Assembly (NCBI RefSeq): GCF_050920415.1
Contig: NZ_CP169309.1
Source: Escherichia coli
GTDB lineage: Bacteria > Pseudomonadota > Gammaproteobacteria > Enterobacterales > Enterobacteriaceae
Length of the DNA stretch: 64,000 nucleotides
Reading direction: 5' to 3' (one strand)
Shown: positions 1-64,000 of the stretch, piece by piece
How positions within the stretch are numbered: the first letter of the stretch is position 1
How the letters are laid out: each line of letters starts with the position of its first letter
Translations under genes and position numbers: made by a program
Notes under the pieces: generated by a model
What the model saw: the letters and a program-made list of their open reading frames with translations, nothing else
Told to the model about the DNA's origin: nothing
The model's database searches: none

Positions 1-563
1 TCTGGCATACCATGAGTATTCAGGTCGTTAATCATTTCATCCAGAAGGAGTTCAAGCCCTTCGCGTCCCATAGCAGAAACAATGAAACCATTATCAGGAT
101 CTGCGATGAGCATTTTTTGATAGAGAAACAGAACTCGCCCCATGCCTTCAGCTTCGCCATATTTTTCAATAAATCCCCATTCGACATGGTTTTGCAGGGC
201 AATGCGAAGTGGTCCCGGGTAGATACTCAGGCAACCATGTTTCCCCTTGTAAATAACTGCGCGATCTGTCGTCCCGTTATCGTTAGGGATATTAATGGTG
301 CCGTTCTTGTCTTCCTCTTCACTGATAAATTTCGCTACATACAGCCAGCGCCACTGAGCAACCTTCAGATCGACTGAAAATCTTCCCAGGAATCCGGCAT
401 CATCGGCTTCCGCAATACATTGCATGATTCTTAAACCGTGCCAGTATGGATTGTCGTACTCACCATCATTAAGTCGCTGTACGGCCTCAACATAATCAAT
501 GGTTGTATTGCCAATTTTTATGCCATGTGGCGTAACTTCTGGTTGGAACTCTGAATGATTCAT
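1..563 (-). CDS. Hypothetical early-left phage protein, 5' part only (continues past the left edge)
   Basis: Minus-strand frame is open from the ATG at 563..561 (GGAG 8 nt upstream) to position 1 (MNHSEFQPEVTPHGIKIG...). It is absent from the ORF track because no stop lies in the window. Its start overlaps the stop of the upstream gene. Confidence 0.5.
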   Translation of the reverse strand, partial: MNHSEFQPEVTPHGIKIGNTTIDYVEAVQRLNDGEYDNPYWHGLRIMQCIAEADDAGFLGRFSVDLKVAQWRWLYVAKFISEEEDKNGTINIPNDNGTTDRAVIYKGKHGCLSIYPGPLRIALQNHVEWGFIEKYGEAEGMGRVLFLYQKMLIADPDNGFIVSAMGREGLELLLDEMINDLNTHGMP

Positions 564-748
564 AATGTTTGCTCCTTTGCTGGTGGAATAATCGTGTAGC
601 CTGCTCTTTTTGCCATCCACAGAAATGTATCCATGCAGCCAACGAATTCATTATCCAGCAGATGTTTTGAGTAAATTACTTTTCCATTTTCAATGGTTAG
701 CAACACTCTTACTTTTTCATGTGTTATGTTCAGTTGTTTTTCTTCCAT
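560..748 (-). CDS. Small hypothetical phage protein (62 aa from MEEKQ)
   Basis: ORF 560..763. The internal ATG at 748 has a GGGAG SD 9 nt upstream. Its stop overlaps the start of the next gene, so it looks operonic. Confidence 0.4.
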   Translation of the reverse strand: MEEKQLNITHEKVRVLLTIENGKVIYSKHLLDNEFVGCMDTFLWMAKRAGYTIIPPAKEQTL

Positions 749-752
749 TGAC

Positions 753-866
753 TTATCTCCCATATGCTTTGCGCAAATACAGGTTGGCTATATGAAGATA
801 AGAATCTCCATGTTGTGCAATGAGGCAGGCAGTTTTATACGATGCCTTATGTTTCAGGAAAGTCAT
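753..866 (-). CDS. Possible 37-aa ORF (MTFLKHKASYKTACLIAQHGDSYLHIANLYLRKAYGR)
   Basis: ATG at 866..864 follows GGAGATTATGTT. The stop lies 4 nt before the next start. Below the ORF-track size cutoff. Confidence 0.25.
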   Translation of the reverse strand: MTFLKHKASYKTACLIAQHGDSYLHIANLYLRKAYGR

Positions 867-944
867 AACATAATCTCCTGCGAATAAAGGTTGCAACAAT
901 CCCCGGCGATAAAACCGTAATAAACATTCAGGGAATATTTATTG

Positions 945-1151
945 TTATTGCGCTAATTCTTTTTCGGCAGCAGCTTTTGCATATTCACATGCAAAATTCA
1001 GAATTTCGCTGCCAAGTGTTTTTGTTTCGTGATTACTTGACATATGTAATACCTGTGTTGCATGCAATAAATGATAAACATTTACCGCAAATGAGTCAGG
1101 CTCCAGACAAATGCCTTCATAATCATCTTGTTGTGAGGTTGTTTCTGTCAT
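945..1151 (-). CDS. Hypothetical 68-aa protein, paralog of the N-terminal domain of the 1887..2348 product
   Basis: ATG at 1151 follows AGGAGCA. The motifs DSFAxN..LL.A...H....LG.E...F..EYA.AA are shared with residues ~25-75 of the 153-aa HTH protein. Confidence 0.5.
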   Translation of the reverse strand: MTETTSQQDDYEGICLEPDSFAVNVYHLLHATQVLHMSSNHETKTLGSEILNFACEYAKAAAEKELAQ

Positions 1152-1490
1152 TGCTCCTGAAGTGCATGCGAGCCTGTTTTTGACAATTCTCTTTCCTCTA
1201 ATCACTATATCGGCAACATCTATTGCCTTTACAACCTCCGGGAGAAGTTCCGGGTTTGTATAATCAAAGTCATCAACATGGAGAACAGTTATGTTTTAGA
1301 ACTTTTTCATGGCTTCCTCAGCTGACTTATATGTTCTGCTATATAGCGAGTCTCAGAAGTGTTTTCATATTGAGACTGTTTCCTCAATGATTGATAATTA
1401 GTTACCGGATGCTTATCCGTGTCCGGCGCACGACCACACGTAGCCGCGTGTTGGTCTCCATTTACAATTCAGCTCTCAATGGAGGATAAA

Positions 1491-1718
1491 ATGATTAACG
1501 AAGAGCAACTTGAAAAAGAAATTTCAGCGCTCAAAAAAGAATTAATGTGGCACAAAGTCGCTATCTCTGCATTAATTCGTCAGGTGGTTTCACCTGAAGA
1601 TAAAGTAAATTTTATGAAGCACTTCTCATGTTCATCAAATGAATTTTTTACTGACGGTCCTCATCCAGAGGCTGGTTTTTGGATCCGTCAACTATTTTCG
1701 CAAGATAAGCGTAAATAG
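1491..1718 (+). CDS. Hypothetical 75-aa protein (MINEEQLEKEISALKKEL...)
   Basis: GGAGG at 1481-1485 lies 5 nt before the ATG at 1491. It is the only plus-strand gene in a minus-strand block. Its 3' end overlaps the 1648..1896 ORF by 71 nt. Confidence 0.4.
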   Translation: MINEEQLEKEISALKKELMWHKVAISALIRQVVSPEDKVNFMKHFSCSSNEFFTDGPHPEAGFWIRQLFSQDKRK

Positions 1719-1896
1719 TGTCGTCAATGTTCGCATCGCTCTTGAATTTAAGAGCGATGCTCTTAATATCCTCTGAAATTATTGCCAGATTACCGTATGT
1801 TATATTTTTATTATTGCGCTCAGCGCTTTTTTGTATGCAATCAAGCAATTCACCAATGAGACATATGTGGTAAGCATCACAGTTTTTCATGCGCAA
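1648..1896 (-). CDS. Hypothetical 82-aa protein
   Basis: Its start overlaps the stop of the upstream gene 1887..2348 (10-nt overlap, operon-like). No recognisable domain. Confidence 0.45.
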   Translation of the reverse strand: MRMKNCDAYHICLIGELLDCIQKSAERNNKNITYGNLAIISEDIKSIALKFKSDANIDDTIYAYLAKIVDGSKNQPLDEDRQ

Positions 1897-2348
1897 GTAT
1901 CCCCACCTGTTGGTTTACCGGTTAACAGCCATATCGGGTCGCAACCAAGAACATTTGCCAGTGGGATAAGCATACTGATAGTTGGTTCATACTCTCCGCT
2001 CTCCCACTGGATGATGATTTCTTCATCGAGATCGAGCAGCCTGGCGAGTTCGGCGGTTGTTAAGCCGCAGGCTTCGCGTTGGGTGCGAAGGTTAACCAGC
2101 CAGCCTTTAGGGAAGGATTGTTTTTGTTGTGCAGGAGAAGCCGCAGATAGAGCATATTCATGGATAAATTCCATTACCTCAATGCCCAGTTCCTTTGAGC
2201 GAGCACAATCCAGAAGATGGAATGTGCGTACAGCACTTAGCAAATTTGCAATATTTAATGCAAAGGAATCAAGTTCTAAGCCTTCAAGCGTAACACAGCC
2301 GCAGTTGATAAAATTAGTTGTTTCTGGAGTTGCTTTTAGTGTCTTCAT
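1887..2348 (-). CDS. Unknown N-terminal domain fused to a C-terminal XRE-type helix-turn-helix
   Basis: The C-terminus GLTTAELARLLDLDEEIIIQWESGEYEPTISMLIPLANVLGCDPIWLL is a classic HTH_XRE. It is the first gene behind a near-consensus promoter. Confidence 0.7.
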   Translation of the reverse strand: MKTLKATPETTNFINCGCVTLEGLELDSFALNIANLLSAVRTFHLLDCARSKELGIEVMEFIHEYALSAASPAQQKQSFPKGWLVNLRTQREACGLTTAELARLLDLDEEIIIQWESGEYEPTISMLIPLANVLGCDPIWLLTGKPTGGDTCA

Positions 2349-2353
2349 ATACC

Positions 2354-2399
2354 CACCAACAATTTTAAATTGAATTTAATCAAGTTATAATTGATGGTG
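2354..2399. promoter_or_regulatory. Inverted repeat (possible operator) in the leader of the HTH gene
   Basis: caccaacaatt (2354-2364) and aattgatggtg (2389-2399) form 11-nt arms with one mismatch. The repeat lies between the promoter and the ATG at 2348. Confidence 0.35.
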
Positions 2400-2401
2400 C
2401 G

Positions 2402-2430
2402 ATATTATGCTTTGAGAAATAGGCTGTCAA
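2402..2430 (-). promoter_or_regulatory. Sigma70 promoter (PL-like position) driving 1887..2348
   Basis: On the minus strand: TTGACA (2430..2425), a 17-nt spacer, then TAATAT (2407..2402). Confidence 0.5.
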
Positions 2431-2460
2431 GAAAAAATTGATATCGTGTGTTTTAGGCAG

Positions 2461-2481
2461 AAAAAAACGGGCAAAGCCCGT
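2461..2481 (-). terminator. Intrinsic terminator just downstream of cI
   Basis: On the minus strand: ACGGGC-TTT-GCCCGT hairpin followed by a T7 run. It lies 13 nt after the cI stop. Confidence 0.5.
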
Positions 2482-2493
2482 TAAAATCAAAGA

Positions 2494-3189
2494 CTAACCA
2501 AATCTGTTTATATTGAATGGTACTGATGAGATCACTTTAGACTGGATATAAAGCAGAGCTAACCCCTCTTTTTCGATGCTCCATGGTTGATAATTGGGGT
2601 TATCAGATAACACCATGATTTTGCTTCCAATTTTTTGAAGTCTTTTCACGTAGCATTCTCCATCAAAACAAAATGCATAAATGCCATCGCCATCAAAATA
2701 AGTTACTGTCTTATCAAGAAAAAGAAGGTCGCCAGGTGAGATTGTGGGAGCCATACTGTCTCCTCTGGCGTTACCTATTTCTATATTTTTGAATGCCCGA
2801 TTTCCAACAAGGCGTCGGGCATATTCAGGATCAAGTTCTATTGAGCGCACTACATCTATCAAGTCACCACGGACATGAGTTCCATCACCGCAACTAAACT
2901 CAACATCAAGGACATTAAACACGACGCTATCTGTTCTTGTCTGGTGTTTCTCTTGCGAGGAAAAGGTTGGTGAGGAGTCTTCACCTAAGAACCAGGATTG
3001 TGGATAACCGCTAATCTCGGATAAATGCGCGAGCTTATCACTCCGTGGAAATGTTTTTCCTGTTGTCCAGTACTGCACTGATTGCGCACTCACACCTAAC
3101 TTGCGGGCCAGTTGAGCCTGAGTCCATCCTTTTGCTTTCAGCATCGCGGCTATTCGATTTTCCGTGTTTTTGACGTTCTTCATGACCAA
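2494..3189 (-). CDS. cI: cI-type prophage repressor (HTH plus S24/LexA-like autopeptidase)
   Basis: N-terminal HTH (GWTQAQLARKLGVSAQSVQYW). The C-terminal S24 motifs GDSMAPT and YVKRLQ are present. Divergent from a cro-like gene. Confidence 0.9.
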   Translation of the reverse strand: MVMKNVKNTENRIAAMLKAKGWTQAQLARKLGVSAQSVQYWTTGKTFPRSDKLAHLSEISGYPQSWFLGEDSSPTFSSQEKHQTRTDSVVFNVLDVEFSCGDGTHVRGDLIDVVRSIELDPEYARRLVGNRAFKNIEIGNARGDSMAPTISPGDLLFLDKTVTYFDGDGIYAFCFDGECYVKRLQKIGSKIMVLSDNPNYQPWSIEKEGLALLYIQSKVISSVPFNINRFG

Positions 3190-3316
3190 ATCCTGTGGGT
3201 TTCTTTACAAGGATAAATCTTTACTTGATTTTAGTGTATTCGATCCTTTTGCAACTTGCATGTTAATTTAAACTTGATGTATTCTTGATTTATAAAGTTA
3301 ATATTGGTGCTTTGTT
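3190..3316. promoter_or_regulatory. Divergent immunity control region (OR/PRM/PR-like)
   Basis: 127-bp AT-rich gap between cI and cro. CTTGAT occurs three times (3224, 3273, 3284) and once inverted in the PL-like region (2379-2384). Candidate PR is TTGCAT(3256)-18-TATTCT(3280). A candidate PRM -10 TAAAAT lies on the minus strand at 3233..3228. Confidence 0.4.
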
Positions 3317-3616
3317 ATGAAAGGAAATGATTACGACAAACTTCGTGCATTAATTGCGCAAAATGCCATAGCGCGAAATCTTGGTGTGACGCCGCAAGCG
3401 GTGAATCAGTGGTTTTCAAAAAACACAATTCCTGCTCGTTTCGTTTTACGCGTATGTGAAGTAGTTGCATGGAAGGTCACGCCACATGGCTTAAGGCCAG
3501 ATCTTTATCCTCACCCTGAAGATGGAATTCCTGATTCGTTACGCAAAATTTCAAATCCAAGCCTAGCGCGCACGGAAGATGGGCAGAGTGATTCATCAGA
3601 AATGTCCACGCGATGA
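3317..3616 (+). CDS. Cro/YdaS-like HTH regulator
   Basis: ARNLGVTPQAVNQWFSKNTIP is the YdaS/Cro-type HTH. It sits opposite cI. Confidence 0.75.
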   Translation: MKGNDYDKLRALIAQNAIARNLGVTPQAVNQWFSKNTIPARFVLRVCEVVAWKVTPHGLRPDLYPHPEDGIPDSLRKISNPSLARTEDGQSDSSEMSTR

Positions 3617-3692
3617 ACGGTTACTGAACGAAAAAAGAAAAGCCGGGCCGCACTCCGTCAGCCCGACTTATTCTGATTAGTAAGGGGATTTC

Positions 3693-4547
3693 ATGATGAT
3701 CAATAAACAAAAATTAGTCAACCCTGAAAACTTGCCAGTTATTGAGTGGCAGGGAGTACGTGTAGTTACCACCGAAACGTTGGCGGCGGGATATGGAACA
3801 ACGCCAATCCGTATACAACAGAACTACATTCGAAACGAAGATCGTTTCGTTGAGGGTAAACACTTTTTCAAAATCAGCGGTGATGAGCTGAAATCTTTCC
3901 GACTATCTTTTAGCGAGTCGGTTAATAAACATACAACATCACTTGTCCTCTGGACAGAACGCGGCGCTGCCCGCATGTCAAAAATCGTCGATACAGACGA
4001 GGCCTGGTTGTTCTTCGAAAAAATGGAGCAGGCGTATTTTCGTAAAGCAACGCCTTCTTCAAACACTATTCCAGACTTTGACGATCCGATCGCTGCTGCT
4101 GAAGCGTGGATTGAAGCCAAAAAATCCGAACGCCTTGCTCTCGGGTATGCAGAGCGTCAGGCTCGCTACATCAGCAAACTCGAAAGCCATCTCGCCGATG
4201 GCATCACTCCTGTGCAGTTCTGCAAACAGCTCAACGGTGTAAACACTCGTCAGATTAATGCGTTCCTTGAAGAGCGTAACTGGCTGTATGACGACCGTCC
4301 GGAGGCTATGTATCCGCGCTGGCGTGTAAAAGCGTATGCACGTGACCAATACCTGACTGAGCGTTCTGGGCAGGTTGAGCAGGAAAACGGGGAAATGCGC
4401 GAGATTTTCAAACCACTCCTGAAGAAAAAAGGTGCCGCCTGGTTATATCGCCATTATCTGAACGGCGAACTACCTATGAAGAAAACATGGGATGGGCAAT
4501 TTACCCATAACACTGAGCTCGCGAATCTTTTACAGGAGAGCAAATGA
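3693..4547 (+). CDS. Antirepressor-type protein (ORF6N/KilA-N-like N-terminus, KilAC/Ant-like C-terminus)
   Basis: N-terminus: LPVIEWQGVRVVTTETLAAGYGT...RNEDRFVEGKHFFKISGDELKSF. C-terminus: AEAWIEAKKSERLAL...ITPVQFCKQLNG. AAGGGGA SD. Confidence 0.7.
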   Translation: MMINKQKLVNPENLPVIEWQGVRVVTTETLAAGYGTTPIRIQQNYIRNEDRFVEGKHFFKISGDELKSFRLSFSESVNKHTTSLVLWTERGAARMSKIVDTDEAWLFFEKMEQAYFRKATPSSNTIPDFDDPIAAAEAWIEAKKSERLALGYAERQARYISKLESHLADGITPVQFCKQLNGVNTRQINAFLEERNWLYDDRPEAMYPRWRVKAYARDQYLTERSGQVEQENGEMREIFKPLLKKKGAAWLYRHYLNGELPMKKTWDGQFTHNTELANLLQESK

Positions 4548-4756
4548 TGCAAACCAAGACATGTGTAACTGGTGATGTCGATCTGAAACCTTGCCCGTTC
4601 TGCGGAAATCCGGAAGTACAACTCATTGAGGTGAAATATTTTCTGGATGGCGATGATGGTTATTACGTCGCATGTACTTGCTGTAACGCAAACCAGATTC
4701 CTGATTCGAAAGAACGTGCTGTTCATGACTGGAACCAGCGCGAAAACGCGGATTGA
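4544..4756 (+). CDS. Lar-family restriction-alleviation-like zinc-ribbon protein
   Basis: 70 aa with CPFCG...C.CC and a C-terminal HDWNQR. Resembles the Lar family (Rac Lar), recalled from memory. Start overlaps the upstream stop (ATGA). Confidence 0.55.
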   Translation: MMQTKTCVTGDVDLKPCPFCGNPEVQLIEVKYFLDGDDGYYVACTCCNANQIPDSKERAVHDWNQRENAD

Positions 4757-4792
4757 CGGCGAGTAGGTACAAAATGATCCGCAACCAACATA

Positions 4793-4821
4793 TTGATTCT
4801 GCAATTTCGGGACGTTACACT
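4793..4821 (+). promoter_or_regulatory. Promoter of c4-like cassette A
   Basis: TTGATT (4793-4798), 17 nt, TACACT (4816-4821). Identical hexamers and spacing recur in cassette B, inside a 64-nt block conserved at the nucleotide level. Confidence 0.5.
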
Positions 4822-4934
4822 GTTCCTGCACCTTATAAAGCGGGTGCCGGGGGTCGCAGCCCGGAATTGCATACGGCGATATATGACGCGCCAGCGTCTT
4901 TTTTATCGTCCGCGCTCACGCACGCCAGAATTAT

Positions 4935-5013
4935 GGTGGGCTGGGCAGGGGAGCCGAAAGGCTCGCCGGTTTCCGTATGCGCCGGTACTGCGAACCCTGT
5001 TCAGTTCACCACC
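4935..5013 (+). ncRNA. c4-like antisense RNA, copy A (~79 nt)
   Basis: Terminal stem GGTGG/CCACC and inner stem CAGGG/CCCTG. Hairpin GAGCC-GAAA-GGCTC. Loop tccgtatgc (4972-4980) complements gcatacgga (5052-5060) over the Rha SD. ctgcgaa (4988-4994) complements ttcgcag (5021-5027). Confidence 0.6.
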
Positions 5014-5070
5014 CATGAGTTTCGCAGCTCCGGTGGTGGAAGTTATCCATTGCATACGGAGGCTGCCATC

Positions 5071-5433
5071 ATGGCTACAGTCCCAACTTCCCCATACCTG
5101 AAAATCGAAGTCGTCAACGGCAAAGCTGTTATTTTCTCCCTGCATGTTGCCTGCCACTTTAAGCGCATGCACCAGAACATCGTCGACAAAATCGAGTATC
5201 TGAACTGCTCGCGTGAATTCTTCTCCCGTAATTTCATACCGGGTACTTACCACGTGTATGGCGATTCCCTGCGTGGTTATTACATCACCCTTGATGGCCT
5301 GATGATGCTTCAGCTTGGGTTAAGTCTGCGCACAATGCGGTACTACGAGAGCTGTATTGAAGCATTCCATGAGGCTGAAACCAACCTGAATCACACTGTT
5401 TTCCGTCGTAATCAATGGGAGGTGCGCCCATGA
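5071..5433 (+). CDS. Rha-family phage regulatory/antirepressor protein, copy A (121 aa)
   Basis: GGAGG (5058-5062) lies 8 nt before the ATG at 5071. The pattern VNGKAV.FSL.VA..F.K.H..IV.KI is Phage_pRha-like. The upstream in-frame 106 codons are interpreted as the RNA leader. Confidence 0.7.
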   Translation: MATVPTSPYLKIEVVNGKAVIFSLHVACHFKRMHQNIVDKIEYLNCSREFFSRNFIPGTYHVYGDSLRGYYITLDGLMMLQLGLSLRTMRYYESCIEAFHEAETNLNHTVFRRNQWEVRP

Positions 5434-5445
5434 TTCGCCAACATA

Positions 5446-5474
5446 TTGATTCTGCACTTTTGGGACGTTACACT
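5446..5474 (+). promoter_or_regulatory. Promoter of c4-like cassette B
   Basis: TTGATT (5446-5451), 17 nt, TACACT (5469-5474). Same arrangement as cassette A. Confidence 0.5.
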
Positions 5475-5587
5475 GTCTCTGCACCTTATAAAGCGGGTGC
5501 CGGGATTGGCGTCCTGAAATTCAATATAGAGCATAACCGCGCTCATGCGGTTTTTTCGTGTCATGAGCATTGCTACGCCCAAATTAT

Positions 5588-5666
5588 GGTGGGGCGTGCA
5601 GGGGCATCGCAAGATGCGCCGGGTTCTATGTTGACCGGTTACGCCAACCCTGTACGTCTCACCACC
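5588..5666 (+). ncRNA. c4-like antisense RNA, copy B (~79 nt)
   Basis: Same scaffold as A (GGTGG/CCACC, CAGGG/CCCTG). The hairpin is changed compensatorily to GCATC-GCAA-GATGC. ctatgttga (5626-5634) complements tcaacatag (5704-5712). acgccaa (5641-5647) complements ttggcgt (5674-5680). Confidence 0.6.
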
Positions 5667-5723
5667 TCTGTGATTGGCGTCCCATGTGGTGAGTTCTTTG
5701 AATTCAACATAGGGGCTGTCACC

Positions 5724-6287
5724 ATGACTACTCTCCCAACCCTCTCTCAACCTGAAATTGCGATCGTTGATGGTCAGGCTGTTACATCTTCTTTGGCTGT
5801 TGCTGACTTCTTCTCTAAACGTCATGACGATGTTCTGAAAAAGATCCGCATTTTGGATTGTTCTCCAGAGTTTTGTGCCCGCAATTTTGCGGAGACATCA
5901 ATTTTGGTACACCAGCCCAACGGCGGTACTCGCAAACTTCCTTGCTACCACATCACCCGCGATGGCTTCGCGTTCCTGGCAATGGGCTTTACTGGCAAAC
6001 GTGCAGCCCGGTTCAAAGAGGCATACATCAACGCCTTTAACCAGATGGAGAAGAATTTATCTGGTGCTGACGCGGTTGATATGTCAGCTGTTGCACGAAA
6101 CGCCAGAGGCGTATACCTGCATTTGCGTGAAATCCATCAAATCTGGATAAGCCAGCTTTATCCAATGCTTAAGGCCGTTGAGTCACCGCTGGCTGGCAAA
6201 CTGTACGACCGTGTAGGTGATGCTGTTTTTGGTGCTGCACTTGTTGATTCCAGACTGAATGGTTCTGACAAGGAGGTGCGCCCATGA
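5724..6287 (+). CDS. Rha-family phage regulatory/antirepressor protein, copy B (187 aa)
   Basis: IVDGQAVTSSLAVADFFSKRHDDVLKKIRIL...ITRDGFAFLAMGFTGKRAARFKEAYINAFNQME is a typical Rha (Phage_pRha) domain. The ATG at 5724 follows an AGGGG SD. Confidence 0.8.
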   Translation: MTTLPTLSQPEIAIVDGQAVTSSLAVADFFSKRHDDVLKKIRILDCSPEFCARNFAETSILVHQPNGGTRKLPCYHITRDGFAFLAMGFTGKRAARFKEAYINAFNQMEKNLSGADAVDMSAVARNARGVYLHLREIHQIWISQLYPMLKAVESPLAGKLYDRVGDAVFGAALVDSRLNGSDKEVRP

Positions 6288-6517
6288 TCCGCCACATCGT
6301 TAATTCCCTGTATCACCGATACAACCGTTGCCCCCGGGTGGGGCAGTGGTTCACCACCAGCAACGGCCACGTTCTGCGGGTTTGCCTGGTCAATACAGAA
6401 AGCCAGAAGGTTGTCTGCCAGGTTCAGGGACGTACTCATACCCTGAGTTATCCGCTGGTGGCGTTTCAGTCCGGAAAAATGTTTAAACGCCTGGGAGGTG
6501 GCTATGCGTCCGTCTGA
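6284..6517 (+). CDS. Hypothetical 77-aa protein
   Basis: Starts at the third copy of the GGAGGTGCGCCCATGAT junction. Overlaps the O-like gene start. Confidence 0.45.
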   Translation: MIRHIVNSLYHRYNRCPRVGQWFTTSNGHVLRVCLVNTESQKVVCQVQGRTHTLSYPLVAFQSGKMFKRLGGGYASV

Positions 6518-7412
6518 TCTTCTGCTCGATTTTGGACATCCGGTTGCTTATTACCCTGGGCTCGTTAAATACATGGGAAGTCCGCACGCTGTTATTTTCT
6601 TTGGTCAGATTTTTTACTGGCAGGATAAAGCACATGCAGCGGAAGGCGTACATAAAACGCGTGAAGAGATACAACACGAAACCGGACTTACATTTGAACA
6701 ACAGGCTGTAGCGCGTAAGCATCTTGTGTCCAGAGGCATTTTGGTTGAAACCAACAAGCGTCTTGAGCACAAAATGTTCTACCGTATAGATTGTGAGCGC
6801 CTTAATGAAATTATCAATGAAAACAATCAGTTTTCCCGAAATGGGGAAACCCGTTTTCGGGAAACTGTAAAACCCAATTTCGCGGAGGAGGGAAAGCCTT
6901 CACCGCGGACACGGGAAACCCCTCGCCGCGGAGAAGGGAAAACCAATTTCGATCTTACAGAGAATACAACAGAGATTACTTCAGAGAATACTACAGAGAG
7001 TAAAAACACTATTGGCGCATCCGCTGACGCGTCTGCACCAGCACGTTCTGCCCGACAGGAATATTCACCGGAATTTGAACAGGCCTGGCAGGAATATCCC
7101 AAACGTGCTGGTGGTAATTCCAAGTCAGCAGCCTTCAAAGCCTGGAAAGCCCGTATCAGGGAGGGAATAAAACCGGAGACCATGCTTGATGGTGTGAAGC
7201 GGTATGCCGCCTGGGTACGTGCTACAGGAAATACCGGCACACAGTTCGTGAAGCAGGCTGCGACGTTCTTTGGACCCGATCGTCACTTCGAAGATTACTG
7301 GCAACAGCCAGCCGCTCCCGGAGGTGGGCGACAGCGACAGGTCGATGTCCTGGCTGGCCTGGGAGCCATGTCTGACAAATTCGGTAAATCCAGTGACAAA
7401 CTGACATTCTGA
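6504..7412 (+). CDS. Replication initiator, O-like (contains the presumed origin)
   Basis: GGGAGGTGG SD before the ATG at 6504. Sits ahead of the DnaC-like and DnaB-like genes. Iteron cluster lies inside the gene, as in lambda O. The C-terminal motif EFEQAWQEYPKR is common in phage replication proteins. Confidence 0.65.
   Translation: MRPSDLLLDFGHPVAYYPGLVKYMGSPHAVIFFGQIFYWQDKAHAAEGVHKTREEIQHETGLTFEQQAVARKHLVSRGILVETNKRLEHKMFYRIDCERLNEIINENNQFSRNGETRFRETVKPNFAEEGKPSPRTRETPRRGEGKTNFDLTENTTEITSENTTESKNTIGASADASAPARSARQEYSPEFEQAWQEYPKRAGGNSKSAAFKAWKARIREGIKPETMLDGVKRYAAWVRATGNTGTQFVKQAATFFGPDRHFEDYWQQPAAPGGGRQRQVDVLAGLGAMSDKFGKSSDKLTF
6830..6995. repeat. Putative ori: GGGAAA(N)C iterons plus an A/T-rich direct-repeat tract inside the O-like gene
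   Basis: GGGAAAC-type repeats at 6843, 6859, 6890, 6913 and 6936. Inverted gttttccc at 6830. CCAATTTCG occurs twice. cagagaatac occurs twice (6958, 6982). Confidence 0.5.
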
Positions 7413-7422
7413 GGTGACAGCG

Positions 7423-8301
7423 ATGATGACGATTAACCAACGTGAGAAACAAACAAGACTACAGGCGCGAATGGATGAGTTACGGGCAGAGATTGCATTT
7501 GCTCAGAATGGCGAAAAGCCATGGCCTTACCGCGCCTGCCGGGAATCTGAAGGGGTTGGATGCTGCGAAAAACACGGTAAATATCGTACGCATATACTGG
7601 TGTGGGATGATCGGCAGGGGGGCGCTGTCTCAAAAATTTCCCGCTGTCCGGAGTGTCTGGTGGATGAAATGGATGTGACACATCGGACTCTGGTTGCAAT
7701 GAAAGCTGATGTGCTGATTGAGAATGCTGGTGTTGCCTGTAGGTTTCGCGACTGTGAGTTTGAAAACTATCAGGAGATTAACTCTGATGCAGCCAGAAAT
7801 CTTGCTGCCTGCCGCCGCTATGCAGAGAGCTGGGAGGATGTTCTGGCTAACGGTACCAGTCTTGTTCTGACAGGCAGTTGTGGTACCGGAAAAAATCATC
7901 TGGCTGTGGCTATGGCAAAACACATCATCCGTAACCATCTGGCCAGTGTGGAGATTACTGATGTGATGCGCCTTACCCGTGCTGTGAAAAACTGCTGGCG
8001 GAATGACAGCGAAAAAACAGCGGATGAAGTTATTGAGCATTATGCGTCATTGGATTTGCTGATCATCGACGAAGTCGGCGTTCAGTTTGGCAGCGCGGCT
8101 GAAATGGCTATTTTGCAGGAAATTATCAATGCCCGGTACGAAAGCATCCTGCCCACCATCCTGATCAGCAACCTTTCACCGGAAGAGTTGTGGGCGTTCA
8201 TCAGCCCCCGCATTGCCGACAGGATCACAGACGGGGGACGCAACTGGTTGTCGTTTAACTGGCCCAGCTATCGTGCGCATATTGGAGGTGTGGCTGCATG
8301 A
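7423..8301 (+). CDS. DnaC/IstB-like AAA+ helicase loader
   Basis: Walker A GSCGTGKNHLAVAMA and Walker B LLIIDEVG. N-terminal Cys-rich region. Start is uncertain (GTG 7414, ATG 7423 or 7426). Confidence 0.8.
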   Translation: MMTINQREKQTRLQARMDELRAEIAFAQNGEKPWPYRACRESEGVGCCEKHGKYRTHILVWDDRQGGAVSKISRCPECLVDEMDVTHRTLVAMKADVLIENAGVACRFRDCEFENYQEINSDAARNLAACRRYAESWEDVLANGTSLVLTGSCGTGKNHLAVAMAKHIIRNHLASVEITDVMRLTRAVKNCWRNDSEKTADEVIEHYASLDLLIIDEVGVQFGSAAEMAILQEIINARYESILPTILISNLSPEELWAFISPRIADRITDGGRNWLSFNWPSYRAHIGGVAA

Positions 8302-9689
8302 CCACTCCAGTATGGCGTAACGATGATCTGGAAGGCGCTGTCATTGGCGCGTTTTTTCTGCGTGGGGCAGATCATGAAGTGATGGATATTCTGGCCACAC
8401 TGCCAGCGGACGTTTTTTCTGTACGAGCGTATAGGGATATCTACACAGGCATCTGCCGACAGGCTCGTGTTTCAGGTGTGATTGATCCTGTGCTGCTGTG
8501 TAATGAAATGCCGGAACTTGCTCCGGTGATTACTGATACCGGGCGTAAAACCTGGGTGAAGTCTTCACTGGAGCACTATGTTGCAGCGTTGCGGCGCAAT
8601 GCTGCATTGCGTGATGCAGAAAAAACACTGAATGAGGCGCTGCAGAAATTACGTGATGCGCATACCTGTGAAGCAGCTGAAGATGTCCTGAAGGATGCGC
8701 AGAACATGATGGCTTCATTGTCGACGGAAAAGGGCATTATTCAGCCGATACATATTGATGATGTGCTTCCGGAGGTGGTTGAGCGTGTTGAATGCCGGAA
8801 TCAGGGACTGGAGAAATCCAGAACGTTGATGACCGGTATTGAGGAGCTGGACGCAAAGACAGGTGGCATGGAGCCCGGCGACCTGGTGTTCATTGCGGCT
8901 CGTCCGTCAATGGGCAAAACCGAACTGGCGCTGGATATCATCGACAAGGTGACTGAGCAGGGGCATGGTGTTCTTCTGTTCACAATGGAAATGGCGAACA
9001 TCCAGATTGGTGAACGCATGGTATCTGCGGCTGGAGGAATGCCGGTATCACGCCTGAAATCTGTCACTCACTTTGAAGATGAAGACTGGGCGCGTTTCTC
9101 ACAAGGGGTGGGACGGATGACCGGTCGCAATATCTGGATGGTGGACCAGGCGAATCTGACCATTGATGAGATATGCGCAACAACGAAACACCACCTGATT
9201 AAACATCCGGAAACGGCGCTGGTGGTGGTTGATTATCTCGGGCTGATAAAAACCCGGAGCACGGGGCGTCATGACCTTGCCGTGGGTGAAATCTCAAAGG
9301 GGCTTAAAGGCCTGGCAAAATCCGGTGGTTTTCCGTTGATTGCGCTGAGCCAGCTCTCCCGCGGTGTGGAGTCCAGGCCCAATAAACGCCCCATGAACTC
9401 AGACCTGAAAAATTCCGGAGAAATAGAGGCGGATGCAGACATCATTCTGATGCTTTACAGGGATGAAGTGTACAACCCGGATACGCAGGCCAGGGGCATC
9501 GCAGAAATCAATATCACGAAACAACGTAACGGTTCTCTGGGGACAATTTACCGGCGTTTTTATAACGGACATTTTCTGCCTGTAGACCAGGAAAGCGCAC
9601 AGGTTCTTTCCACCCCAATGCAGCCGCCTCAGCCGCGCAGATACAGCAATAAACGAACCGACAGTAGTAAGATGGAGCGTTTCTTTTGA
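8298..9689 (+). CDS. DnaB-family replicative DNA helicase
   Basis: GIEELDAKTGGMEPGDLVFIAARPSMGKTELAL, with downstream RecA-like motifs (ALSQLSR). 463 aa. Confidence 0.9.
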   Translation: MTTPVWRNDDLEGAVIGAFFLRGADHEVMDILATLPADVFSVRAYRDIYTGICRQARVSGVIDPVLLCNEMPELAPVITDTGRKTWVKSSLEHYVAALRRNAALRDAEKTLNEALQKLRDAHTCEAAEDVLKDAQNMMASLSTEKGIIQPIHIDDVLPEVVERVECRNQGLEKSRTLMTGIEELDAKTGGMEPGDLVFIAARPSMGKTELALDIIDKVTEQGHGVLLFTMEMANIQIGERMVSAAGGMPVSRLKSVTHFEDEDWARFSQGVGRMTGRNIWMVDQANLTIDEICATTKHHLIKHPETALVVVDYLGLIKTRSTGRHDLAVGEISKGLKGLAKSGGFPLIALSQLSRGVESRPNKRPMNSDLKNSGEIEADADIILMLYRDEVYNPDTQARGIAEINITKQRNGSLGTIYRRFYNGHFLPVDQESAQVLSTPMQPPQPRRYSNKRTDSSKMERFF

Positions 9690-9943
9690 ACAACCAGACA
9701 ATGACTTTTACCCCTGAACAATTACGCAAACAGGCGCAGGAAATGCTGCGACAGGCGGAACAACTGGAAAAATCAGGCGTAACAAAAGATGCCATTCGTC
9801 GGGATATGGTACCCGCGCTCAGAGAACTGATGCAGGCAAAACACCGCGCACAAAAAGCGGTGGATGAGCTGGTGGATTGTGTGGCAGAGCTGGAAACAAA
9901 AGTTGGAAAATTTGAAAAACTGGTGCAGGAGGTACTGCGCTGA
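9686..9943 (+). CDS. Hypothetical coiled-coil protein
   Basis: ORF packed between the helicase and the Q-like gene. Start is uncertain (TTG 9686 or ATG 9701). Confidence 0.45.
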
Positions 9944-10308
9944 TGCGTGATATTCAGATGGTTCTTGAGCGTTGGGGGGCGTGGGTGGCAAATAACCACG
10001 AAGATGTTACCTGGTCGTCGATTGCTGCGGGATTCAAAGGACTGATTCCGTCAAAGGTTAAGTCACGTCCGCAATGTTGTGACGATGACGCGATGATCAT
10101 TTGTGGTTGCATGGCTCGTCTGAAAAAGAACAACCGTGACTTGCATGATCTGCTCGTGGATTATTACGTTGGGGGAATGACTTTTATGGCGCTTGCAAGG
10201 AAACATGGACGTTCAGATTGCTGGGTTGGTCGTTTGTTGCAAAAAGCAGAGGGGATCGTGGCTGGTATGTTAATGATGTTGGATGTCAAACTAGAGATGG
10301 AATATTAA
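9943..10308 (+). CDS. Late-gene antiterminator, Q-like (small Phage_antitermQ type)
   Basis: Last gene of the early-right operon. RWGAWV....W and [10 protein letters not shown] resemble the ~120-aa antitermination protein Q family (from memory). Confidence 0.55.
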
Positions 10309-10475
10309 TTTAATTCTCATAGAATTCTTTTCTTTATGAGGGGCGAATAATGCCCCTAAACTAGAATATTATAGCTGCCTCATTATCTGGGCAGCATTAG
10401 GTTGTTGAGTGGTTTTCGCTATTAAAGCAATCATTCAAAAGGTATAAAATATGAAGCTGGGTTCTATATTAACGC

Positions 10476-11663
10476 TTACTCCATGCTAAGTGAATCCTGA
10501 TAGCGCTTAAATGCCTCCGCGAAAGCTAGAGCAGCATCAGCATTTGATACCATGTATTCTTCTGTAATGCCTGTTTGGGACTGGAAATATAACTTTCCAT
10601 AAATGCAAATTGGGATTTGATAGTTATCTTTAAATCGTCGGTCTGGTGAGCCATCTTTATTTGTTTTTGCCCATGTATGCCCAGCTATGCTGGCATCACT
10701 CGGAACACCATCCTCTTCATGGAACCCTTGATGCTGCGCATTAATTTGTAATTCCCGTAAGTCAATCAGAGCAAATGCCCCATCGGGGCGAGGAATTACA
10801 GCAATACCCGGATAAAGCAATATATCGTCGCCATTGACATTTTCAAATCGCATTGCTCTTCCAGTAAAACGAATTAGATCTGTTGAAGCGAAATCAAATA
10901 CGACTGGATGACGATCAACTGCTCGTGTAGCTAACGTCCTTTCTGCAAACTGATCTATAGCTTTATCTGCGGTAATATCCCATTTTTTGATACTTGATTT
11001 TAAAATATCGAAAGCACGAATCATTGCTGCATAAGCCCGCTGTGAGGAATCGCTGGTTTCGAAATTAATGACGATTTTAGTGTTATCTTCCCAGGATACA
11101 AGACGAGATACTTCTGCTTGTATTTGTGGTAGCGTTGCTTCAAGTTCTGCAATGCGACGTTTATAAAACCATCGAAACAGGCTTGATTTACGTCGAGCCA
11201 ATTCACTCTTTTGTCTTGATTCTTCTGCAAGAGCCTCTTGTAAGTCAGATGCTATTTCCGCTCTTTGTTCTCGTGCTTTAACGATCAAGTCTCGTAAAGG
11301 TAAAAGAGATGTACTTGTCAAGGCCTCTACTGAGGCACTGGAGATTTCATTCATGCCTGTTTGTGGCATGTACATTTTTGCGTTTGATGGGGTGTTGTCT
11401 GAAATTAACTCGGGTGCATCAATATGAGATTCTACAGACGACGGATTTAGCTGAATGGTTGTGGATGGTTTGTCTTTGTATGGTAAACGAGGGGATGTAT
11501 ACGATAAACCAGATCCTGGTAACCCTAGAGTTGCTTTAATTCCTTTTTGGTTAACATTAACTGTGGCTCCGGGGACACCAAAACTTGCGCTTACCCCATG
11601 TTTACCGATGTTAAGGCGTACTCCGGGGAAAATGGTAAAAGTTTGTCTGAAGCGAAGAGACAT
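10476..11663 (-). CDS. DUF4236-like protein (395 aa), function unknown; reverse-oriented moron
   Basis: N-terminus: RFRQTFTIFPGVRLNIGKHGVSASFGVPGATVNVNQKGIKATLGLPGSGLSY (DUF4236 signature, from memory). Then a P/S linker, a coiled coil and an unknown C-terminal domain. AT-rich. Confidence 0.75.
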   Translation of the reverse strand: MSLRFRQTFTIFPGVRLNIGKHGVSASFGVPGATVNVNQKGIKATLGLPGSGLSYTSPRLPYKDKPSTTIQLNPSSVESHIDAPELISDNTPSNAKMYMPQTGMNEISSASVEALTSTSLLPLRDLIVKAREQRAEIASDLQEALAEESRQKSELARRKSSLFRWFYKRRIAELEATLPQIQAEVSRLVSWEDNTKIVINFETSDSSQRAYAAMIRAFDILKSSIKKWDITADKAIDQFAERTLATRAVDRHPVVFDFASTDLIRFTGRAMRFENVNGDDILLYPGIAVIPRPDGAFALIDLRELQINAQHQGFHEEDGVPSDASIAGHTWAKTNKDGSPDRRFKDNYQIPICIYGKLYFQSQTGITEEYMVSNADAALAFAEAFKRYQDSLSME

Positions 11664-11693
11664 AAGATAATCCCTGTGTAGTAATGTCTAAAG

Positions 11694-11716
11694 TTACATT
11701 CCATACTGGAATGTAA
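11694..11716. promoter_or_regulatory. Perfect palindrome just upstream of the DUF4236-like gene
   Basis: TTACATTCCA-tac-TGGAATGTAA, 31 nt upstream of the ATG at 11663. Could be an operator or a 5'-UTR hairpin. Confidence 0.5.
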
Positions 11717-11797
11717 TACTGCGATGAGACACGAGGCTCATTAAGGATTTTGGCATTTTGCTGACATAAATTCTATAAAAATTATGGTGATAAACGT

Positions 11798-11825
11798 TTT
11801 ACAATCGTAAAAAAACAAATATGCT
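11798..11825 (+). promoter_or_regulatory. Candidate late promoter (PR'-like)
   Basis: TTTACA (11798-11803), 16 nt, TATGCT (11820-11825). A strong terminator follows about 30 nt downstream. Confidence 0.3.
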
Positions 11826-11856
11826 GTTAAGAGTGGTACTACGCCACACAGCTTAA

Positions 11857-11880
11857 ACCCGCCGATGAGCGGGTTTTTTT
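11857..11880 (+). terminator. Intrinsic terminator (tR'-like)
   Basis: ACCCGC-cgatga-GCGGGT followed by T7. Confidence 0.7.
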
Positions 11881-11886
11881 GTGCAC

Positions 11887-11911
11887 AGAAAACCCCCAGC
11901 TAGGCTGGGGG
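11887..11911 (-). terminator. Intrinsic terminator, minus strand
   Basis: CCCCCAGC-cta-GCTGGGGG followed by TTTTCT on the minus strand. Back to back with the plus-strand terminator. Confidence 0.5.
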
Positions 11912-12037
11912 TTCCGGAAAGCTTTCAGCTTTGAGCCAGTTATTAAAACCCCTTTTGATTTGTTAAAACACCTTGCGGTCTGGCAACTTCTTAACTCACT
12001 TATTGTTTCCACCCATGTTTTTGGATACCTGCTGTAG

Positions 12038-12074
12038 CTGTCAGATTAGCGCGATAATCTGACAGCTTTTTTTT
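12038..12074 (+). terminator. Intrinsic terminator
   Basis: CTGTCAGATTA-gcgcga-TAATCTGACAG followed by C and T8. Confidence 0.75.
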
Positions 12075-12362
12075 ACAACGAATCCTTCTGATCTGCTTTT
12101 GCGGGGCTTTTTTGTATCCGCTCCATGCCCGGCGTATAAGCGGAGGTTGGTCAGTTTTCTAAAAATTGAAATACCTCACAATTCAGCCAGTTAATGGTTG
12201 TTTGTCTGGCGAAGAGTTTGTAAATAAAAAAACGCATGGTGAATCCCCCTAAGCGGCGGGGCGAATCAGCAGTCAGTTCTGGGATAATCGCGGGTTCGTA
12301 TGCTGATGCCGGACTCACCGGGAGGCACCCGGCACCATGCATCATGGTCATCCCCTTGTATG

Positions 12363-12389
12363 ATACCCCTCTCCGGAGGGGTATTTTTT
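12363..12389 (+). terminator. Intrinsic terminator
   Basis: ATACCCCTC-tccg-GAGGGGTAT followed by T6. Confidence 0.75.
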
Positions 12390-12393
12390 GGAT

Positions 12394-12421
12394 AAAAAAG
12401 CCCGCGCTGGGAGGCACGGGC
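12394..12421 (-). terminator. Possible minus-strand terminator
   Basis: GCCCG...CGGGC followed by T6 on the minus strand. Confidence 0.3.
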
Positions 12422-12644
12422 GGCAAGGAATAAAACGTGAAGAAATTTTCACAGGCGCATAATAATCCGATGTTGCCAGATTTTGCAACTGCATCATCTG
12501 GTTATTATGTGAGCTGGAAAATCAGATTCTGTATGGACTGAAGCCATGCTGTTATTCAGGGCCAAAGAACGGACTTTTTCTTCCGCCTTTCAGGTAACGA
12601 TTAATGAGAAAAAGACTGAAATGCCCCCTCGGGGAGGAGGATAG

Positions 12645-12741
12645 TAGAAAAAAGAACCCGCCAGCAAAAATATTGGGGGGATGAACAGCTTTCGCTACTC
12701 TGGTTGCTGGCGGGTATAGCTCCTCATGAATAAGAATGTCG
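12645..12741 (-). ncRNA. Candidate ~95-nt minus-strand sRNA, antisense to the late leader upstream of the holin
   Basis: Predicted start lies about 7 nt after the -10 at 12753..12748. Ends in a 12-bp perfect stem (12715..12704 with 12667..12656), which encloses an AGC-GAAA-GCT hairpin, followed by TCTTTTTTC. Confidence 0.35.
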
Positions 12742-12747
12742 CGGTAT

Positions 12748-12776
12748 TTTTTAATGGAAATGAGAATCATTGTCAA
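12748..12776 (-). promoter_or_regulatory. Sigma70 promoter for the candidate sRNA
   Basis: On the minus strand: TTGACA (12776..12771), 17 nt, TAAAAA (12753..12748). Confidence 0.45.
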
Positions 12777-12822
12777 CTGATTGCGTGTGTTGTCTTCATA
12801 CATGACTGGTAAAGGTGATTCA

Positions 12823-12853
12823 GGCCATCAGAGTTTTGCTGATGGCCTTTTTT
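12823..12853 (+). terminator. Intrinsic terminator immediately upstream of the holin
   Basis: GGCCATCAG-agttttg-CTGATGGCC followed by T6. Confidence 0.7.
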
Positions 12854-12886
12854 CTTTCCGGTAGCACAGGTCTGTCGGGGCGGGAT

Positions 12887-13102
12887 ATGTATCAGATGGA
12901 AAAAATATCAACAGGCATTGCCTACGGCACCTCCGCAGGCAGTGCTGGCTACTGGTTTTTACAGTGGCTTGATCAGGTCAGCCCGTCACAGTGGGCTGCG
13001 ATTGGTGTACTGGGAAGTCTGGTTCTGGGCTTTCTGACTTATCTGACGAATCTGTACTTCAAAATCAGAGAAGACAGAAGAAAGGCTGCGAGAGGAGAGT
13101 AA
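12887..13102 (+). CDS. Class II holin, S21-type pinholin with dual start (MYQM)
   Basis: 71 aa: ...[67 protein letters not shown]. This is near-identical in pattern to phage 21 S (from memory). Confidence 0.85.
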
Positions 13103-13106
13103 TATA

Positions 13107-13457
13107 ATGGTCCAAAACTATGAAATGATTGTGAAAGGGATCCGCAATTTTGAGAATAAAGTTACGGTAACTTTAGCATTACAGGACAAAGAACGCTTTG
13201 ACGGTGAAATTTTTGACCTGGACATCTCGCTGGACCGTGTTGAAGGTGCCGCGCTGGAGTTTTATGAGGCAGTAGCCAGAAGGAGCATCAGACAGGTCTT
13301 CCTGGATGTTGCTGCCGGGTTATGTGAAGGGGATGAGCAGTCGCCGGAAAAGCGCCCCGTAATTTTAGAGGCGCAGAATGTGTGGATAACCTACAAAGGA
13401 AAGCTACCAGGAAGAATTACTGGTTCTCTGAAGACTCCTCCGGAATCACAACCTTAA
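13107..13457 (+). CDS. Hypothetical 116-aa protein inserted between holin and endolysin
   Basis: GAGGAG SD upstream. No recognisable domain. Confidence 0.55.
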   Translation: MVQNYEMIVKGIRNFENKVTVTLALQDKERFDGEIFDLDISLDRVEGAALEFYEAVARRSIRQVFLDVAAGLCEGDEQSPEKRPVILEAQNVWITYKGKLPGRITGSLKTPPESQP

Positions 13458-13520
13458 GTCACTGACCGGAACAGATAAACCTGTCCGTGGGCAGAAACCG
13501 ATAAATCCTGATAAATATCC

Positions 13521-14054
13521 ATGAACGCAAAAATCAGATACGGCCTGTCGGCTGCCGTTCTGGCACTGATTGCCGTCGGTGCTCCCGCGCCTGATATTCT
13601 CGACCAGTTTCTGGATGAAAAAGAAGGTAACCACACAACGGCATACCGCGATGGTTCCGGCATCTGGACCATCTGTCGGGGTGCCACGATGGTGGATGGA
13701 AAACCCGTTTTTCCCGGTATGAAACTGTCGAAGGAAAAATGCGACCAGGTTAACGCCATTGAACGTGATAAGGCGCTGGCATGGGTGGAGCGCAATATTA
13801 AAGTACCACTGACCGAACCACAGAAAGCGGGTATAGCGTCATTTTGTCCCTATAACATTGGCCCCGGTAAGTGTTTCCCGTCGACGTTTTATAAGCGGCT
13901 GAATGCCGGTGATCGTAAGGGTGCATGCGAGGCGATTCGCTGGTGGATAAAAGATGGTGGGCGCGATTGCCGCATACGTTCAAATAACTGCTATGGACAG
14001 GTTATTCGTCGTGACCAGGAAAGCGCATTAGCCTGTTGGGGGATAGATCAGTGA
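13521..14054 (+). CDS. SAR endolysin (GH24 lysozyme, R21-like)
   Basis: N-terminal signal-anchor-release segment [15 protein letters not shown]. Catalytic [20 protein letters not shown]. Confidence 0.9.
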
Positions 14055-14515
14055 GCAGAGTCGCCGCGATTATTTATGCTCTGGTTATCTGCATCATCGT
14101 CTGCCTGTCGTGGGCGGTCAATCATTACCGTGATAACGCCATCGCCTACAAAGAACAGCGTGATAAAAAAGTCAGTGAGCTGAAGCAGGCGATCGCCACC
14201 ATCGCTGACATGCAGCAGCGTCAGCGTGATGTTGCTGCGCTCGATGCAAAGTACTCGAGAGAATTAGCCAATGCGAAAGCTGAAAATGAAACTCTGCGCG
14301 CTGATGTTGCCGCTGGTCGTCGTCGGTTGCACATCAAAGCAGTCTGTCAGTCAGTGCGTGAAGCCACCACCGCCTCCGGCGTGGATAATGCAACCAGCCC
14401 CCGACTGGCAGACACCGCTGAACGGGATTATTTCACCCTCAGAGAGCGGCTGATGACGATGCAGATGCAACTGGAAGGGGCACAGGAGTATATCCGCACT
14501 CAGTGCATTAAGTAG
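14051..14515 (+). CDS. Rz: i-spanin Rz
   Basis: GTG start. [30 protein letters not shown]...[14 protein letters not shown] is a typical Rz sequence. Confidence 0.85.
14271..14453 (+). CDS. Rz1: o-spanin Rz1 lipoprotein, embedded in Rz in the +1 frame
   Basis: [20 protein letters not shown] lipobox followed by a proline-rich mature part. Confidence 0.8.
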
Positions 14516-14557
14516 CCTTTTTATCGTGGTAAACATTTCGCAGGGTATGAGGTATTT

Positions 14558-14908
14558 ATGCCATCACGAATCCCACGCGCCTGCCGTAAGCGTGGATGTG
14601 CAGGTACAACCACAGACAGTTCTGGTTACTGCGATAAACATCGTGGCGAAGGATGGGTACAGCATCAACGCGGACTGAGCCGCCACCAGCGTGGCTATGG
14701 CTCGAAATGGGATGCCATACGTGCGCGCATACTGAAGCGTGATAATCATCTGTGTCAGAACTGCCTGCGCAATGGGAGAGCCGTTGAAGCCAGAACTGTG
14801 GACCACATCATTCCGAAAGCTCATGGTGGCACGGATGCAGACAGTAACCTGCAGAGTCTGTGCTGGCCCTGTCATAAAGCAAAAACAGCGCGCGAACGCA
14901 TCAATTGA
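14558..14908 (+). CDS. HNH endonuclease (terminase-associated)
   Basis: CQNC...VDHIIPKAHGGTDADSNLQSLCWPCHKAKT. Located just upstream of the terminase, as in HK97-like cos phages. Confidence 0.85.
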   Translation: MPSRIPRACRKRGCAGTTTDSSGYCDKHRGEGWVQHQRGLSRHQRGYGSKWDAIRARILKRDNHLCQNCLRNGRAVEARTVDHIIPKAHGGTDADSNLQSLCWPCHKAKTARERIN

Positions 14909-15056
14909 TAACAGTTCCCATCTGTAGGGGAGGGGCGGGTCAAATCTCTGCAACCCTGGCTGCTCAGTACCGCCGCCTGACCCTTCCTCACATCGCCGCA
15001 GGTTCGAAAACTTTTTTTTGGAAATGTGAACAAACGATTGATAGGTAAGACCGATT

Positions 15057-15539
15057 ATGTCAGGACCTCCGAAAACCCCGCCACGCCTGCATTTGATACG
15101 AGGCAACCCCTCAAAGCGTCCCGTTAAAGACCACAAAAAAACCGCTAAAAAGGATGAAAAAGGTCTTCCTAAAATTCCGCAGCATTTAGGGGCTCAGGGG
15201 AAGTACTGGTTCAGGCGAATGGCGGAAGAGCTGAATGCGGAAGGGATCATTTCTCAGCTTGATGCACGTGCGCTCGAGTTGCTGGTGGAAGCCTACACCG
15301 AATATCGGCATCACTGCGAAACACTCGATGTTGAGGGGTATACTTACCGCACGGAAACGCAGAGCGGTGATGTACTGATTAAGGCGCACCCCGCGGCGGC
15401 AATGAAAGCGGATGCCTGGAAGCGGATCCGGGCAATGCTTGCAGAGTTTGGTATGTCACCGGCAAGCCGGGCTAAAGTAAATATCGCCGGACCGGATGAT
15501 GTTGATCCGCTGGCGGAGCTTTTAAAAGCGAGAGACTGA
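15057..15539 (+). CDS. Terminase small subunit (P27 family)
   Basis: Position and size fit. GNPSKRP...YWFRRMAEEL motifs. Stop overlaps the TerL start. Confidence 0.75.
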   Translation: MSGPPKTPPRLHLIRGNPSKRPVKDHKKTAKKDEKGLPKIPQHLGAQGKYWFRRMAEELNAEGIISQLDARALELLVEAYTEYRHHCETLDVEGYTYRTETQSGDVLIKAHPAAAMKADAWKRIRAMLAEFGMSPASRAKVNIAGPDDVDPLAELLKARD

Positions 15540-17296
15540 TGGCAAAAGTGGCTGACGGGATCCGCTACGCCGAACGTGTTGTTGCAGGAGAAATTGTTGC
15601 TGGCGAATTTGTCCGCCTGGCCTGCCAGCGTTTTCTTGATGATCTGAAGTACGGCGAAGAGCGGGGGATTTATTTCAGTGAACCCCGTGCGCAGCACATC
15701 CTGAATTTCTACAAATTTGTGCCTCATGTAAAAGGGGCGCTGGCAGGCCAGCCCATTGAGTTGATGGACTGGCATGTATTTATCCTCATTAATATTTTTG
15801 GTTTTGTCATTCCGCTGGTCAATGAAGAGACCGGGGAAGTTGTCATGCGCAGCGATGGCAGCGGACGTCCGGTGATGGTGCGCCGGTTCCGGACGGCGTA
15901 CAACGAAGTCGCCCGTAAAAACGCAAAATCAACTCTGTCATCGGGTATCGGCCTGTATATGACGGGGGCAGATGGTGAAGGCGGAGCTGAGGTGTATTCA
16001 GCCGCAACCACGCGTGACCAGGCCAGAATCGTGTTTGAAGACGCCAAAAATATGGTCAGAAAAGCCCGGTCGACACTCGGGCGGTTGTTTGATTTCAACA
16101 AGCTGGCGATTTACCAGGAGCAGAGCGCATCAAAATTTGAACCGCTTTCTTCGGATGCAAACAACCTGGATGGTCTGAACATTCACTGCGCCATTATTGA
16201 TGAGCTGCATGCACATAAAACCCGTGACGTGTGGGACGTTCTGGAAACGGCAACCGGTGCTCGTCTGCAGTCCCTTTTATTTGGTATCACCACGGCAGGG
16301 TTTAACAAGGAAGGGATTTGTTACGAGCAGCGTGATTACGCCATCAAGGTATTGCGTGGCTATAACAGCGACGTGGAGGGCGCGGTAAAAGACGACTCCT
16401 ACTTTGCGATTATTTACACCCTCGATGAGGGAGATGATCCGTTTGATGAAACGGTCTGGCAGAAAGCGAATCCCGGCCTGGGCATCTGTAAACGCTGGGA
16501 TGATCTGCGTCGCTTGGCGAAAAAAGCGAAAGAACAGGTCTCTGCTCGGGTGAATTTTTTTACCAAACACATGAATGTGTGGGTAACAGCAGAGTCTGCC
16601 TGGATGGACATGATTAAGTGGGAGAAGTGCGAATACATTGCCCCACGACATGAGCTGAAAACGTATCCCATGTGGGTCGGCGTTGACCTTGCTCATAAGA
16701 TTGATATCTGTGCGGCGGCAAAACTCTGGCGAACGGATAACGGGCATGTTCATGCCGATTTTAAATTCTGGCTTCCGGAAGGACGGCTGGAACGATGCTC
16801 GCGGCAGCAGGCAGAACTTTACCGGAAGTGGGCGGAGATGGATAAGCTGATTCTGACGGATGGTGATGTTATCGATCATGCTCAGATAAAAAGTGACTTA
16901 CTGGAATGGATTGGTGGTGAAAACCTCAGGGAACTGGGATTTGACCCGTGGAGCGCGATGCAGTTCAGCCTGGCACTGGCTGAAGAAGGGATACCGCTGG
17001 TGGAGGTTCCGCAGACGGTTCGCAATCTGTCAGAGGCCATGAAGGAAACGGAATCACTGGTCTATGCCGGGCGTTTCCATCACAGCAATCATCCGGTCAT
17101 GAACTGGATGATGTCTAACGTTACGGTAAAACCGGACAAAAACGACAATATCTTCCCGAATAAATCCACGCTGGAAGCCAAAATCGACGGTCCTGTTGCG
17201 ATGTTTACAGCAATGAGCCGGATGCTGGTCAATGGCGGTGAACCGGAGCCGGATCTGTCTGAGCATCTGGTCAGCGTTGGTATCCGCTCGCTTTAA
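15539..17296 (+). CDS. Terminase large subunit
   Basis: 585 aa. ATPase ([15 protein letters not shown]) and nuclease regions. Confidence 0.9.
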
Positions 17297-17307
17297 CCGA
17301 GGTCATT

Positions 17308-17490
17308 ATGTTTCTGATAATTCTCACGCCACTGGTGGGCGTGCTGGGGGCGCTTTTGCTGTCGTATGGCACATGGCTGATTTATCCCCCGGCAGGTTTT
17401 GTTGTTGCCGGGGGGCTGTGCCTGTGCTGGTCGTGGCTGGTTGCGCGTTATCTCGATCGTGGTCACCGGGTCGCCTCCGGAGGTGAGTAA
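17308..17490 (+). CDS. Small membrane protein
   Basis: 60 aa with two hydrophobic segments. Tightly packed between TerL and the portal gene. Confidence 0.4.
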
Positions 17491-18731
17491 TGTTTTTCCA
17501 GGGGCTTTTTCAACGTAAAAATAATACCCCCGTCACAACGCCCGGGATGCTTGCGGAAGAACTTGGGTTGTCATACGACACCTATACCGGAAAGCGGATC
17601 AGCAGTCAGCGGGCCATGCGGCTGACGGCGGTGTATTCCTGCGTCAGGGTGCTGGCGGAGTCTGTTGGTATGCTGCCCTGCAGCCTCTACAAAATCACCG
17701 GCACTCTTAAAACACGGGCAGTGGATGAACGACTGCATAAGCTGATTTCGGCAAAACCCAATGGCTACATGACACCGCAGGAATTCTGGGAGCTGGTTAT
17801 CGTCTGCCTGTGTCTGCGGGGTAATTTTTACGCTTACAAGGTGAAGGCGCTGGGAGAAGTGGTGGAGCTTCTTCCTATAGATCCGGGATGTGTGGAGCCG
17901 AAGCTGAACTGTCAGTGGCAGCCGGTTTATCAGGTGACATTTCCGGATGGTTCTGTGGATGTGCTGACTCAGGATGAAATCTGGCATGTGCGTACTCTGA
18001 CGCTGGACGGACTGGTCGGGCTGAATCCCATTGCGTATGCGCGTGAGGCCATTTCACTGGCAGCGGCAACCGAGGAGCACGGTGCCAGGTTGTTTGGCAA
18101 CGGTGCAGTGACATCCGGTGTGTTGCGTACGGATCAACAACTTTCTGATCAGGCTTATGCGCGTATCAAAAAGGATTTTGAGGAACGGCATGTCGGGCTG
18201 GGAAATTCTCATCGTCCGATGATTCTGGAAATGGGGCTGGACTGGAAAACGGTGGCACTGAATGCCGAGGACAGCCAGTTCCTGGAAACCCGCAAGTTTC
18301 AGCTGGAAGAAATCTGTCGCCTGTTCCGCGTGCCGCTGCATATGGTGCAGAACACCGATCGCGCCACCTTCAACAATATTGAAGAGCTGGGGCTTGGTTT
18401 CATTAACTATTCCCTTGTGCCGTATCTGACCCGTATTGAGCAACGGATCAATACAGGGCTGGTCAGGGAGAGCAAGCAGGGGAAGTTTTACGCCAAATTT
18501 AATGCCGGAGCATTGTTGCGTGGCGACATGAAATCCCGCTTTGAAGCGTATGCCACGGGGATCAACTGGGGGATTTATTCCCCTAATGACTGCCGTGATC
18601 TGGAAGATATGAATCCCAGACCGGGTGGTGATGTGTATCTGACACCGATGAACATGACCACCAGTCCCTCTGCTGGCGATGACAACGGTAAGAAAAAGGA
18701 GAGTGGAGATGCAGACAAAACAGCGTCTTGA
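17490..18731 (+). CDS. Portal protein (HK97 family)
   Basis: 413 aa. Its position and the motifs around RLFGNGA...FLETRKFQ are typical of HK97-type portals. Confidence 0.9.
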   Translation: MFFQGLFQRKNNTPVTTPGMLAEELGLSYDTYTGKRISSQRAMRLTAVYSCVRVLAESVGMLPCSLYKITGTLKTRAVDERLHKLISAKPNGYMTPQEFWELVIVCLCLRGNFYAYKVKALGEVVELLPIDPGCVEPKLNCQWQPVYQVTFPDGSVDVLTQDEIWHVRTLTLDGLVGLNPIAYAREAISLAAATEEHGARLFGNGAVTSGVLRTDQQLSDQAYARIKKDFEERHVGLGNSHRPMILEMGLDWKTVALNAEDSQFLETRKFQLEEICRLFRVPLHMVQNTDRATFNNIEELGLGFINYSLVPYLTRIEQRINTGLVRESKQGKFYAKFNAGALLRGDMKSRFEAYATGINWGIYSPNDCRDLEDMNPRPGGDVYLTPMNMTTSPSAGDDNGKKKESGDADKTAS

Positions 18732-19359
18732 TATACCGCTGAACCTGAAATCCGTCAGTGATTCCGGGGAATTTGAAGGTTACGGTTCTGTTTTTGGTGT
18801 TAAGGACAGCCACGATGATGTGGTGGTCCCCGGTGCCTTTACCACAACACTCCAGAAATGGAGCGAAAAAAAGGCGCTGCCTGCGTTGCTCTGGCAGCAC
18901 CGCATGGATGAGCCCATCGGTGTGTACACCGAAATGAAAGAAGATGATGTCGGGCTTTATGTCAGGGGGCGATTACTCGTTGATGATGATCCCCTGGCAA
19001 AACGTGCACATGCCCATATGAAGGCCGGTTCTTTAACCGGCCTTTCTATTGGCTACATCCTGAAAGACTGGGAGTACGACCGTGAAAAAGGGGTATTCCT
19101 GCTGAAAGAGATCGACTTGTGGGAGGTCAGTCTGGTGACGTTTCCTTCCAATGATGAGGCACGCATCAGCGATGTGAAAAATGCGCTGGCGCGTGGGGAG
19201 ATCCCTGATCAGAAAATTATTGAGCGAGTCCTGCGCGATGTTGGACTCTCGCGAACCCAGGCCAAAGCATTCATGGCCGGGGGATATGGCGCTTTATCCC
19301 TGCGTGATGCTGAGGATGTGGATGCCGCACTGAATGCACTGAAAAATCTTAAATTTTAA
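18709..19359 (+). CDS. Prohead maturation protease (HK97 family, S78)
   Basis: GGAGAGTGGAG SD before the ATG at 18709. GEFEGYGSVFGVKDSHDDVV is present. Confidence 0.85.
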   Translation: MQTKQRLDIPLNLKSVSDSGEFEGYGSVFGVKDSHDDVVVPGAFTTTLQKWSEKKALPALLWQHRMDEPIGVYTEMKEDDVGLYVRGRLLVDDDPLAKRAHAHMKAGSLTGLSIGYILKDWEYDREKGVFLLKEIDLWEVSLVTFPSNDEARISDVKNALARGEIPDQKIIERVLRDVGLSRTQAKAFMAGGYGALSLRDAEDVDAALNALKNLKF

Positions 19360-19373
19360 CCAGGAGAAAAATA

Positions 19374-20597
19374 ATGGCTGACATTAAAGATGTGGAGCAG
19401 GTCGCGCAGGAGCTGCAGCAGAAGTTTGACGATTTTAAGGCAAAAAACGACAAGCGCATTGACGCGATCGAACAGGAAAAAGGCAAGCTGGCCGAACAGG
19501 TGGAAAGCCTGAACGGGCAAATCAGCGAGCTGGAGAACCTGAAAAGCGACCTGGAAAAAGAGCTGGCAGACATCAAGCGTCCGGCAGGCGGCACGCAAAA
19601 TAAAGTTGCCAGTGAACACAAAGAAGCGTTTATCGGATTTATGCGCAAGGGGCGTGAAGACGGCCTGCGTGAGCTGGAGCGTAAGGCGCTGCAGGTGGGC
19701 AATGATGAAGATGGCGGTTATGCCATTCCGGAAGAACTGGATCGCACCATTCTGACGCTACTGAAAGATGAGGTGGTGATGCGCCAGGAAGCCACTGTGA
19801 TCACCCTCGGGGGCTCGGATTATAAAAAACTGGTGAATCTGGGCGGCACAACGTCCGGATGGGTGGGGGAAACGGATGCACGTCCGGAAACCGCCACCTC
19901 AAAACTGGGGCTGATTGAACCCTTTATGGGGGAAATCTACGGCAACCCGCAGGCCACCCAGAAAATGCTCGATGACGCTTTCTTCAATGTGGAAGACTGG
20001 ATCAACAGTGAGCTGGCGCTGGAATTTGCCGAACAGGAAGAAATTGCCTTTACCAGTGGCGACGGCAGCAAAAAACCAAAAGGTTTTCTGGCTTATGAGT
20101 CCACCGATGAAGATGACAAGACCCGTGCGTTTGGCAAACTTCAGCACATCGCTTCCGGTGCGGCTTCTGGCGTGACTGCCGATGCGATCATTAAACTGAT
20201 TTACACCCTGCGCAAGGCGCATCGCAGCGGCGCGAAGTTCATGATGAATAACAGCAGCCTGTTTGCCATTCGCCTGCTGAAGGATAACGACGGAAATTAT
20301 CTGTGGCGTCCGGGCATTGAGCTGGGTCAGCCTTCTTCACTGGCGGGGTATGGCATCGTTGAGAATGAGCAGATGCCGGATATTGCTGCCGATGCAAAAG
20401 CTATTGCGTTTGGTAACTTCAAACGCGGCTATACCATCGTTGATCGTATCGGCACCCGCATCCTGCGCGATCCTTACACCAACAAACCGTTTGTGGGCTT
20501 TTATACAACCAAACGAACCGGCGGTATGCTGGTGGATTCTCAGGCGATTAAGCTGATGAAGATCGGTGCTGCAACCCGCCAGAAAGCCGCTGCGTAA
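19374..20597 (+). CDS. Major capsid protein (HK97 fold) with N-terminal delta/scaffold-like coiled coil
   Basis: 407 aa. Coiled-coil N-terminus followed by a capsid domain. A GC-rich hairpin follows the stop (20612-20632). Confidence 0.9.
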   Translation: MADIKDVEQVAQELQQKFDDFKAKNDKRIDAIEQEKGKLAEQVESLNGQISELENLKSDLEKELADIKRPAGGTQNKVASEHKEAFIGFMRKGREDGLRELERKALQVGNDEDGGYAIPEELDRTILTLLKDEVVMRQEATVITLGGSDYKKLVNLGGTTSGWVGETDARPETATSKLGLIEPFMGEIYGNPQATQKMLDDAFFNVEDWINSELALEFAEQEEIAFTSGDGSKKPKGFLAYESTDEDDKTRAFGKLQHIASGAASGVTADAIIKLIYTLRKAHRSGAKFMMNNSSLFAIRLLKDNDGNYLWRPGIELGQPSSLAGYGIVENEQMPDIAADAKAIAFGNFKRGYTIVDRIGTRILRDPYTNKPFVGFYTTKRTGGMLVDSQAIKLMKIGAATRQKAAA

Positions 20598-20641
20598 TGC
20601 AGTTTTTTATGCCCGCACAGTGTTGCGGGCAGGAGTTTCTG

Positions 20642-20959
20642 ATGGCAGCAATAGTGGAAAAACTCAGGGCGCAGTGCCGTATTGATACAGATGATGCAAC
20701 TGATGATGAGTTACTGATGCTGTATTTCCGGGCTGCCTGCCGCAAGGCAGAAAATTTTATCAACCGTAAGCTTTATGAGGAGATGGTGCCGGAAGGTGAT
20801 CCTGAAGGGGTGCTTATAGCTGATGATGTTTTGTTGGCGCTCATGTTGCTGGTCGGACACTGGTACGAAAACCGGGAAAATTCCTCAGATGTCAGCAAGG
20901 CACCAGTCCCGTTTGGTTTTTCTTCTCTGCTGGAGCCTTATCGTTTTATTCCTTTGTAG
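20642..20959 (+). CDS. Head-tail connector (gp6-like)
   Basis: AGGAG SD before the ATG at 20642. Size and position match HK97-type head completion genes. Confidence 0.65.
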   Translation: MAAIVEKLRAQCRIDTDDATDDELLMLYFRAACRKAENFINRKLYEEMVPEGDPEGVLIADDVLLALMLLVGHWYENRENSSDVSKAPVPFGFSSLLEPYRFIPL

Positions 20960-20967
20960 GAGGAACC

Positions 20968-21306
20968 ATGCAGGCGGGCAGATTACGTGATCGCGTAACT
21001 ATTCTGAATGTCACCACCGCCCGCTCTCCGTCAGGGCATCCGGTGGAGACGGTGACGGAGGGAGCTACCGTATGGGCAGAAGTTAAGGGTATCAGCGGGA
21101 GGGAGAGAATATCAGGAGGTGCAGAAACCGCTCAGGCTACGGTCAGAGTCTGGATGAGATTCCGACGCGATGTGACGGCAGCTTCACGTCTGAAAGTGCT
21201 GACCGGTGCATTCAAAGGAGCCATTCTTGGTATAGAAGGGCCACCAATACCGGATGCACGCACCACCCGGCTTGAAATACTCTGCAGCCTGAAGGGGAAT
21301 GTGTGA
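20968..21306 (+). CDS. Head closure / head-tail adaptor protein
   Basis: MQAGRLRDRVTI... is the typical N-terminus of this family. Position is consistent. Confidence 0.65.
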   Translation: MQAGRLRDRVTILNVTTARSPSGHPVETVTEGATVWAEVKGISGRERISGGAETAQATVRVWMRFRRDVTAASRLKVLTGAFKGAILGIEGPPIPDARTTRLEILCSLKGNV

Positions 21307-21752
21307 TGGATTTCAGTCTTGATTTTTCCGGCCTGGCGGATATTGCACGGGATCTGGAGACGCTCAGCAGGGCAGAAAACAATAAGGTTCTGCGCGATGC
21401 CACCCGTGCCGGTGCTGAAATTATGCGGGATGCAGTTGTTGAACGTGCGCCGGAGCGAACCGGGAAACTGAAGAAAAATGTGGTTGTTCTCACGCAGCGT
21501 TCAAAGCGTCGGGGGGAAATTATCTCGGGTGTCCACATTCGCGGACGGAACCTGCGAACCGGAAACAGTGATAACAGCATGAAAGCCAGCGATCCCCGAA
21601 ATGCGTTTTACTGGCGCTTTGTGGAGCTGGGAACGATAAACATGCCCGCGCATCCATTCATTCGCCCGGCTTTCGATACGACAGAGGAGCTGGTGGCGCA
21701 GGTTGCCATACAGCGAATGAATCAGGCTATTGATGAGGTCTTAAGTAAATGA
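21303..21752 (+). CDS. HK97 gp10-family tail-proximal protein
   Basis: Size and position fit. The motif RTG.L...V is present. Confidence 0.6.
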   Translation: MMDFSLDFSGLADIARDLETLSRAENNKVLRDATRAGAEIMRDAVVERAPERTGKLKKNVVVLTQRSKRRGEIISGVHIRGRNLRTGNSDNSMKASDPRNAFYWRFVELGTINMPAHPFIRPAFDTTEELVAQVAIQRMNQAIDEVLSK

Positions 21753-22093
21753 GGGAAGCCACACTGTATTCCCTGCTGTCTCAGTTGGCCGGAGGACAGG
21801 TTTATCCTTATGTGGTCCCGCTGACGGAGGGAAAGCCTGCGGTATCTCCGCCGTGGCTGGTGTTTTCTGTGGTGTCTGACACGGCGTCTGATGTGCTTGA
21901 TGGTCAGGCTGAATCCAGAATTACCGTGCAGATCGATGTCTGGGCAACAGTACCTGATGACGCAGATGATATCCGTGAGCAGGCGCTTGATGCGGTAAGG
22001 CAACTTGCACCCTCCGTTATTTCTAAAACTCAGGGTTATGATCCTGATTCCCGTCTGAGCAGAGCCACGCTTGAATTTCAGGTAATAGCCTGA
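21749..22093 (+). CDS. Tail completion protein (DUF3168-like)
   Basis: Position is immediately before the major tail protein. Overlapping start and stop. Confidence 0.55.
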   Translation: MREATLYSLLSQLAGGQVYPYVVPLTEGKPAVSPPWLVFSVVSDTASDVLDGQAESRITVQIDVWATVPDDADDIREQALDAVRQLAPSVISKTQGYDPDSRLSRATLEFQVIA

Positions 22094-22113
22094 GGTCGTT
22101 AATGATTTTACCC

Positions 22114-22137
22114 ACCCGCCGCTGGCGGGTTTTTTTA
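22114..22137 (+). terminator. Intrinsic terminator inside the late operon
   Basis: ACCCGCC-gct-GGCGGGT followed by T7, just before the major tail gene. Presumably read through by Q-modified RNA polymerase. Confidence 0.55.
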
Positions 22138-22153
22138 TTTTCAGGAGACGAGT

Positions 22154-22858
22154 ATGTCCTCTAATTTTGAGCGTTCGCAACTGACGAAAATTATGATTTC
22201 GTCTGCACCGGTAACAGCAGAAACCCTGGATTCTGCCAGCTATCTTGGCCTGAGCTGTACAATCAAAGAGGTGCAGTTTACCGCAGGACAAAAGCAGGAT
22301 ATTGATGTCACCACGCTGTGTTCTGTTGAGCAGGAAAATATTAACGGTCTTGGTGCCGCGTCAGAGATTTCCATGTCAGGCAACTTTTACCTCAATGCTG
22401 CCCAGAACGCGTTGCGCAGTGCCTATGACAATGACACCACGTATGGCTTTAAAGTTATTTTTCCGTCAGGAAACGGATTTACCTTTATGGCAGAGGTGCG
22501 TCAGCATACCTGGTCTGCAGGAACCAATGGTGTTGTGGCTGCAACGTTTTCCCTGCGCCTGAAAGGTAAACCTGTGCTGACGACAGAGCCGCTGAAAGTG
22601 AAGGTCGATTTAAACAGCACGCTGCAGGTTTCTGCCGGAGCGAAACTCGAAATGGTGGTTGAGGCTGCCGGTGGTGTGCCGCCTTATTCTTATGTCTGGA
22701 AGAAAGGTAGTTCTCCTGTTTCCGGACAGACGGCGGCAACGTTCAGTAAGGCATTGGCAGTATCCGGTGATGCGGGCGCATATACCTGCGAGATTTCTGA
22801 TTCAGCAAGCCCGGTTAACAAAGTGACCTCCACTTCCTGCACTGTAACCGTCAGTTAA
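22154..22858 (+). CDS. Major tail tube protein with C-terminal Ig-like domain
   Basis: 234 aa. The C-terminus GGVPPYSYVWKKGSSPVSGQTAATF...GDAGAYTCEISD is Ig-like. Confidence 0.8.
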   Translation: MSSNFERSQLTKIMISSAPVTAETLDSASYLGLSCTIKEVQFTAGQKQDIDVTTLCSVEQENINGLGAASEISMSGNFYLNAAQNALRSAYDNDTTYGFKVIFPSGNGFTFMAEVRQHTWSAGTNGVVAATFSLRLKGKPVLTTEPLKVKVDLNSTLQVSAGAKLEMVVEAAGGVPPYSYVWKKGSSPVSGQTAATFSKALAVSGDAGAYTCEISDSASPVNKVTSTSCTVTVS

Positions 22859-23244
22859 TGAGGATGGGTGTGATGACTAAAAATATCCGTAATCTGGCTC
22901 TGGCAACGATGTCGGGGTTTCGCCATAAAACTGTTGATGTGCCTGAATGGGAAGGGGCAACGGTTGTATTACGGGAACCTTCTGCAGAAGCCTGGTTGCG
23001 CTGGCAGGAGATCGTTAAAGCAAAAGATGATGAGACACCGTTATCCGTTGCGGAGCGCGCCCGCCGAAATCTGGAGGCAGATGTTGAACTGTTCATTGAT
23101 GTTCTGTGTGATACCGGACTGCAACCTGTATTTTCAGAGGATGATCGTGAACAGGTGATTGCCGTGTATGGCCCGGTGCATGCGCGGCTTCTTCGGCAGT
23201 CTCTGGAACTGATCAGTGATGCCGGCGAGGTTAAAAAAAAGTAG
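22858..23244 (+). CDS. Tail assembly chaperone (gpG-like)
   Basis: Sits between the tail tube and tape measure genes. Ends at an A8 slippery run. Confidence 0.7.
   Translation: MRMGVMTKNIRNLALATMSGFRHKTVDVPEWEGATVVLREPSAEAWLRWQEIVKAKDDETPLSVAERARRNLEADVELFIDVLCDTGLQPVFSEDDREQVIAVYGPVHARLLRQSLELISDAGEVKKK
23233..23241 (+). promoter_or_regulatory. Programmed -1 ribosomal frameshift site (A AAA AAA G)
   Basis: A slip at AAAAAAAAG moves translation from the G frame into the frame that is open through ATG 23256 to 23546. Confidence 0.6.
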
Positions 23245-23546
23245 CGCTTCCGGGGATGCGTTTTCTGATGATGCTGGCACTCAGGATGGGGCGCACATTG
23301 TCAGAGTTACGCCGGGAAATGTCCGCATCAGAAATCATGATGTGGGCAGAATTTGACAGGTTCAGCCCGCTGGGGGACGAACGGGCTGATATCCGGGCTG
23401 CCCAGATTGTTTCAGCTGTTTACGGTGCGCAGGGTGTCAAAGTACCACTGAATGATGCGCTTCTTCAGTGGGAGCATGAATCAGAAGAAAATAAATGCGA
23501 TGATCCATTTATTGGATTAGAGGTTGCTCTAATGTCTTCACTATAA
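23238..23546 (+). CDS. gpT-like extension of the G-T frameshift chaperone (DUF4035-like)
   Basis: The -1 frame is open from the slippery site. EIMMWAEFDRFSPLGDERADIRAAQI resembles DUF4035. Confidence 0.6.
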   Translation, partial: KVALPGMRFLMMLALRMGRTLSELRREMSASEIMMWAEFDRFSPLGDERADIRAAQIVSAVYGAQGVKVPLNDALLQWEHESEENKCDDPFIGLEVALMSSL

Positions 23547-23604
23547 GATAATTTTTTAATCGTTTTGAAATTGAATGCTTTACTCAAAGTCAGGAGGATT
23601 AATC

Positions 23605-23946
23605 ATGAGAAAATCAGTGGTGACATTAGCTTGTTTGTTTTTTATTAGTGCATGTAAGCCATCAGATAATTATGTTATTTCTTTAGGGGAAAACTTAGTT
23701 AAAGATAAGCTTATTGATCCTGATAGTGCAAAATTTAATTCTTTTTTTCATAAGTCAGGTGATTTATATGGTTATGTTTGTGGTGATGTTAATTCAAAAA
23801 ACACGTTTGGTGGATATACAGGGAAAAAGCCATATTTTGTTTATTTGGAAGTTGTGGATGGAAAAGTTAAGAGTCATGGGACTGTAACAATTGTTAATGA
23901 TCATGATCCAAGCAGTATGGAAAAATATAAGTTGTTTTGCCAATAA
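23605..23946 (+). CDS. Lipoprotein moron (113 aa)
   Basis: AGGAGG SD. Signal peptide MRKSVVTLACLFFISAC carries lipobox ISAC. Markedly AT-rich. Its own terminator follows. Confidence 0.7.
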   Translation: MRKSVVTLACLFFISACKPSDNYVISLGENLVKDKLIDPDSAKFNSFFHKSGDLYGYVCGDVNSKNTFGGYTGKKPYFVYLEVVDGKVKSHGTVTIVNDHDPSSMEKYKLFCQ

Positions 23947-23960
23947 TTATCATCTTAAAA

Positions 23961-23981
23961 AACCGCAGAAGCGGTTTTTTT
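23961..23981. terminator. Bidirectional-looking intrinsic terminator after the lipoprotein gene
   Basis: AACCGC-agaa-GCGGTT flanked by an A-run and a T7 run. Confidence 0.6.
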
Positions 23982-23995
23982 ATGGGGTAAAGTAA

Positions 23996-26900
23996 ATGGC
24001 GACATTACGTGAGCTGATTATTAAAATCTCGGCAAATTCCCGGTCATTCCAGTCAGAGATCTCCCGGGCTTCGCGTATGGGGCAGGATTACTACCGTACC
24101 ATGCAGAACGGAGGCCGGCAGTCCGCTGCTGCATCCCGTGAAATGCGGCGTGCACTGGCAGAAGTGACGGATCAGATAAATACAGCTAAATCTTCGGCAC
24201 TGAATATGGCGGGGGCATTTGCCGGGGCTTTTGCTACCGGTCATCTTATTTCTCTCGCCGATGAGTGGAATTCAGTAAATGCCCGTCTGAAGCAGGCCTC
24301 ACAGTCCACTGATGATTTTCAGGTATCACAACGTGAATTAATGGCAATCAGCCAGAGAACGGGAACGGCGTTTTCTGATAACGCCAGCCTTTTTGCCCGC
24401 TCTGCAGCTTCCATGCGGGAGTATGGCTACAGTTCTGAGGAGGTACTGAAAGTCACCGAGGCTATCTCCACGGGCCTGAAATTATCCGGTGCCAGTGCAG
24501 CAGAAGCCAGTTCGGTGATCACGCAGTTCAGTCAGGCACTGGCGCAGGGAGTGCTGCGCGGTGAAGAATTTAACTCTGTGAATGAGAACGGCGATCGTGT
24601 TATTCGTGCGCTGGCTGCGGGAATGGGTGTTGCCCGTAAGGATCTGAAGGCCATGGCGGATAACGGAAAGTTGACCGCCGATAAGGTTGTTCCTGCACTG
24701 ATTAGTCAGCTTGGGGCGTTGCGTGATGAATATGCAGCAATGCCTGATACGGTTTCATCCTCTGCAACCAAAGTTGAAAACGCCTTTATGGCCTGGGTTG
24801 GTGGTGCGAACGAAGCAAGCGGAGTGACGAAGACGCTCTCCGGTGTGCTGAATGGTATTGCAGGCAATATTGACACTGTGGCAACCGCTGCCGGTGCTCT
24901 GGTTGCCGTCGGGGTAGCCCGATATTTTGGCAATATGGCATCTTCTGCTGGATCTGCAACTGCCGGATTAATTACTGCAGCCAGAAACGAAGTAGCTCTT
25001 GCGGAAGCGCAGCTCCGGGGGACGCAGATAGCAACCGCCAGGGCGCGTGCGGCGGTTTATCGTGCGCAACAGGCGGTCGCGGCTACCCGTGGTACTGAAA
25101 GACAGGCAGCCGCAGAAGCGAAACTGGCTGCTGCCCAGGCATCACTTACCCGTAATATTGCGGCCAGAACAGCAGCACAGACAACGCTGAATACTGTCAC
25201 GTCAGTGGGGAGTCGTTTATTAAGTGGTGCGCTGGGGCTGGTTGGTGGTGTGCCGGGACTCGTCATGCTGGGGGCGACGGCCTGGTACACGATGTATCAG
25301 AATCAGGAGCAGGCCAGAGAATCTGCACGCCAGTATGCCGCAACAATCGACGAAATTCGCCAGAAAACGTCGGCAATGTCGCTTCCTGAAGCGTCAGATA
25401 ATGAGGAAAAGACGCGGCAGGCACTGGAGGAACAAAATCGCCTGATTAACGAACAGGAAGGAAAAATTCGCGGACTGAAAAATCAAATTGCTGATTATCA
25501 ACGTTGGCTTGATGAAAGTTCGCAGAGTGGTTCTGGTGCTGAAATCATCCTTAAAGGGCTTGCAGAAGCAACAAATCAACTGGCAGTTGAACAGTCCCGT
25601 CTCACACAAATGCAGGGCAAAGCGCAATCCATTCAGGATGTGCTTGCCGGGCTGGAGGAGCGACGAGTGGCGTTGATCCGTCAACAGGCAGCGGAACAAA
25701 ACAAAGCGTATCAGTCCCTGTTGATCATGAATGGGAAGCATACCGAGTTTAATCGCCTTCTCGGGCTTGGTAATGAATTACTTCAGCAGCGACAGGGGCT
25801 GGTGAATGTACCGTTACGGCTACCACAGGCAACTCTGGATGATAAACAGCAGACCGCACTGAATAACAGCAAGCGCGAACTGGCTCTGTCCCGCCTTAAG
25901 GGGGAAGCGCGTGAGCGTGCCCGACTGGGCTATGCTGCGGATGATCTCGGCTTTGTGGGAGAGGCGTATCGGACAGCCAGACAGAATTATATCAATAACT
26001 CACTGGATGCCTGGCGAAATAACCAGGCAAATAAACCCAAAGCGCATAAAAAGACCGAAGCGGAAAAAACAGAAGATATTTATAAACGGCTGATTAAACA
26101 GCAAAAAGAACAGATAGCACTGGCAGGGCAGAATACTGAACTGGCTAAGATGAAATATCAGGTCAGTCAGGGCGAATTATCAACCCTGTCAGAAGCGCAG
26201 AAAAAAACGCTTTTGCAGAATGCAGCACTCATCGACCAGAAAAAGATTCGTGAGCAGCTTGCCGCGTATGAAAGCAGTCTGGCGGACAGTAATGCCAGTG
26301 CCCGGGCATCTGACGACGCGCAGTTGCTGGGATATGGTGAAGGCTCACGGATGCGTGAACGACTCCAGGAAATGTGGAGTATCCGGCATGAGTTTGAGCA
26401 GAAAAATAACGAGCTGCTGAGACAGTATCAGGCCGGAGAAATTGAAGAAGCCCTGTGGAAACAGGAGAAAGAACTGAATAAAAAATATCTGGAAGAGCGT
26501 CTCAGCGATCAGCAGGATTATTATGCAAAGGCCGATGCTTTACGTAATAACTGGAATGCCGGACTCCAGGAGGGACTGACCAACTGGGCAGACAGTGCCA
26601 CCGATTATGCTTCACAGGCGGCAGATGCTGTTGTTTCCACGATGGACGGGCTGGTATCAAATATTTCCGATGCACTGGCCGGGAATGTTGTGGAGTGGAG
26701 GAACTGGGGGAGTTCAGTTCTCCGGGAAGTTTCAAAAATTCTGATGAATGCGGCCATTGTTAACGGACTGAAGTCACTCTCCGGTGCCGGAGGGTGGCTT
26801 GGTACGGTCGGCGGATGGATTTCGGGGGCGGTGGCAAACGCAAAAGGTGGTGTTTACACATCGGCAAATCTGAGTGCTTACAGTAACACTATTGTGGATA

Positions 26901-27196
26901 CACCGACGTATTTTGCTTTTGCGAAAGGTGCCGGGCTGATGGGCGAGGCCGGGCCTGAAGCTATCATGCCACTGACACGGGCAGCGGACGGCTCTCTTGG
27001 GGTCAGGGCCATTGGCAATGTGAATGGTGGCGGTGGATTTGTTTATTCTCCCGTGTATCACATTAGCATTCAGAATCAAGGGAGCAATGGCGAGATAGAT
27101 ACGCGCTCAGCCAGGGGACTGGTGGATCTGATCGACAGCAGGGTTGTGTCAATTATGCAGTCATCGCGTCGGGATGGAGGATTATACAGTGCCTGA
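23996..27196 (+). CDS. Tail tape measure protein
   Basis: 1066 aa. Ala/Gln-rich and coiled-coil. Position after G/GT. Confidence 0.9.
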   Translation: MATLRELIIKISANSRSFQSEISRASRMGQDYYRTMQNGGRQSAAASREMRRALAEVTDQINTAKSSALNMAGAFAGAFATGHLISLADEWNSVNARLKQASQSTDDFQVSQRELMAISQRTGTAFSDNASLFARSAASMREYGYSSEEVLKVTEAISTGLKLSGASAAEASSVITQFSQALAQGVLRGEEFNSVNENGDRVIRALAAGMGVARKDLKAMADNGKLTADKVVPALISQLGALRDEYAAMPDTVSSSATKVENAFMAWVGGANEASGVTKTLSGVLNGIAGNIDTVATAAGALVAVGVARYFGNMASSAGSATAGLITAARNEVALAEAQLRGTQIATARARAAVYRAQQAVAATRGTERQAAAEAKLAAAQASLTRNIAARTAAQTTLNTVTSVGSRLLSGALGLVGGVPGLVMLGATAWYTMYQNQEQARESARQYAATIDEIRQKTSAMSLPEASDNEEKTRQALEEQNRLINEQEGKIRGLKNQIADYQRWLDESSQSGSGAEIILKGLAEATNQLAVEQSRLTQMQGKAQSIQDVLAGLEERRVALIRQQAAEQNKAYQSLLIMNGKHTEFNRLLGLGNELLQQRQGLVNVPLRLPQATLDDKQQTALNNSKRELALSRLKGEARERARLGYAADDLGFVGEAYRTARQNYINNSLDAWRNNQANKPKAHKKTEAEKTEDIYKRLIKQQKEQIALAGQNTELAKMKYQVSQGELSTLSEAQKKTLLQNAALIDQKKIREQLAAYESSLADSNASARASDDAQLLGYGEGSRMRERLQEMWSIRHEFEQKNNELLRQYQAGEIEEALWKQEKELNKKYLEERLSDQQDYYAKADALRNNWNAGLQEGLTNWADSATDYASQAADAVVSTMDGLVSNISDALAGNVVEWRNWGSSVLREVSKILMNAAIVNGLKSLSGAGGWLGTVGGWISGAVANAKGGVYTSANLSAYSNTIVDTPTYFAFAKGAGLMGEAGPEAIMPLTRAADGSLGVRAIGNVNGGGGFVYSPVYHISIQNQGSNGEIDTRSARGLVDLIDSRVVSIMQSSRRDGGLYSA

Positions 27197-27530
27197 GCCT
27201 GAAGTTTTTAACTGGATCCCCCGTGAGGGGATGGAGACGACACGAAAGCCATCAGTTATTACGGTAAAGTTTGGTGACGGATATGAACAGCGACGGGCTG
27301 GTGGGCTGAATGCGGATCTGAAAACGTTTAAACCGGTATTTCGTGTCACAGATGAATACTCCCGTGCCGCGCTGGACAGTTTTTTATCCCGTCATGCCGG
27401 GATTCGTGCTTTTTTGTGGCGCCCGCCAAAACACAACAGGACTGTCCGGGTTGTCTGCAGGGAGTGGAGCATTTCGGATAATGCCATGTATACCGATTTT
27501 AACTGTACCTTTGAAGAGGTCACTCACTGA
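27189..27530 (+). CDS. M: Minor tail protein M
   Basis: GTG start after GGAGG. KFGDGYEQRRAGGLNADLKTF and FLWRPP match lambda gpM (from memory). Confidence 0.8.
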   Translation: MPEPEVFNWIPREGMETTRKPSVITVKFGDGYEQRRAGGLNADLKTFKPVFRVTDEYSRAALDSFLSRHAGIRAFLWRPPKHNRTVRVVCREWSISDNAMYTDFNCTFEEVTH

Positions 27531-28228
27531 TGCAGGATATACAGCAGGAAACACTCAATGAGTGCACTAAAACGGAGCAATCCGCGCTGGTCGTGCTCTG
27601 GGAAATTGATCTGACAGAGGTCGGCGGAGATCGTTACTTTTTCTGCAATGAGCAGAACGAAAAAGGTGAACCAGTCACCTGGCAGGGGCGGCAGTATCAG
27701 GCCTATCCCATTCAGGGAAGTGGATTTGAGATGAACGGCAAAGGAGCCAGTGCAAGGCCAACGCTGAAAGTCTCTAATCTGCACGGCATGGTCACCGGGA
27801 TGGCGGAAGACCTGCAGAGTCTGGTCGGCGGAACGGTGGTCCGGCGTAAGGTTTACGCCCGTTTTCTGGATGCGGTGAACTTCGTCAACGGAAACAGTGA
27901 CGCCGATCCGGAGCAGGAGGTGATCAGCCGCTGGCGCATCGAGCAGTGCAGCGAACTGAGCGCGGTGAGTGCCTCCTTTGTACTGTCCACGCCGACGGAA
28001 ACGGATGGCGCTGTTTTTCCGGGACGTATCATGCTGGCCAACACCTGCACCTGGACCTATCGCGGTGATGAGTGCGGTTATCACGGTCCGGCAGTCGCGG
28101 ATGAATATGACCAGCTGACGTCCGATACCACGAAAGATAAATGCAGCAAATGCCTGAGTGGCTGTAAGTTTCGCAATAACGTCGGCAACTTTGGCGGCTT
28201 CCTTTCCATTAACAAACTTTCGCAGTAA
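27530..28228 (+). CDS. L: Minor tail protein L
   Basis: 232 aa, lambda gpL-like, including the C-terminal Cys cluster CSKCLSGCKFRNN. Confidence 0.9.
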   Translation: MQDIQQETLNECTKTEQSALVVLWEIDLTEVGGDRYFFCNEQNEKGEPVTWQGRQYQAYPIQGSGFEMNGKGASARPTLKVSNLHGMVTGMAEDLQSLVGGTVVRRKVYARFLDAVNFVNGNSDADPEQEVISRWRIEQCSELSAVSASFVLSTPTETDGAVFPGRIMLANTCTWTYRGDECGYHGPAVADEYDQLTSDTTKDKCSKCLSGCKFRNNVGNFGGFLSINKLSQ

Positions 28229-28232
28229 ACCC

Positions 28233-28976
28233 ATGACAGAAACAGAATCAGCGATTCTGGCGCACGCCCGGCGATGTGCGCCAGCGGAGTCGTGCGGCTT
28301 CGTGGTGAGAGCGCCGGAGGGGGAAAGATATTTTCCCTGCATGAATATTTCCGGTGAGCCGGAGGGTTATTTCCGGATGTCGCCGGAAGACTGGCTGCAG
28401 GCAGAGATGCAGGGTGAGATTGTGGCGCTGGTCCACAGCCACCCCGGTGGTCTGCCCTGGCTGAGTGAGGCCGACCGGCGGCTGCAGGTGCAGAGTGATT
28501 TGCCGTGGTGGCTGGTCTGCCTGGGCGTGATTCACAAGTTCCGCTGTGTGCCGTATCTCACCGGGCGGCGCTTTGAGCACGGAGTGACGGACTGTTACAC
28601 GCTGTTCCGGGACGCTTACCATCTGGCGGGAATTGAGATGCCGGATTTTCATCGCGAGGATGACTGGTGGCGTCACGGTCAGAATCTCTATCTTGACAAT
28701 ATGGAGGCAACGGGTTTTTACCGTGTCGCACTGACAGAGGCGCAGCCGGGCGACGTGCTGCTGTGCAGCTTTGGTTCATCGGTGCCGAATCATGCTGCCA
28801 TTTACTGTGGCGACGGCGAGCTGCTGCACCATATTCCTGAACAACTGAGTAAACGAGAGAGGTACACCGACAAATGGCAGCGACGCACACACTCCCTCTG
28901 GCGTCACCGGGCATGGCACGCATCTGCCTTTACGGGGATTTGCAACGATTTGGCCGCCGCATCGACCTTCGTGTGA
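28233..28976 (+). CDS. K: Tail assembly protein K (MPN/JAB plus NlpC/P60)
   Basis: ATG at 28233. ESCGFVV...HSHP (JAB) and a C-terminal NlpC/P60-like region. Confidence 0.85.
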   Translation: MTETESAILAHARRCAPAESCGFVVRAPEGERYFPCMNISGEPEGYFRMSPEDWLQAEMQGEIVALVHSHPGGLPWLSEADRRLQVQSDLPWWLVCLGVIHKFRCVPYLTGRRFEHGVTDCYTLFRDAYHLAGIEMPDFHREDDWWRHGQNLYLDNMEATGFYRVALTEAQPGDVLLCSFGSSVPNHAAIYCGDGELLHHIPEQLSKRERYTDKWQRRTHSLWRHRAWHASAFTGICNDLAAASTFV

Positions 28977-29521
28977 AAACGGGGGCTGAAGCCATCCGGG
29001 CGCTGGCCACACAGCTCCCGGCGTTTCGTCAGAAACTGAGCGATGGCTGGTATCAGATACGGATTGCCGGGCGTGATACAGGTGAAAACGAATTATCAGC
29101 CCGTCTGAATGAGCCGCTGGAAAATGGTGCCGTGATCCACATCGTACCGCGTCTGGCGGGTGCTAAAAGTGGCGGTATTTTTCAGGCAGTGCTGGGGGCG
29201 GCGTTGATTGCGGTTGCATGGTGGAACCCTGTGGGCTGGCTGGGGGCCGCGGCTGTATCGGGTATGTATGCGGCAGGGGCCAGTATGATCCTGGGCGGTG
29301 TTGCACAGATGCTGGCCCCCAAACCCAGAACCCCCCGAACACAGACAACGGATAACGGTAAGCAGAACACCTATTTCTCCTCACTGGATAACATGGTTGC
29401 CCAGGGCAATGTTCTGCCTGTTCTGTACGGTGAAATGCGCGTGGGGTCACGCGTGGTTTCTCAGGAGATCAGCACGGCAGACGAAGGGGACGGTGGTCAG
29501 GTTGTGGTGATTGGTCGCTGA
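28874..29521 (+). CDS. I: Tail assembly protein I
   Basis: MAATHTLPLASPGMARICLYGDLQRFGRRIDLRVKTGAEAIRAL is near-identical to lambda gpI (from memory). Confidence 0.85.
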   Translation: MAATHTLPLASPGMARICLYGDLQRFGRRIDLRVKTGAEAIRALATQLPAFRQKLSDGWYQIRIAGRDTGENELSARLNEPLENGAVIHIVPRLAGAKSGGIFQAVLGAALIAVAWWNPVGWLGAAAVSGMYAAGASMILGGVAQMLAPKPRTPRTQTTDNGKQNTYFSSLDNMVAQGNVLPVLYGEMRVGSRVVSQEISTADEGDGGQVVVIGR

Positions 29522-29581
29522 TGCAAAATGTTTTATGTGAAACCGCCTGCGGGCGGTTTTATCGTTTATGGAGCGTGAGGA

Positions 29582-32500
29582 ATGGGTAAAGGCAGCAGTA
29601 AGGGGCATACCCCGCGCGAAGCGAAGGACAACCTGAAGTCCACGCAGCTGCTGAGTGTGATCGATGCCATCAGCGAAGGGCCGGTTGAAGGTCCGGTGGA
29701 TGGATTAAAAAGCGTGCTGCTGAACAGTACACCTGTGCTGGACAGAGAGGGGAATACCAATATCTCCGGCGTCACGGTGGTGTTCCGGGCCGGTGAGCAG
29801 GAGCAGACACCGCCGGAGGGGTTTGAATCCTCCGGCTCCGAGACGGTGCTGGGTACGGAAGTGAAATATGACACGCCGATCACCCGCACCATTACGTCTG
29901 CAAACATCGACCGTCTGCGCTTTACCTTCGGTGTACAGGCACTGGTGGAAACCACCTCAAAGGGTGACAGGAATCCGTCGGAAGTCCGCCTGCTGGTTCA
30001 GATACAACGTAACGGTGGCTGGGTGACGGAAAAAGACATCACCATTAAGGGCAAAACCACCTCGCAGTATCTGGCCTCGGTGGTGGTGGGTAACCTGCCG
30101 CCGCGCCCGTTCAACATCCGGATGCGCAGGATGACGCCGGACAGCACCACAGACCAGCTGCAGAACAAAACGCTCTGGTCGTCATACACTGAAATTATCG
30201 ATGTGAAACAGTGCTACCCGAACACGGCACTGGTCGGCGTGCAGGTGGACTCGGAGCAGTTCGGCAGCCAGCAGGTGAGCCGTAATTATCATCTGCGCGG
30301 GCGTATTCTGCAGGTGCCGTCGAACTATAACCCGCAGACGCGGCAATACAGCGGTATCTGGGACGGGACGTTTAAACCGGCATACAGCAACAATATGGCA
30401 TGGTGTCTGTGGGATATGCTGACCCATCCGCGCTACGGCATGGGGAAACGTCTTGGTGCGGCGGATGTGGACAAATGGGCGCTGTATGTCATCGGCCAGT
30501 ACTGCGACCAGTCGGTGCCGGACGGCTTTGGCGGCACGGAGCCGCGCATCACCTGTAATGCGTACCTGACCACACAGCGCAAGGCGTGGGATGTGCTCAG
30601 TGATTTCTGCTCGGCGATGCGCTGTATGCCGGTATGGAACGGGCAGACGCTGACGTTCGTGCAGGACCGACCATCAGATAAGGTGTGGACCTATAACCGC
30701 AGTAATGTGGTGATGCCGGATGATGGCGCGCCGTTCCGCTACAGCTTCAGCGCCCTGAAGGACCGCCATAATGCCGTTGAGGTGAACTGGATTGACCCGA
30801 ACAACGGCTGGGAGACGGCGACAGAGCTTGTTGAAGATACGCAGGCCATTGCCCGTTACGGTCGTAATGTTACGAAGATGGATGCCTTTGGCTGTACCAG
30901 CCGGGGGCAGGCACACCGCGCCGGGCTGTGGCTGATTAAAACGGAGCTGCTGGAGACGCAGACCGTGGATTTCAGCGTGGGTGCCGAAGGGCTTCGCCAT
31001 GTGCCGGGTGATGTTATTGAAATCTGCGATGATGACTATGCCGGTATCCGCACCGGCGGGCGCGTGCTGGCTGTGAACAGCCAGACCCGGACGCTGACGC
31101 TCGACCGTGAAATCACGCTGCCATCCTCCGGTACCACGCTGATAAGCCTGGTTGACGGAAGTGGCAATCCGGTCAGCGTGGAGGTCCAGTCCGTCACCGA
31201 CGGCGTGAAGGTAAAAGTGAGCCGTGTTCCTGACGGCGTTGCCGGATACAGCGTATGGGGGCTGAAGCTGCCGACGCTGCGCCAGCGCCTGTTCCGCTGC
31301 GTGAGTATCCGTGAGAACGATGACGGCACGTATGCCATCACCGCCGTGCAGCATGTACCGGAAAAAGAGGCCATCGTGGATAACGGGGCGCACTTTGACG
31401 GCGACCAGAGCGGCACGGTGAATGGTGTCACGCCGCCAGCGGTGCAGCACCTGACTGCCGAAGTCACCGCAGACAGCGGGGAATATCAGGTGCTGGCGCG
31501 CTGGGACACGCCGAAGGTGGTGAAGGGCGTGAGCTTCCTGCTCCGTCTGACCGTAACAGCGGATGACGGCAGTGAGCGGCTGGTCAGCACGGCCCGGACG
31601 ACGGAAACCACATACCGCTTCAGGCAGCTGACGCTGGGGCGTTACAGGCTGACAGTCCGGGCGGTAAATGCGTGGGGGCAGCAGGGCGATCCGGCATCGG
31701 TATCGTTCCGGATTGCCGCACCGGCAGCGCCGTCGCGGATTGAGCTGACACCGGGGTATTTTCAGATAACGGCGGTCCCGAAACTGGCTGTATATGACCC
31801 GACGGTGCAGTTTGATTTCTGGTTCTCGGAAAAACGGATTGCGGATATCAGGCAGGTTGAAACCACAGCCCGCTATCTTGGCACGGCGCTGTACTGGATA
31901 GCTGCCAGTATCAATATCAGGCCGGGCCATGATTATTATTTTTACGTTCGCAGTGTGAACACCGTTGGCAAATCGGCATTCGTGGAGGCTGTTGGTCAGC
32001 CGAGTGATGATGCATCCGGCTATCTGGATTTTTTCAAAGGCGAGATAGGAAAAACCCATCTGGCTCAGGAGCTGTGGACGCAGATTGATAACGGTCAGCT
32101 GGCGCCTGATCTGGCTGAAATCAGGACGTCCATTACGGATGTCAGCAATGAAATCACACAGACCGTCAATAAGAAACTGGAAGACCAGAGTGCGGCAATT
32201 CAGCAGATACAGAAGGTTCAGGTTGATACAAATAATAACCTGAACAGCATGTGGGCTGTGAAGCTGCAGCAGATGCAGGACGGACGCCTTTATATCGCGG
32301 GTATTGGTGCCGGTATTGAGAACACCCCTGACGGCATGCAGAGTCAGGTGCTGCTGGCGGCGGACAGGATTGCGATGGTTAATCCTGCGAATGGCAACAC
32401 AAAACCGATGTTTGTTGGTCAGGGCGATCAGATATTCATGAACGACGTGTTCCTGAAGCGCCTGACGGCCCCCACCATTACCAGCGGCGGCAATCCCCCG

Positions 32501-33061
32501 GCCTTTTCCCTGACACCGGACGGAAAGCTGACGGCTAAAAATGCGGATATCAGTGGCAGTGTGAATGCGAACTCCGGGACGCTCAACAACGTCACGATTA
32601 ATGAGAACTGTCAGATTAAGGGGAAACTGTCAGCCAATCAGATTGAAGGCGATATTGTCAAAACAGTGGGTAAGGCTTTCCCGCGGGACTCCCGGGCACC
32701 GGAGCGGTGGCCATCAGGGACCATTACCGTCAGGATTTATGACGATCAGCCTTTTGACAGGCAAATTGTTATTCCAGCGGTGGCATTCTGCGGCGCTAAA
32801 CATGAGCGGGAGAATAACGATATTTATTCGTCATGCCGCCTGATAGTGAAGAAAAATGGTGCTGAAATTTATAACCGTACCGCGCTGGATAATACGCTGA
32901 TTTACAGTGGTGTTATTGATATGCCAGCTGGTCACGGCCACATGACGCTGGAGTTTTCGGTGTCAGCATGGCTGGTAAATGACTGGTATCCCACAGCAAG
33001 TATCAGCGATTTGCTGGTTGTGGTGATGAAGAAAGCCACCGCAGGCATCAGTATCAGCTGA
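29582..33061 (+). CDS. J: Host specificity protein J (central tail fibre)
   Basis: 1159 aa, lambda gpJ-like throughout. Confidence 0.95.
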
Positions 33062-33081
33062 ATTTTATAACCCCAATACGG

Positions 33082-33103
33082 GCGCCAGAAATGGCGCTTT
33101 TTT
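33082..33103 (+). terminator. Intrinsic terminator after J
   Basis: GCGCCA-gaaa-TGGCGC followed by T6. Confidence 0.5.
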
Positions 33104-33127
33104 ATTGCAGAAAAGCGAGAGGTAATT

Positions 33128-33727
33128 ATGCGTAAATTATGTGCTGTTATTCTGTCTGCAGTAGTCTGGCTGGTCGCCGCTGGTACGCCAGCGAGTGCAG
33201 CAGAGCATCAGTCCACACTAAGCGGCGGGTATCTTCAGTCCCATACTGATATGCCCGGAAACGATGACCTGAAGGGCATTAACGTGAAATACCGTTATGA
33301 ATTTACGGACACGCTGGGGCTGATTACGTCATTCAGTTATGCCAACGCTGAAGATGAGCAAAAAACGCATTACAGCGATACCCGCTGGCATGAAGATTCC
33401 GTGCGTAACCGCTGGTTCAGCGTGATGGCGGGGCCGTCTGTGCGCGTGAATGAATGGTTCAGCGCGTATGCGATGGCGGGTATGGCTTACAGCCGTGTTT
33501 CGACTTTCTCCGGAGATTATATCCGCGTAACTGACAACAAGGGGAAAAAGCACGATGTGCTGACCGGAAGTGATGACGGTCGCCACAGCAACACGTCTCT
33601 GGCGTGGGGGGCTGGCGTGCAGTTTAACCCGACCGAATCCGTGGCCATTGATATTGCTTATGAAGGCTCCGGCAGTGGTGACTGGCGCATTGACGGTTTC
33701 ATCGTGGGTGTCGGTTATAAATTCTGA
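33128..33727 (+). CDS. lom: Lom/Ail-family outer membrane beta-barrel protein
   Basis: Signal peptide ending ASA. Ail/Lom motifs ([10 protein letters not shown], final F). Confidence 0.85.
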
Positions 33728-33753
33728 TTAGCCAGGTAACACAGTGTTATGAC

Positions 33754-33782
33754 AGCCCGCCGGGTTCAGGCGGGCTTTTTTG
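33754..33782 (+). terminator. Intrinsic terminator after lom
   Basis: AGCCCGCC-gggttca-GGCGGGCT followed by T7. Confidence 0.6.
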
Positions 33783-33792
33783 TGGGGTGAAT

Positions 33793-35883
33793 ATGGCAGT
33801 AAAGATTTCAGGTGTCCTGAAGGACGGAGCGGGTGAGCCTGTCGTAAACTGTGCGATTGAATTGCGTGCCAGAAGAACCAGTCCGACAGTTGTGGTTAAT
33901 ATTGTGGCAACCTGTCTTACGGGAAGTGATGGTGGGTATACTATTAATGCTGAGCCGGGATTTTATGATGTATTTTTGTCCCGCTCAGGGCATCCTCCTG
34001 TAAAGGCGGGGGAAATTTATGTTGCACCGACAGATGAGCCGGATACGCTGAATGCTTTTCTGGATGCACCAAAGGAGGGTGATTTACGCCCTGAGGTAAT
34101 GAAGCGTTTTGAGGAAATGATAAATACCGTTTTTCGCTTGTCTGAGCAGGTGGTCAGTGACAGGGAGAGAGCAGAAACAGCTGCTGATGATGCAATCAAT
34201 GCAGCAACATCTGCGGCGGTTAGTAAGGATGAGGCAGAAGAGCTAAAAAATCAGACACAGCAGAGCGCCGAAGCTGCAGCCGGAAACGCACAGCAGACGG
34301 CACAGGATGTGACGACAACCGCAACGGCCCGTGATGATGCGGAACGTTTTGCGGGTGAGGCAGAAAACAGCGCACAGTCATCAGGCACATCGCGGGATGA
34401 ATCAGTCGATGCCGCCGAACGTGCCCGCCTTTATCATAATGCCGCATCATCAGCTGCAACCAGCGCGGAAAATGCAGCAAATGCTGCACTCGGGCATGAA
34501 AATAACGCTGCCGAATACGCCCGACAGGCTAAAGACAGCCAGGATGCAGGTGCAGACAATGCGCAGGAAGCGAAACAGTACAGGGATGAGGCGCAGCAGA
34601 TAGTTGATGACCTGAATGCAACAAATGCCAGCACGACAGAAAAAGGTCTGGTGCAACTGTGTAGTGATACGGACAACGACAGCGATGAACTGGCTGCCAC
34701 GCCAAAGGCTGTCAAAGCCGTCATGGACGAAACGAAAACAAAAGCGCCACTGGACAGCCCGGCCTTCACCGGCACCCCAACCACCCCAACCCCACCGGAT
34801 GATGCCGCCGGTCTGGAAGCAGCGAACGCAGCGTTTGTGCGCAAACTGCTTGCTGCGCTGGTTGGCTCATCGCCGGAAGTTCTGGACACCCTGAACGAGC
34901 TGGCAGCGGCGCTGGGCAATGACCCGAACTTTGCGACGACAATCACAAACGCGCTGGCAGGCAAACAACCGCTTAATGACGTCTTAACGGCAATCAGCGC
35001 ACTGACGCAACGGGCAGATAATCTTCTGTACTTCAATACGGACGGGAATGCCTCACTGTCTCCGCTGTCAGAGAAGGCCCGCGCATTACTGGCGCATGAC
35101 ACGGCTGAAGCCATGCGCACGGAGCTTGAGCTGAACGCGGCTGCGACGATGGAACCCCAGAGTGATATCCGTGACCGCACACCGGGCAGGCTGGCCCTGT
35201 CCGGGATGTATGGGTTTGGACAGGCATTCACCAGCGCCGAAGCTCTGTCATTTAACGGACAGGCTGATTTCGTTATATGGCTGCAGACAGTCACCCCGGG
35301 GCGTTATGCGGTCAGTATTGCGGACTCCTCCACGCTGCTGAAGGGGACCACGAAATTTAACGGTATCATTGATGTGATGTGGTCACCGTCTGATAACGAC
35401 GAATCAGACACGGCGCGTAAATTCAAAACGCTGCTGTACTACAACCAGTATTACGAGGATGAGCACAGCATACATTGTATGCGTTATCGCTACAGTGGTA
35501 ACAGCTGGAATGCAACATCAAGCCTTATTGTGTATGACGGCAACTCCCTGGCATATCTGATGTCCTCAACCGCCGGTAATGGTCCGTTCTCATATTACAA
35601 ATACCCGGCCGTCGGTGTGCCGATAATGGCGGTATATCAGGGAGAAAGTTTTGGTGAAAATGCTTCTCTGGGACTCGGTGATACTGTGCCGGGTTCCCGT
35701 CTTGGTCCTCTGGCCATGAGTGCACAGGTTAGTGATACAGGGACATACGCATCCTCACCGCAGGTTGTGATTGGCGGTGCCGGTGAATACAACTTCCCCG
35801 GTCGTTACACGGCGCTTTCGGGCCTGGGTAACAATTATGGTACTCAGCGTGGCTTTATCGGTCTTTTTGTACGCATTGAGTAA
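33793..35883 (+). CDS. stf: Side tail fibre protein (Stf-like)
   Basis: N-terminus MAVKISGVLKDGAGEPV. Ala-rich repeat shaft. The conserved TTEKGLVQL...ATPKAVKAVMDE...LNELAAALGNDPNFA block is present, followed by a divergent C-terminal domain. Confidence 0.85.
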   Translation: MAVKISGVLKDGAGEPVVNCAIELRARRTSPTVVVNIVATCLTGSDGGYTINAEPGFYDVFLSRSGHPPVKAGEIYVAPTDEPDTLNAFLDAPKEGDLRPEVMKRFEEMINTVFRLSEQVVSDRERAETAADDAINAATSAAVSKDEAEELKNQTQQSAEAAAGNAQQTAQDVTTTATARDDAERFAGEAENSAQSSGTSRDESVDAAERARLYHNAASSAATSAENAANAALGHENNAAEYARQAKDSQDAGADNAQEAKQYRDEAQQIVDDLNATNASTTEKGLVQLCSDTDNDSDELAATPKAVKAVMDETKTKAPLDSPAFTGTPTTPTPPDDAAGLEAANAAFVRKLLAALVGSSPEVLDTLNELAAALGNDPNFATTITNALAGKQPLNDVLTAISALTQRADNLLYFNTDGNASLSPLSEKARALLAHDTAEAMRTELELNAAATMEPQSDIRDRTPGRLALSGMYGFGQAFTSAEALSFNGQADFVIWLQTVTPGRYAVSIADSSTLLKGTTKFNGIIDVMWSPSDNDESDTARKFKTLLYYNQYYEDEHSIHCMRYRYSGNSWNATSSLIVYDGNSLAYLMSSTAGNGPFSYYKYPAVGVPIMAVYQGESFGENASLGLGDTVPGSRLGPLAMSAQVSDTGTYASSPQVVIGGAGEYNFPGRYTALSGLGNNYGTQRGFIGLFVRIE

Positions 35884-35897
35884 TGAGGAAATCAGGC

Positions 35898-36470
35898 ATG
35901 AAAATCAGAGCGGTGAAAGGCATCAGAAACGCACATTATCTTGAAAATGGTGCGGTTGACTGCGAGGTGTTATTTGAAGGTGAAACGGAGTTCGCCCTGT
36001 ATACTGCCATACAGGATGATATGGCCCCGACAGGCCAGCATGTCTGGCAGGAGCTGCAAAGCGGGAAATGGGGCGAAATCGCCCCGTTCACCGTCACGCC
36101 GGAACTTATTGCAGCGGCAAAGGATGCCAAAAGGCGGGAAATTGAGGCATGGCGCGACAGTCAGGAAAACGTTGAGTTTATTTTCACGTTTGATGGCCGT
36201 CGTTTTGATGGCGGAAAAACCTCGCAGTCACGCCTTGCGCCCGTGGTTGCAACAGCGCAGGCCGGACTGCTTCCGGAGGGTTTTTTCTGGACTGATGCGG
36301 ATAATAACAACGTCGTACTGACCAGGGAGAAACTTATTGCGCTGAACGATGCCATGATGGTGGCCATGGTGGCGGAGGGCTTTAAAATCCACGAACGCCA
36401 GCGCGAGATGAAGGAACAACTGAATAATCTGAATGACTTGGCTTCAATTCGAGCGCTTGACGTTACGTAA
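35898..36470 (+). CDS. Tail fibre assembly/accessory protein
   Basis: Immediately follows stf. Start is either ATG 35883 (TAATG overlap) or ATG 35898 (GAGGAA SD). Confidence 0.55.
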   Translation: MKIRAVKGIRNAHYLENGAVDCEVLFEGETEFALYTAIQDDMAPTGQHVWQELQSGKWGEIAPFTVTPELIAAAKDAKRREIEAWRDSQENVEFIFTFDGRRFDGGKTSQSRLAPVVATAQAGLLPEGFFWTDADNNNVVLTREKLIALNDAMMVAMVAEGFKIHERQREMKEQLNNLNDLASIRALDVT

Positions 36471-36550
36471 TAAAAATCACTGATATGCCAGCCCCTTGTA
36501 AAGATATTGATCAGGGTTGTTTTGATGTGAATTAGATTTACATGGGGTGC

Positions 36551-36611
36551 TTTGGGGCATGTATGGGACAGAAATGTCTGTTTTGGGACATTTTGGGGCA
36601 TGGTTGGGACA
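36551..36611. repeat. Direct repeats near attR (possible Int arm-type sites)
   Basis: TTGGGGCATG occurs twice (36552, 36593). TGGGACA occurs three times (36564, 36584, 36605). Confidence 0.35.
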
Positions 36612-36731
36612 CTATAACACATACGAACTTAACCGAATTTCGTATGGTGTTAATTTTTAACGTGTTGAATACACTAGAGAAAGCGAATGCTCTTGGGCGT
36701 TCTTTAGTGATTTTTAAAATAGTCCTGTCAT

Positions 36732-36824
36732 GCAGTTAAAGTGGCGGGCATACTCTTCAAGGCTGGTGATCCCCAACCGCACCCATTTAGGATGCGACCA
36801 TTGTGGCAGACCGATGTAAATCAT
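36732..36824 (-). pseudogene. yecE: yecE 5' fragment (first 31 codons), truncated by prophage insertion
   Basis: [31 protein letters not shown] matches the YecE N-terminus (from memory). The frame then continues MTGLF-stop in phage DNA. The ATG overlaps the yecD stop (ATGA). Confidence 0.75.
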
Positions 36825-37387
36825 AATGCGTTGAGGATCTCTTCCACACTGCGCACACGGGCGATGCGTGGGTAGATATGGTTGATGCTGTTATTATGCT
36901 GCTCAGCGCTGGCGGCGCTGCAGGCGTCTTCGGCAATCACCAGATTAAAACCAAGTTCCCAGGCATTGCGGGCGGTGGATTCAACACCGATATTGGTCGA
37001 GATCCCACATAATACTATTGTATCGATACCCCGGCGGCGTAATTGCAACTCCAGATCCGTACCGTAAAACGCACCCCATTGACGTTTGATGATTTCAATA
37101 TCGCTGTCTGTTGCACCCAATGCAGCAGGATGTTGCCACCAATTTTCGGGCAACACTTTAGCGGGGGAGGGGGCATCAACCGGCTGTTTTAATGCTTCGG
37201 CGTAATCGGTAGACCAACCAACGCGCACCAGAAACACGGGCTGACCGTTCGCGCGAAATTTCGCCGCCAGCTTCCCTGCTCGATTAACCACCTCATCGGC
37301 AGTATGAGGACCACCGGCAAAAGGTAAGATGCCTTCTTGTAAGTCAATTACCACCAGCGCAGTGGTATTAGCATTCAGTTCAAGCAT
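36821..37387 (-). CDS. yecD: Isochorismatase-family hydrolase YecD
   Basis: 188 aa. Sequence and the aspS neighbourhood are as in E. coli K-12. Confidence 0.9.
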
Positions 37388-37696
37388 ATTGTCTCCTGAT
37401 AAAACAAAATCGTGCCTCTCACCTTAATGCGATTAGCCGATGGCGGAACGACAATTTTTGTTAATTTTTATGAGTTCGGGCAACACCTTTATAGCAAACT
37501 GGCGTAGAGTCTGATTTCAGGCCCGATATAAAGTGGTAACGAGGCGTTCCAGCGCGGGCCAGGCTCTTACGGTGCGGCAGAATTTCCAGTATAATAGCCG
37601 CCTTTTTTCATTCAGTTGTGACATACAGCTAACGCTGCGACTTGGTCACCTGCGCAGCAGGGGGCATCCGCCGGCAGCTAAGTTAAGGGATATCTC

Positions 37697-39469
37697 ATGC
37701 GTACAGAATATTGTGGACAGCTCCGTTTGTCCCACGTGGGGCAGCAGGTGACTCTGTGTGGTTGGGTCAACCGTCGTCGTGATCTTGGTAGCCTGATCTT
37801 CATCGATATGCGCGACCGCGAAGGTATCGTGCAGGTATTTTTCGATCCGGATCGTGCGGACGCGTTAAAGCTGGCCTCTGAACTGCGTAATGAGTTCTGC
37901 ATTCAGGTCACGGGCACCGTACGTGCGCGTGACGAAAAAAATATCAACCGCGATATGGCGACCGGCGAAATCGAAGTGCTGGCCTCCTCGCTGACCATCA
38001 TCAACCGCGCAGACGTTCTGCCGCTTGACTCTAACCACGTCAACACCGAAGAAGCGCGTCTGAAATACCGCTACCTCGACCTGCGTCGCCCGGAAATGGC
38101 TCAGCGCCTGAAAACCCGCGCTAAAATCACCAGCCTGGTGCGCCGTTTTATGGATGACCACGGCTTCCTTGACATCGAAACTCCGATGCTGACCAAAGCC
38201 ACGCCGGAAGGCGCACGTGACTACCTGGTGCCTTCTCGTGTGCACAAAGGGAAATTCTACGCACTGCCGCAGTCTCCGCAGCTGTTCAAACAGCTGCTGA
38301 TGATGTCCGGTTTTGACCGCTACTATCAGATTGTAAAATGCTTCCGTGACGAAGACCTGCGTGCTGATCGTCAGCCTGAATTCACCCAGATCGATGTGGA
38401 AACCTCTTTCATGACCGCGCCGCAAGTGCGTGAAGTGATGGAAGCGCTGGTACGCCATTTGTGGCTGGAAGTGAAGGGCGTGGATCTCGGTGATTTCCCT
38501 GTAATGACCTTTGCGGAAGCAGAACGCCGTTATGGTTCTGATAAACCGGATCTGCGTAACCCGATGGAACTGACTGACGTTGCCGATCTGCTGAAATCCG
38601 TTGAGTTCGCGGTATTCGCAGGTCCGGCGAACGATCCGAAAGGCCGCGTTGCTGCTCTGCGTGTTCCGGGTGGCGCATCGCTGACCCGTAAGCAGATCGA
38701 CGAATACGGTAACTTCGTTAAAATCTACGGCGCGAAAGGTCTGGCGTACATCAAAGTTAACGAACGTGCGAAAGGTCTGGAAGGTATCAACAGCCCGGTA
38801 GCGAAGTTCCTCAACGCTGAAATCATCGAAGCCATCCTGGATCGTACTGCCGCGCAAGATGGCGATATGATTTTCTTCGGTGCTGATAACAAGAAAATTG
38901 TTGCCGACGCGATGGGCGCATTGCGTCTGAAAGTGGGTAAAGACCTTGGTCTGACCGACGAAAGCAAATGGGCACCGCTATGGGTTATCGACTTCCCGAT
39001 GTTTGAAGACGACGGTGAAGGCGGCCTGACGGCAATGCACCATCCGTTCACCTCACCGAAAGATATGACGGCGGCAGAGTTGAAAGCTGCACCGGAAAAT
39101 GCGGTGGCGAACGCTTACGATATGGTCATCAATGGTTACGAAGTGGGCGGTGGTTCTGTGCGTATCCATAATGGGGATATGCAGCAGACGGTGTTTGGTA
39201 TTCTGGGGATCAACGAAGAGGAACAGCGCGAGAAATTCGGCTTCCTGCTCGACGCCCTGAAATACGGTACTCCGCCGCACGCAGGTCTGGCATTCGGTCT
39301 TGACCGTCTGACCATGCTGCTGACCGGTACCGACAACATCCGTGACGTTATCGCCTTCCCGAAAACCACGGCGGCAGCGTGTCTGATGACCGAAGCGCCA
39401 AGCTTTGCTAACCCGACTGCTCTGTCCGAGCTGAGCATTCAGGTTGTGAAGAAGGCAGAGAATAATTGA
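37697..39469 (+). CDS. aspS: Aspartate--tRNA ligase
   Basis: 590 aa: [31 protein letters not shown]... Class II aaRS motifs are present. Confidence 0.97.
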
Positions 39470-39470
39470 T

Positions 39471-39914
39471 ATGACTTATAAGCGTCCCGTTTCTATTCTG
39501 GTGGTTATTTATGCGCAAGATACGAAACGGGTGCTGATGTTACAGCGGCGTGATGATCCCGATTTCTGGCAGTCAGTAACCGGCAGTGTGGAAGAGGGGG
39601 AAACCGCGCCGCAAGCCGCCATGCGCGAAGTAAAGGAAGAGGTCACCATTGATGTTGTCGCTGAACAACTGACCTTAATTGACTGTCAGCGCACGGTGGA
39701 GTTTGAAATTTTTTCACATTTACGTCATCGCTATGCGCCGGGCGTAACGCGTAATACGGAATCTTGGTTCTGTCTTGCACTCCCGCACGAGCGCCAGATC
39801 GTTTTCACTGAACATCTGGCCTACAAGTGGCTTGATGCGCATGCTGCGGCGGCGCTCACAAAGTCATGGAGCAACCGGCAGGCGATTGAACAGTTTGTAA
39901 TTAACGCTGCCTGA
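39471..39914 (+). CDS. nudB: Dihydroneopterin triphosphate diphosphatase (Nudix)
   Basis: Nudix box [21 protein letters not shown]. Position is after aspS. Confidence 0.9.
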
Positions 39915-39942
39915 ACAGGCAGGGCTATCTGGAGATATTTTT

Positions 39943-40683
39943 ATGGCAGGTCATAGTAAATGGGCCAACACCAGACATCGTAAAGCTGCGCAGGATGCTA
40001 AGCGCGGTAAAATCTTCACTAAAATCATTCGTGAGCTGGTAACCGCGGCTAAGTTGGGCGGTGGCGATCCGGATGCTAACCCGCGTCTGCGAGCAGCTAT
40101 TGATAAAGCACTGTCTAACAACATGACCCGAGACACCCTGAACCGCGCAATTGCCCGTGGTGTGGGTGGTGATGATGATGCAAACATGGAAACCATCATC
40201 TACGAAGGTTACGGTCCTGGCGGCACGGCAATCATGATTGAATGTCTGTCTGATAACCGCAACCGTACCGTTGCTGAAGTGCGTCACGCATTCAGCAAAT
40301 GTGGCGGTAACCTCGGTACTGATGGTTCCGTAGCCTATCTGTTCAGCAAAAAAGGCGTGATCTCCTTTGAGAAAGGCGATGAAGACACCATCATGGAAGC
40401 AGCTCTGGAAGCTGGTGCTGAAGATGTTGTGACCTATGATGATGGCGCGATTGACGTCTACACTGCATGGGAGGAAATGGGCAAAGTACGCGACGCTCTG
40501 GAAGCTGCAGGTCTGAAAGCAGACAGCGCGGAAGTTTCCATGATCCCGTCCACCAAAGCTGATATGGATGCAGAAACCGCACCGAAACTGATGCGTCTGA
40601 TCGATATGCTGGAAGATTGCGACGACGTGCAGGAAGTCTACCATAACGGTGAAATCTCTGATGAGGTTGCAGCGACTCTCTGA
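39943..40683 (+). CDS. yebC: YebC/PmpR-family transcriptional regulator
   Basis: [27 protein letters not shown]..., 246 aa. Confidence 0.95.
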
Positions 40684-40717
40684 TGAGGCCTGCTAAACAG
40701 CAAAACGGAGACGCGTG

Positions 40718-41239
40718 ATGGCTATTATTCTCGGCATTGACCCGGGTTCGCGCGTGACCGGCTATGGCGTCATCCGCCAGGTGGGCAGGCAGCTGTCCTA
40801 CCTGGGTAGCGGATGTATACGCACCAAAGTAGATGATTTACCGTCTCGTCTTAAGCTCATCTATGCGGGCGTGACGGAAATCATCACCCAGTTCCAGCCT
40901 GATTATTTCGCCATTGAACAAGTCTTTATGGCTAAAAATGCCGACTCGGCCCTGAAGCTGGGGCAGGCGCGTGGCGTCGCGATTGTGGCGGCGGTGAATC
41001 AGGAATTACCGGTATTTGAATACGCGGCACGTCAGGTAAAGCAAACGGTGGTAGGTATTGGTAGTGCCGAAAAAAGCCAGGTGCAGCATATGGTTCGCAC
41101 CTTGCTGAAACTCCCCGCTAATCCGCAGGCGGATGCCGCTGATGCGCTGGCAATTGCCATCACCCACTGCCACGTTAGTCAGAATGCGATGCAGATGAGC
41201 GAATCGCGGCTGAACCTGGCGAGAGGGCGACTGCGTTAA
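40718..41239 (+). CDS. ruvC: Holliday junction resolvase RuvC
   Basis: [19 protein letters not shown]..., 173 aa. Confidence 0.95.
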
Positions 41240-41240
41240 G

Positions 41241-41843
41241 TTATACCGCCTCGGTCAATTCAGGCTGAGGCGTTTCTACTCCCTCCGCATGAATCAACAC
41301 CAAACCCGGATGATGCCACAAACTGGCTGGTGTTACGGTTTTACGCTCCCACGGAATCGAACCTAAAAACCAGAATTTCCAGAAAGTGAGTTTTGCGTTC
41401 GGATTGCTATTTAGCAGTTCTCCAAACGTCTCTATTTCACCCACCGGAATACATAACGCCTCTTTATAAATATCAAAAACGAATTTTGAGCAGAACTGGC
41501 GGGAAGATTCGTATTTAAAGCCGGTGTGGTAGAGCTTATGCAACCGTCCGGGGACCTTTTCGACCAGAGCAAGTTTTTGCTCTGCGGTTAAACCTCCTGC
41601 GAGGCGGCGAACACCGTAGCGTTGATCGGTCGACCGTTCAATAAATCGTGACAAAGTTGTGATTGTGGAGAGCGGAACTCGACTCTCCGCAACCAGGTAA
41701 TCATCACCGTCATGTCCGATGATTATCCCCACATGGTTGCTCCAGCATTTCGAGGCTGCAGAGATTTGCCCAAACAGGCGAGCACCGATGCAGGTAAAAA
41801 CAATATCACCGGTTTCATATTTAACTGGGTAATTTATTTTCAC
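41241..41843 (-). CDS. yebB: YebB (NlpC/P60-like, DUF830)
   Basis: 200 aa. Sits between ruvC and ruvA as in K-12. Confidence 0.85.
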
Positions 41844-41936
41844 TATATCAATCCATTATTTATATATAAAACAGCATCTATCTTTCGTGATGGTAAAGCA
41901 TTAGCATTGTATTGTAATCATGACAAGGAATGTTTT

Positions 41937-42575
41937 ATGCGGTTATTTATTAATGTGATAATTATAGTTTCGATCAGTCAATGCGTGAATGTATTTGCTC
42001 AAGATAATGTCATTCGCTATCCCTGGCGATATGGACGTATTTCTTTAAATGAGAATAATGAGTTTGTGCCTCAAATTATTCATATGCGTGATGATATCTA
42101 CGGCGTGGGTGAAGCTGGTGCAAGCCTTAACGATGCGAGAATGGCGCAAAGTGGTGTCACCGTGAGGCTTAGCGTTATACAGCAGGGGCAGGTGGTGAAT
42201 GCTTTACTGGATTTCTACAATAGCAATAATCAACCTGCTTATATATTTGAAGGTGGTTTGATGCCTTGCAATAAAGCCTTTGACATCACAACAAGCAACA
42301 TTGTCCTTGATGGGATGTGTGGAATTTATGATGGGGTCGATGGCTGGCAAGTTATTCCTGCGGGTGAGCATTATAAAGAATCGTTTTCACTCACTCAGGC
42401 TTTTGAATTCTTGCCGGGAAAACATCATTATAAAATTAATGCCGGAAGTTTTATCATCAGAGTCGGGGATGATATTTTTGCAAGAGAAGATGCCGAAAGC
42501 ATTCTTTTTGATTTGATTAACTGGCGATATGGCTATGTGCAAAAAGTTATGAAAGGGTGTCGAAGGGGGATTTGA
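41937..42575 (+). CDS. Hypothetical secreted protein (212 aa), islet gene 1
   Basis: ATG at 41937. Signal peptide MRLFINVIIIVSISQCVNVFA. AT-rich. The longer track ORF (from 41712) would overlap yebB. Confidence 0.6.
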   Translation: MRLFINVIIIVSISQCVNVFAQDNVIRYPWRYGRISLNENNEFVPQIIHMRDDIYGVGEAGASLNDARMAQSGVTVRLSVIQQGQVVNALLDFYNSNNQPAYIFEGGLMPCNKAFDITTSNIVLDGMCGIYDGVDGWQVIPAGEHYKESFSLTQAFEFLPGKHHYKINAGSFIIRVGDDIFAREDAESILFDLINWRYGYVQKVMKGCRRGI

Positions 42576-42760
42576 TGGCAGGATATTATGCTCTGTATGA
42601 ATACTCAGGCGCTGACATAATTGATGAGTATGATATTTACTCAAACCAGGTCTCGATTGATCTTAATGGTGACGAGTTAGCGCATACGGAGTCATATCAG
42701 TGGCGTATTGATAGTGGAATGATCCCGCAAAAATTCAGCGTTCAGGGACTCGCTGAATGA
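42575..42760 (+). CDS. Hypothetical small acidic protein (61 aa), islet gene 2
   Basis: GGGGGA SD. Its ATG overlaps the gene 1 stop (TGATG), suggesting translational coupling. Confidence 0.45.
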   Translation: MAGYYALYEYSGADIIDEYDIYSNQVSIDLNGDELAHTESYQWRIDSGMIPQKFSVQGLAE

Positions 42761-42797
42761 TTAGTCCTCTACCTGCTTGCCAGATACAGAGGCGCGG

Positions 42798-43382
42798 ATG
42801 AATTTATCAAGCGTATTCAATCAGCTTTTAATCTCATTTGCTCTTGCCGGGACGTTGATATTAAGCATCTATCTCATGGAAGCTCACTACCCACGTTTCA
42901 GGAAGCCAATTGCGCTCTTTTACTTCTTTTTAGCGATTTATACCAGTTATGCTGCCGTTCAGGAGTATGAGTACCACCGCAATAGCTTGACTACGCTCGC
43001 AAAAGTTTCTTCGATTCGTTATACCAGTAATTTTAAGCGTAGCGCCTCGCACTCCTGCAATTTACTGCGGGGAGGAAGGATTGATTGCTCGGGGCTGTAT
43101 GCCTATGACCTGACCTGGCAGATTGACGGTAAGACATGGAATTTGCATGTTGAGGACAAGCGTATAAAACCAGGAATCACCATGTGCGTGAAGGTTGTAA
43201 AAGATCGCCCCGCCATCGGGAAACCCTGTGAAAACGTGTTTTTCAATATCAGCCCTTTGCCGATTCTGATAGCTATATGGGCAATAAGCGCATTTATATT
43301 TGCGGTCTTACTCCTTCACCAACTAAAAAAATGCCGCGAATGGAAGCACGCCAGCAAGGAACGTGGAAAAATTGGCCATTAG
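42798..43382 (+). CDS. Hypothetical inner-membrane protein (194 aa), islet gene 3
   Basis: Two N-terminal TM helices and one C-terminal TM helix flank a soluble domain (DUF3592-like topology). GAGG SD. Confidence 0.6.
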   Translation: MNLSSVFNQLLISFALAGTLILSIYLMEAHYPRFRKPIALFYFFLAIYTSYAAVQEYEYHRNSLTTLAKVSSIRYTSNFKRSASHSCNLLRGGRIDCSGLYAYDLTWQIDGKTWNLHVEDKRIKPGITMCVKVVKDRPAIGKPCENVFFNISPLPILIAIWAISAFIFAVLLLHQLKKCREWKHASKERGKIGH

Positions 43383-43482
43383 AAGTCAAAGAAAGAGTGC
43401 GATGTAAGGTGATTCATAGAAAATTTCAGATACCGTGAGCCAAAGGATTATCAGTTCTGAAATGATTTAATATCATCCCTCG

Positions 43483-43498
43483 CTGGATATCTATCCAG
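43483..43498. promoter_or_regulatory. LexA (SOS) box of ruvAB
   Basis: CTGGATATCTATCCAG fits CTG-N10-CAG. It lies 52 nt upstream of ruvA. Confidence 0.8.
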
Positions 43499-43549
43499 CA
43501 TTTTTTTATCATACAGCATTATCTTTGATTCATTACGCAGGAGCGTCAT

Positions 43550-44161
43550 GTGATAGGCAGACTCAGAGGCATCATCATTGAAAAACAACCCCCGCTGGTA
43601 TTAATTGAAGTGGGCGGCGTAGGCTATGAAGTGCATATGCCGATGACCTGTTTTTATGAACTCCCTGAAGCGGGTCAGGAAGCGATCGTTTTCACCCACT
43701 TTGTGGTGCGTGAAGACGCGCAACTGCTGTACGGTTTTAACAATAAACAAGAGCGCACGTTGTTCAAAGAGTTGATCAAAACCAACGGCGTTGGGCCTAA
43801 ACTGGCATTGGCAATCCTCTCCGGAATGTCAGCGCAGCAGTTCGTTAATGCCGTTGAGCGTGAAGAAGTCGGGGCTCTGGTGAAACTGCCGGGTATTGGC
43901 AAAAAAACCGCCGAACGCTTGATTGTCGAAATGAAAGACCGATTTAAAGGTTTACATGGCGATCTCTTTACGCCAGCTGCCGACCTGGTACTCACGTCAC
44001 CTGCCAGCCCGGCGACCGACGATGCTGAACAGGAAGCGGTTGCCGCGTTGGTGGCGCTGGGCTATAAACCACAAGAAGCAAGCCGGATGGTGAGCAAAAT
44101 CGCTCGCCCTGACGCCAGCAGTGAAACATTAATTCGTGAAGCCCTGCGCGCCGCGTTATGA
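43550..44161 (+). CDS. ruvA: Holliday junction branch migration complex subunit RuvA
   Basis: GTG start. [27 protein letters not shown]..., 203 aa. Confidence 0.95.
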
Positions 44162-44166
44162 GGTAA

Positions 44167-45180
<1,014 letters not shown>

Positions 45181-45221
45181 GTTGAATAAGGCATTCAAGC
45201 CGCTTCCGACATTGGCGATAA

Positions 45222-47387
<2,166 letters not shown>

Positions 47388-47391
<4 letters not shown>

Positions 47392-48143
47392 GAGCGATCA
47401 TTTCCCCGACGCAAAACAATTCGTCCCTGTAAATCGTGACGATGATTATGATGATGGCGATAGATACCCAGTTGTTCAGCACCACGAGGACCAAACATAG
47501 AAATAAACTCCGGATGCAGGGAAACAACTTCCGGTGTGCCGGAACAACAAATGTGGTGATTCAGGCAAAGCACTTCATCGGTTTTTGCCATTACCAAATG
47601 CAGATCGTGAGACACCATTAAAACGCCACAATCCAGTTCGCGACGCAGTTGGTCAATAAGGTCATACAGCGCTACCTGACCATTTACATCCACGCCCTGA
47701 GTGGGTTCATCCAGCACTAATAATTGCGGTCGATTTAACAATGCTCGTGCTAACAGTACACGCTGCGTTTCGCCACCAGAGAGCTTTTGCATCGGTGCGT
47801 TAATAAGATGCCCGGCCTGGACACGTTTCAGTGCAGGCAAAATATCTTCTTTATGTGTTCCAGGGCGTAAGCGTAAAAAACGGTTTACGGTCAGTGGCAA
47901 AGTGGTGTCGAGATACAGCTTCTGCGGTACATAGCCGATGCGCAGTTTTCCGTTGCGCTTGATAACCCCTTCATCGGGTGTTACCAGCCCGAGCACTACC
48001 CGTACCAGTGTCGACTTACCTGCGCCATTTGGCCCAAGTAAAGTCAAAATTTTTCCAGGTTTAAGTTCCAGCGACACATCAGAGAGGACGCGGCGTTGGC
48101 CAAAAGAAACCGAGACATTTTCCAGGGAAACCAGACTTGTCAT
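47388..48143 (-). CDS. znuC: Zinc ABC transporter ATP-binding protein
   Basis: Walker [10 protein letters not shown], signature LSGGE, Walker B LLVLDEP. Confidence 0.95.
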
Positions 48144-48169
48144 GTTAATTTTAGTCTTGCAGTAGTCAT

Positions 48170-48192
48170 GAAATGTTATAATATCACACTTC
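48170..48192. promoter_or_regulatory. Zur box in the znuA/znuCB divergent promoter region
   Basis: GAAATGTTATAATATCACACTTC resembles the Zur palindrome GAAATGTTATAnTATAACATTTC. Confidence 0.65.
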
Positions 48193-48221
48193 TCATATTC
48201 ATTACGATGATTGGTCGCATT

Positions 48222-49154
48222 ATGTTACATAAAAAAACGCTTCTTTTCGCAGCATTATCTGCCGCTCTCTGGGGCGGTGCAACTCAGGCCGCAGATGCCG
48301 CCGTTGTCGCTTCGCTTAAACCCATTGGGTTCATCGCATCTGCCATTGCTGCTGGGGTAACAGAAACGGAGGTTTTACTTCCTGACGGCGCTTCAGAACA
48401 TGATTATTCACTGCGTCCATCAGATGTAAAACGCTTACAGAACGCGGACTTAGTTGTTTGGGTTGGCCCGGAGATGGAAGCGTTCATGCAAAAACCGGTA
48501 AGTAAATTACCTGAAGCCAAACAGGTAACGATTGCGCAGCTAGAGAATGTGAAACCGCTGCTGATGAAAAGTATTCACGGAGATGATGATGATCACGACC
48601 ACGCAGAAAAAAGTGACGAAGATCACCATCACGGCGATTTCAACATGCATCTTTGGCTTTCCCCAGAGATAGCGCGGGCTACAGCGGTTGCAATCCATGG
48701 AAAATTAGTGGAACTTATGCCGCAAAGTCGAGCCAAACTTGACGCCAACCTGAAGGATTTTGAGGCACAATTAGCCTCAACCGAAAAGCAGGTTGGTAAC
48801 GAGCTCGCGCCGCTCAAGGGGAAAGGTTATTTCGTTTTTCACGATGCTTACGGCTATTTCGAAAAACAGTTCGGACTGACACCGCTTGGTCATTTTACCG
48901 TTAACCCTGAGATTCAACCTGGCGCGCAGCGTTTACATGAAATAAGAACACAGTTGGTTGAGCAAAAAGCAACCTGCGTTTTTGCTGAGCCACAGTTCAG
49001 GCCAGCGGTCGTTGAGAGCGTCGCACGAGGGACATCCGTTCGTATGGGAACGTTGGATCCCCTGGGGACGAATATCAAACTGGGTAAAACAAGCTATTCA
49101 GAATTCCTGAATCAATTAGCCAACCAGTATGCGAGCTGCCTGAAAGGAGATTAA
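48222..49154 (+). CDS. znuA: Periplasmic zinc-binding protein
   Basis: ATG at 48222 gives [23 protein letters not shown]. His/Asp-rich loop [21 protein letters not shown]. Confidence 0.95.
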
Positions 49155-49169
49155 TGAGGAAGTGATTAC

Positions 49170-64000: not shown

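Follow-up and report, generated by a model that had tools for sequence, protein, structure and literature searches.

What is encoded directly downstream of cI in this Escherichia coli prophage, and when is it expressed? The window, by which we mean the whole 64-kb stretch of DNA that was analysed, carries at this place a promoter close to consensus, a gene for a 153-aa protein that ends in a helix-turn-helix (HTH) of the XRE type, and, a little further on, a free relative of the N-terminal domain of that protein. An earlier note, made from the sequence, had read these elements as a strongly promoted cassette in the rexAB/PL position, possibly an exclusion, toxin-antitoxin or anti-repressor circuit. 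Our analysis leads to a different reading: the 153-aa gene opens the early-left operon, where lambda has N, and its family is real and somewhat odd, and is not a lysogeny-expressed toxin-antitoxin or exclusion cassette. We take the segment as a whole to be the control region of the early-left operon, with its first genes, in a phiP27-like lambdoid prophage integrated at yecE (Table 1). Our best guess, held with a little less than even confidence, is that the 153-aa protein acts as an early regulator whose activity is tuned by oligomerisation of its hairpin, in the manner of SinR/SinI. DNA like this segment (2.8 kb, window 900-3700) is present in about one fifth of complete E. coli genomes, and the E. 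coli prophages that carry the gene at the lambda-N position include the Stx2e phage phiP27 and several Stx1a/Stx2a phages.

Table 1. Features in and around the segment that holds the 153-aa gene; positions are those of the window.
Feature	Position	Strand	Basis
Remnant of 121-aa gene (phiP27 L08), TAA at codon 5 (1298..1296)	945..1310	-	Sequence comparison
580-bp optional insert flanked by 8-bp direct repeat ATGAAAAA (1883-1890, 1303-1310, minus-strand reading)	1311..1890	.	Locus comparison
Convergent 75-aa gene (1491-1718) with promoter TTGAGA-17-GATAAT (1370-1398)	1370..1718	+	Called by PGAP
80-aa ORF (82 aa from TTG 1896), ATGA-coupled to 153-aa gene	1648..1890	-	phrog_23054
153-aa protein	1887..2348	-	ORF; phrog_4836 E = 1.3e-76 (residues 1-151); HTH_3
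Putative cI/Cro operator sites (OL), n = 3, ATCAAG-N5-xTTGAT	2358..2442	.	Pattern search
Early-left promoter (PL equivalent) TTGACA-17-TAATAT	2402..2430	-	10/12 to consensus
Intrinsic terminator of cI (PRM) transcript	2466..2482	-	7-bp stem, 5 GC pairs, then TTTTTTT
cI repressor (XRE HTH + S24 peptidase)	2494..3183	-	ORF, Pfam and PHROG matches
OR region, three sites of OL type (3213-3229, 3262-3278, 3292-3308)	3213..3308	.	Pattern search
Cro-like (YdaS-family) gene	3317..3616	+	ORF and Pfam match

The near-consensus promoter described earlier behind the cI terminator is indeed there, and both of its hexamers are kept in relatives with the same or a related cI (88-100% identical); consensus-type promoter matches are not enriched in the region (8 observed vs 6.9 expected). 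The search for the operator pattern of Table 1 placed 6 of its 51 hits in the 64-kb window inside two regulatory regions of ~100 nt each, which amounts to a ~37-fold enrichment in OL plus OR (~200 nt of 64 kb). One putative OL site lies over the -35 (2426-2442), one over the start site (2379-2395), and the third at 2358-2374. With OR-type sites over both its -35 and its start, the promoter is equated here with PL/OL, which makes the position that of PL and N and not that of rexAB. Bracketed by sites that recur in OR, the promoter is probably repressed by cI in the lysogen, an outcome that the earlier note had itself named as counting against its proposal. Motif sharing between OL and OR is also seen in two other immunity types, those of phiP27 and of L085 (a P22-immC-like relative), each with motifs of its own.

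An inverted repeat with 11-nt arms between promoter and gene was also found as reported, its arms CACCAACAATT (2354-2364) and AATTGATGGTG (2389-2399) pairing at 10 of 11 positions. It is made up of the outer halves of the sites 2379-2395 and 2358-2374, plus CACC/GGTG. The segment 2354-2399 folds at -14.9 kcal/mol (z = -2.9), and an RNA leader hairpin was considered and rejected: the GC-rich outer pairs would be left untranscribed if the start lies ~7 nt past the -10, and the transcribed remainder (-5.3 kcal/mol, z ~0) is no better than shuffles. Since the transcribed part folds poorly and, in phiP27, the left arm overlaps the -10, we read the arms as DNA operators; an Rfam search gave nothing of note. 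That this repeat is the operator of the 153-aa protein is unlikely, because the HTH is near-invariant, yet no motif or operator common to the five unrelated PL regions that precede it, each of a different immunity type, was found.

The small ORF proposed as partner of the 153-aa protein is present, although probably 80 aa long and not 82 aa, its likely start being the ATG at 1890..1888, in an ATGA overlap with the 153-aa stop. As a dedicated partner it does not hold up, for it sits in an optional insert: of the 82 related loci L001-L082, 19 have this insert and the others lack it. The insert carries a convergent pair of small genes and separates the HTH gene from the hairpin gene here. Two alleles of the 80-aa ORF, compared in its own frame, differ with pS = 0.21 and pN = 0.05, its close relatives form only 5 clusters, and its AlphaFold2 model is of low confidence (pLDDT 61), too low for a fold search. 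The 75-aa gene overlaps its 3' end by 71 nt and has a structured leader of 90 nt (-29.5 kcal/mol); 11 of its 14 allelic differences fall at third codon positions, and a 1-nt indel lies in the SD-ATG spacer. We also asked if a frameshift in a 230-aa homolog could account for the 153-aa and 80-aa ORFs, and rejected this: a second HTH makes up the additional 80 aa of the long forms, and the short form is fused, in frame, at a repeated GCDP motif.

These observations bear directly on the reading of the locus as a cassette that a cI-independent promoter keeps active in the lysogen, with the 153-aa and 82-aa proteins as a toxin-antitoxin or exclusion pair and the 68-aa protein as a decoy. The near-consensus promoter, the ATGA overlap, and an HTH that resembles those of antitoxins, if only generically, are what it has in its favour. 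We regard it as very improbable indeed, given the operator-type sites over the -35 and start site, the absence of the 82-aa ORF from most relatives that retain the 153-aa gene, and an ATGA junction that in relatives is normally used by the 121-aa hairpin gene. PADLOC and NCBIfam gave no toxin, antitoxin or defence signature. The genes are also unlike N, Rex, SieB and Kil, as had been stated: no such match was obtained in Pfam, PHROGs, NCBIfam or PADLOC.

Behind a disordered stretch (residues 1-24), the 153-aa protein is a mosaic of three parts: an acidic two-helix hairpin (26-69; nt 2142-2273), a basic linker rich in K, Q, N and R, and an XRE fold (87-143; nt 1920-2090). Its AlphaFold2 model shows the hairpin (pLDDT ~80) and a five-helix XRE fold (helices 81-143; pLDDT 80-90 in the HTH). 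Pfam HTH_3 matches residues 87-141 (E = 1e-11, 45.1 bits vs a cut-off of 23), and the best structural match of the fold in Foldseek is the N-terminal domain of P22 c2 (3jxb; rmsd 0.8 A over 63 residues, 30% identity, TM (target) 0.90). The N-terminal domain was rightly called uncharacterised, with no match in Pfam, NCBIfam, PADLOC or PDB sequences; in Foldseek searches of PDB and BFVD only the HTH was matched and nothing was found for the hairpin. The family, phrog_4836, is restricted to enterobacterial prophages, and most of the 156 homologs are of ~230 aa with two HTH copies. Throughout, the N-domain is variable and the XRE fold strongly conserved, and a mosaic joint relative to phiP27 lies at nt 2090, that is, at residue 87. 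Literature on phiP27 L10 and on EHEC prophage regulators (RgdR, Psr) yielded unrelated proteins only.

The earlier description of this HTH as canonical fits the fold and fails for the charge. Over its 57 residues the fold carries a net charge of -7 (pI 4.05), and the domain is strongly acidic in 26 of the 26 relatives examined (net -4 to -8), as are both HTH copies of the 230-aa forms; the window's cI and Cro, P22 c2 and 434 range from +3 to +9. The recognition helix starts with D108-E109-E110 at base-contacting positions, vs S31-N32-V33 in P22 c2, a start that is atypical for a DNA reader, and most of the basic residues of P22 c2 helix 1 are absent. R91 and Q114, in turn, are invariant in the family, and their P22 c2 equivalents R14 and Q37 are DNA-contact residues (PMC5175364). 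With dN/dS of ~0.01-0.08 at dS ~0.6, the XRE fold is under strong purifying selection; for the N-domain, dN/dS is ~0.22-0.25.

A protein with these properties could be something other than a DNA-binding regulator. The XRE fold may have become an acidic module that binds protein and not DNA, and together with the hairpin it would work early on as a decoy or anti-repressor. A possible target is the basic surface with which cI, or some other HTH protein, contacts DNA; masking it would lock in the lytic outcome as soon as PL is active. The free hairpin proteins would add further modules of this kind. Besides the acidity, conserved family-wide and under strong selection, and the altered recognition helix and helix 1, this reading is favoured by PL regions without a common operator, by an N-domain type that switches with the immunity region, by one-HTH and two-HTH forms both being common, and by the precedent of the HTH protein Mor of TP901-1, whose binding partner is the CI N-terminal domain (PMC11149083, PMC7250872). 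We regard it as a serious rival to the regulator reading, though a somewhat unlikely one. The linkage between N-domain and cI may be mere adjacency, because just 150 bp lie between them, and the A, B and C cI proteins have a common recognition helix and C-terminal domain but go with different N-domains. Moreover, the DNA-contact equivalents R91 and Q114 have not been given up, and the PR operon of this phage already encodes Cro and an ORF6N/Ant-like protein. A wider form of the same idea, which we hold to be unlikely, is that the family as a whole consists of modular early acidic decoys and not of DNA-binding regulators, in which the acidified XRE face mimics DNA or occludes a repressor HTH and interchangeable two-helix specificity modules also circulate free. 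Were this true, a prophage could disable its own repressor, or else repressors or defence proteins belonging to competing prophages, right after PL fires.

The free relative of the N-domain had been reported as a separate 68-aa ORF. The paralogy is well founded (18 of 42 positions identical, BLASTP E = 7e-10), and profile comparison, named in the earlier note as the check on this similarity, supports it, the PHROG profiles cross-matching in both directions. The ORF (945..1151) is not a separate gene, however: it is the C-terminal part of an interrupted 121-codon gene whose N-terminal 53 codons were lost here through a nonsense mutation, and distant copies keep this N-extension, apart from an in-frame indel. 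When 219 small ORFs of 80 related loci were clustered at E < 1e-5, fused and free hairpins fell into one cluster, and hhalign connects A/orf68 with the D/E hairpin types (probability 87%, E = 4e-6); it gives no link to the hairpin family for the F/H/I-type N-domains. Only 17 representative clusters of the hairpin family occur in 1.84 billion proteins, in free, N-extended and HTH-fused forms.

In these 80 loci, and in one distant relative, a free hairpin-family ORF normally lies directly 3' of the HTH gene, whose stop overlaps or abuts the hairpin start, often as ATGA. This arrangement strengthens the earlier idea of a decoy-like free domain, which is still viable. Between free and fused types there is no covariation: one and the same 121-aa protein is found behind A, D, E, F and G N-domains, and this argues against strict pairing specificity. 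A specific heterodimer of fused and free forms cannot be general, because no homology to the hairpins is detectable for the F-type N-domains and those related to them.

Under the reading that we prefer, regulation through hairpin oligomerisation, the early-left promoter would be silent in the lysogen and fire upon induction or infection. The 153-aa protein would then be an early regulator that oligomerises via its hairpin, and the co-transcribed free hairpin protein would form mixed oligomers with it, tuning its activity or shutting it off much as SinI does with SinR. The DNA target of the 153-aa protein, if any, would lie outside its own promoter. The invariant R91 and Q114 and the K-, Q-, N- and R-rich linker speak for this reading; the acidity of the XRE domain, the D-E-E start of its recognition helix, the five PL regions in which no common motif was found, and the missing covariation between free and fused hairpin types speak against it.

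Two further readings were weighed against this one. The protein might be an activator of lysogeny establishment like lambda CII, with the free hairpin protein in a CIII-like part. Its family label in PHROGs ('CII-like regulator') and the annotation of phage ASU11 ("putative CII repressor") would suggest so, but these labels are unreferenced annotations, and neither Pfam nor PHROGs gave a match to the CII family. In its favour, too, the ORFs and gene annotation of this phage show nothing cII-like right of cro, and the PL operon includes a small helical protein in the same transcript. Against it, the 153-aa gene is found on the left side of cI, lacks sequence similarity to CII or CIII, and has an acidic domain; in addition, a site close to cI would have to be conserved for an HTH that does not vary, whereas phages with the same HTH differ completely in their immunity regions and in the DNA beyond cro on the right. 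A role of this kind appears improbable to us. We give equally little credence to an early anti-defence locus organised as in acr-aca operons, in which the small, fast-evolving acidic hairpins, fused or free, would inhibit host or prophage defence and the HTH would be an Aca-like autorepressor acting on the strong promoter. A strong promoter with inverted repeats, a highly conserved HTH beside variable small acidic proteins, the first place in an immediate-early operon and a Lar restriction-alleviation gene elsewhere in the early region would all suit it. The inverted repeats, however, vary with immunity type while the HTH stays constant, with no operator common to the five promoter regions, and they look like cI sites because they match the OR motif; PADLOC gave generic HTH matches only, no anti-defence evidence was obtained, and an N-domain dN/dS of ~0.25 gives no sign of positive selection.

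In a group of E. coli prophages with Stx phages among its members, this gene takes the place of lambda N, the most prominent of the early positions. If it controls early-left expression or lytic commitment, it bears on prophage induction and hence on the release of Shiga toxin. If the acidic XRE fold proves to be non-DNA-binding, it would show clearly how a repressor fold can become a decoy that binds other proteins, and the hairpin modules would be a new family of small proteins without a Pfam entry.

Set beside known systems, the locus follows the lambda PL-OL/N and t_imm arrangement in having cI, a terminator, a leftward promoter under OR-type operators and a first early-left gene. It departs from lambda in that rexAB is missing and no nut-like boxA/boxB was seen in the leader, and lambda N is a small basic antiterminator, whereas the product here is a folded, acidic hairpin-plus-XRE protein. 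With the N-terminal domains of P22 c2 and 434 it shares the five-helix fold and the equivalents of R14 and Q37, but the net charge is -7 as opposed to +4 to +6, D-E-E replaces S31-N32-V33, there is no S24 domain, and the HTH is C-terminal. Acr-aca operons likewise place inverted repeats at a strong early promoter and set a conserved HTH beside variable small acidic proteins; the repeats here track immunity type and the OR motif, and not the conserved HTH. Mor of TP901-1 and phi13, which acts by protein-protein contact with the CI N-terminal domain (PMC11149083, PMC7250872), is also an HTH-fold first product of a CI-repressed lytic-side promoter; Mor is, however, a single small domain in the Cro position, while this phage has a separate Cro and contact with cI is hypothetical here. 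The SinR/SinI pair of Bacillus subtilis comprises an XRE-type HTH protein with a two-helix oligomerisation module and, encoded adjacent to it, a small paralog of that module (PMC3163267). The locus differs in that its module is N-terminal (C-terminal in SinR), its proteins are unrelated in sequence to SinR and SinI, its free copy lies downstream in the same transcript, the type of this copy does not covary with the fused type, and the heterodimer is putative. What the two systems have in common, as known here from sequence and model, is an HTH protein with a helical hairpin and a small adjacent paralog of that hairpin.

The window begins within the left arm of an E. coli lambdoid prophage; in strain MFDS1022581 a copy 99.9% identical to it adjoins yecE, with integrase and excisionase farther left and lambda-like head and tail genes on the right. 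Of 5426 complete E. coli genomes, 1035 have DNA resembling window positions 900-3700, and so do PhiR49_2, phiP27 and several Stx1a/Stx2a phages. On the minus strand the order is cI, terminator, promoter, 153-aa gene and small ORFs. What lies here is a genuine early-gene module, conserved among E. coli prophages and so far uncharacterised; it is odder in protein chemistry than first read and more ordinary in position, since its promoter reads as PL instead of that of a rexAB-like cassette.

Features of the early-left region and its surroundings (window coordinates)
Feature	Position	Strand	Remark
37-aa ORF MTFLKHKASYKTACLIAQHGDSYLHIANLYLRKAYGR	753..866	-	between hairpin gene and next gene
68-aa ORF	945..1151	-	
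TAA at codon 5 of 121-codon frame	1296..1298	-	
8-bp direct repeat ATGAAAAA (minus-strand reading)	1303-1310 and 1883-1890		both insert ends
Optional insert	1311-1890		580 bp, bounded by the repeat
Promoter of 75-aa gene	1370-1398	+	
Convergent 75-aa gene	1491-1718	+	in insert
Perfect 14-nt palindrome	1733-1760		
153-aa gene	1887..2348	-	
Inverted-repeat arms	2354-2364 and 2389-2399		11 nt each
Pattern matches beside promoter	2358, 2379, 2426		
Promoter TTGACA-17-TAATAT	2430..2402	-	
Terminator after cI	2482..2466	-	
cI	2494..3183	-	HTH + S24
Pattern matches between cI and cro	3213, 3262, 3292		
Cro	3317..3616	+	
ORF6N/Ant-like gene		+	
Ash-family paralog, N-terminus …IRNQHIDSAISGRYTVPAPYKAGAG…	4753..5433	+	
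Ash-family paralog, N-terminus …IRQHIDSALLGRYTVSAPYKAGAG…	5415..6287	+	

The two adjacent Ash-family paralogs have alike N-termini and sit downstream of a Lar-family restriction-alleviation gene. The copy in NZ_CP169399 is a decaying prophage, with cI annotated as two CDS (S24 peptidase and HTH; 7595..8283), frameshifts in many of its late genes and an inserted IS66 element; unlike there, cI is intact in the window.

The near-consensus promoter reported in the earlier note is present, and so is the inverted repeat (10 of 11 arm positions paired; folding energy of the segment -14.9 kcal/mol, z = -2.9), but a rexAB-type position has to be given up. When the whole 64 kb was searched with the perfect palindrome ATCAA-N7-TTGAT at 2379-2395, allowing up to two mismatches, six of the 51 matches fell within two short regulatory regions, with one site over the -35 and another over the expected start site of the promoter. 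The long inverted repeat that phiP27 has between its -10 and start codon consists of a TTGATAC...GTAAC motif, which is found twice in the phiP27 OR. Locus L085 (3120..4010) has a distant relative of this gene of 153 aa behind a P22-immC-like repressor, with operators of P22 type (AAAGTTATCTTAA and relatives) in OR as well as ahead of the relative, in OL; this relative thus replaces gene 24/N of the P22-like immunity region. OR-type sites at the promoter, and the same logic in phiP27 and L085, argue that the promoter is PL and the inverted repeat its operators. The layout is that of lambda (cI, t_imm, OL/PL, then the first early-left gene) except that rexAB is absent. We infer that cI represses PL and that the 153-aa gene, as its first product, is silent in the lysogen. 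Assuming a start about 7 nt past the -10, the RNA lacks the outer, GC-rich portion of the repeat, and what is left of the leader hairpin folds no better than shuffled sequence. In five unrelated immunity types, the promoter regions ahead of the same HTH have no 8- to 12-mer motif in common, which argues that the repeat is not an operator of the 153-aa protein and makes Aca-style autoregulation unlikely; we regard an acr-aca-like module as improbable.

The 82-aa ORF does overlap the 153-aa gene, as first described, although its start is most likely ATG 1890..1888, giving 80 aa and an ATGA stop-start overlap. Its proposed role as a small partner is not supported, because it lies within an optional insert, present in 19 of 82 related loci compared and missing from the rest, where it takes over the ATGA-coupled start. 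The direct repeat at both ends suggests that the insert could have been gained or lost by recombination between two gene starts. The 75-aa gene is antisense to the PL operon; its 90-nt leader contains two strong hairpins (-29.5 kcal/mol), and the palindrome lies just past the gene's stop, within the 80-aa ORF; this region (1370..1760) looks like a moron expressed in the lysogen. Two insert alleles about 12% apart show coding-type substitution in the unique parts of both ORFs (pS 0.21 and pN 0.05 in the 80-aa ORF; 11 of 14 changes at third positions in the 75-aa gene, with a 1-nt indel in its SD-ATG spacer). Both ORFs have close relatives only, without a family match, and the 80-aa structure model is of low confidence. 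Nothing was found to support the toxin-antitoxin circuit suggested earlier, and a lysogeny-expressed toxin-antitoxin or exclusion system is very hard to credit.

The 153-aa gene is a three-part mosaic: across 80 related viral contigs, the HTH core is nearly invariant, while at least seven very different N-domains and five C-terminal tails occur. The joint with phiP27 is at window nt 2090, precisely at residue 87, where the HTH starts. N-domain type tracks the neighbouring repressor, the window's type A going with cI 98-100% identical, B with 93% and C with 88%; other types have unrelated repressors alongside. Between the window's allele and that of a related locus (L052), dS and dN are 1.6 and 0.04 for whole cI, 1.38 and 0.014 for its C-terminal domain, 1.6 and 0.41 for the N-domain, and 0.6 and 0.047 for the HTH core, values that show this association to be no simple linkage gradient. 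With the HTH-core dN of 0.008 against L062, a viral contig with a C-type relative, they indicate an HTH constrained as much as cI and an N-domain evolving some ten times faster, yet still under purifying selection.

Along its whole length the protein fits phrog_4836 (E = 1.3e-76); 156 homologs can be detected, almost all from Escherichia. Its XRE HTH is confirmed (Pfam HTH_3, residues 87-141, E = 1e-11). The majority of homologs have about 230 aa and two XRE domains in tandem, of which an in-frame fusion at the repeated GCDP motif leaves one in the 153-aa form. The AlphaFold check proposed earlier, run with AlphaFold2 on a 26-sequence alignment, predicts that residues 1-24 are disordered and that 26-45 and 49-69 form a hairpin of two helices (pLDDT about 80), joined by a flexible linker to an XRE fold of five helices (pLDDT 80-90), which can be superposed on the N-terminal domain of P22 c2 at 0.8 A. 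The hairpin has no match in any library searched.

Paralogy with the 68-aa ORF is borne out (43% identity over 42 residues, E = 7e-10), also by profile comparison, which the earlier note had named as a refutation test: the PHROG profiles cross-match reciprocally. The 68-aa ORF is, on the other hand, no stand-alone gene. In insert-free relatives the HTH-gene stop overlaps the ATG of a 121-aa gene (phiP27 L08), of whose homolog in the window the "free paralog" is the last 68 residues; the TAA leaves a remnant of 86 aa (GTG start) or 68 aa (ATG start) and is shared, among loci checked, only with the 99.9% identical NZ_CP169399. The N-terminal extension is coding in other phages (about 40% identity, in-frame 4-codon indel). 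Other phages carry in this place a 63-67-aa version or two different hairpin ORFs, and in a distant relative cI is likewise followed by the hairpin-HTH gene and then by a 67-aa hairpin protein. One BLAST cluster unites the A, B and C N-domains with the free 68-aa type (65 fused and 57 free copies); profile comparison adds D, E and a free L062 ORF (87% probability, E = 4e-6) and does not join F, H and I. Against 1.84 billion representatives the hairpin profile finds only 17 clusters, made up of HTH fusions, N-terminally extended forms of about 120 aa, and free forms of 60-80 aa. Free and fused types show no covariation: one and the same 121-aa protein is found after A, D, E, F and G N-domains. 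After the HTH gene, L062 (4400..4800) has two small hairpin ORFs resembling the E- and H-type N-domains of other phages, so that fused and free modules seem to be drawn from a common pool. The conserved 37-aa ORF, with a good Shine-Dalgarno, matches no family; it is intact in the diverged loci L031, L048 and L052, and the PhiR49_2 annotation includes it.

Acidic residues outnumber basic ones 10 to 3 in residues 87-143 of the 153-aa protein (net -7, pI 4.05), and HTH net charge is -4 to -8 in all 26 aligned relatives. The HTH regions of the window's cI and Cro carry +5 and +3, and those of P22 c2 and 434 +4 to +9. In an alignment with P22 c2 (contact residues from PMC5175364), D108-E109-E110 stand in place of recognition-helix S31-N32-V33 and most of the arginines and lysines of helix 1 are missing, with R91 and Q114, equivalents of R14 and Q37, invariant. 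This acidity and the missing operator make a decoy or anti-repressor without DNA binding, comparable in principle to Mor of TP901-1 (PMC11149083, PMC7250872), a strong rival, if on balance an unlikely one.

The analysis shows the position of the gene, the arrangement of promoter and operators, the domain architecture, how selection acts on the domains, and a free hairpin paralog in synteny. For function we tentatively favour an early regulator, with a CII-like role a doubtful alternative. Such a regulator would oligomerise via its hairpin and have its DNA target elsewhere than its own promoter; its activity would be modulated through mixed oligomers with the free hairpin protein made from the same transcript, in the way that SinI acts on SinR (PMC3163267).

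What the first reader, a model, noticed from the sequence alone, without database searches (positions are those of the whole stretch)
4788..6294. Two tandem, specificity-diverged c4-like antisense RNA / Rha antirepressor switches (P1 immI logic) in a lambdoid prophage
Each of two adjacent cassettes has the same layout. A conserved 64-nt block (4788-4852 and 5441-5504) holds a TTGATT-17-TACACT promoter. Short boxes a1 and b1 follow, then a roughly 79-nt structured RNA, then boxes a2 and b2, then a Rha-family gene.

The RNA scaffold is conserved between copies (GGTGG...CCACC and CAGGG...CCCTG). Its first hairpin differs by three compensatory base-pair changes while keeping a GNRA loop: GAGCC-GAAA-GGCTC in A and GCATC-GCAA-GATGC in B.

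The two single-stranded segments of each RNA are perfectly complementary to that cassette's own downstream boxes.
- Copy A: tccgtatgc (4972-4980) pairs with gcatacgga (5052-5060), which overlaps the GGAGG SD of the gene starting at 5071. ctgcgaa (4988-4994) pairs with ttcgcag (5021-5027).
- Copy B: ctatgttga (5626-5634) pairs with tcaacatag (5704-5712), next to the SD of the gene starting at 5724. acgccaa (5641-5647) pairs with ttggcgt (5674-5680).

Near-copies of both boxes also lie upstream. In A these are tcgcag at 4854 and gcatacgg at 4869. In B they are attggcgtcc at 5505 and tcaatatag at 5521; the single difference in the last one keeps a G-U pair.

Box spacing is conserved between copies. 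The box order (RNA 5'-b'-a'-3' against mRNA 5'-a2-b2-3') is antiparallel-consistent. The sequences are unrelated between copies, so the two RNAs should not cross-react.

This is the architecture described for the P1/P7 c4 RNA, which represses icd/ant. Here it is duplicated, attached to Rha-type genes, and sits in the early-right operon of a lambda-like phage.
Basis: partly seen in the sequence, partly recalled or inferred. Interest (0 to 1): 0.85.

Follow-up and report, generated by a model that had tools for sequence, protein, structure and literature searches.

The report
Tandem orthogonal C4/IsrK RNA switches
An E. coli lambda-like prophage carries two back-to-back copies of a known phage RNA switch (phage P1's c4 antisense RNA plus its IsrK-type decoy), each tuned to recognise only its own Rha-family gene; the switch is well known, but orthogonal tandem arrays of it appear not to have been described.

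Summary
Rfam finds C4 antisense RNA at 4929-5016 and 5582-5669 (83 and 80 bits, threshold 45). It also finds an IsrK-type sRNA with its own terminator upstream of each. Every claimed pairing is present.

Across 128 related cassettes the a' and b' loops co-vary with their four target boxes. About 89% of positions pair, against 31-52% when partners are slid. Box spacing matches P1's annotated immI almost to the nucleotide. The P1 immI reading is therefore right.

The cassette itself is not new. It is the curated C4/c4-a1b1/isrK family. Gifsy-1's studied isrK-orf45-anrP locus is one of them, and 339 phage records carry C4 relatives.

The added findings are:
- Tandem arrays of two or three cassettes recur (11 distinct arrays), and no two members share an a' or b' loop.
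- The a and b specificities reassort freely.
- The "Ash domain" annotated over the leader shows no coding signature.
- A co-varying alternative helix would present a2 in a loop.

Expression, RNase P processing, repression and any antirepressor role of the Rha proteins are inferred, not shown.

The parts
4793..4821 (+). Cassette A promoter-like element TTGATT-17-TACACT, 7 nt upstream of the IsrK-A 5' end
   Evidence: Read from the sequence. It is nearly invariant among 44 related cassettes. It aligns with Gifsy-1 PisrK, TTGACA-17-TATATT, whose deletion abolishes IsrK and STnc1160 (PMC4825925). It matches only 8/12 consensus positions and was not called by the scanner.
4828..4904 (+). IsrK-type sRNA A. 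It carries a1 (4854-4859, in the loop of hairpin 2) and b1 (4869-4876, linker), and ends in an intrinsic terminator (stem 4885-4898 plus T-run)
   Evidence: Rfam isrK 58.8 bits, threshold 50. Terminator called. Fold. a1:a' and b1:b' covariation.
4935..5013 (+). C4-A antisense RNA, about 79 nt by homology with P1 c4 ends (Rfam hit 4929-5016). b' loop 4972-4980, a' junction 4988-4994
   Evidence: Rfam C4 83.3 bits, threshold 45. Fold z = -4.4 with b' in a hairpin loop and a' unpaired. Stem covariation. The AAUUAU|GGUGGG context is identical to the annotated P1 c4 5' end.
5021..5062 (+). Cassette A target region: a2 (5021-5027), a copy of the C4 5' stem strand (5032-5040), and b2 (5052-5060) overlapping the GGAGG Shine-Dalgarno (5058-5062)
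   Evidence: Perfect complements. Conserved positions family-wide. b':b2 and a':a2 covariation. The alternative helix 5005-5013 with 5032-5040 co-varies.
5071..5433 (+). Rha-A, a 120-aa short Rha-domain protein. This is the regulated gene of cassette A
   Evidence: Pfam Phage_pRha 30.7 bits, cut-off 29.9. NCBIfam 40.1, below 45.95. 38% identical to Rha-B, E = 4e-22. Clear codon-position signature 0.144/0.138/0.393.
4774..5070 (+). Leader A read as an ORF (the 'Ash' frame), in frame with and fused to Rha-A. The orf45-equivalent AUG is at 4933
   Evidence: Pfam Phage_ASH 56.6 bits. PGAP calls homologues 'ash family protein'. There is no codon-position signature, 0.538/0.525/0.486. The gene's frame is open upstream in 56-67% of cassettes, against 5% and 34% for the other frames.
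5446..5474 (+). Cassette B promoter-like element TTGATT-17-TACACT
   Evidence: Same as for cassette A.
5481..5557 (+). IsrK-type sRNA B. It carries a1 (5506-5512) and b1 (5521-5529, one G-U), with a terminator stem at 5535-5552 plus T-run
   Evidence: Rfam isrK 61.9 bits. Terminator. Fold.
5588..5666 (+). C4-B antisense RNA (Rfam hit 5582-5669). b' 5626-5634, a' 5641-5647. The a' segment is identical to that of Gifsy-1
   Evidence: Rfam C4 80.1 bits. Fold z = -5.3. Gifsy-1 comparison.
5674..5715 (+). Cassette B target region: a2 (5674-5680), 5'-strand copy (5686-5693), and b2 (5704-5712) abutting the AGGGG Shine-Dalgarno
5724..6287 (+). Rha-B, a 187-aa Rha-family protein. This is the regulated gene of cassette B
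   Evidence: Pfam Phage_pRha 95 bits. TIGR02681 90.9 bits. PHROG 821/995 'transcriptional regulator', with weaker 'anti-repressor' families.
5419..5440 (+). Cassette junction GGAGGTGCGCCC-ATGA-TTCGCC. The Rha-A stop overlaps the AUG of leader B. The same junction recurs at 6273-6294 into the 77-aa ORF 6284-6517
   Evidence: All junctions in the E. coli O121 triple array overlap by 4 nt.

Best explanation
The region holds two complete, adjacent, mutually orthogonal RNA immunity cassettes of the phage P1 immI type.

Each cassette consists of:
- a weak sigma-70 promoter;
- a 77-nt IsrK-type sRNA that carries the a1 and b1 boxes and ends in an intrinsic terminator;
- an approximately 79-nt C4 antisense RNA made from read-through transcripts;
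- the a2 and b2 boxes, with b2 over the ribosome-binding site;
- a Rha-family gene.

Inferred mechanism, taken from P1/P7 c4 and Gifsy-1 IsrK. C4 is cut out of the read-through transcript, with RNase P making its 5' end at AAUUAU|GGUGGG. Its b' hairpin loop and a' junction pair with b2 and a2, which blocks translation of the Rha gene. IsrK carries the same boxes and competes for C4 or for the C4 segment of the mRNA, which turns translation on. The ratio of terminated to read-through transcripts therefore sets the state.

Because a' and b' both differ between the two cassettes, each RNA should address only its own gene, plus any co-resident or incoming phage with the same a+b address.

Shown here: family membership, structure, loop-box co-evolution, positions, and orthogonality in silico.
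Inferred: transcription, processing, repression, and what the Rha proteins do.
For: - Rfam: C4 scores 83.3 and 80.1 bits (threshold 45); isrK scores 58.8 and 61.9 (threshold 50).
- All pairings are exact.
- The C4 RNAs fold with b' and a' unpaired, z = -4.4 and -5.3.
- Terminators are called at both IsrK 3' ends.
- In 128 unique cassettes with 55 b' and 28 a' classes, cognate loops pair with their own flanks. Median runs are 9, 7, 8 and 7 nt, against 4-5 nt for non-cognate flanks.
- a2 starts 0-3 nt after C4, and b2 ends 9-11 nt before the start codon.
- Column counts: 89.4% of cells pair (shuffles 73.2%, slid 37-52%), and 33 of 43 pairs change on both sides. For a1:a' and b1:b', 89.5% pair against 60.3% in shuffles.
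- Spacing against P1's annotated a1, b1, c4, a2, b2 and icd is nearly identical.
- Gifsy-1's isrK-orf45-anrP contains C4 (69 bits) and c4-a1b1 hits.
- In Gifsy-1, IsrK in trans raises anrP translation about 140-fold. The compensatory mutations G28A/C162U and G31A/C159U fall, by my mapping, in a1:a'. An approximately 80-nt processed species is seen (PMC4825925).
- IsrK and STnc1160 are highly expressed in lysogens (PMC7067206).
- Orthogonality: cross-pairing matrices are diagonal. b' duplex energies are -23.2 and -17.8 kcal/mol cognate, against -11.5 and -8.3 cross.
Against: - There are no expression or processing data for this locus.
- The promoter matches only 8/12 consensus positions and was not called by the scanner.
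- The a' 7-mers are not individually significant at this locus.
- The c4-a1b1 Rfam model is sub-threshold here (22.6 and 18.4, threshold 46.7).
- The Gifsy-1 authors explain their data by cis structural switching plus IsrK activation, not by a trans-acting C4. Constitutive orf45/STnc1160 did not relieve IsrK toxicity.
- The leader is an open frame fused to the Rha gene, so translation through the RNA elements may matter.
- An antirepressor function of Rha proteins is not established.
Confidence: 0.78

Rival explanations
1. Control resembles the Gifsy-1 model, or acts only in cis. The IsrK and C4 segments are parts of one leader that folds into an inactive long-range structure (a1:a', b1:b' in cis). 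Short IsrK acts in trans as an activator by displacing that structure. The excised C4 RNA is a by-product rather than a trans repressor.
For: - PMC4825925 reports native-gel conformers, about 140-fold activation by IsrK, and a requirement for orf45 translation. Constitutive orf45/STnc1160 did not counteract IsrK.
- The minimum-free-energy fold of the full A leader (4828-5100) pairs the IsrK boxes with the C4 loops in cis.
- The upstream pairs co-vary as strongly as the downstream ones.
Against: - a2 and b2 co-vary with a' and b' and sit at a fixed distance from the start codon. A purely upstream cis switch does not need that.
- P1/P7 genetics established c4 as a trans-acting repressor that defines heteroimmunity (as summarised in PMC5320573 and PMC12197685).
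- A stable approximately 80-nt species exists in Gifsy-1.
Confidence: 0.25
2. Control is of the P4 type. The C4-like RNA acts mainly on transcription termination, as P4 CI RNA does with seqA/seqC. It would gate read-through of the two IsrK terminators and so control expression of the replication genes just downstream.
For: - The C4 and isrK models detect P4 CI and seqA relatives (PMC10111431). The Gifsy-1 authors raise the same idea.
- Two intrinsic terminators lie between cro and the O/DnaC/DnaB-like genes.
Against: - b2 overlaps the Shine-Dalgarno at a fixed 9-11 nt from the start codon in nearly all cassettes. That is the P1 translational arrangement.
- In Gifsy-1 the cassette sits after Q, not before replication genes.
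- In P1, the transcriptional effect is said to follow from translational repression. This is from my memory of Biere et al. 1992 and was not checked here.
Confidence: 0.15
3. The long ORFs 4774-5433 and 5430-6287 are ordinary protein genes (Ash-Rha fusion proteins), and the RNA features are incidental.
For: - PGAP, Pfam and PHROGs all model the leader as protein: Phage_ASH 56.6 and 44.4 bits, and PHROG 995/821 profiles that span leader plus Rha.
- The frame is open in 56-67% of cassettes.
- ATGA stop/start overlaps occur at cassette junctions.
Against: - The leader has no codon-position signature (0.538/0.525/0.486), while the adjoining Rha gene has a strong one (0.144/0.138/0.393).
- Compensatory stem changes and loop-box covariation are unexplained by coding.
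- One third of cassettes have stops or a frame shift. In Gifsy-1, orf45 is a separate short ORF whose amino-acid sequence is not conserved.
- The G+C-rich C4 scaffold is intrinsically poor in stop codons.
Confidence: 0.04
4. The tandem arrangement is a neutral product of recombination at the conserved cassette borders among co-resident prophages. On this view the non-overlap of specificities is not selected.
For: - Cassette borders are conserved: an approximately 64-nt 5' block and the GGAGGTGCGCCCATGA junction.
- Array size varies between close relatives: two cassettes here, three in E. coli O121 at 93% identity.
- The orthogonality test is only modest. P = 0.0096 when shuffling array members, but 0.09 when drawing from all cassettes. 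It rests on 11 arrays that are not phylogenetically independent.
Against: - None of 15 within-array pairs share a' or b', although a few classes dominate the pool.
- Arrays often keep near-identical 120-aa genes (90-96% identity) under different RNA addresses. Direct repeats with identical addresses would also be expected to collapse by recombination, so survivorship and selection are hard to separate.
Confidence: 0.3

Closest known systems
Phage P1/P7 immI: c4 antisense RNA controlling icd-ant (Rfam RF01695 C4, RF03163 c4-a1b1)
   Same: - The order is the same: promoter, a1, b1, C4, a2, b2, start codon.
- Spacing, P1 versus this window: -10 to a1 is 32 versus 32-33 nt; a1 to b1 is 14 versus 15; a2 to b2 is 29 versus 31; b2 end to AUG is 10 nt in both.
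- The 5'-end context AAUUAU|GGUGGG is the same.
- b' lies in a hairpin loop and a' in a junction.
- A hairpin plus T-run lies between b1 and c4 in both.

   Different: - The regulated gene is a Rha-family gene, not icd-ant1/ant2.
- The cassette sits in a lambdoid early-right operon rather than behind a C1 operator.
- The a1/b1 leader scores as isrK here (59-62 bits), not as c4-a1b1 (18-23 bits). P1 is the reverse, at 35 and 51 bits.
- Two cassettes lie in tandem here.
Salmonella Gifsy-1 isrK-orf45(STnc1160)-anrP locus (Hershko-Shalev et al. 2016, PMC4825925)
   Same: - The RNA leader is homologous. The isrK, C4 and a2/b2 architecture is confirmed in Gifsy-1 by Rfam and by alignment.
- The a' segment TTACGCCAA is identical to cassette B's.
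- Both are lambdoid prophages.
- The orf45 AUG lies in the C4 5' strand in both.
   Different: - Gifsy-1 has a single cassette, located downstream of Q in the late region.
- orf45 there is a separate short ORF coupled to anrP by AUGA. Here it is fused in frame to Rha.
- AnrP is an ORF6N-type protein. It has no BLASTP similarity to Rha-A or Rha-B. It is 47% identical to the window's uncontrolled upstream gene 3693-4547.
- The paper does not call the element c4.
Satellite phage P4 immunity: CI RNA with seqA/seqB/seqC
   Same: A processed small RNA flanked by complementary target sites. [quoted passage not shown] Pfam's Ash family is named after P4 (PMC8951638).
   Different: P4 CI acts by premature transcription termination on an untranslated leader upstream of replication genes. 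Here b2 covers a ribosome-binding site.
C4/isrK pairs in APSE phages of Hamiltonella and C4-like Group 1 sRNAs of Acinetobacter baumannii
   Same: - APSE phages carry one C4 and one isrK next to a BRO-family gene, with a'/b' matches upstream of it (PMC7313666; APSE-8 annotation).
- A. baumannii has many C4-like RNAs per genome that differ in a' and appear to be processed at GGW (PMC5320573).
   Different: APSE carries a single cassette. The A. baumannii copies are dispersed, and they are not described as tandem cassettes each carrying its own cognate target gene.

Membership tests
Rfam C4 antisense RNA (RF01695) | Covariance-model score at or above the curated gathering threshold (45 bits) | tested here: met
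   83.3 bits (4929-5016) and 80.1 bits (5582-5669), full-length 1-87/87. P1's own c4 scores 68.8.
Rfam C4 antisense RNA (RF01695) | Long closing stem enclosing two hairpins, supported by compensatory changes | tested here: met
   Folds, z = -4.4 and -5.3. Stems are 93-98.5% paired across 124 distinct sequences. Hairpin 1 has changes on both sides in 5/5 pairs, and the long stem in 11/13.
P1-type immI logic | Unpaired a' and b' segments complementary to downstream a2 and b2, with b2 at the ribosome-binding site | tested here: met
   Exact complements. b2 ends 9-11 nt before the start codon family-wide. b':b2 is 78-80% paired with 7/9 pairs changed on both sides; a':a2 is 77-81% paired with 6/7.
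P1-type immI logic | Second set of target boxes, a1 and b1, upstream of the RNA | tested here: met
   Boxes at 4854-4859, 4869-4876, 5506-5512 and 5521-5529. 89.5% paired against 60.3% in shuffles, with 13/15 pairs changed on both sides.
P1-type immI logic | Spacing of promoter, a1, b1, c4, a2, b2 and start codon as in annotated P1 | tested here: met
   P1 record features compared with window coordinates. Each interval differs by at most 2 nt, except b1 to c4, which is 74 nt in P1 and 66 nt here.
P1-type immI logic | RNA released from a longer transcript by RNase P as an approximately 77-nt species that represses in trans | not testable with these tools
   Only the conserved cleavage context AAUUAU|GGUGGG and published Northern evidence for an approximately 80-nt species in Gifsy-1.
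P1/P7 immI operon in the strict sense | Regulated genes are icd and ant1/ant2 | tested here: not met
   The downstream genes are Rha-family, and no icd-like ORF is present. This is therefore the same RNA module on a different gene.
Rfam isrK (RF01394) | Covariance-model score at or above 50 bits, with a Rho-independent terminator at the 3' end | tested here: met
   58.8 and 61.9 bits, full length. Terminators at 4885-4898 and 5535-5552 plus T-runs. Hfq binding is not testable.
Rfam c4-a1b1 (RF03163) | Covariance-model score at or above 46.7 bits | tested here: not met
   18.4 and 22.6 bits. P1 scores 51.0 and Gifsy-1 48.1. The boxes are present, but this leader is of the isrK sequence type.
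Rha family (Pfam PF09669, NCBIfam TIGR02681) | Profile score above the curated cut-off | tested here: met
   Rha-B: 95 bits (cut-off 29.9) and 90.9 bits (cut-off 45.95). Rha-A: 30.7 bits, just above the Pfam cut-off, but 40.1 bits, below the NCBIfam cut-off. Rha-A is homologous to Rha-B at E = 4e-22.
Phage antirepressor (functional class) | Binds and inactivates a prophage repressor | not testable with these tools
   Only weaker PHROG 'anti-repressor' matches (phrog_373, phrog_63) and a sub-threshold P22_AR_C hit.
Pfam Phage_ASH (PF10554) as a protein domain | Sequence conserved because of selection on the encoded protein | tested here: not met
   The profile matches (56.6 and 44.4 bits). However, the leader shows no third-position excess (0.538/0.525/0.486), while the adjacent gene does (0.144/0.138/0.393).
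Lambdoid prophage, early-right region | Divergent S24 repressor and Cro-like genes followed by replication genes; lambda-type morphogenesis genes | tested here: met
   The host flank is E. coli (aspS, zwf, pyk, ruvB).

The most novel reading that the evidence does not exclude
The tandem cassettes form a multi-channel RNA immunity and sensing array with two-key (a x b) addressing.

Each C4 would silence any co-resident or superinfecting phage whose Rha/Ant cassette carries the same a+b address. This is heteroimmunity in the P1/P7 sense, multiplied.

Conversely, a burst of matching IsrK decoy from an invader would titrate the resident C4 and release the resident Rha protein.

Free reassortment of the a and b classes, and the absence of shared addresses within arrays, would then reflect diversifying selection in a community of competing prophages.

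A linked possibility concerns the codon-neutral but open leader frame. It may let ribosomes coming from upstream genes read through and disable the IsrK terminators and the C4 fold during lytic transcription.
Probability: 0.22. Interest if true: 0.7.

Novelty: new variant of a known kind. Interest (0 to 1): 0.45.

Why it matters
The single cassette is textbook P1 biology and a curated Rfam family, so there is no new mechanism here. Three points have practical value.

1. Natural arrays of two or three orthogonal copies, with a and b specificities that reassort (55 b' and 28 a' classes seen), are a ready-made library of non-cross-reacting translational RNA switches. They also suggest RNA-level cross-talk or heteroimmunity among the many lambdoid and Stx prophages of E. 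coli. About 30% of complete E. coli genomes carry at least one cassette.

2. The 'Ash domain of unknown function' discussed for Stx-phage regulatory regions appears to be the translated shadow of the IsrK-C4 leader. That changes how those genes should be annotated and studied.

3. Recognising Gifsy-1 isrK-orf45-anrP as a C4 cassette links two bodies of literature, P1 c4 repression and IsrK activation, that describe the same module from opposite sides.

Tried and rejected
- The first IMG/VR pattern used a 9-nt b' spacer. The window has 8 nt, so the pattern could not match its own copies. I redid it with a variable gap.
Only about 40 of 120 loci were genuine C4, mostly Pseudomonas. It therefore did not give an independent sample of enteric arrays.
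- The consensus promoter scanner did not call the proposed promoters.
- BLASTP of Rha-B against Gifsy-1 AnrP found nothing. Only shared weak PHROG families link them.
- A PDB sequence search with Rha-B found nothing meaningful. I did not predict structures.
- A search of the whole window for additional a2+b2 target pairs found none.
- Entropy along the cassette is higher in the six boxes (0.84 against 0.56), but variability is not confined to them.
- The ATGATYCG coupled-start motif occurs in only 14 of 128 cassettes, mainly inner array members, so it is not a general feature.
- I could not retrieve the other cassette copies within array-bearing genomes, because the search tool lists only one place per record. 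Co-resident address matching was therefore not tested.
- Literature searches found no description of tandem C4 arrays. The library covers only open-access PMC and bioRxiv.

Full report
**1. The observation**

I read 4500-6600 and checked each claimed coordinate by script. All are exact.

The two conserved blocks, 4788-4852 and 5441-5504, differ at 4 of 64 positions. They hold TTGATT-17-TACACT at 4793-4798/4816-4821 and 5446-5451/5469-5474.

In cassette A:
- TCCGTATGC (4972-4980) is the perfect complement of GCATACGGA (5052-5060).
- CTGCGAA (4988-4994) is the perfect complement of TTCGCAG (5021-5027).

In cassette B:
- CTATGTTGA (5626-5634) pairs with TCAACATAG (5704-5712).
- ACGCCAA (5641-5647) pairs with TTGGCGT (5674-5680).

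Upstream copies lie at 4854-4859, 4869-4876, 5506-5512 and 5521-5529. With G-U pairs allowed, b'/b2 extends to 15 bp in A, across the GGAGG, and to 11 bp in B.

The b' duplex energies are -23.2 and -17.8 kcal/mol. They beat 499 and 497 of 500 shuffled targets. The 7-nt a' pairings do not stand out at this single locus, since 81 and 65 of 500 shuffles do as well.

**2. What the RNAs are**

A gathering-threshold Rfam scan of the whole window gives four relevant hits:
- C4 antisense RNA at 4929-5016 (83.3 bits) and 5582-5669 (80.1 bits), with a threshold of 45 and both full length.
- isrK at 4828-4904 (58.8 bits) and 5481-5557 (61.9 bits), with a threshold of 50.

The a1/b1 segment is therefore a discrete IsrK-type sRNA. 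Both copies end in hairpins followed by T-runs, which the terminator scan calls.

Both C4 RNAs fold as the family consensus. b' lies in a hairpin loop and a' in the multiloop junction, with z = -4.4 and -5.3.

The promoter is weaker evidence. It matches 8 of 12 consensus positions and was not called. However, it is nearly invariant among relatives. It also aligns with Gifsy-1's TTGACA-17-TATATT upstream of isrK.

**3. Comparative test**

I collected 120 IMG/VR loci with a C4-core pattern, plus E. coli and phage records. A profile search over these found 150 C4 copies.

From 128 unique cassettes with 55 b' and 28 a' classes:

| Pairing | Cognate median run | Non-cognate median run | Cognate runs of 7 nt or more | Non-cognate runs of 7 nt or more |
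|---|---|---|---|---|
| b' with downstream flank | 9 nt | 5 nt | 84% | 4.5% |
| a' with downstream flank | 7 nt | 4 nt | 91% | 1.7% |
| b' with upstream flank | 8 nt | 5 nt | 59% | 1.9% |
| a' with upstream flank | 7 nt | 4 nt | 86% | 4.1% |

Counted per distinct loop class, 42 of 55 b' classes and 23 of 28 a' classes have a cognate downstream match of at least 7 nt. Positions are fixed: a2 begins 0-3 nt after C4, and b2 ends 9-11 nt before a start codon preceded by a Shine-Dalgarno.

A formal column count on a 128-sequence alignment (A2) gave the following for the C4 stems plus b':b2 and a':a2:
- 89.4% of cells pair, against 73.2% in shuffles (0/500 reach it) and 37-52% when partners are slid.
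- 33 of 43 pairs change on both sides.
- The covariation score is 0.453, against 0.186.

For a1:a' and b1:b':
- 89.5% of cells pair, against 60.3% in shuffles.
- The covariation score is 0.641, against 0.170.

These sequences are related, so the shuffle control overstates significance. The slide control, which keeps relatedness, is equally clear.

**4. Comparison with P1 and Gifsy-1**

P1's GenBank record annotates a1, b1, c4, a2, b2 and icd. The intervals, P1 versus cassette A:

| Interval | P1 | Cassette A |
|---|---|---|
| -10 to a1 | 32 nt | 32-33 nt |
| a1 to b1 | 14 nt | 15 nt |
| a2 to b2 | 29 nt | 31 nt |
| Nucleotides between b2 and the AUG | 10 | 10 |

P1 c4 begins at GGTGGGG directly after AATTAT, the same context as here. 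That places the mature RNAs at 4935-5013 and 5588-5666, 79 nt each.

P1's leader also has an isrK-like hairpin with a T-run. Its scores are isrK 35.1, c4-a1b1 51.0 and C4 68.8.

In Gifsy-1, Rfam finds isrK, c4-a1b1 and a C4 hit (69 bits) inside 'orf45'. The a' segment there is identical to cassette B's. The experimentally studied isrK-orf45-anrP locus is therefore the same module.

That study showed the following (PMC4825925):
- read-through of the IsrK terminator;
- about 140-fold activation of anrP translation by IsrK in trans;
- compensatory mutations that, by my mapping of their positions, fall in the a1:a' pairing;
- an approximately 80-nt processed species, STnc1160.

IsrK and STnc1160 are highly expressed in lysogens (PMC7067206).

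**5. How common it is**

C4 relatives occur in 339 phage records, including many Stx phages, phiP27 and APSE. The region matches 1,621 of 5,426 complete E. coli genomes, and 48 of these hold most of the two-cassette query. The best match is only 93% identical, in an O121 strain.

The cassette is thus a known and widespread kind. [quoted passage not shown]

**6. What is less ordinary: arrays**

Eighteen of about 130 loci carry two or more C4 copies on one strand. Eleven distinct arrays have cassette spacing of 360-869 nt, mostly 653-659 nt. Two are triples, in E. coli O121 and in one IMG/VR contig, and Rfam confirms them.

In all arrays the cross-pairing matrix is diagonal, at 8-11 nt against 3-6 nt. 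None of the 15 within-array pairs share an a' or a b' class. The probability of that is 0.0096 when array members are shuffled and 0.09 when drawing from all cassettes. This is suggestive rather than conclusive, because the arrays are related.

Several arrays keep 90-96% identical 120-aa Rha-like genes under different RNA addresses.

The a and b classes reassort. One b' occurs with up to four a' classes, and all four combinations exist for four pairs of a' classes. In every combination all six sites match. I found no description of such arrays in the searchable literature.

**7. The long ORFs**

The leaders are open and in frame with the Rha genes (4774-5433 and 5430-6287). PGAP names homologues 'ash family protein'. 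Pfam Phage_ASH matches the leader translations at 56.6 and 44.4 bits, and the PHROG 995 and 821 profiles span leader plus Rha. Stx-phage work treats Ash as a domain of unknown function (PMC8951638).

In 23 cassettes with the 120-aa gene, codon-position entropy is 0.144/0.138/0.393 in the gene but 0.538/0.525/0.486 in the leader. Excluding the boxes, the leader gives 0.465/0.446/0.444. The leader therefore shows no protein-level constraint.

The frame is open in 56-67% of cassettes, against 5% and 34% for the other two frames. The C4 scaffold is intrinsically poor in stop codons, and a third of cassettes break the frame. Whether ribosomes traverse the leader remains open. In Gifsy-1, translation of orf45 is required for anrP expression.

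**8. The regulated genes and the context**

Rha-B (187 aa) is a clear Rha-family protein. Rha-A (120 aa) is a short paralogue, 38% identical at E = 4e-22. It is marginal by Pfam and below the NCBIfam cut-off.

'Antirepressor' is only a label of weaker PHROG matches. Gifsy-1 AnrP shows no BLASTP similarity to either protein. It is 47% identical to the window's upstream ORF6N/KilAC gene 3693-4547, which has no cassette.

Across the family, Rha-like genes are the largest regulated class, with 54 distinct proteins, but several unrelated small proteins also occur. The RNA module is therefore portable.

The window is a lambdoid prophage next to aspS in E. coli.

**9. An extra structural element**

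Between a2 and b2 lies a copy of the C4 5' stem strand, at 5032-5040 in A and 5686-5693 in B. It can pair with the C4 3' strand (5005-5013 in A, 5658-5665 in B). Across the family this helix is 88.1% paired, against 79.5% in shuffles and 34-70% when slid. All 9 pairs change on both sides. P1 has it too, with 8 of 9 pairs by my reading.

The helix would place a2 in an 18-nt loop and would compete with the C4 closing stem. Its role is unknown.

**10. Verdict**

Both the observation and the interpretation hold. The cassettes are new members of a known family. The orthogonal tandem arrangement with reassorting two-part addresses is a variant that I could not find described. Function rests on homology with P1 and Gifsy-1 and is not shown for this locus.

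Noticed in passing
window 5005-5013 with 5032-5040 (A); 5658-5665 with 5686-5693 (B): A conserved downstream copy of the C4 5' stem strand can pair with the C4 3' strand. This forms an alternative hairpin that holds a2 in its loop. The helix co-varies across 124 sequences (88.1% paired, 9/9 pairs changed on both sides) and is also present in P1. Its function is unknown.
   Followed up: partly
window 4774-5070 and 5430-5723; Pfam PF10554, PHROG 995/821: The 'Ash family' protein models match the translated IsrK-C4 leader. The leader has no codon-position signature, whereas the adjacent Rha gene has a strong one. The Ash 'domain' looks like a by-product of RNA conservation.
   Followed up: yes
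cassettes in loci L001, L015, L023, L034, L069, L078, L117, L132 and the window: The a and b specificities reassort independently. The same b' occurs with up to four a' classes, and all four combinations exist for four pairs of a' classes. Because the six sites interleave (a1 b1 b' a' a2 b2), each swap needs several exchange tracts or coordinated mutations. How this happens is unexplained.
   Followed up: partly
window 5419-5440 and 6273-6294; L001 junctions at 2345, 3001, 3657, 4514: A conserved junction, GGAGGTGCGCCC-ATGA-TYCGCC, joins each cassette to the next ORF by a stop/start overlap. It also leads into the 77-aa ORF 6284-6517 (phrog_1153, unknown function), which starts with the same MIR residues. 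It is likely both a recombination border and a translational coupling site.
   Followed up: partly
window 3693-4547 (+): This ORF6N + KilAC protein lies directly after the Cro-like gene. It is 47% identical over 116 aa to Gifsy-1 AnrP, the gene under IsrK/C4 control in Salmonella. Here it has no cassette and no a2/b2-like sites.
   Followed up: partly
window 11891-12005 and 12205-12393 (+): Rfam hits to STnc490 (72.3 bits) and STnc100 (114.5 bits), two prophage-associated sRNAs, lie further along the same prophage. STnc100 also occurs in the triple-array contig L034.
   Followed up: no
window 5612-5583 (-): A promoter-like site on the minus strand (TTGCGA-18-CATAAT, 9/12) lies inside C4-B. It is present only in B and is within chance expectation for the region (1 found, 2.0 expected).
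   Followed up: no
window 44000-56000: The host flank (zwf, pyk, mepM, ruvB, IS621) is 100% identical to E. coli strain MFDS1022581. No complete E. coli genome matches the cassette pair at better than 93%. This particular combination of cassettes is therefore rare even though its parts are common.
   Followed up: no
L244 5017 and 5614 (-); L135: Outside the enterics (Pseudomonas and other Proteobacteria), genuine C4 copies keep a2 0-6 nt and b2 about 25-35 nt after the RNA. One locus has two copies 597 nt apart.
   Followed up: no

Follow-up and report, generated by a model that had tools for sequence, protein, structure and literature searches.

In a prophage of Escherichia coli, two Rha genes are each preceded by a leader of about 300 nucleotides that looks like an RNA gene, and neither leader has a stop codon in the frame of the Rha gene that follows it. 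The locus raises the question of why an RNA gene should be kept open in frame with a protein, and what the resulting long reading frames would do. A preliminary description, made from the sequence alone, regarded two such leaders in a row as unlikely by chance and proposed that translation entering from upstream makes N-terminally extended Rha isoforms, or that ribosome transit is itself part of a switch. Here, we analyse this locus in the window, the whole stretch of 64,000 nucleotides (contig NZ_CP169309.1), and compare it with homologous leaders and with the immunity loci of P4, P1/P7 and Gifsy-1.

Anatomy of the two tandem cassettes

The genes, start codons and junctions of the locus are as follows.

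4544..4756, plus strand: Lar-like gene (Pfam Lar_restr_allev, E 4.8e-11), the upstream neighbour of cassette 1
4774..5433, plus strand: long ORF 1, eta-like, 219 aa; a 99-codon leader ('Ash') in frame with Rha1, 0 stops
5071..5433, plus strand: Rha1 short form, 120 aa; Rha domain, predicted C4-regulated start, Shine-Dalgarno (SD) sequence inside b2
5418..5434, plus strand: junction 1, GGAGGTGCGCCC-ATGA-T; SD, start of long ORF 2 and overlapping Rha1 stop
5430..6287, plus strand: long ORF 2, eta-like, 285 aa; a 98-codon leader in frame with Rha2, 0 stops
5724..6287, plus strand: Rha2 short form, 187 aa; Pfam and TIGRFAM Rha domain
6272..6288, plus strand: junction 2, the identical 17-mer; SD, start of orf77 and overlapping Rha2 stop
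6284..6517, plus strand: orf77, MIRHIVNSL...; the usual downstream partner of Rha
4774, 5071, 5430, 5724 and 6284, plus strand: ATG codons, read in the window sequence

A direct read gives 99 sense codons between ATG 4774 and ATG 5071 and 98 between ATG 5430 and ATG 5724, without a stop in either leader; the coordinates and counts of the preliminary description are exact on recheck, and the 226-aa and 290-aa ORFs of its ORF list are these leader-Rha frames. The remaining plus-strand frames contain 1 and 4 stops in leader 1 and 6 and 6 in leader 2. Pfam places PF10554 on residues 15-107 and Phage_pRha on residues 122-202 of long ORF 1, and the same two models on residues 14-108 and 119-208 of long ORF 2. 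The two leaders are 67% identical with one 3-nt indel, and being homologous they do not count as two independent trials of openness. Cassette 1 has two or three in-frame starts (4774, 4933 and 5071). The first of these lies 17 nt after the Lar stop and has a weak SD, and ATG 5430 of cassette 2, which overlaps the TGA of Rha1, is preceded by GGAGG at 7 nt.

The junction sequence GGAGGTGCGCCCATGAT is found at 5418 and 6272 only, and at both sites the ATG overlaps the TGA of the preceding ORF, so that the identical SD context described for 5430 and 6284 is exact. The ORFs at 4774, 5430 and 6284 begin with MIRNQ, MIRQH and MIRHI, respectively, all three with MIR as had been noticed. Homologues of orf77 follow Rha in most loci, and the first orf77 codons are reused as the start of the leader ORF in tandem copies, of which L039 begins with MIRNIFKLFTNRHQHIDS. 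The junction is common to Rha genes of 120, 183 and 187 aa and to differing downstream partners. This fits the suggestion that it is a recombination seam, and the GGAGGTGCGCCC-ATGA junction may also have served as a short shared boundary where cassettes were exchanged and duplicated. In the window, the ORFs are tightly coupled from ant to DnaB, and no N gene is evident there or in the phiP27 annotation.

Each leader consists of an isrK/c4-a1b1 RNA and a C4 antisense RNA, whose loops are predicted to pair with the Rha ribosome-binding site. The elements are the following.

4793..4821, plus strand: putative internal promoter of cassette 1; TTGATT, 17-nt spacer, TACACT; 6 nt upstream of the isrK 5' end, inside long ORF 1
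4828..4904, plus strand: isrK/c4-a1b1-type RNA 1 (Rfam isrK, 58.8 bits); a1 4854-4859, b1 4868-4876, intrinsic terminator 4885-4904
4929..5016, plus strand: C4 antisense RNA 1 (Rfam C4, 83.3 bits); orf45-type AUG 4933, loop b' 4970-4981, a' 4986-4994
a2 5021-5027 and b2 5051-5062, plus strand: target sites of cassette 1, from complementarity and covariation; b2 is TGCATACGGAGG
5446..5474, plus strand: putative internal promoter of cassette 2; TTGATT, 17-nt spacer, TACACT; conserved in the leader alignment
5481..5557, plus strand: isrK/c4-a1b1-type RNA 2 (Rfam isrK, 61.9 bits); a1 5506-5512, b1 5521-5532, terminator 5535-5556
5582..5669, plus strand: C4 antisense RNA 2 (Rfam C4, 80.1 bits); AUG 5586, b' 5623-5634, a' 5639-5647
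a2 5674-5680 and b2 5704-5714, plus strand: target sites of cassette 2; b2 is TCAACATAGGG and covers the Rha2 SD

The impression that the leaders are RNA genes is borne out by Rfam matches to isrK and C4 above the gathering score in both (for the C4 covariance model, RF01695, this score is 45). In both cassettes, b' is complementary to b1 and b2, and a' to a1 and a2. The b2 site of cassette 1 includes the Rha1 SD and ends 8 nt before the Rha1 ATG, and the C4 RNA of cassette 2 differs in specificity from that of cassette 1. Across 21 specificity classes, with 10 b and 6 a specificities, the three sites of each set covary and b2 holds the SD. The C4 helices are 97% canonical across relatives, with compensatory changes in 8 of 27 pairs. 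A match to the C4 model, an upstream a1/b1 with a terminator, a downstream a2/b2 and a b2 that lies over the ribosome-binding site, which define a c4/CI module, are all found; the anatomy of the cassettes and the pairing of their RNA elements are established.

The TTGATT-17-TACACT putative promoter is kept in all aligned leaders, at a position homologous to that of the Gifsy-1 and P4 promoters. A consensus promoter scan gave no call at this site because it matches only 8 of 12 consensus positions, and its assignment therefore rests on positional homology.

Openness of the Rha frame in related leaders

The comparison covered 108 unique homologous leaders pooled from two independent collections, IMG/VR and metagenomes; the metagenome replicate was gathered by DNA word and not by ORF. 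Among E. coli genomes, roughly 1,600 have such cassettes. Among these leaders there is no stop site in the Rha frame, compared with 18 and 17 stop sites in the other two frames. The mutational targets for creating a stop are similar among the three frames (28, 31 and 38), and mononucleotide shuffles of the leaders are stop-free in only 2%. Counted as cassettes, 115 of 115 are open in IMG/VR, with the Rha ATG 234, 237 or 240 nt from the anchor, and 116 of 119 are open in the metagenome replicate. All indels of the aligned leaders keep the frame: they measure 3 nt, apart from a 1-nt and a 2-nt indel that compensate each other. An in-frame ATG is found upstream of the -35 in 8 of 13 upstream contexts, as against 1 and 0 in the other two frames, and three further contexts have a GTG at the same place. 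With these counts from two samples, the conservation of the frame is established, and the earlier view that the stop-free leaders are no accident holds: judged by comparison of sequences, the openness of the Rha frame in this lineage is not due to chance.

The same counts bear on an explanation without function, by which the open frame was inherited from a common ancestor and favoured by a G+C-rich structured RNA, and gene callers fuse it to Rha. The homology of the two window leaders agrees with it, as do the existence of frameshift variants, the stops that are common in the wider c4 family, and the observation that one other frame is stop-free in 22-29% of leaders. However, the leaders have a median pairwise identity of only 70%, and still the stop sites number 0 versus 35 at similar mutational targets, no indel disrupts the frame, the upstream ATG stays in frame, and the pattern is replicated in an independent collection that was gathered by DNA word. 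We regard a frame without function as quite improbable.

The openness has a definite phylogenetic extent. In-frame stops are present 9-114 nt upstream in P1, Gifsy-1, VT2-Sakai, P88, phiV10 and most GTDB loci; the openness is therefore lineage-specific and not general, and it is not forced by the RNA, as these c4 loci do have stops. The preliminary description had held that in-frame stops common in homologous cassettes would mean no selection for openness. This argues against such selection in the wider c4 family, where stops are common, but in the close lineage, with no stop site in the Rha frame, the claim of openness stands. Cassettes of the VT2-Sakai type lie inside the PR operon and their frame is not open, so openness is not obligatory for operon embedding; sorting the GTDB loci by the orientation of the upstream gene gave no clean result on a link between the two. 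In some contexts, cassette 1 of locus L037 and locus L073, the upstream gene is divergent and an in-frame start is therefore lacking nearby, and in one common context (MIISRPN) no SD is evident at the in-frame ATG. Locus L315 has a -1 frameshift variant at the T-run of the terminator, which is represented by a protein cluster of 17 members. An antisense gene was considered as well and rejected, as the minus-strand frame is open in leader 2 but not conserved.

A separate observation concerns many contexts of the Rac/YdaT type, in which the cassette is preceded by a further open stretch of about 124 codons. Most copies of this stretch share about 98% identity, and codon position 2 is the most variable. 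The stretch could be coding, antisense to a gene, or another spacer that is kept open.

The point from which ribosomes would enter the leader has to be considered. Translation could be limited to the distal part, starting at the AUG at the 5' end of C4 (4933 or 5586) and running in frame into Rha, in which case the openness farther upstream, through isrK and the promoter, would be incidental. This C4 AUG is conserved with an in-frame spacing of 138 nt, the equivalent AUG of Gifsy-1 orf45 is translated experimentally, and the L315 variant keeps the distal part in frame while the upstream part is shifted. The upstream segment taken alone, however, has 0 stop sites versus 7 and 8 in the other frames of a 71-leader set; a 3-nt indel falls within it, the promoter has a conserved in-frame ATG before it, and for P4 the long frame from upstream (eta) is reported to be the functional one. 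Translation of the distal part only is thus unlikely, and we favour a frame that is translated from the upstream ATG.

The translated leader and the Ash domain

Pfam lists the translated leader under the name 'Ash domain' (PF10554). The two window leaders match this model over its full length with 63.9 and 47.6 bits (cut-off 26; E 2e-17 and 2.5e-12). In the literature, Rha proteins with an Ash domain of unknown function are described in connection with Stx phages, and C4 and isrK matches are described within Bro-network genes of PICIs. The leaders of the window resemble the described Rha/Ash proteins in matching PF10554; the difference is that in the window this 'domain' evolves under RNA constraints. 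In the leader, entropy hardly differs between codon positions (0.50/0.51/0.48 and 0.63/0.61/0.64), in the Rha body it is 0.94/0.72/1.24, and the third-position bias begins at the short start of Rha1 (5071). Leader substitutions have no third-position bias and preserve the RNA helices, which indicates that the frame is kept translatable while the peptide itself is not conserved. Of the two patterns that the preliminary description had set side by side, silent-biased and structure-preserving substitution, the flat entropy and the compensatory C4 pairs point to the latter.

It could be argued that the Ash region folds as a true protein domain and acts together with Rha, the RNA elements merely overlapping it. 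The existence of PF10554, the PGAP name 'ash family protein' and the listing of Rha/Ash domain proteins in the literature would agree with this. The codon-position test nevertheless gave no sign of purifying selection on the residues, and compensatory changes at the RNA level alter the peptide freely. AlphaFold predicted no fold: residues 1-108 have a pLDDT below 50 and no secondary structure, although confidence is low over the whole chain because the alignment of the Rha part was shallow, so that the model supports an unstructured Ash region only weakly. Furthermore, PF10554 also matches the old 'cI' ORF of P4, whose product is an RNA. A folded Ash domain is therefore most improbable, and the region, evolving under RNA and not protein constraints, is better called a translatable RNA module than a protein domain. 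A protein search with the leader peptide returned only 38 matches, mostly partial, and is not usable for counting Ash fusions; frameshift variants and one Ash/Icd-like fusion turned up in it.

Comparison with P4, P1 and Gifsy-1, and a proposed mechanism

The closest known arrangement is the eta/kil locus of satellite P4. In P4, eta has ATGs at 8767, 8764 and 8761 that overlap the stop of ORF88, and the frame is open through the isrK and C4 matches to the kil ATG at 8365. The window has a layout of the P4 type, with a long ORF that starts at or near the upstream stop and runs in frame, free of stops, to the short Rha ORF. In both systems the stop of the upstream gene is where the long ORF starts (GCATGATGATG in P4, CCCATGAT in the window); the long ORF spans a constitutive promoter (putative in the window), the isrK/seqA element and the C4/CI RNA, and is in frame with the immunity-controlled ORF, which has its SD within the b2/seqC site. 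The leader translations match the same Pfam model, and the distance from the C4 AUG to the regulated ATG downstream of it is 138 nt in P4 as well as in each window cassette. P4 and cassette 1 have exactly the same SD context, GGAGGCTGCCATCATGGCTAC, from which cassette 2 deviates at a few positions. Homology with the P4 locus is established, and the window cassettes appear to be built on its nested eta/kil plan.

The two systems differ in several respects. The regulated gene is a 65-aa Kil/Icd-like peptide in P4 and a Rha-family regulator of 120 or 187 aa in the window. P4 uses its late promoter PLL, whereas the window is a phiP27-like lambdoid prophage in which the upstream promoter is presumably PR. 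Moreover, the window has two tandem cassettes of different RNA specificity. For P4, PMC10111431, which cites Forti 1999, states that full-length Eta is made only from the upstream promoter and that eta translation prevents premature termination.

The preliminary description had looked to P1, namely to the Ant1/Ant2 pair and to icd. The P1/P7 immI locus (c4 - icd - ant1/ant2) has the same C4 RNA family in the same order, a1 b1, c4, a2 b2, and its b2 lies at the ribosome-binding site of the ORF that follows. According to the P1 annotation, downstream expression depends on translation of the first ORF, a mechanism that was reportedly treated by Biere, Citron and Schuster in 1992. In P1, however, an in-frame stop lies 36 nt upstream of icd and no long ORF covers the leader, coupling goes through the separate small gene icd, and Ant1 and Ant2 arise from in-frame starts within ant and not from a leader fusion. 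Because its leader carries this in-frame stop, P1 was set aside as the model, and P4 eta/kil is the better analogue. As for an isoform pair of the Ant1/Ant2 type, the in-frame starts are present in the window, and the extension appears to be constrained as RNA, with no sign of protein selection.

Salmonella Gifsy-1 (isrK - orf45 - anrP) shares with the window the isrK and C4-like RNAs and a frame through the C4 region. Its orf45 is translated, ribosome elongation through orf45 is needed for anrP translation, and the nucleotide sequence of orf45 is conserved while the peptide varies (PMC4825925). In contrast to the window, the C4 AUG is the start codon of orf45, whose frame is not that of anrP and closes in an AUGA overlap; an in-frame stop lies 30 nt upstream of anrP, and the locus is located after Q and not in the early operon.

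Our preferred reading, held with moderate confidence, is that both cassettes are antisense-RNA immunity modules of the c4/CI type that follow the P4 eta/kil plan, in which translation from upstream would let the transcript escape from the RNA shut-off. The putative constitutive promoter (about 4793-4821 and 5446-5474) lies inside the long ORF, and transcripts that begin there would lack the upstream ATG and hence the start of the long ORF. If the promoter is active, these transcripts would give a short IsrK-like RNA ended at its own terminator and, by read-through, the C4 RNA. Loops b' and a' of C4 would pair with b2 and a2 and cover the SD of the short Rha start (5071 or 5724). Rha would then stay untranslated and, if P1 and P4 are a guide, its message would be terminated. 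Transcripts from upstream, started at PR after induction or in the preceding cassette, would include ATG 4774 or 5430, whose translation would be coupled to the stop of the previous gene. Ribosomes that enter at 4774 or 5430 would read in frame through the promoter, the IsrK terminator, C4 and b2 into Rha, and their passage would keep the leader RNA unfolded and covered. As a result of this presumed anti-termination effect, transcription would not be stopped by C4 and would reach the next cassette and the O, DnaC, DnaB and Q genes. The N-terminally extended Rha of 219 or 285 aa would be a by-product or a second isoform, and selection would act on translatability (no stops, a kept frame and a present start codon) and not on the amino acid sequence. 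Both earlier proposals, extended isoforms and ribosome transit as the switch, fit this scheme and the homologous P4 locus with the same nested layout, with translation in the window as a probable counterpart.

A more far-reaching reading is tentative and, in our estimate, somewhat unlikely. The tandem, mutually orthogonal cassettes could serve as a promoter-of-origin discriminator in the replication operon of N-less phiP27-like prophages, including Stx-related ones, with repressing RNAs made from the internal promoters and a ribosome-covered, C4-immune message made from PR. The long Ash-Rha, made from PR only, would then differ from the short Rha in activity or stability and act as a lytic-specific isoform switch.

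These results offer an answer to a database puzzle, in that the 'Ash domain' (PF10554) of unknown function on the Rha proteins of Stx and other lambdoid phages is the conceptual translation of an isrK and C4 antisense-RNA module. For annotation, they argue against naming such N-terminal regions protein domains and for marking both starts and the embedded RNAs. The P4 eta/kil principle, by which transcripts translated from a start farther upstream become immune to the RNA repressor that their own DNA encodes, would be extended to lambdoid prophages, where the cassettes lie directly upstream of replication genes and can be stacked with different specificities. In Stx-related phages, this may bear on how induction and replication are gated. 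If the promoter-of-origin reading is true, the 'Ash domain', widespread as it is, would be a general means of placing RNA immunity cassettes within essential operons.

The two leaders and their RNA elements

The window sequence has ATG codons at 4774, 5071, 5430, 5724 and 6284. Leader 1 (4774-5070) and leader 2 (5430-5723) comprise 99 and 98 sense codons, respectively, with no stop in the Rha frame of either; for the remaining two forward frames the stop counts are 1 and 4 (leader 1) and 6 and 6 (leader 2). In the mechanical ORF list these Rha frames appear as ORFs of 226 and 290 aa, taken back there to the first possible start. The 17-mer GGAGGTGCGCCCATGAT is found in the window at 5418 and 6272 only, each time with its ATG overlapping the TGA that ends the preceding ORF. 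The three following ORFs have the N-termini MIRNQ, MIRQH and MIRHI. The coordinates, stop-free leaders and junction 17-mer of the preliminary description are all present in the sequence as it gave them. The leaders are 67% identical to each other, with one 3-nt indel, and as homologous sequences they prove little, as a pair, about non-chance openness.

Each leader contains isrK and C4 matches well over the Rfam gathering score, and each isrK ends in an intrinsic terminator.

RNA elements of the two leaders (window coordinates)
4828-4904, + strand: isrK of cassette 1
4885-4904: intrinsic terminator ending isrK of cassette 1
4929-5016, + strand: C4 antisense RNA of cassette 1
5481-5557, + strand: isrK of cassette 2
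5535-5556: intrinsic terminator ending isrK of cassette 2
5582-5669, + strand: C4 antisense RNA of cassette 2

The Rfam family c4-a1b1, which describes the target sites upstream of C4, overlaps with isrK. Loop b' of the C4 hairpin has complementarity both to b1, which lies inside isrK, and to b2, a site that takes in the Shine-Dalgarno sequence for the short form of Rha and stops 8-9 nt short of its ATG. The single-stranded C4 region a' is complementary to a1 and a2. The order is that annotated for immI of phage P1 (a1 b1, c4, a2 b2, ribosome-binding site), a layout that identifies 5071 and 5724 as the predicted RNA-regulated starts. Between them, the relatives have 10 different b and 6 different a specificities, which change jointly at all three places. 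Cassette 1 has b GCATACGG and a CTGCGA, and cassette 2 has b CAACATAG and a ACGCCAA; because these sequences differ, the two cassettes should not cross-react.

An AUG at the 5' end of each C4 is in frame with Rha, 138 nt away (4933-5070 and 5586-5723), and orf45 of Gifsy-1 begins at the corresponding AUG. A third form of Rha, with a 46-codon extension, is therefore possible from internal-promoter transcripts.

Openness of the leader frame among relatives

Relatives were gathered by an 18-nt DNA word in isrK and not by ORF, so that the sample is unbiased towards open frames. The IMG/VR sample comprises 115 analysable cassettes, with 71 unique leaders of 70% median pairwise identity. In all 115, the distance from the anchor to the Rha ATG is 234, 237 or 240 nt, and the Rha frame is stop-free from the -35 region to the ATG. 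The other two frames have means of 1.9 and 5.0 stops, and 2% of mononucleotide shuffles of the leaders are stop-free. Distinct alignment sites with a stop number 0 in the Rha frame and 18 and 16 in the others (71-leader set). This holds separately for the upstream part, composed of the putative promoter and isrK (0 versus 7 and 8), and for the downstream part, from C4 to Rha (0 versus 11 and 8). The indels of this set consist of three independent 3-nt events and one frame-restoring pair (1 nt, 2 nt).

The IMG/VR result was repeated in a second, independent sample of metagenome contigs, in which 116 of 119 true cassettes have an open Rha frame. Of the three exceptions, L206 is a contig of low coverage and has evident errors, L277 is a copy that has lost single nucleotides at several places, and L203 has a different, Icd-type gene downstream. 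When the 108 unique leaders were pooled, stop sites numbered 0 in the Rha frame and 18 and 17 in the other two. Single substitutions able to create a stop number 28, 31 and 38, respectively, so that about 29% of stop sites would be expected in the Rha frame. Under neutrality 0 of 35 is very unlikely, even with sites that are not fully independent, which bears out the earlier suggestion that two stop-free leaders in a row are not due to chance.

The leader peptide is not conserved; translatability alone is conserved. Variability at the three codon positions is flat upstream (0.50/0.51/0.48) and downstream (0.63/0.61/0.64) of the C4 AUG, and the first 90 Rha codons of the same cassettes vary as coding sequence usually does (0.94/0.72/1.24). 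Over 26 unique sequences, 97% of the pairs in the C4 helices are canonical, against 31-46% in shifted controls, and 8 of the 27 helix pairs have compensatory double changes. Leader substitutions, for which a test of silent bias against preservation of structure had been suggested, are structure-preserving and not silent-biased. The AlphaFold model of the 219-aa ORF, weak as a whole and of minor support, has no secondary structure and pLDDT below 50 in residues 1-108.

The region upstream of the -35 element varies with genomic context and forms 13 clusters. An ATG in the Rha frame is found within the 16 preceding codons in 8 of the 13, mostly at the same position, where 3 further contexts have GTG; the second and third frames have an ATG in one context and in none, respectively. 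Only 2 contexts, both with a divergent gene upstream, have no start nearby. Cassettes in tandem arrays take as their start the Shine-Dalgarno sequence and ATG of the normal downstream gene (orf77 in the window), and one array keeps the first 12 codons of an orf77-type gene, MIRNIFKLFTNR then HQHIDS. Some cassettes have no good Shine-Dalgarno sequence or no upstream start at all.

In the YdaT/Rac-like context (locus L001, about 5060-5426, minus strand, and 55 other IMG/VR cassettes), the cassette is preceded by about 124 further codons (MNSLTANNRLSQQ...). This stretch is open in the frame of the cassette, starts at an ATGA overlap with an upstream 230-aa gene, has about 10.6 and 4.1 stops in the other frames, and is most variable at codon position 2. 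It has no match in Pfam or Rfam.

In the wider c4 family, an in-frame stop lies 12-114 nt upstream of the regulated gene in P1, Gifsy-1, VT2-Sakai, P88, phiV10, phi315, PhiR26_1, PhiR12_2 and a Yersinia phage. In a one-genome-per-species scan of about 40 analysable loci, most have a stop 9-190 nt upstream, and the entire leader is open in 5-6. In-frame stops in homologous cassettes had been taken to speak against selection for openness; they are common outside the lineage, and inside it openness is strict. Stops in other c4 modules show that RNA structure does not force openness, which makes its strict upkeep in one lineage informative. VT2-Sakai-type cassettes belong to an N-dependent PR operon and have no open frame, so that openness may be relevant mainly where other anti-termination is absent.

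Locus L315 (Logan assembly SRR9899137) has a 5-T instead of a 6-T run in the IsrK terminator (1095-1101), so that the leader is out of frame upstream and in frame from C4 to the gene. With 17 member sequences in its protein cluster, this form may be genuine and not an error of assembly. Another locus, L225 (11880-12270), is a hybrid. Through promoter and isrK and up to the 5' half of C4 it is of the window's type; its C4 3' half and its downstream gene (MNTKPSIF...) are different ones, and in-frame stops are present. Its sequence points to recombination within the RNA module itself.

The Ash family and the eta/kil genes of phage P4

Translated in frame 0, both leaders match the Pfam family PF10554, 'Ash protein family' (E values of 2e-17 and 2.5e-12), and the full ORFs are annotated by PGAP as 'ash family protein'. 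An O121 E. coli genome (L193, NZ_CP119441, 845-3017) has three such ORFs in tandem, each ATGA-overlapping the next, two of them annotated by PGAP as 'ash family protein' and the third as 'Rha family phage regulatory protein'. Three-cassette arrays are also found in L016 and L205, and two- and three-cassette arrays are common, with 653-869-bp spacing.

A further PF10554 match is the historical 'cI' ORF of satellite phage P4. An Rfam C4 match lies inside that ORF, so that the family looks like a translated RNA locus; RNA is also what P4 uses as its immunity factor (PMC4825925). RefSeq describes the ORF (NC_001609, 8168-8584, minus strand) as 'cI gene product (AA 1-137)', a transcriptional repressor protein; it is part of the eta frame, with the CI RNA inside (Rfam C4 at 8420-8507).

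In P4 the stop codon of ORF88, the gene upstream, is overlapped by three ATGs of one frame (8767, 8764 and 8761; GCATGATGATG). From there the frame is open across the promoter and the isrK/seqA and C4/CI matches, and reaches ATG 8365 in the context GGAGGCTGCCATCATGGCTAC, which is identical in window cassette 1. The C4 AUG is 138 nt from this regulated ATG, as in both window cassettes. ATG 8365 opens a 65-aa Icd-like ORF; the long frame and this ORF are the nested genes eta and kil. Forti et al. in 1999 reportedly found that nonsense mutations in eta cause premature termination and that their suppression restores read-through. In the passages of PMC10111431 that cite Forti et al. 1999, a constitutive promoter lies within eta, its transcript is ended via CI/seqA interactions and processed to CI RNA, and Kil is translatable on read-through. 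According to that paper, complete Eta is produced solely from a promoter further upstream, and translating it averts termination. The same source mentions C4 and isrK matches in Bro-network genes of PICIs.

Junction, proposed mechanism and meaning

Rha genes of 120, 183 and 187 aa, with differing bodies, all end in the SD-ATGA junction or a close variant of it; in the 181-aa class the SD-ATGA overlap at the end is more divergent (GAGGTAAGGGGGCGCAAATGA). What comes after the junction is an orf77-type gene (MIRHIVNSL, MIRRVVNSL, MIRNIFKRF), another gene (MISYEIIIS), or the leader of the next cassette (MIRHQHIDS, MIRQHIDSA). This variety on both sides agrees with the recombination seam proposed earlier and argues that the junction is a translational-coupling site for any downstream gene and a short conserved boundary of exchangeable modules.

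The window is a phiP27-like prophage with the order cI, cro, ORF6N/KilAC antirepressor, Lar, two cassettes and orf77, followed by an O-like gene, DnaC, DnaB, a Q-like gene (9943-10308, named by sequence resemblance only) and lysis genes. Tight coupling runs through the ORFs from ant to DnaB, and the prophage has no evident N gene. Between the Q-like gene and the late region is a 395-aa ORF (10476-11663, minus strand), possibly a moron or accessory gene. Rfam matches to STnc490 (11891-12005, 72 bits) and STnc100 (12205-12393, 114 bits), both on the + strand, lie between the Q-like gene and the lysis genes, which begin at about 12815.

That the promoters are used, that ribosomes start at the upstream ATGs and that termination is thereby prevented are inferences from P4; given these, the observed anatomy, pairing, conservation and homology would work as follows. 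Transcripts from putative internal promoters, which lack the start of the long ORF, would yield an IsrK-like RNA and C4, and C4 would cover the Rha Shine-Dalgarno sequence and shut off the message. On transcripts from PR or from the preceding cassette, ribosomes would initiate at 4774 or 5430 and cross the terminator, C4 and b2 in frame into Rha. Such in-frame reading would keep the transcript covered by ribosomes, so that it would reach the replication genes despite C4, and would produce extended Rha proteins of 219 and 285 aa.

The feature is real, and its preliminary interpretation, as upstream translation giving extended Rha isoforms or ribosome transit forming part of the switch, is essentially right. 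The window cassettes are a lambdoid, Rha-linked, tandem version of the known eta/kil/cI design of P4. The 'Ash domain' of Rha/Ash proteins, reported as being of unknown function in Stx phages (PMC8951638), is a translatable RNA immunity module and not a protein domain.

What the first reader, a model, noticed from the sequence alone, without database searches (positions are those of the whole stretch)
10309..11800. Reverse-oriented DUF4236-like gene between Q and the late leader is a candidate single-gene exclusion/defence moron
A 395-aa ORF (10476..11663, minus strand) occupies the Q-to-lysis cargo slot. Lambdoid phages carry lysogen-expressed cargo there, such as stx, nmpC and tRNAs. The gene is antisense to the surrounding late/early-right transcription and visibly more AT-rich than its neighbours.

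The protein has a DUF4236-type N-terminus (RFRQTFTIFPGVRLNIGKHGVSASFGVPGATVNV...GLPGSGLSY), a Pro/Ser linker, a coiled coil and a ~200-aa C-terminal domain I cannot place.

A perfect 10+10 palindrome, TTACATTCCA-tac-TGGAATGTAA (11694-11716), sits 31 nt upstream of the start codon. It suggests dedicated regulation. The gene is bracketed downstream by hairpins (10335-10355 and 10373-10402) and upstream by a minus-strand terminator (11887-11911), so it is transcriptionally insulated.
Basis: partly seen in the sequence, partly recalled or inferred. Interest (0 to 1): 0.6.

Follow-up and report, generated by a model that had tools for sequence, protein, structure and literature searches.

The report
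Uncharacterised DUF4236 prophage cargo gene
A real, well-conserved gene of unknown function sits backwards between a prophage's late-gene switch (Q) and its lysis genes; it moves between viruses, conjugative elements and defence islands as a one-gene cassette, which makes it a reasonable but unproven candidate for a new anti-virus gene.

Summary
The 395-aa minus-strand ORF (10476-11663) is real. It has an N-terminal DUF4236 module, a disordered linker, a long helical hairpin and a roughly 200-aa beta-rich C-terminal domain. That domain modelled at pLDDT 96 but has no Pfam model and no solved structural relative.

The gene lies between a QuuD-type Q gene and a conserved promoter-terminator element. 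This interval is variable: other prophages hold an ORF6N gene there, and K-12 DLP12 holds reverse-oriented nmpC. The gene is AT-rich, under strong purifying selection (dN/dS about 0.1) and rare (12 of 5426 E. coli genomes; a second allele in 123).

About 130-200 bp of upstream DNA plus the ORF recur in unrelated contexts. These include prophage ends, the lambda P-nin slot, ICE cargo regions and integrase islands. Neighbours there include Gabija, Kiwa with type I R-M, Hachiman, AbiL, a PifA-like protein and a CBASS-type effector.

PADLOC does not recognise the protein, and no effector domain or experiment exists. Longer relatives add a TM helix plus SH3b or PG-binding domains, which points to the inner face of the envelope.

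The palindrome is real but specific to this lineage. One "insulating" hairpin belongs to an IS200-derived repeat.

Verdict: a good candidate for single-gene defence or exclusion cargo, with function unproven.

The parts
10476..11663 (-). CDS, 395 aa. It comprises DUF4236 (residues 3-56), a variable linker (about 58-90), a near-invariant segment (90-122), a helical hairpin (123-194) and a beta-rich C-terminal domain (195-395).
   Evidence: ORF. Pfam and PHROG phrog_17982 at E = 3e-172. Homologue alignment A1. AF2 models. dN/dS of 0.06-0.20.
11664..11792 (-). The cassette's own 5' region (leader plus candidate promoter). It is found only in genomes that carry the gene.
   Evidence: This stretch matches only the 12 carriers. 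Blocks of it are shared with the upstream regions of homologues in Yersinia, Serratia, Citrobacter, Pectobacterium, Klebsiella and Enterobacter.
11747..11755 (-). Candidate extended -10 element (TGcCAAAAT). This is an inference, not a mapped promoter.
   Evidence: TG-n(1-2)-AAAA is invariant in all nine aligned upstream regions (A4). The generic sigma-70 scan called no minus-strand promoter here.
11694..11716 (.). Perfect 10+10 palindrome TTACATTCCA-tac-TGGAATGTAA. It would lie in the 5' leader if the candidate -10 is right.
   Evidence: It folds as a 10-bp hairpin, although the leader overall is not exceptional (z = -1.6). It is lineage-specific, being degraded in O158 and absent elsewhere.
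11671..11675 (-). Shine-Dalgarno AGGGA, 7 nt before the ATG, within the conserved block ATTACTAYACAGGGATTAYYTTATG.
   Evidence: Read from the sequence. The block is conserved in all nine upstream regions.
10309..10475 (.). Interval between the Q stop and the cargo stop. It holds two short hairpins (about 10339-10357 and 10374-10395) and is specific to this context, so it is not part of the mobile unit.
   Evidence: Sequence. Not called as terminators. Not conserved downstream of homologues in other contexts, and the second hairpin is degraded in O158.
9943..10308 (+). QuuD-type antiterminator Q gene, convergent with the cargo gene.
   Evidence: PF06530, E = 1.9e-51. About 82-83% DNA identity to quuD of DLP12. 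The same Q-then-DUF4236 arrangement occurs in Edwardsiella tarda.
11798..11883 (+). Conserved promoter-like element (TTTACA-N16-TATGCT), a short leader and a terminator hairpin (11855-11876) with a T-run. This is the candidate late promoter/tR' and marks the right border of the variable slot.
   Evidence: Scan. Conserved in both carriers and non-carriers, with sequence changes in the terminator stem that appear to keep the hairpin (read by eye from A3). Shared with about 130 genomes.

Best explanation
**What it is**
The ORF is an intact gene maintained by selection. It forms a self-contained one-gene mobile cassette of about 130-200 bp of its own upstream DNA plus the ORF. Here the cassette occupies the variable interval between a QuuD-type Q gene and the conserved late promoter/terminator element of an E. 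coli lambdoid prophage, and it is convergent with Q.

**The protein**
It is soluble and cytoplasmic, with no signal peptide and no TM helix. It has a basic, glycine-rich DUF4236 beta module, a linker, a 55-70-residue antiparallel helical hairpin and a new beta-rich C-terminal domain. That domain carries an invariant polar loop (W331, N335, G338, D341, R343, N347).

**Most likely role (about 45%)**
It is a single-gene phage-exclusion or defence factor expressed in the lysogen.

**Proposed mechanism (inferred, about 25-30% for this specific version)**
- The protein acts at the cytoplasmic face of the inner membrane. Longer paralogues tether the same core there through a TM helix plus SH3b or PG-binding domains.
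- The C-terminal domain binds a conserved cellular or infection-associated cue.
- The hairpin and the invariant segment 90-122 mediate assembly.
- The DUF4236 module executes exclusion or abortive infection at the membrane.

**Shown versus inferred**
Shown: gene, architecture, mobility, selection and neighbourhoods. Inferred: expression in lysogens, site of action, sensing and the effector step.
For: **Slot**
- The interval is variable. Non-carriers hold an ORF6N gene and DLP12 holds reverse-oriented nmpC.
- The Q-adjacent arrangement recurs in Edwardsiella.

**Rarity and composition**
- The gene is in 12 of 5426 genomes, and a second allele is in 123 of 5426.
- The gene has a lower GC than its locus in 11 of the 12 loci compared; in Yersinia the two are equal.

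**Cassette mobility**
- The upstream region is shared across contexts, and homology ends at the stop codon.

**Cargo positions**
- Prophage end next to tail fibres and Lom.
- By my count from the table, about 25 of 38 IMG/VR hits lie within about 3 kb of a contig end.
- The lambda P-nin slot.
- ICE cargo.
- Integrase islands.

**Defence neighbours confirmed with PADLOC or Pfam**
- GajA/GajB at 1282 and 1015 bits.
- Type I R-M, McrA-like HNH, Mrr and KwaA/KwaB.
- HamA/HamB.
- AbiLi.
- PifA-like KAP NTPase, E = 2e-70.
- A 2TM CBASS-type effector with mCpol.
- PDC-S31 candidate next to the common E. coli allele.

**Other points**
- No conserved partner gene appears across contexts, so it is a single-gene unit.
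- Purifying selection: dN/dS of 0.06-0.10 between Enterobacterales genera and 0.20 against the close O158 copy.
- Long paralogues have the same core followed by one TM helix and SH3_3 or PG_binding_1.
Against: - PADLOC 2.0 gives no hit to the protein at E <= 1.
- Neither the PDB sequence search nor the fold searches found an enzymatic or pore-forming effector fold.
- The protein has no hypervariable sensor region. It is unusually conserved for a defence gene: 62-64% identity between Enterobacterales and Rhodobacterales.
- Many alphaproteobacterial copies are lone genes among housekeeping genes.
- A 35%-identical full-length relative sits directly after terL on the late strand of two Microcystis phages.
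- The short form has no TM helix, so membrane action is only an extrapolation from paralogues.
- No promoter was called by the generic scan.
- I found no expression data or phenotype data in the searchable literature.
- I ran no background control for how often random genes have defence neighbours.
Confidence: 0.45

Rival explanations
1. It is a lysogenic-conversion factor unrelated to phage defence. In this reading it is a cytoplasmic scaffold or adaptor that modifies a conserved envelope, cell-wall or stress pathway of the host. That would be a fitness or virulence moron in the manner of bor, lom or nmpC.
For: - Conservation is very high with no variable sensing region, which fits a conserved host partner.
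- Paralogues are anchored by a TM helix plus SH3b, PG_binding_1 or PDZ domains.
- The common allele sits beside lom and tail-fibre genes, where classic conversion morons lie.
- The same Q-S slot holds the porin nmpC in DLP12.
- Copies in Rhodobacterales and Gibbsiella lie among housekeeping genes.
Against: - The gene is repeatedly adjacent to bona fide defence systems on ICEs and islands.
- It is present in only about 2.5% of E. coli genomes.
- No link to any known envelope pathway was found.
Confidence: 0.25
2. It is a phage-benefit gene that acts in the prophage's own life cycle. It could damp Q or late transcription by convergent transcription into Q (as lambda paQ does), or it could serve as an accessory late or assembly function.
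For: - The gene is convergent with Q in both E. coli and Edwardsiella.
- The Microcystis phage relative lies right after terL on the late strand.
- The DUF4236-only gene of phiCD111 sits inside the tail module.
Against: - Most copies are nowhere near a Q gene, or are not in phages at all. They occur at prophage ends, on ICEs, in islands and at chromosomal sites.
- In Enterobacter the gene is co-directional with the early genes.
- No full-length copy was found in any deposited coliphage.
Confidence: 0.1
3. It is selfish or neutral cargo that hitch-hikes because it is locked between Q and Q's cognate promoter. On this reading it has no benefit to the cell, or it acts as an anti-defence gene for the mobile element.
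For: - Q and the conserved leader element travel together with the cassette behind two different early regions.
- ArdC anti-restriction is nearby in Brenneria.
- Truncated and IS-interrupted copies exist.
Against: - dN/dS is about 0.1 with dS above 1 across genera, so function has been maintained for a long time.
- The cassette persists in many contexts without Q.
- It carries its own conserved upstream region.
Confidence: 0.1

Closest known systems
nmpC in the DLP12 prophage (and stx or tRNA cargo of Stx phages): cargo in the Q-to-S interval of lambdoid prophages
   Same: It occupies the same interval after a homologous QuuD-type Q gene and before the holin. It is reverse-oriented with respect to late transcription, and its presence varies among related prophages.
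   Different: nmpC is an outer-membrane porin with a known fold. This protein is cytoplasmic, has no known function, and also moves to many non-prophage contexts.
Single-gene prophage or plasmid exclusion factors (PifA of F; BstA; PADLOC single-gene candidates such as PDC-S31)
   Same: It is a one-gene unit with its own upstream region. It is carried in mobile-element cargo slots and found next to such systems, including a PifA-like protein, a BstA_C gene and PDC-S31.
   Different: There is no sequence match to any PADLOC model. It has no NTPase, nuclease, TIR or TM effector domain, and no phenotype is known.
Pfam DUF4236 (PF14020) proteins and PHROG phrog_17982
   Same: The N-terminal 55 residues match PF14020 across the full model length. 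The whole protein matches phrog_17982 end to end.
   Different: Both families are annotated 'unknown function'. PF14020 covers only 14% of the protein. The helical hairpin and the C-terminal domain match no Pfam model at E <= 0.01, although the C-terminal domain (residues 181-395) has about 2,900 clusters at 50% identity.
PH-like beta-sandwich domains (for example the GRK2 and Sin1 PH domains)
   Same: The last 120-140 residues form several antiparallel strands capped by a C-terminal helix. They give recurring weak Foldseek hits to PH domains, with probability up to 0.72-0.75.
   Different: No hit reaches E <= 0.001, TM-scores are at most 0.4 even when normalised to the target, and no Pfam bPH family matches. 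This is a resemblance only.

Membership tests
Pfam DUF4236 (PF14020) | Match to the 55-residue profile above the gathering score of 27 bits | tested here: met
   70.2 bits, E = 2e-19, residues 3-56 against model positions 1-55.
PHROG phrog_17982 (unknown function) | Full-length match to the family profile | tested here: met
   E = 3.4e-172, residues 1-393 against profile positions 1-382 of 390.
Known or candidate anti-phage defence systems (PADLOC-DB 2.0) | Match of the protein to any of the 5027 defence-protein models | tested here: not met
   0 families at E <= 1. Models newer than 2023, such as current DefenseFinder, were not available.
Defence genes by guilt-by-association | Homologues enriched next to known defence systems compared with background | tested here: inconclusive
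   Known systems lie within about 6 kb in at least six or seven independent contexts. They are Gabija, Kiwa with R-M, Hachiman, AbiL, a PifA-like protein, a 2TM effector and PDC-S31. About 25 contexts were sampled in total. No background control was run, and many loci are housekeeping.
Phage 'moron' (Hendrix/Juhala sense) | Present or absent between otherwise related prophages at a fixed junction | tested here: met
   The same Q-to-leader junction holds this gene in 12 genomes and an ORF6N gene in others.
Phage 'moron' (Hendrix/Juhala sense) | Base composition different from that of the neighbours | tested here: met
   GC of 0.42 against 0.50-0.55, and GC3 of 0.30.
Phage 'moron' (Hendrix/Juhala sense) | Own promoter and terminator; expressed from the repressed prophage | tested here: inconclusive
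   A conserved upstream region with an invariant TGn-AAAA(T) block suggests an extended -10, but the scan called no sigma-70 promoter. The downstream hairpins are weak and not conserved. Expression cannot be tested with these tools.
Membrane superinfection-exclusion proteins (Sie/Imm/Cor type) | Signal peptide, lipobox or transmembrane helix | tested here: not met
   Alignment A1 shows no hydrophobic 19-mer in the window protein's close homologues, and I saw none in the window protein's own sequence; the window protein was not itself in the hydropathy scan. In that scan, only the 500-730-aa paralogues have a TM helix at about residue 410-460.
PH-like domain superfold | Significant structural match to PH or bPH domains | tested here: inconclusive
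Membrane-fusion (HlyD/MacA) adaptor proteins | Alpha-hairpin inserted in a lipoyl domain, plus beta-barrel domains and Pfam HlyD models | tested here: not met

The most novel reading that the evidence does not exclude
The gene is the short, soluble form of a large and so far unnamed protein family, with about 2,900 clusters at 50% identity. On this reading the family's new C-terminal fold and DUF4236 module form a previously unrecognised single-protein immunity mechanism that works at the cytoplasmic face of the envelope. The long forms would be tethered to peptidoglycan through a TM helix plus SH3b or PG-binding domains. DUF4236 would then be a reusable N-terminal module shared by many phage and bacterial conflict proteins.
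Probability: 0.25. Interest if true: 0.7.

Novelty: new member of a known kind. Interest (0 to 1): 0.45.

Why it matters
If the gene excludes phages, it would add a widespread single-gene immunity family. The family is found in Enterobacterales prophages including an ST131 strain, on ICEs, and in Alphaproteobacteria. It has an unrecognised fold, no obvious enzymatic effector, and a probable link to the cell envelope.

It would also give a first function to DUF4236, a module found at the N-terminus of many phage proteins of unknown function.

Independently of function, the locus shows that the interval between Q and its cognate late promoter is a cargo slot whose contents are carried along whenever the Q-promoter pair recombines.

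If the gene has no phage phenotype, it remains one more conserved prophage moron of unknown role.

Tried and rejected
**Fold and sequence identification**
- Four attempts failed to identify the fold:
  - a profile search of PDB sequences, where the best hit was a spidroin at E = 0.42;
  - Foldseek against PDB with the full-length model;
  - Foldseek against PDB with the pLDDT-96 model;
- AFDB50 was not available.
- NCBIfam gave nothing meaningful.

**Searches that returned nothing useful**
- A search with the DUF4236 module alone returned only fragments, so domain partners could not be listed that way.
- 'DUF4236' appears in one paper only, and only in passing. Searches by accession and family id found nothing relevant.

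**Ideas rejected**
- Palindrome as an operator shared with the prophage immunity region: the half-site does not recur in the window.
- Conserved RNA structure in the leader: the consensus energy is only -8.3 kcal/mol with little covariation, and the window's leader gives z = -1.6.
- tRNA cargo in this Q-S interval: none found.
- An obligate partner gene: no neighbour recurs across contexts.
- BrxL near the gene in L024: the hit is an ordinary Lon protease.

**Left unfinished**
- LmuA and ThsB hits among the neighbours of the 14 unannotated loci were not assigned to a locus.
Full report

Yes, in its main points.
- A 395-aa ORF runs from 11663 to 10476 on the minus strand.
- Its first 56 residues match Pfam DUF4236 over the full model (70 bits, E = 2e-19).
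- The whole protein matches PHROG phrog_17982, annotated 'unknown function', end to end (E = 3e-172).
- Upstream on the plus strand lie a DnaB-type helicase and a PF06530 antiterminator Q (9943-10308).
- Downstream lie a P21-type holin, a DUF1327 gene, a lysozyme and Rz.
- GC falls to 0.37-0.43 across about 10150-12250, against 0.47-0.55 on either side. The gene has GC 0.418 and GC3 0.30, against 0.504 for the window.
- The perfect 10+10 palindrome at 11694-11716 is present. Such palindromes are over-represented in the window: 8 loci against about 0.6 expected.

**2. Where exactly does it sit?**

- DNA comparison with complete E. coli genomes shows that the block from Q to about 11882 is shared at 99% with 11 genomes and at 93-94% with one more.
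- In those genomes the block follows two different early regions, one ending in helicase-Q and one in RusA-Q.
- From about 11793 onwards, a different and much more widespread homology begins.
- The overlap is an element conserved in both carriers and non-carriers: TTTACA-N16-TATGCT, a short leader, and a GC-rich hairpin with a T-run (11855-11883). Across genomes its stem varies in sequence but appears to keep the hairpin, by eye from the alignment.
- I read this element as the late promoter/tR'-type leader. That is an inference, because no Q-binding or pause element was verified.
- In non-carriers, the interval between Q and this element holds a plus-strand ORF6N-domain gene.
- In K-12 DLP12, the homologous quuD is followed by the reverse-oriented porin nmpC.

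**3. The regulatory details hold up less well.**

*Palindrome*
- It is perfect in the window and in strain 08-00022, whose copy was read directly. The ten other copies are 99.9% identical over this stretch.
- It is degraded in the O158 copy and absent from every homologue elsewhere.
- The alignment suggests it arose where a deletion joined two conserved leader blocks.
- Its half-site occurs nowhere else in the window beyond chance.

*Upstream region*
- What is conserved in all nine upstream regions compared is a TG-n(1-2)-AAAA(T) block and the Shine-Dalgarno-proximal sequence ATTACTAYACAGGGATTAYYTTATG.
- The TG block is a candidate extended -10 at window 11755-11747 on the minus strand.
- The generic promoter scan called nothing there.
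- The leader has no convincing conserved RNA fold.

*Hairpins*
- The two hairpins after the stop codon have 6-bp stems and were not called as terminators. They are not conserved outside this lineage.
- The hairpin at 11891-11913 lies in a 105-bp dispersed repeat with up to 35 copies per genome.
- That repeat matches the IS200 art200/STnc490 family (PMC4513863, listed). It is missing from the other carriers, so it is not part of the cassette.

**4. The protein**

- AlphaFold2 with 44 homologues gave:
  - six short strands for DUF4236 (pLDDT 50-69);
  - disorder over residues 63-120;
  - a helical hairpin at 123-194;
  - a C-terminal domain.
- A second model of residues 121-395, built with 70 diverse relatives, reached pLDDT 95.7 and pTM 0.87.
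- The C-terminal domain has one helix, about eleven strands and a terminal helix.
- Weak recurring hits to PH domains are a resemblance only.
- No Pfam model covers residues 57-395. Even so, an exhaustive search with residues 181-395 found 2,946 clusters at 50% identity.
- Invariant residues across the diverse alignment are W228, R242, W331, N335, G338, D341, R343, N347, G365 and S373.
- Residues 90-122 are nearly invariant yet modelled as disordered. This suggests a binding or assembly segment.
- I saw no hydrophobic helix in the window protein's sequence, and its close homologues show none.
- The 500-730-aa relatives have one TM helix directly after the core.
- After that helix come bacterial SH3 or PG_binding_1 domains: 35 and 5 respectively of the 105 relatives scanned.
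- In those relatives the core is therefore cytoplasmic and tethered to the membrane and cell wall.

**5. Distribution and mobility**

- Full-length homologues are 78-82% identical in Serratia, Yersinia, Klebsiella, Pectobacterium, Brenneria and Enterobacter, and 62-64% identical in Rhodobacterales.
- More distant copies occur in Sphingomonas, Chlorobiota and Rhizomicrobium.
- dN/dS against other Enterobacterales genera is 0.06-0.10 with dS above 1. It is 0.20 against the close O158 copy.
- The gene has a lower GC than its locus in 11 of the 12 loci compared, and an equal GC in Yersinia.
- Homology between contexts covers the ORF and 130-200 bp upstream, and it stops at the stop codon. No neighbouring gene recurs. 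The unit is a one-gene cassette.

Contexts found:

| Host | Position |
|---|---|
| E. coli, Edwardsiella tarda | Q-adjacent, convergent with Q |
| Klebsiella, Pseudenterobacter | Prophage end beside tail fibres |
| E. coli second allele (123 of 5426 genomes, including an O25b:H4 strain) | Prophage end beside tail fibres and Lom |
| Enterobacter | lambda P-nin slot |
| Serratia, Brenneria | ICE cargo |
| Yersinia, Pectobacterium | Integrase islands |
| Roseomonas (long form) | Plasmid accessory region |
| Paracoccus, Phaeobacter, Gibbsiella | Lone gene among housekeeping genes |

- By my count from the IMG/VR table, about 25 of 38 full-length hits lie within about 3 kb of a contig end.
- Among 50,697 deposited phage genomes, only two Microcystis phages carry a full-length relative (35% identity, directly after terL). 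All other hits match the DUF4236 module alone.
- Those DUF4236-only genes also look like inserted morons.

**6. Evidence bearing on defence**

The protein itself matches no PADLOC model. Its neighbours often do:
- GajA/GajB directly adjacent in Serratia;
- type I R-M, an McrA-like HNH protein, Mrr and KwaA/KwaB in Yersinia;
- HamA/HamB 1.2 kb away in Tabrizicola;
- AbiLi about 1 kb away in an alphaproteobacterial MAG;
- a PifA-like KAP NTPase in Pectobacterium;
- an mCpol and 2TM-effector pair plus ThiF/JAB in Brenneria;
- the PADLOC candidate PDC-S31 next to the common E. coli allele.

That makes six or seven of roughly 25 sampled contexts. This is suggestive, but I ran no background control. 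The housekeeping contexts and the cyanophage copy do not fit neatly.

**7. Interpretation**

- I rate a lysogen-expressed single-gene exclusion or defence factor as the most likely role, at about 0.45.
- The more specific idea is that it acts at the inner face of the envelope, extrapolated from the anchored paralogues. In that idea the C-terminal domain is the sensor and DUF4236 is the executing or targeting module. I put this at 0.25-0.3, and it is inference throughout.
- The main rival is a non-defence conversion factor that engages a conserved host envelope or stress partner (0.25). The unusual conservation and the lack of any variable region favour it.
- A role in the prophage's own cycle, for example through convergent transcription into Q, is unlikely to be the primary one. 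Most copies are far from any Q gene (0.1).
- Purely selfish cargo is disfavoured by long-term purifying selection (0.1).

**8. Novelty and verdict**

- The slot and the moron-like behaviour are textbook. The gene family is uncharacterised in the searchable literature, where 'DUF4236' has one incidental mention.
- I classify it as a new member of a known kind: prophage and mobile-element cargo, possibly defence.
- It is a sound candidate for a phage-challenge experiment. It is not a surprise to a specialist, and its function remains unproven.
- Interest: 0.45.

Noticed in passing
window 11884-12005: A 105-bp dispersed repeat is inserted just after the leader terminator. It has up to 35 copies per genome and occurs in 2508 of 5426 E. 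coli genomes, on chromosomes and plasmids. It matches Rfam STnc490, the IS200 art200 sRNA family, at 72 bits. No IS200 transposase gene accompanies it here.
   Followed up: partly
window 12205-12393 (+): A strong Rfam match to the prophage sRNA STnc100 (114.5 bits, full length) lies in the Q-S interval, with a terminator at 12362-12385. A 2026 preprint relates this family to PasD.
   Followed up: partly
window 12815-12860: A 10-bp hairpin with a T-run (12822-12848) lies inside the 5' end of the longest holin ORF. The Pfam holin match starts at residue 29, so the true start is probably downstream and the hairpin is a last terminator before S. A sub-threshold SgrS-like Rfam hit also overlaps this region.
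   Followed up: no
L056 2401-2988 and L057 2422-2988 (E. coli strains 2D and RM13745): In prophages that lack the DUF4236 gene, the same Q-to-leader interval holds a plus-strand ORF6N-domain gene. This is another swappable cargo gene at the identical junction.
   Followed up: partly
L063 10463-11203; L066 7664-8005: The commoner E. coli DUF4236 allele sits at a prophage end by tRNA-Pro. It is followed by a DUF2971 protein that matches the PADLOC candidate single-gene system PDC-S31 (E = 7e-18). That neighbour is truncated in the O25b:H4 strain.
   Followed up: partly
L114 3501-4142 (phage phiCD111); L115 3501-3818 (Klebsiella phage RCIP0034): Small proteins consisting of the DUF4236 module plus short unrelated tails also look like inserted morons. 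One lies between the tail chaperone and tape-measure genes. The other is a lone gene on the opposite strand within a gene block.
   Followed up: no
L065 6067-7140 (Microcystis phage Mea-Yong924-1): A full-length relative at 35% identity is encoded directly after the large terminase gene on the same strand. It is the only kind of full-length copy found in deposited phage genomes, and it does not fit a purely lysogen-expressed role.
   Followed up: no
window 13107-13457 (+): A DUF1327/YdfR-family gene of unknown function is wedged between the holin and the lysozyme.
   Followed up: no
window 14558-14908 (+): A 116-aa ORF with an HNH-type motif, seen by eye only, lies between Rz and the small terminase subunit. 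This is the usual HNH-terminase pairing. It was not scanned.
   Followed up: no
P0131 (relative from the representative search): One family member carries a HlyD/CusB barrel-sandwich domain after the core. Others carry HIRAN or MarR domains. These are rare fusions of unknown meaning and could be gene-calling artefacts.
   Followed up: no

Follow-up and report, generated by a model that had tools for sequence, protein, structure and literature searches.

A predicted small-RNA gene, probably Fur-repressed, opposite the late genes of an Escherichia coli prophage

Late region of the prophage and architecture of the unit

The window, a stretch of 64,000 nt of Escherichia coli DNA (GCF_050920415.1, NZ_CP169309.1), contains a lambdoid prophage whose plus-strand genes encode, besides the Q antiterminator and the holin, a DUF1327 protein, a lysozyme and Rz. 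The late region includes the following features:

9943-10308, plus strand: Q antiterminator of the prophage late region
10476-11663, minus strand: DUF4236 cargo protein of 395 aa, between Q and the sRNA cluster and opposite to the late operon
11891-12005, plus strand: STnc490 (Rfam), with its own terminator
12205-12393, plus strand: STnc100 (Rfam), related to PasD, with its own terminator
12394..12465, minus strand: second sRNA-like module resembling the PapR 3' part, immediately downstream of the candidate sRNA and on the same strand
12822..12854, plus strand: intrinsic terminator (12822-12848 by the scanner), just upstream of the holin ribosome-binding site
12887..13102, plus strand: P21-type (class II) holin with a dual start, MYQM... 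(Pfam PF04971, E = 1.2e-35)

The unit considered here occupies the minus strand of the gap that separates STnc100 from the holin, and 111 nt part it from the holin ATG. With STnc490 and STnc100, both on the late-gene strand, the Q-to-holin interval has no fewer than four sRNA-like units. Also in this interval, a small conserved hairpin at 12531-12549 (GTATGG...CCATGC), whose variants pair through G-U in the plus sense only, suggests a structure in the leader of the late transcript. Elsewhere in the window, two tandem isrK-like RNAs (4828-5016 and 5481-5669, plus strand), each with a C4 antisense RNA behind it (Rfam matches of 59-83 bits), constitute a duplicated immunity and antirepressor control region of the P1/P7 or Gifsy type.

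An initial annotation had proposed that a near-consensus promoter and a terminator direct an independent minus-strand transcript of ~95 nt from this gap. All of its motifs were found in place on the minus strand by direct reading. Two further elements had been overlooked, a Fur box in the promoter spacer and a second sRNA-like module that follows the unit on its own strand. The parts of the unit are:

12771..12776, minus strand: -35 hexamer TTGACA of the predicted sRNA promoter, read directly
12756..12774, no strand assigned: Fur-box-like 19-mer GGAAATGAGAATCATTGTC, filling the promoter spacer
12748..12753, minus strand: -10-like hexamer TAAAAA, read directly, behind a 17-nt spacer (12770..12754)
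12648..12741, minus strand: predicted sRNA of ~94 nt, its 5' end placed to within about 3 nt and its 3' end in the U-run
12717..12741, minus strand: single-stranded 5' region with the conserved core AUUCUUAUUCAUGAGGA, a candidate seed on the basis of conservation
12656..12715, minus strand: terminator hairpin, a 12-bp stem with a C-rich loop, arms ACCCGCCAGCAA (12715..12704) and TTGCTGGCGGGT (12667..12656)
12647..12655, minus strand: U-run UCUUUUUUC (tail read as TCTTTTTTC), read directly after the stem

The promoter has a perfect -35 hexamer and perfect spacing; "near-consensus" overstates the -10 hexamer, which matches at four of six positions and is without the conserved final T. For this reason TTGACA-17-TAAAAA was not flagged by a simple consensus scanner. 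The Fur-box-like 19-mer agrees with GATAATGATAATCATTATC at 15 of 19 positions and is the top match in the 64-kb window, where consensus matches as good are expected about 0.16 times. A position weight matrix built from 13 ChIP-validated Fur sites of CFT073, with a leave-one-out range of 10.8-25.4 bits, assigns it 20.4 bits, and the runner-up site in the 64 kb scores 14.1. The site, which overlaps the core promoter and scores inside the ChIP-validated range, is kept in all five lineages (17.8-22.5 bits; the K-12 ryhB box scores 18.8). The promoter spacer is the classical repressing position for Fur, and this in-silico site suggests that Fur probably represses the sRNA promoter. In the CFT073 Fur ChIP data, the iro and pap2 regions of that strain are without the element, and c1255 shares the iroB peak; no mapping of the pS88 qRT-PCR ORFs 130-132 onto the element was obtained.

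The hairpin has the makeup of an intrinsic terminator, a 12-bp stem with eight G-C pairs followed by UCUUUUUU, and the AGC-GAAA-GCT hairpin inside its loop extends to 7 bp (12700..12683, minus strand). RNAfold gives -29.7 kcal/mol for 12742..12645 of the minus strand (z = -3.8; none of 200 shuffles as good), and the plus-sense copy folds at a z of only -1.8. A loop of 36 nt is unusual for an intrinsic terminator, and because of it a simple scanner that allows loops of 3-8 nt did not flag 12656..12715 as a terminator. No Rfam family matched the candidate at gathering scores or at relaxed thresholds (E up to 10), and literature searches with sequence strings did not find the RNA; a paper on sRNAs in outer-membrane vesicles covers Rfam families only. 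Evidence from the single sequence is moderate, and the case that the arrangement is more than chance rests on comparison with relatives.

Conservation and related units

Of 5426 complete E. coli genomes, 1430 contain a module of ~350 bp around the unit (about 12507-12853). The allele of the window is carried by E. coli 20Ec-P-124 (99.7% identity) and by S88/pS88. In the set of GTDB species representatives the module is confined to E. coli and Shigella, and it was found in none of 50,697 phage genome records. It is absent from DLP12 of K-12, whose IpeX was judged irrelevant to the candidate, and apparent relatives at L147 and L162 proved to be chance matches inside a coding gene. In intact prophages the module precedes a P21-type holin behind cargo that varies, being an AB5 toxin with an ADP-ribosyltransferase in some and a DNA methyltransferase in others.

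The initial annotation had made the unit's standing depend on its conservation upstream of related holins, and comparison of 23 distinct variants bears the expectation out. TTGACA is unchanged in all 23, the spacer is 17 nt throughout, and TAAAAA is kept in every variant except one copy, which has TAAAAG. The hairpin with its U-run is the best-conserved segment, with a mean pairwise difference of 0.057 where the flanks have 0.15-0.29; the six consecutive U after the stem are invariant, and a U-run flanks the conserved hairpin on the minus strand only. The stem showed no covariation inside the window-type lineage, and its two single changes disagree on strand: the ColV change gives A.C on the minus and G.U on the plus strand, and that in L185 does the reverse.

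The unit is also kept, without holin and lysozyme, in decayed remnants of the prophage on ColV-type conjugative plasmids (iroB-iss) and in an island adjoining papI. These remnants have accumulated 0-1 private changes in the 72 columns of the hairpin segment as against 3-5 in the 32 columns of the plus-strand terminator; in the prophage copies, three single changes in that terminator (12822..12854) retain G-U pairing in the plus sense. Copies of the module such as L004 2501-2792, L188 21742-22103 and L005/L006 2501-2788 represent hundreds of ColV-type plasmids and the chromosomal island near papI, and pseudogenised Rz and transposase fragments lie beside the retained module in these plasmids or the island.

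Units of the same build, with other bodies, were located in further prophages:

NC_011601.1 1060614-1060740 (L190 2115-2241), minus strand: unit of prophage PP4, read directly
L066 3796-3930, minus strand: L066-type unit, TTGACA-17-T(T/A)(A/G)AAA promoter, CCGCCAG hairpin
L018 840-959, plus strand: unit with TTGACA-17-T(T/A)(A/G)AAA promoter, CCGCCAG hairpin
L032 5789-5935, minus strand: unit with TTGACA-17-T(T/A)(A/G)AAA promoter, CCGCCAG hairpin; nhmmer E = 0.0036

TTGACA is common to the PP4, L066/L018 and L032 types, with TTAAAA, TAGAAA and TATAGA as their -10 hexamers. The related types, folded separately, all end in a GCCAG/CUGGC hairpin with its U-run in the minus sense, and the stem pairing survives C-G to G-C, C-G to U-A and A-U to G-C changes among them, with a G-U intermediate in L185. 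The window unit has the full order by which such a family can be delimited: TTGACA, 16-17 nt, TAnAAA, a body of 45-60 nt, a GCCAG...CUGGC hairpin and a U-run, in the minus sense. Sequence comparison describes a modular family with a shared promoter and hairpin base and variable bodies, of which the window unit would be one allele. The L066/L018 type is common in Stx-like prophages, and the L066, L018 and L032 units diverge from an ORF for a small membrane protein (MTFLNQ...).

The PP4 unit of enteropathogenic E. coli (EPEC) E2348/69 lies between PasD1 and the holin, opposite to the late genes, and consists of TTGACA, an AT-rich Fur-like spacer, TATAGA, a body of ~93 nt, a GCCAGCGCAGA...TCTGCGCTGGC hairpin and a U-run whose last position is 1060614. 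It resembles the window unit in its slot between an sRNA of the STnc100/PasD type and a class II holin, in strand, in TTGACA, in its length of ~93 nt, in the GCCAG...CUGGC hairpin and in the U-run, and its Fur-like spacer scores 14.9 bits. The two differ in hairpin loop (18 nt in PP4, 36 nt in the window) and in body and seed, PP4 having CAUAUCAUUUCUCCAC, which is complementary to the Shine-Dalgarno (SD) sequence and AUG of entC. Neither an nhmmer profile nor a covariance model matched PP4, and the best blastn E-value was 0.026, so that homology rests on a collinear gapped alignment of the two modules with a shuffle control (score 75 versus 28.5 +/- 4.8 for dinucleotide shuffles, z = 9.6). The same comparison with the PasA module gave z = 0.9 for the window and 6.4 for PP4.

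Published RIL-seq data contain an RNA from the PP4 unit. The table enters it as a minus-strand RNA2 (1060613-1060654/672) under CDS E2348C_1013 (PMC8550237), and the 3' end of this RNA (1060613) is within 1 nt of the predicted end of the PP4 U-run (1060614). The RNA was recovered in 263 chimeras with the entC 5'UTR (p = 4e-165) and in 537 with the nlpD-rpoS region (p = 4e-78), was always the second RNA in its chimeras, and had trans-encoded host RNAs as all of its recorded partners (PMC8550237). Its RNA-seq base mean was 2064, with a log2 change of -2.9 in an hfq mutant, whereas the neighboring holin was silent, with a base mean of 5 (PMC8550237). The PP4 RNA is demonstrably abundant, Hfq-dependent and Hfq-bound, and joined to the entC and rpoS leaders; it could derive by processing from a longer transcript. 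Because it was labeled as CDS E2348C_1013 it was never named as an sRNA, and the main text of the publication makes no mention of it (PMC8550237).

In silico, the PP4 5' region can pair with the SD and AUG of entC at -30.4 kcal/mol (z = -3.5). Pairing of this kind is absent from the window allele, whose 5' region is predicted to pair with the start region of rpoS (-23.6 kcal/mol, z about -3.4, in a post hoc test); of the other lineages, three show a weaker form of the rpoS pairing and one shows none. A role of 12717..12741 as a seed for the rpoS start is a hypothesis only. For the L066 type, too, pairing with the start region of entC is predicted (z = -3.0).

Among characterized sRNAs, close parallels in build are PasA and PasC (EcOnc51/52), validated Hfq-dependent prophage sRNAs of EPEC and EHEC (PMC8550237; bioRxiv 10.64898/2026.05.13.724894). 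As read at both loci, they share with the window unit the slot immediately before the holin-lysozyme operon, the orientation opposite to it, a TTGACA -35 hexamer, a short length (~80-85 nt) and a terminator hairpin of the GCCAGC type that ends in a U-tail. The proposed seed of PasA overlaps a hairpin arm, and its longer read-through form, which extends to a second downstream terminator, parallels the tandem PapR-like module of the window; unlike the window unit, PasA is without a Fur box. Homology of the candidate with PasA or PasC was rejected, since blastn gave nothing significant, Smith-Waterman scores stood at z = 1.8-2.3 against shuffles, and covariance model R1 had no match at either locus even at E = 10.

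RyhB, an Hfq sRNA of ~90 nt whose promoter is spanned by a Fur box and whose GCCAGC...GCUGGC terminator leads into a U-run, likewise resembles the candidate; its body is dissimilar and it belongs to the core genome, whereas the candidate is accessory and mobile, with an iron regulation that is predicted. The anti-sRNAs AgvB and AsxR (RF02702, RF02703) and PapR are also short prophage Hfq sRNAs found between Q and the lysis genes; they run antisense to late or toxin genes and combine a conserved 3' part with a 5' part that varies. The terminator and body of AgvB and AsxR are unlike those of the candidate, and RF02702 and RF02703 did not match it at gathering scores or at E up to 10; as a positive control, AgvB was detected in locus L066. 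That AgvB copy (L066 1641-1700, minus strand) is convergent to STnc100, where the PapR 3' end sits in other loci, and PapR, AgvB and AsxR appear to share one conserved 3' module. The candidate is not PapR, the 3' part of which is represented by the separate adjoining module. This second module has a terminator at 12421..12400 and a promoter-like TTGCAA-18-TATTAT at 12488..12459 (scanner), matches PapR cloning primers and aligns with PapR of the UTI89 type. The UTI89-type 5' part is absent, and a 22-nt complementarity to papI was not found. Read-through from the candidate into the module could give a longer RNA comparable to the minor form of PasA. The candidate would be a further member of the known class of prophage sRNAs of the Hfq type.

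Alternative readings of the stretch

An 83-aa ORF on the minus strand (12552..12803), dismissed as non-coding in the initial annotation, keeps an open frame in the window and the lineage nearest to it, and some relatives have a 63-aa 'hypothetical protein' annotated by RefSeq on the plus strand. That either is a real protein gene is nonetheless barely credible: the 83-aa frame has no Pfam match, contains indels of 1-2 nt and is broken by stops and frameshifts in four of five lineages, and the longest ORF shifts in strand and frame from lineage to lineage. A conserved 10-codon minus-strand ORF (MRSYTRQQPE) was likewise judged non-coding, having mostly non-synonymous substitutions and no SD. It is unlikely, though a more serious possibility, that the plus strand is the functional one, as a late-leader structure or as a rightward sRNA of ~75-80 nt (about 12775-12853), and that the minus-strand promoter is fortuitous. 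A good plus-strand terminator (12822-12848) is preceded by a conserved stretch of 30 nt (12790-12821), where plus-strand matches to SgrS (RF00534) reach 29.4 bits in the window and 24.8 in L003; a ryhB-like -10 hexamer (TATTGT or CATTGT) overlaps the Fur box; and the ColV stem change and the variants of the 12531-12549 hairpin keep their pairing in the plus sense only. Against this, an acceptable plus-strand -35 hexamer is lacking, the SgrS matches fall below the gathering score of 37 and disappear in L179 and in the commonest lineage, the U-run of the conserved hairpin is on the minus strand alone in every related type, the PP4 signal is from the minus strand, and in the remnants it is the plus-strand terminator that decays and the minus-strand unit that does not. 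Plus-strand Rfam matches to Qrr and PrrF were all sub-threshold, and SgrS was rejected as an identity. A rightward sRNA from the shared Fur-box region, ending at 12853, is possible alongside the leftward one.

Other readings accept the minus-strand elements and assign them another task. The proposal of a cis-acting RNA, which would pair as an antisense with the late-operon leader and so damp leaky expression of holin and endolysin in the lysogen, draws on the RNA's full complementarity to any late transcript that crosses 12648-12741, on the short distance to the holin and on PasA chimeras with the overlapping esterase 3' region, which indicate that cis contacts occur in this class of sRNA. Yet the unit is intact in the ColV plasmids and the pap-linked island, from which holin and lysozyme have been deleted; a plus-strand terminator already stands between it and the holin; the recorded partners of its PP4 relative are all encoded in trans; and the pairing predicted between the C-rich loop and the holin ribosome-binding site is unremarkable, being equalled in 3.8% of windows. 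The silence of the EPEC holin while the PP4 RNA is abundant fits either view and shows no link. Cis damping, suggested in the initial annotation, is consequently quite improbable, and the action in trans that was offered there as a second option fits the data on the PP4 relative. More improbable still is that the hairpin is an insulator only, which stops leftward transcription of morons such as bor/iss from entering the Q region and makes no dedicated RNA: relatives do have minus-strand genes of the bor/iss type on the far side of Rz, and hairpin and U-run work in the minus sense only, but the invariant TTGACA with its fixed 17-nt spacing, the Fur box, the strictly conserved 36-nt loop and the discrete Hfq-bound RNA at the PP4 homologue are all left unexplained. 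An independent minus-strand sRNA gene, with a product of ~94 nt, is the best reading in view of motifs, fold, conservation and related units.

Proposed action and significance of the sRNA

The stretch is probably a small-RNA gene opposite the late genes, the product of which would be Fur-repressed, Hfq-associated and trans-acting. For the window allele itself, we infer transcription, Fur control, Hfq dependence and targets from sequence and from its relatives. RNA polymerase would start at about 12741 from TTGACA-17-TAAAAA and stop at the 12-bp hairpin and U-run at about 12648. The product, of ~94 nt, would have an unpaired 5' region, a C-rich loop with internal structure and the sort of U-tail to which Hfq binds. 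Given the Fur box in the promoter spacer, the RNA is predicted to be repressed in plentiful iron and made when iron is scarce. It would then pair in trans with host mRNAs, assisted by Hfq, and it probably acts on host genes rather than on the lysis genes of the phage and responds to iron.

A broader and more tentative proposal, which is possible and at present rather doubtful, is that a mobile family of Fur-repressed sRNAs travels with P21-type lysis cassettes, its alleles swapping seeds and so rewiring host regulons during iron starvation. Alleles of the PP4 and L066 types would shut down entC, and with it enterobactin synthesis, the window type would pair with the rpoS start, and the unit would have been retained by itself in ColV plasmids (iroB-iss) and in the pap-linked island.

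The unit is very probably a real and so far unnamed sRNA gene of E. coli prophages, virulence plasmids and pathogenicity islands. It is carried by about a quarter of complete E. coli genomes, including ColV-type virulence plasmids and islands of extraintestinal pathogens, and is unannotated and absent from Rfam. Its analysis also draws attention to the EPEC RNA of PP4, abundant and Hfq-bound in published data yet left without a name because of its listing as a CDS. If the unit encodes an iron-responsive Hfq sRNA, it would constitute a horizontally acquired layer on the iron and stress circuits of pathogenic E. coli, and the family would offer a natural series for the study of mobile sRNAs that keep promoter and terminator while exchanging their seeds.

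Follow-up and report, generated by a model that had tools for sequence, protein, structure and literature searches.

In Escherichia coli K-12, yebB and ruvA are separated by a 274-bp gap that carries the 21-codon gene yobI. Within the 64,000-nucleotide stretch of E. coli DNA analysed here (the window), that gap is replaced by additional DNA, which raises the question of what this DNA encodes and how it came to lie next to the ruvAB SOS promoter. An initial annotation made from the sequence alone stated that the K-12 gap is short and described an AT-rich, three-gene islet inserted at this point, perhaps an envelope-acting toxin/immunity or phage-exclusion module. The short gap was confirmed, as was the composition, with a GC fraction of 0.418 for positions 41850 to 43440 versus 0.504 for the whole window and 0.52 to 0.55 for ruvC, ruvA, and ruvB. 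The open reading frame coordinates and the LexA box were likewise placed correctly. When the yebB–ruvA interval was compared across E. coli genomes, as that annotation had proposed, K-12 was found to differ, and the extra DNA was detected in 19 of 5,426 complete genomes, always as a single chromosomal copy. Its content, however, is two genes (A and B) rather than three. The features of the region are as follows.

41530 to 41843, minus strand: 5′ half of yebB, divergent in alignment with K-12 and part of the imported haplotype.
41844 to 41936, no strand: divergent yebB/gene A intergenic region, presumably holding the promoters of both genes, with an AAGGA ribosome-binding site before the ATG at 41937.
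41937 to 42575, plus strand: 5′ part of gene A, encoding the signal peptide and most of the immunity-family domain, and closed by a premature frameshift stop.
42540 to 42541, plus strand: site of the 1-bp deletion that splits gene A, located by alignment with loci L003 and L004.
42541 to 42760, plus strand: 3′ part of gene A in the other frame, including the 61-aa reading frame at 42575 to 42760.
42798 to 43382, plus strand: gene B, predicted to encode a 194-aa inner-membrane protein; the same gene lies directly upstream of ruvA in several genera.
43383 to 43470, no strand: non-coding stretch that may be a remnant of the lost 3′ end of gene B; K-12 similarity resumes at about 43471.
43483 to 43498, no strand: ruvAB LexA box CTGGATATCTATCCAG, the right-hand edge of the slot, with the 16-mer unchanged at −67 to −70 relative to the start of ruvA in nine of nine lineages.

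The proposed three-gene operon dissolves because its first two reading frames, of 212 aa (41937–42575) and 61 aa, are one 274-aa gene that has been split by a frameshift. The alignment reveals that a T is missing after position 42540, where the window reads GTGC-AAAAAG versus GTGCTAAAAAG, and reinsertion of this T in silico restores the 274-aa reading frame. The TGATG overlap of the two frames is thus a by-product of the frameshift, and what was taken for a small acidic cytoplasmic protein is the detached C-terminal part of the predicted exported protein A. The same 1-bp deletion occurs in NZ_CP169399.1. Gene A is uninterrupted in six other E. coli copies that were read directly, and the remaining twelve have two annotated coding sequences and the extra base. 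It is therefore intact in 18 of the 19 E. coli carriers, strains N96 and 2017-02-2CC among them. Five loci from other enterobacterial lineages also carry gene A as a single intact frame, whose length is 273 to 274 aa in every other lineage. The segment downstream of the deletion encodes the conserved C-terminal motif of the family, (Y/R)SNQVSIDLNGD. Because the deletion removes the conserved C-terminal 60 residues, gene A is probably inactive in this strain.

Gene A starts with the Met codon at 41937, and its homologues in other genera begin at the same Met; the RefSeq start at 41712, which overlaps yebB, is probably too far upstream. As the initial annotation had noted for the 212-aa frame, the product carries a signal peptide, which on reading of the sequence comprises residues 1 to 21, with hydrophobic residues 1 to 22 and cleavage after VFA and before QD. 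Residues Cys111 and Cys128 align with a C…C pair of the family. These features predict a Sec-exported, periplasmic, and disulfide-bonded protein. Gene B appears to encode an uncharacterised inner-membrane protein with a disulfide-bonded periplasmic domain, such that the proposed envelope nature of the products holds for both genes. Its N-terminal hydrophobic helices are followed by a periplasmic domain that spans about 90 aa and contains four conserved Cys residues and by a C-terminal transmembrane helix, and the Escherichia version is without the basic cytoplasmic tail of about 65 aa found in other genera. A soluble domain held between hydrophobic helices recalls DUF3592, to which gene B had been likened. 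However, no match to PF12158 was obtained at E ≤ 1, where the Pfam scan listed only sub-threshold DUF202, DUF4131, and DUF4181, gene B has no relative in the PDB, and the AlphaFold model of its soluble domain is unreliable.

Other general searches were similarly unproductive. Scans of A and B against Pfam, NCBIfam, PADLOC, and PHROGs returned nothing usable; PADLOC yielded no family at E ≤ 1 and PHROGs nothing below E 0.02, and the suggestion of phage exclusion thus found no match in either collection. Structure prediction, another check that had been proposed, provided no support because the AlphaFold2 models, built from shallow alignments, were unusable (pLDDT of 29.6 for A and 50.9 for B, with the soluble domain of B below 50). 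Profile searches of the PDB with A, B, and the effector described below gave a weak M35 match for the effector only. No Rfam match was found in the interval, and word-indexed protein searches returned six clusters for A and nine for B.

The boundaries of the extra DNA indicate how it arrived. Divergence from K-12 starts inside yebB, at about position 41530, which marks the left recombination breakpoint. The first 100 codons of yebB differ from those of K-12 with a dN of 0.158 and saturated dS, versus a dN of 0.023 and a dS of 0.71 relative to L021, a Pseudocitrobacter-like contig; the 3′ half is E. coli-like (dN 0.004). A query covering the divergent 5′ portion of yebB (positions 41540 to 41860) retrieved the 19 islet-carrying genomes and no others. 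A clean insertion is ruled out, since the 5′ half of yebB was replaced along with the islet in 19 of 19 carriers. The interval holds no integrase, transposase, flanking direct repeats, or tRNA target, and its sole repeats are 12- to 17-mers at chance level, in keeping with the initial report of no mobility gene or flanking repeat. Boundaries inside yebB and at the ruvA promoter are those predicted by homologous recombination. In addition, the dS of gene A relative to Pseudocitrobacter is about 0.6, versus 1.0 to 1.5 for ruvA, ruvB, and ruvC. We suggest that another enterobacterial lineage donated the E. coli haplotype through homologous recombination, the two crossovers falling within yebB and shortly before the LexA box. 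The description of an inserted islet is thus correct in that the DNA is extra and foreign-looking, whereas the gene count and the mode of arrival are revised to two genes and replacement of a haplotype.

In Pseudocitrobacter, Superficieibacter, and other enterobacteria, these genes lie in the corresponding slot, between yebB or ruvC and ruvA, which always ends at the invariant LexA box. In L021, it contains five same-strand genes for envelope proteins, namely A, a 243-aa secreted protein, a 224-aa protein with four transmembrane helices, B, and a secreted Sel1-repeat protein; comparison of the other L021 slot genes with the T6SS loci collected in this analysis revealed no similarity. Other lineages hold different subsets. 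At least three genera carry gene A at this syntenic site; it is found without B in Pseudocitrobacter vendiensis and L006, and gene B is found without A in Superficieibacter and a metagenomic enterobacterium (L029). In Escherichia sp. E1V33, gene A is followed by a different, unrelated membrane protein. The two genes consequently do not form an obligate module, as each occurs without the other. Gene A is also scarce: 99.65% of complete E. coli genomes lack it, as do all but two of 185,579 species representatives (two loci in a contig scan), and a metagenome scan gave two loci. A variable chromosomal slot is present here in a rare, imported version, which is a modest finding and not a new toxin system. 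The interval would be a rare alternative haplotype of a slot whose gene content varies across the Enterobacteriaceae, here carrying two independent envelope-protein genes, with gene B long established immediately before ruvA in several genera and functionally unlinked to A.

No terminator was found between gene B and ruvA other than the LexA palindrome and its T-run, which K-12 also has, and read-through from the islet into ruvAB may occur. The understanding of ruvAB regulation is nevertheless unlikely to change, since the islet leaves both the SOS operator and the promoter intact. A LexA-like 16-mer inside gene A, at position 42593, is attributable to chance, given that about 0.5 such matches are expected per interval and that the residues it encodes are unconserved in homologues.

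What gene A might do is indicated by its remote relatives. Searched against 1.84 billion proteins, a profile of close A homologues retrieved 41 of 190 to 315 aa, the best with an E value of 8e-17, and for 40 family members the hmmsearch E values range from 8e-17 to 1e-4. Alignment of the close-A profile with 28 remote members by hhalign gave a probability of 99.9% and an E value of 1.8e-33 over 251 aligned columns. Motifs are common to A and the remote family from end to end, including the conserved Cys pair. Nine groups of remote homologues were examined, from E. coli, Buttiauxella, Citrobacter farmeri, and metagenomes; in all nine, the gene immediately upstream codes for an HExxH protein of 186 to 287 aa, and VgrG, PAAR, or TssF adjoins wherever the contig extends far enough. 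The HExxH proteins share the motifs CHELSHF, GGMGTDD, and NAYNIEKYF. Their profile matches the peptidyl-Lys metalloendopeptidase 1g12 (M35) with an E value of 3e-4 and Pfam Aspzincin_M35 weakly, and relatives are labelled “peptidase M35” by NCBI.

One such pair has been characterised in E. coli PAR, where targeting of M35-PAR (AKO63_2955) to the periplasm is lethal to E. coli and cells that also express AKO63_2956 are rescued (Wang et al. 2023, Commun Biol 6:1195, PMC10673891). For another M35 effector of E. coli, toxicity is confined to the periplasm (PMC7904677). From gene order and a split VgrG, we infer that AKO63_2955 and AKO63_2956 correspond to RefSeq AKO63_RS15260 and AKO63_RS15265. 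The PAR M35 gene is 35 to 38% identical to the effector set, and the gene downstream of it is 31 to 37% identical to the remote A homologues and scores 52 to 62 bits with the close ones. This homology places gene A, with good probability, in an AKO63_2956-like immunity family for which there is no Pfam or NCBIfam model. Among complete E. coli genomes, about 12% encode M35-like T6SS metallopeptidase effectors, and about 130 E. coli genomes keep only the immunity half of a yddH/nhoA-linked M35 module. A VgrG–M35–immunity locus from a draft E. coli genome (L012) has no match, in near or distant mode, among the complete E. coli genomes.

Gene A is most likely an orphan immunity gene because no effector, VgrG, or T6SS gene is present at any locus that carries it or a close homologue, all of which lie between yebB and ruvA. 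Likewise, tblastn searches of the 64-kb window found no VgrG, M35 effector, Hcp, or sheath (TssBC) gene. Gene A is thus not directly downstream of a cognate HExxH effector, which makes it an orphan. Of the earlier toxin/immunity idea, the immunity half is plausible through the family membership of A, and the toxin half is not supported, the interval and its surroundings being toxin-free by tblastn. Gene A is under purifying selection, with dN/dS values of 0.06 to 0.31 in every pair with measurable dS, and is maintained with no effector in its locus. For gene B, dN/dS is 0.12 to 0.18 between genera and 0.7 to 1.1 within Escherichia, where substitutions are few. We consider it probable, though by a limited measure, that gene A is an orphan immunity gene carried in a rare alternative haplotype imported by recombination, beside the independent gene B. 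Its product would bind an incoming M35-type effector of a competitor in the periplasm and block it. The periplasmic location of A, its binding of an effector, its protective effect, and any role of B are predictions. Counting against this reading, T6SS immunity is usually highly specific, and A is only about 20 to 28% identical to any effector-linked relative.

Known systems provide partial parallels. AKO63_2956 shares whole-length homology, an N-terminal signal sequence, the Cys pair, and motifs with A, and in its family the gene immediately follows that of a periplasmically acting M35-like effector. In contrast, A is only about 21 to 27% identical to it, has 274 rather than 308 aa, and occupies a core slot next to ruvA with no neighbouring effector, VgrG, or PAAR. 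The C-terminal metallopeptidase of VgrG2b is likewise a zinc-dependent T6SS effector that is toxic in the periplasm and is neutralised through binding by a disulfide-dependent periplasmic immunity protein (Pseudomonas aeruginosa PA0261; Wood et al. 2019, PMC6899460). It differs in belonging to the DUF4157 class and in that its immunity gene is a small reading frame, encoding a lipoprotein in Enterobacteriaceae; moreover, the effector profile obtained here gave no match to the solved VgrG2b C-terminal structure in the PDB. The patchy, horizontally exchanged occurrence of gene A with no effector resembles that of the orphan immunity arrays of Vibrio cholerae and the acquired interbacterial defence clusters of Bacteroidales, in which immunity genes are kept without effectors. 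Unlike those, gene A is single, resides in a fixed core-genome slot, and was moved through recombination of homologous flanks rather than in an array beside a T6SS or on a mobile element.

If A, once an immunity protein, had been co-opted for a resident periplasmic role, such as inhibition of another zinc protease or an envelope function, its long persistence at one core-genome site with no effector would also be explained. The shared syntenic position in at least three genera, a dN/dS of about 0.25, the low identity to effector-linked relatives, and the failure to find a cognate effector are consistent with this account. We judge it unlikely because A is frameshifted, and hence dispensable, in this strain, and because its absence from nearly all complete E. 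coli genomes and all but two species representatives is a patchiness typical of competition genes rather than housekeeping ones. Similarly unlikely is that A and B are functionless passengers, relics that entered E. coli with a recombination event whose persistence, through selection or mere drift, had other causes, and are now decaying. This view is favoured by the great rarity of the segment, by the frameshift in the window's copy of A, by the truncation of B in Escherichia with its elevated within-genus dN/dS, and by a further truncation of B and a one-codon deletion in A in strain 2017.17.01CC; yet A is intact in nearly all carriers and in all other lineages, and dN/dS is low for A and, between genera, for B. 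A self-contained three-gene toxin/immunity or phage-exclusion module, suggested by compact same-strand genes with envelope-associated products, is very improbable given that its small cytoplasmic protein is a frameshift fragment, that A and B occur independently, that A resembles immunity proteins and not toxins, and that the interval has no PADLOC or PHROGs match and no toxin-like domain.

Beyond the orphan immunity reading of gene A itself, the slot could have served Enterobacteriaceae over long periods as a store of orphan immunity genes; B and the other members would then belong to immunity families, as yet undescribed, that act against contact-dependent effectors, and the retention of A as an orphan would predate the divergence of these genera. 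We regard this broader proposal as doubtful. For annotation, the three-CDS call is corrected to a frameshifted two-gene locus, and a family of “hypothetical proteins” is assigned a probable role as immunity partners of M35-like T6SS metallopeptidase effectors, with a divergent member that several genera retain on its own within a core-genome slot. If A does protect against M35 effectors, then resistance to T6SS attack would be spreading through homologous recombination of flanking core genes rather than by mobile elements.

The AT-rich islet occupies the yebB-ruvA interval of an E. coli chromosomal region with the gene order nudB, yebC, ruvC, yebB, interval, ruvA and ruvB.

Features of the interval and its flanks (window coordinates)
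40715-41239, ruvC
41241-41843, minus strand, yebB
41937-42760, gene A, encoding 274 aa but split by a 1-bp deletion
42798-43382, plus strand, gene B, encoding a 194-aa membrane protein
43483-43498, LexA box CTGGATATCTATCCAG, the SOS box of ruvAB
43550-44161, ruvA

All open reading frames proposed in the initial annotation are present where it placed them, and the AT-richness it described is borne out by a GC content of 41.8% in 41850-43440, versus 50.4% for the whole window and 52-55% for ruvC, ruvA and ruvB. The short gap it gave for K-12 is likewise correct, since yebB and ruvA are separated in K-12-type genomes by 274 bp that hold only the small gene yobI. The islet is carried by 19 of 5,426 complete E. 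coli genomes, in each case as a single chromosomal copy, and strain MFDS1022581 (NZ_CP169399.1) matches window 41200-43700 at 100% identity. The interval has neither mobility genes nor significant repeats, and a scan against Rfam gave no match.

Three genes had been proposed here, but there are two. Other carriers have one base more than the window, which the alignment puts after position 42540 (GTGC-AAAAAG in the window, GTGCTAAAAAG in the others). When the missing T is restored, the first two reading frames fuse to encode a single 274-aa protein, A. We read this uninterrupted frame directly in six other E. coli copies, and the remaining 12 have the extra base along with two annotated coding sequences. 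The frame is also intact (273-274 aa) at five loci of other enterobacterial lineages. The shorter frame in the window bears the conserved C-terminal motif of the A family, and the 61-aa "acidic protein" predicted from it is a piece of A with no gene of its own. As assembled, the frameshift is common to the window and MFDS1022581. RefSeq starts A at an upstream ATG (41712), with a 132-bp opposite-strand overlap with yebB (window 41712-41936); the signal-peptide Met at 41937, with an AAGGA ribosome-binding site before it, is the start used by homologues of other genera and by one E. coli annotation (R32_14_1F).

The islet had been described as an insertion, whereas the comparison with K-12 reveals that a haplotype was replaced. 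Divergence in the alignment begins within yebB, at ~41530, and the divergent 5′ segment of yebB (41540-41860) is tied to the islet, occurring in exactly the 19 genomes that carry it. Codons 1 to 100 of yebB differ from K-12 with a dN of 0.158 and saturated dS, versus a dN of only 0.023 and a dS of 0.71 against a Pseudocitrobacter-like locus (L021), and the 3′ half of the gene is E. coli-like (dN 0.004). Similarity to K-12 returns ~12 bp ahead of the LexA box. The dS of A relative to Pseudocitrobacter is ~0.6, compared with 1.0-1.5 for ruvA, ruvB and ruvC, and this lower value fits an entry into Escherichia through recombination of the segment's flanks.

Close homologues are rare, forming six clusters for A and nine for B among 5.8 billion proteins and occurring in two of 185,579 species representatives. 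Every one that can be placed occupies the same yebB/ruvC-ruvA slot.

Versions of the slot
Enterobacterial locus L005: yebB-A-B-ruvA
Pseudocitrobacter vendiensis, L006 and L007: yebB-A-ruvA
Escherichia sp. E1V33: yebB-A-(unrelated 228-aa membrane protein)-ruvA
Pseudocitrobacter-like L021: yebB-A-(243 aa)-(224 aa)-B-(Sel1 protein)-ruvA
Superficieibacter, and a metagenomic contig (39% identity): ruvC-B-ruvA

All nine lineages compared have an identical LexA box at a distance of 67-70 bp from the start of ruvA, and this box is the slot's constant right-hand boundary. The fullest version is that of L021 (1972-7819; Logan SRR18370191 contig), where the ruvC-yebB gap encodes a secreted protein of 331 aa that matches DUF4034 below threshold, and yebB is followed by A, a 243-aa secreted protein, a 224-aa Cys-rich protein with four TM segments (a homologue of the 228-aa protein of E1V33), B, a secreted Sel1-repeat protein and ruvA. 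All of these slot genes encode uncharacterized envelope proteins. In E. coli 24A16CRGN010 (L004 1-1455), a PstS-family (PBP_like_2) gene adjoins a 3′-truncated yebB on the left, an arrangement also present in L005 (3753-5246; 66% protein identity), and this strain shares its B allele (189 aa) with E. fergusonii. The PstS-yebB arrangement suggests that the imported segment was larger here or came in separately, and E. fergusonii may have been the route.

A matches no entry in Pfam, NCBIfam, PADLOC or PHROGs. A profile of close A proteins retrieves 41 sequences at E <= 0.001 from 1.84 billion representative proteins, most of them 270-315 aa long, leaving aside the A relative P0006 and three multidomain repeat proteins. 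The aligned members have hydrophobic N-termini. Profile-profile comparison of close A with 28 remote members gives 99.9% probability (E 1.8e-33, 251 columns), and both sets share, from the N-terminal end, (K/R)Y.YG and C..F.ITT.NI.LD...C, as well as W.EI.AG, LN..Y.FLPG...Y.I and IR(S/T)NQV.I.I(D/N)G.

The genomic context of A relatives was compared in nine independent groups (four metagenomic contigs, E. coli drafts, Buttiauxella, Citrobacter farmeri, the yddH/nhoA locus and E. coli PAR). Each of the nine has a gene for a 186-287-aa HExxH protein immediately upstream of the A relative; wherever the contig reaches that far, this gene is itself preceded by VgrG, with PAAR or TssF close by. The HExxH proteins have the invariant motifs CHELSHF, GGxGTxD and NxYNxExYF; their profile matches the M35 peptidyl-Lys metalloendopeptidase 1g12 (E 3e-4) and, weakly, Pfam Aspzincin_M35, and NCBI labels their relatives "peptidase M35". 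The yddH/nhoA-linked module (PAAR-VgrG-"peptidase M35"-hypothetical; L022, L023) is found in ~640 of 5,426 complete E. coli genomes, ~130 of which keep only the downstream, immunity-family half, which suggests that orphan copies of the same superfamily occur elsewhere in E. coli. L022 has two immunity-family paralogues in tandem.

One such pair has been characterized: M35-PAR (AKO63_2955) of E. coli PAR is lethal to E. coli when directed to the periplasm, and co-expression of the adjacent gene, AKO63_2956, rescues the cells (Wang et al., PMC10673891). We found the PAR locus in a T6SS island at the metV tRNA genes, in the order frameshifted VgrG, 262-aa HExxH protein (RS15260) and 308-aa protein (RS15265). 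From this order we infer that RS15260 and RS15265 are AKO63_2955 and AKO63_2956; the frameshift probably accounts for the separate "VgrG" and "DUF2345" genes of PMC10673891. RS15260 is 35-38% identical to the effectors collected here, and RS15265 is 31-37% identical to remote A homologues; its scores against close A, the frame in the window among them, are 52-62 bits. The island (L027 40770-49429) holds two tandem VgrG-M35-immunity modules, the first with an intact VgrG and a short immunity-family gene (203 aa), the second with the frameshifted VgrG. A second E. coli M35 effector has toxicity limited to the periplasm (PMC7904677), and a recent report describes T6SS effectors of the Aspzincin_M35 type that share the HELSH motif (bioRxiv 10.64898/2026.09.28.754971). 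Pseudomonas VgrG2b-PA0261 is built on the same principle, with a zinc metallopeptidase in the periplasm and a Dsb-dependent immunity protein that blocks it there, but appears to belong to a different sequence family.

In tblastn searches of the window, the PAR immunity protein matches gene A, whereas VgrG, three M35 effectors, Hcp, TssB and TssC have no match, and no effector gene lies at any close-A locus. The dN/dS of A (0.06-0.31) indicates purifying selection. The most economical reading is that A is an immunity gene retained without its toxin and would guard its carriers against the M35 effectors of competitors. Substantial caveats apply to this reading: A shares no more than 20-28% identity with any effector-linked relative, the window and the close-A loci yielded no cognate effector, and A is broken in this strain.

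The product of gene B has two hydrophobic segments near its N-terminus, one strong and one weaker, the weaker being the sole N-terminal TM in the homologues from L005 and a metagenomic enterobacterium (L029). These are followed by a ~90-aa domain with four conserved cysteines, a C-terminal TM and basic residues; the positive-inside pattern would place the Cys-rich domain in the periplasm. Most homologues have an extra basic cytoplasmic tail of ~65 aa that Escherichia copies lack. The suggested DUF3592-like character was not upheld, as B matches neither DUF3592 nor any other Pfam family, and no PDB relative was found. Its dN/dS is 0.12-0.18 between genera and 0.7-1.1 within Escherichia, where changes are few. 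B occurs both with and without A, and thus the two are not a pair; guilt by association alone hints at a second immunity-like role.

The ruvAB SOS box and promoter-like hexamers are the same as in K-12. After B, the sole terminator-like element is the LexA palindrome with its T-run, also present in K-12. Read-through into ruvAB is possible, with no sign of a difference in kind from the yobI situation of K-12. A second CTG-N10-CAG match (CTGTATGAATACTCAG; 42593-42608) within A is probably not a LexA site, given ~0.5 chance matches expected in the interval and encoded residues that are not conserved in homologues.

Just downstream of ruvB is an IS110-family IS621 transposase gene (45449-46429). 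A G-run that lacks one base relative to NZ_CP169399.1, where the coding sequence spans 326 aa, cuts its frame short at 46201 (250 aa). The window is therefore not identical to that record; at least one SNP also separates them nearby. At ~35200-36824 (L001 annotation), prophage tail-fibre and DUF4376 genes adjoin a truncated DUF72 (yecE-like) pseudogene beside yecD, a sign that a prophage junction lies a few kb upstream of aspS.

Of the initial annotation, the observation is confirmed in part, for the islet and its reading frames, and the interpretation is supported in part, for a plausible immunity role. The feature is a rare haplotype, imported by recombination, in which a gene of a T6SS immunity family, orphaned and frameshifted, accompanies an uncharacterized membrane-protein gene. 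That family, which carries no family-level annotation, has been characterized experimentally in one case.
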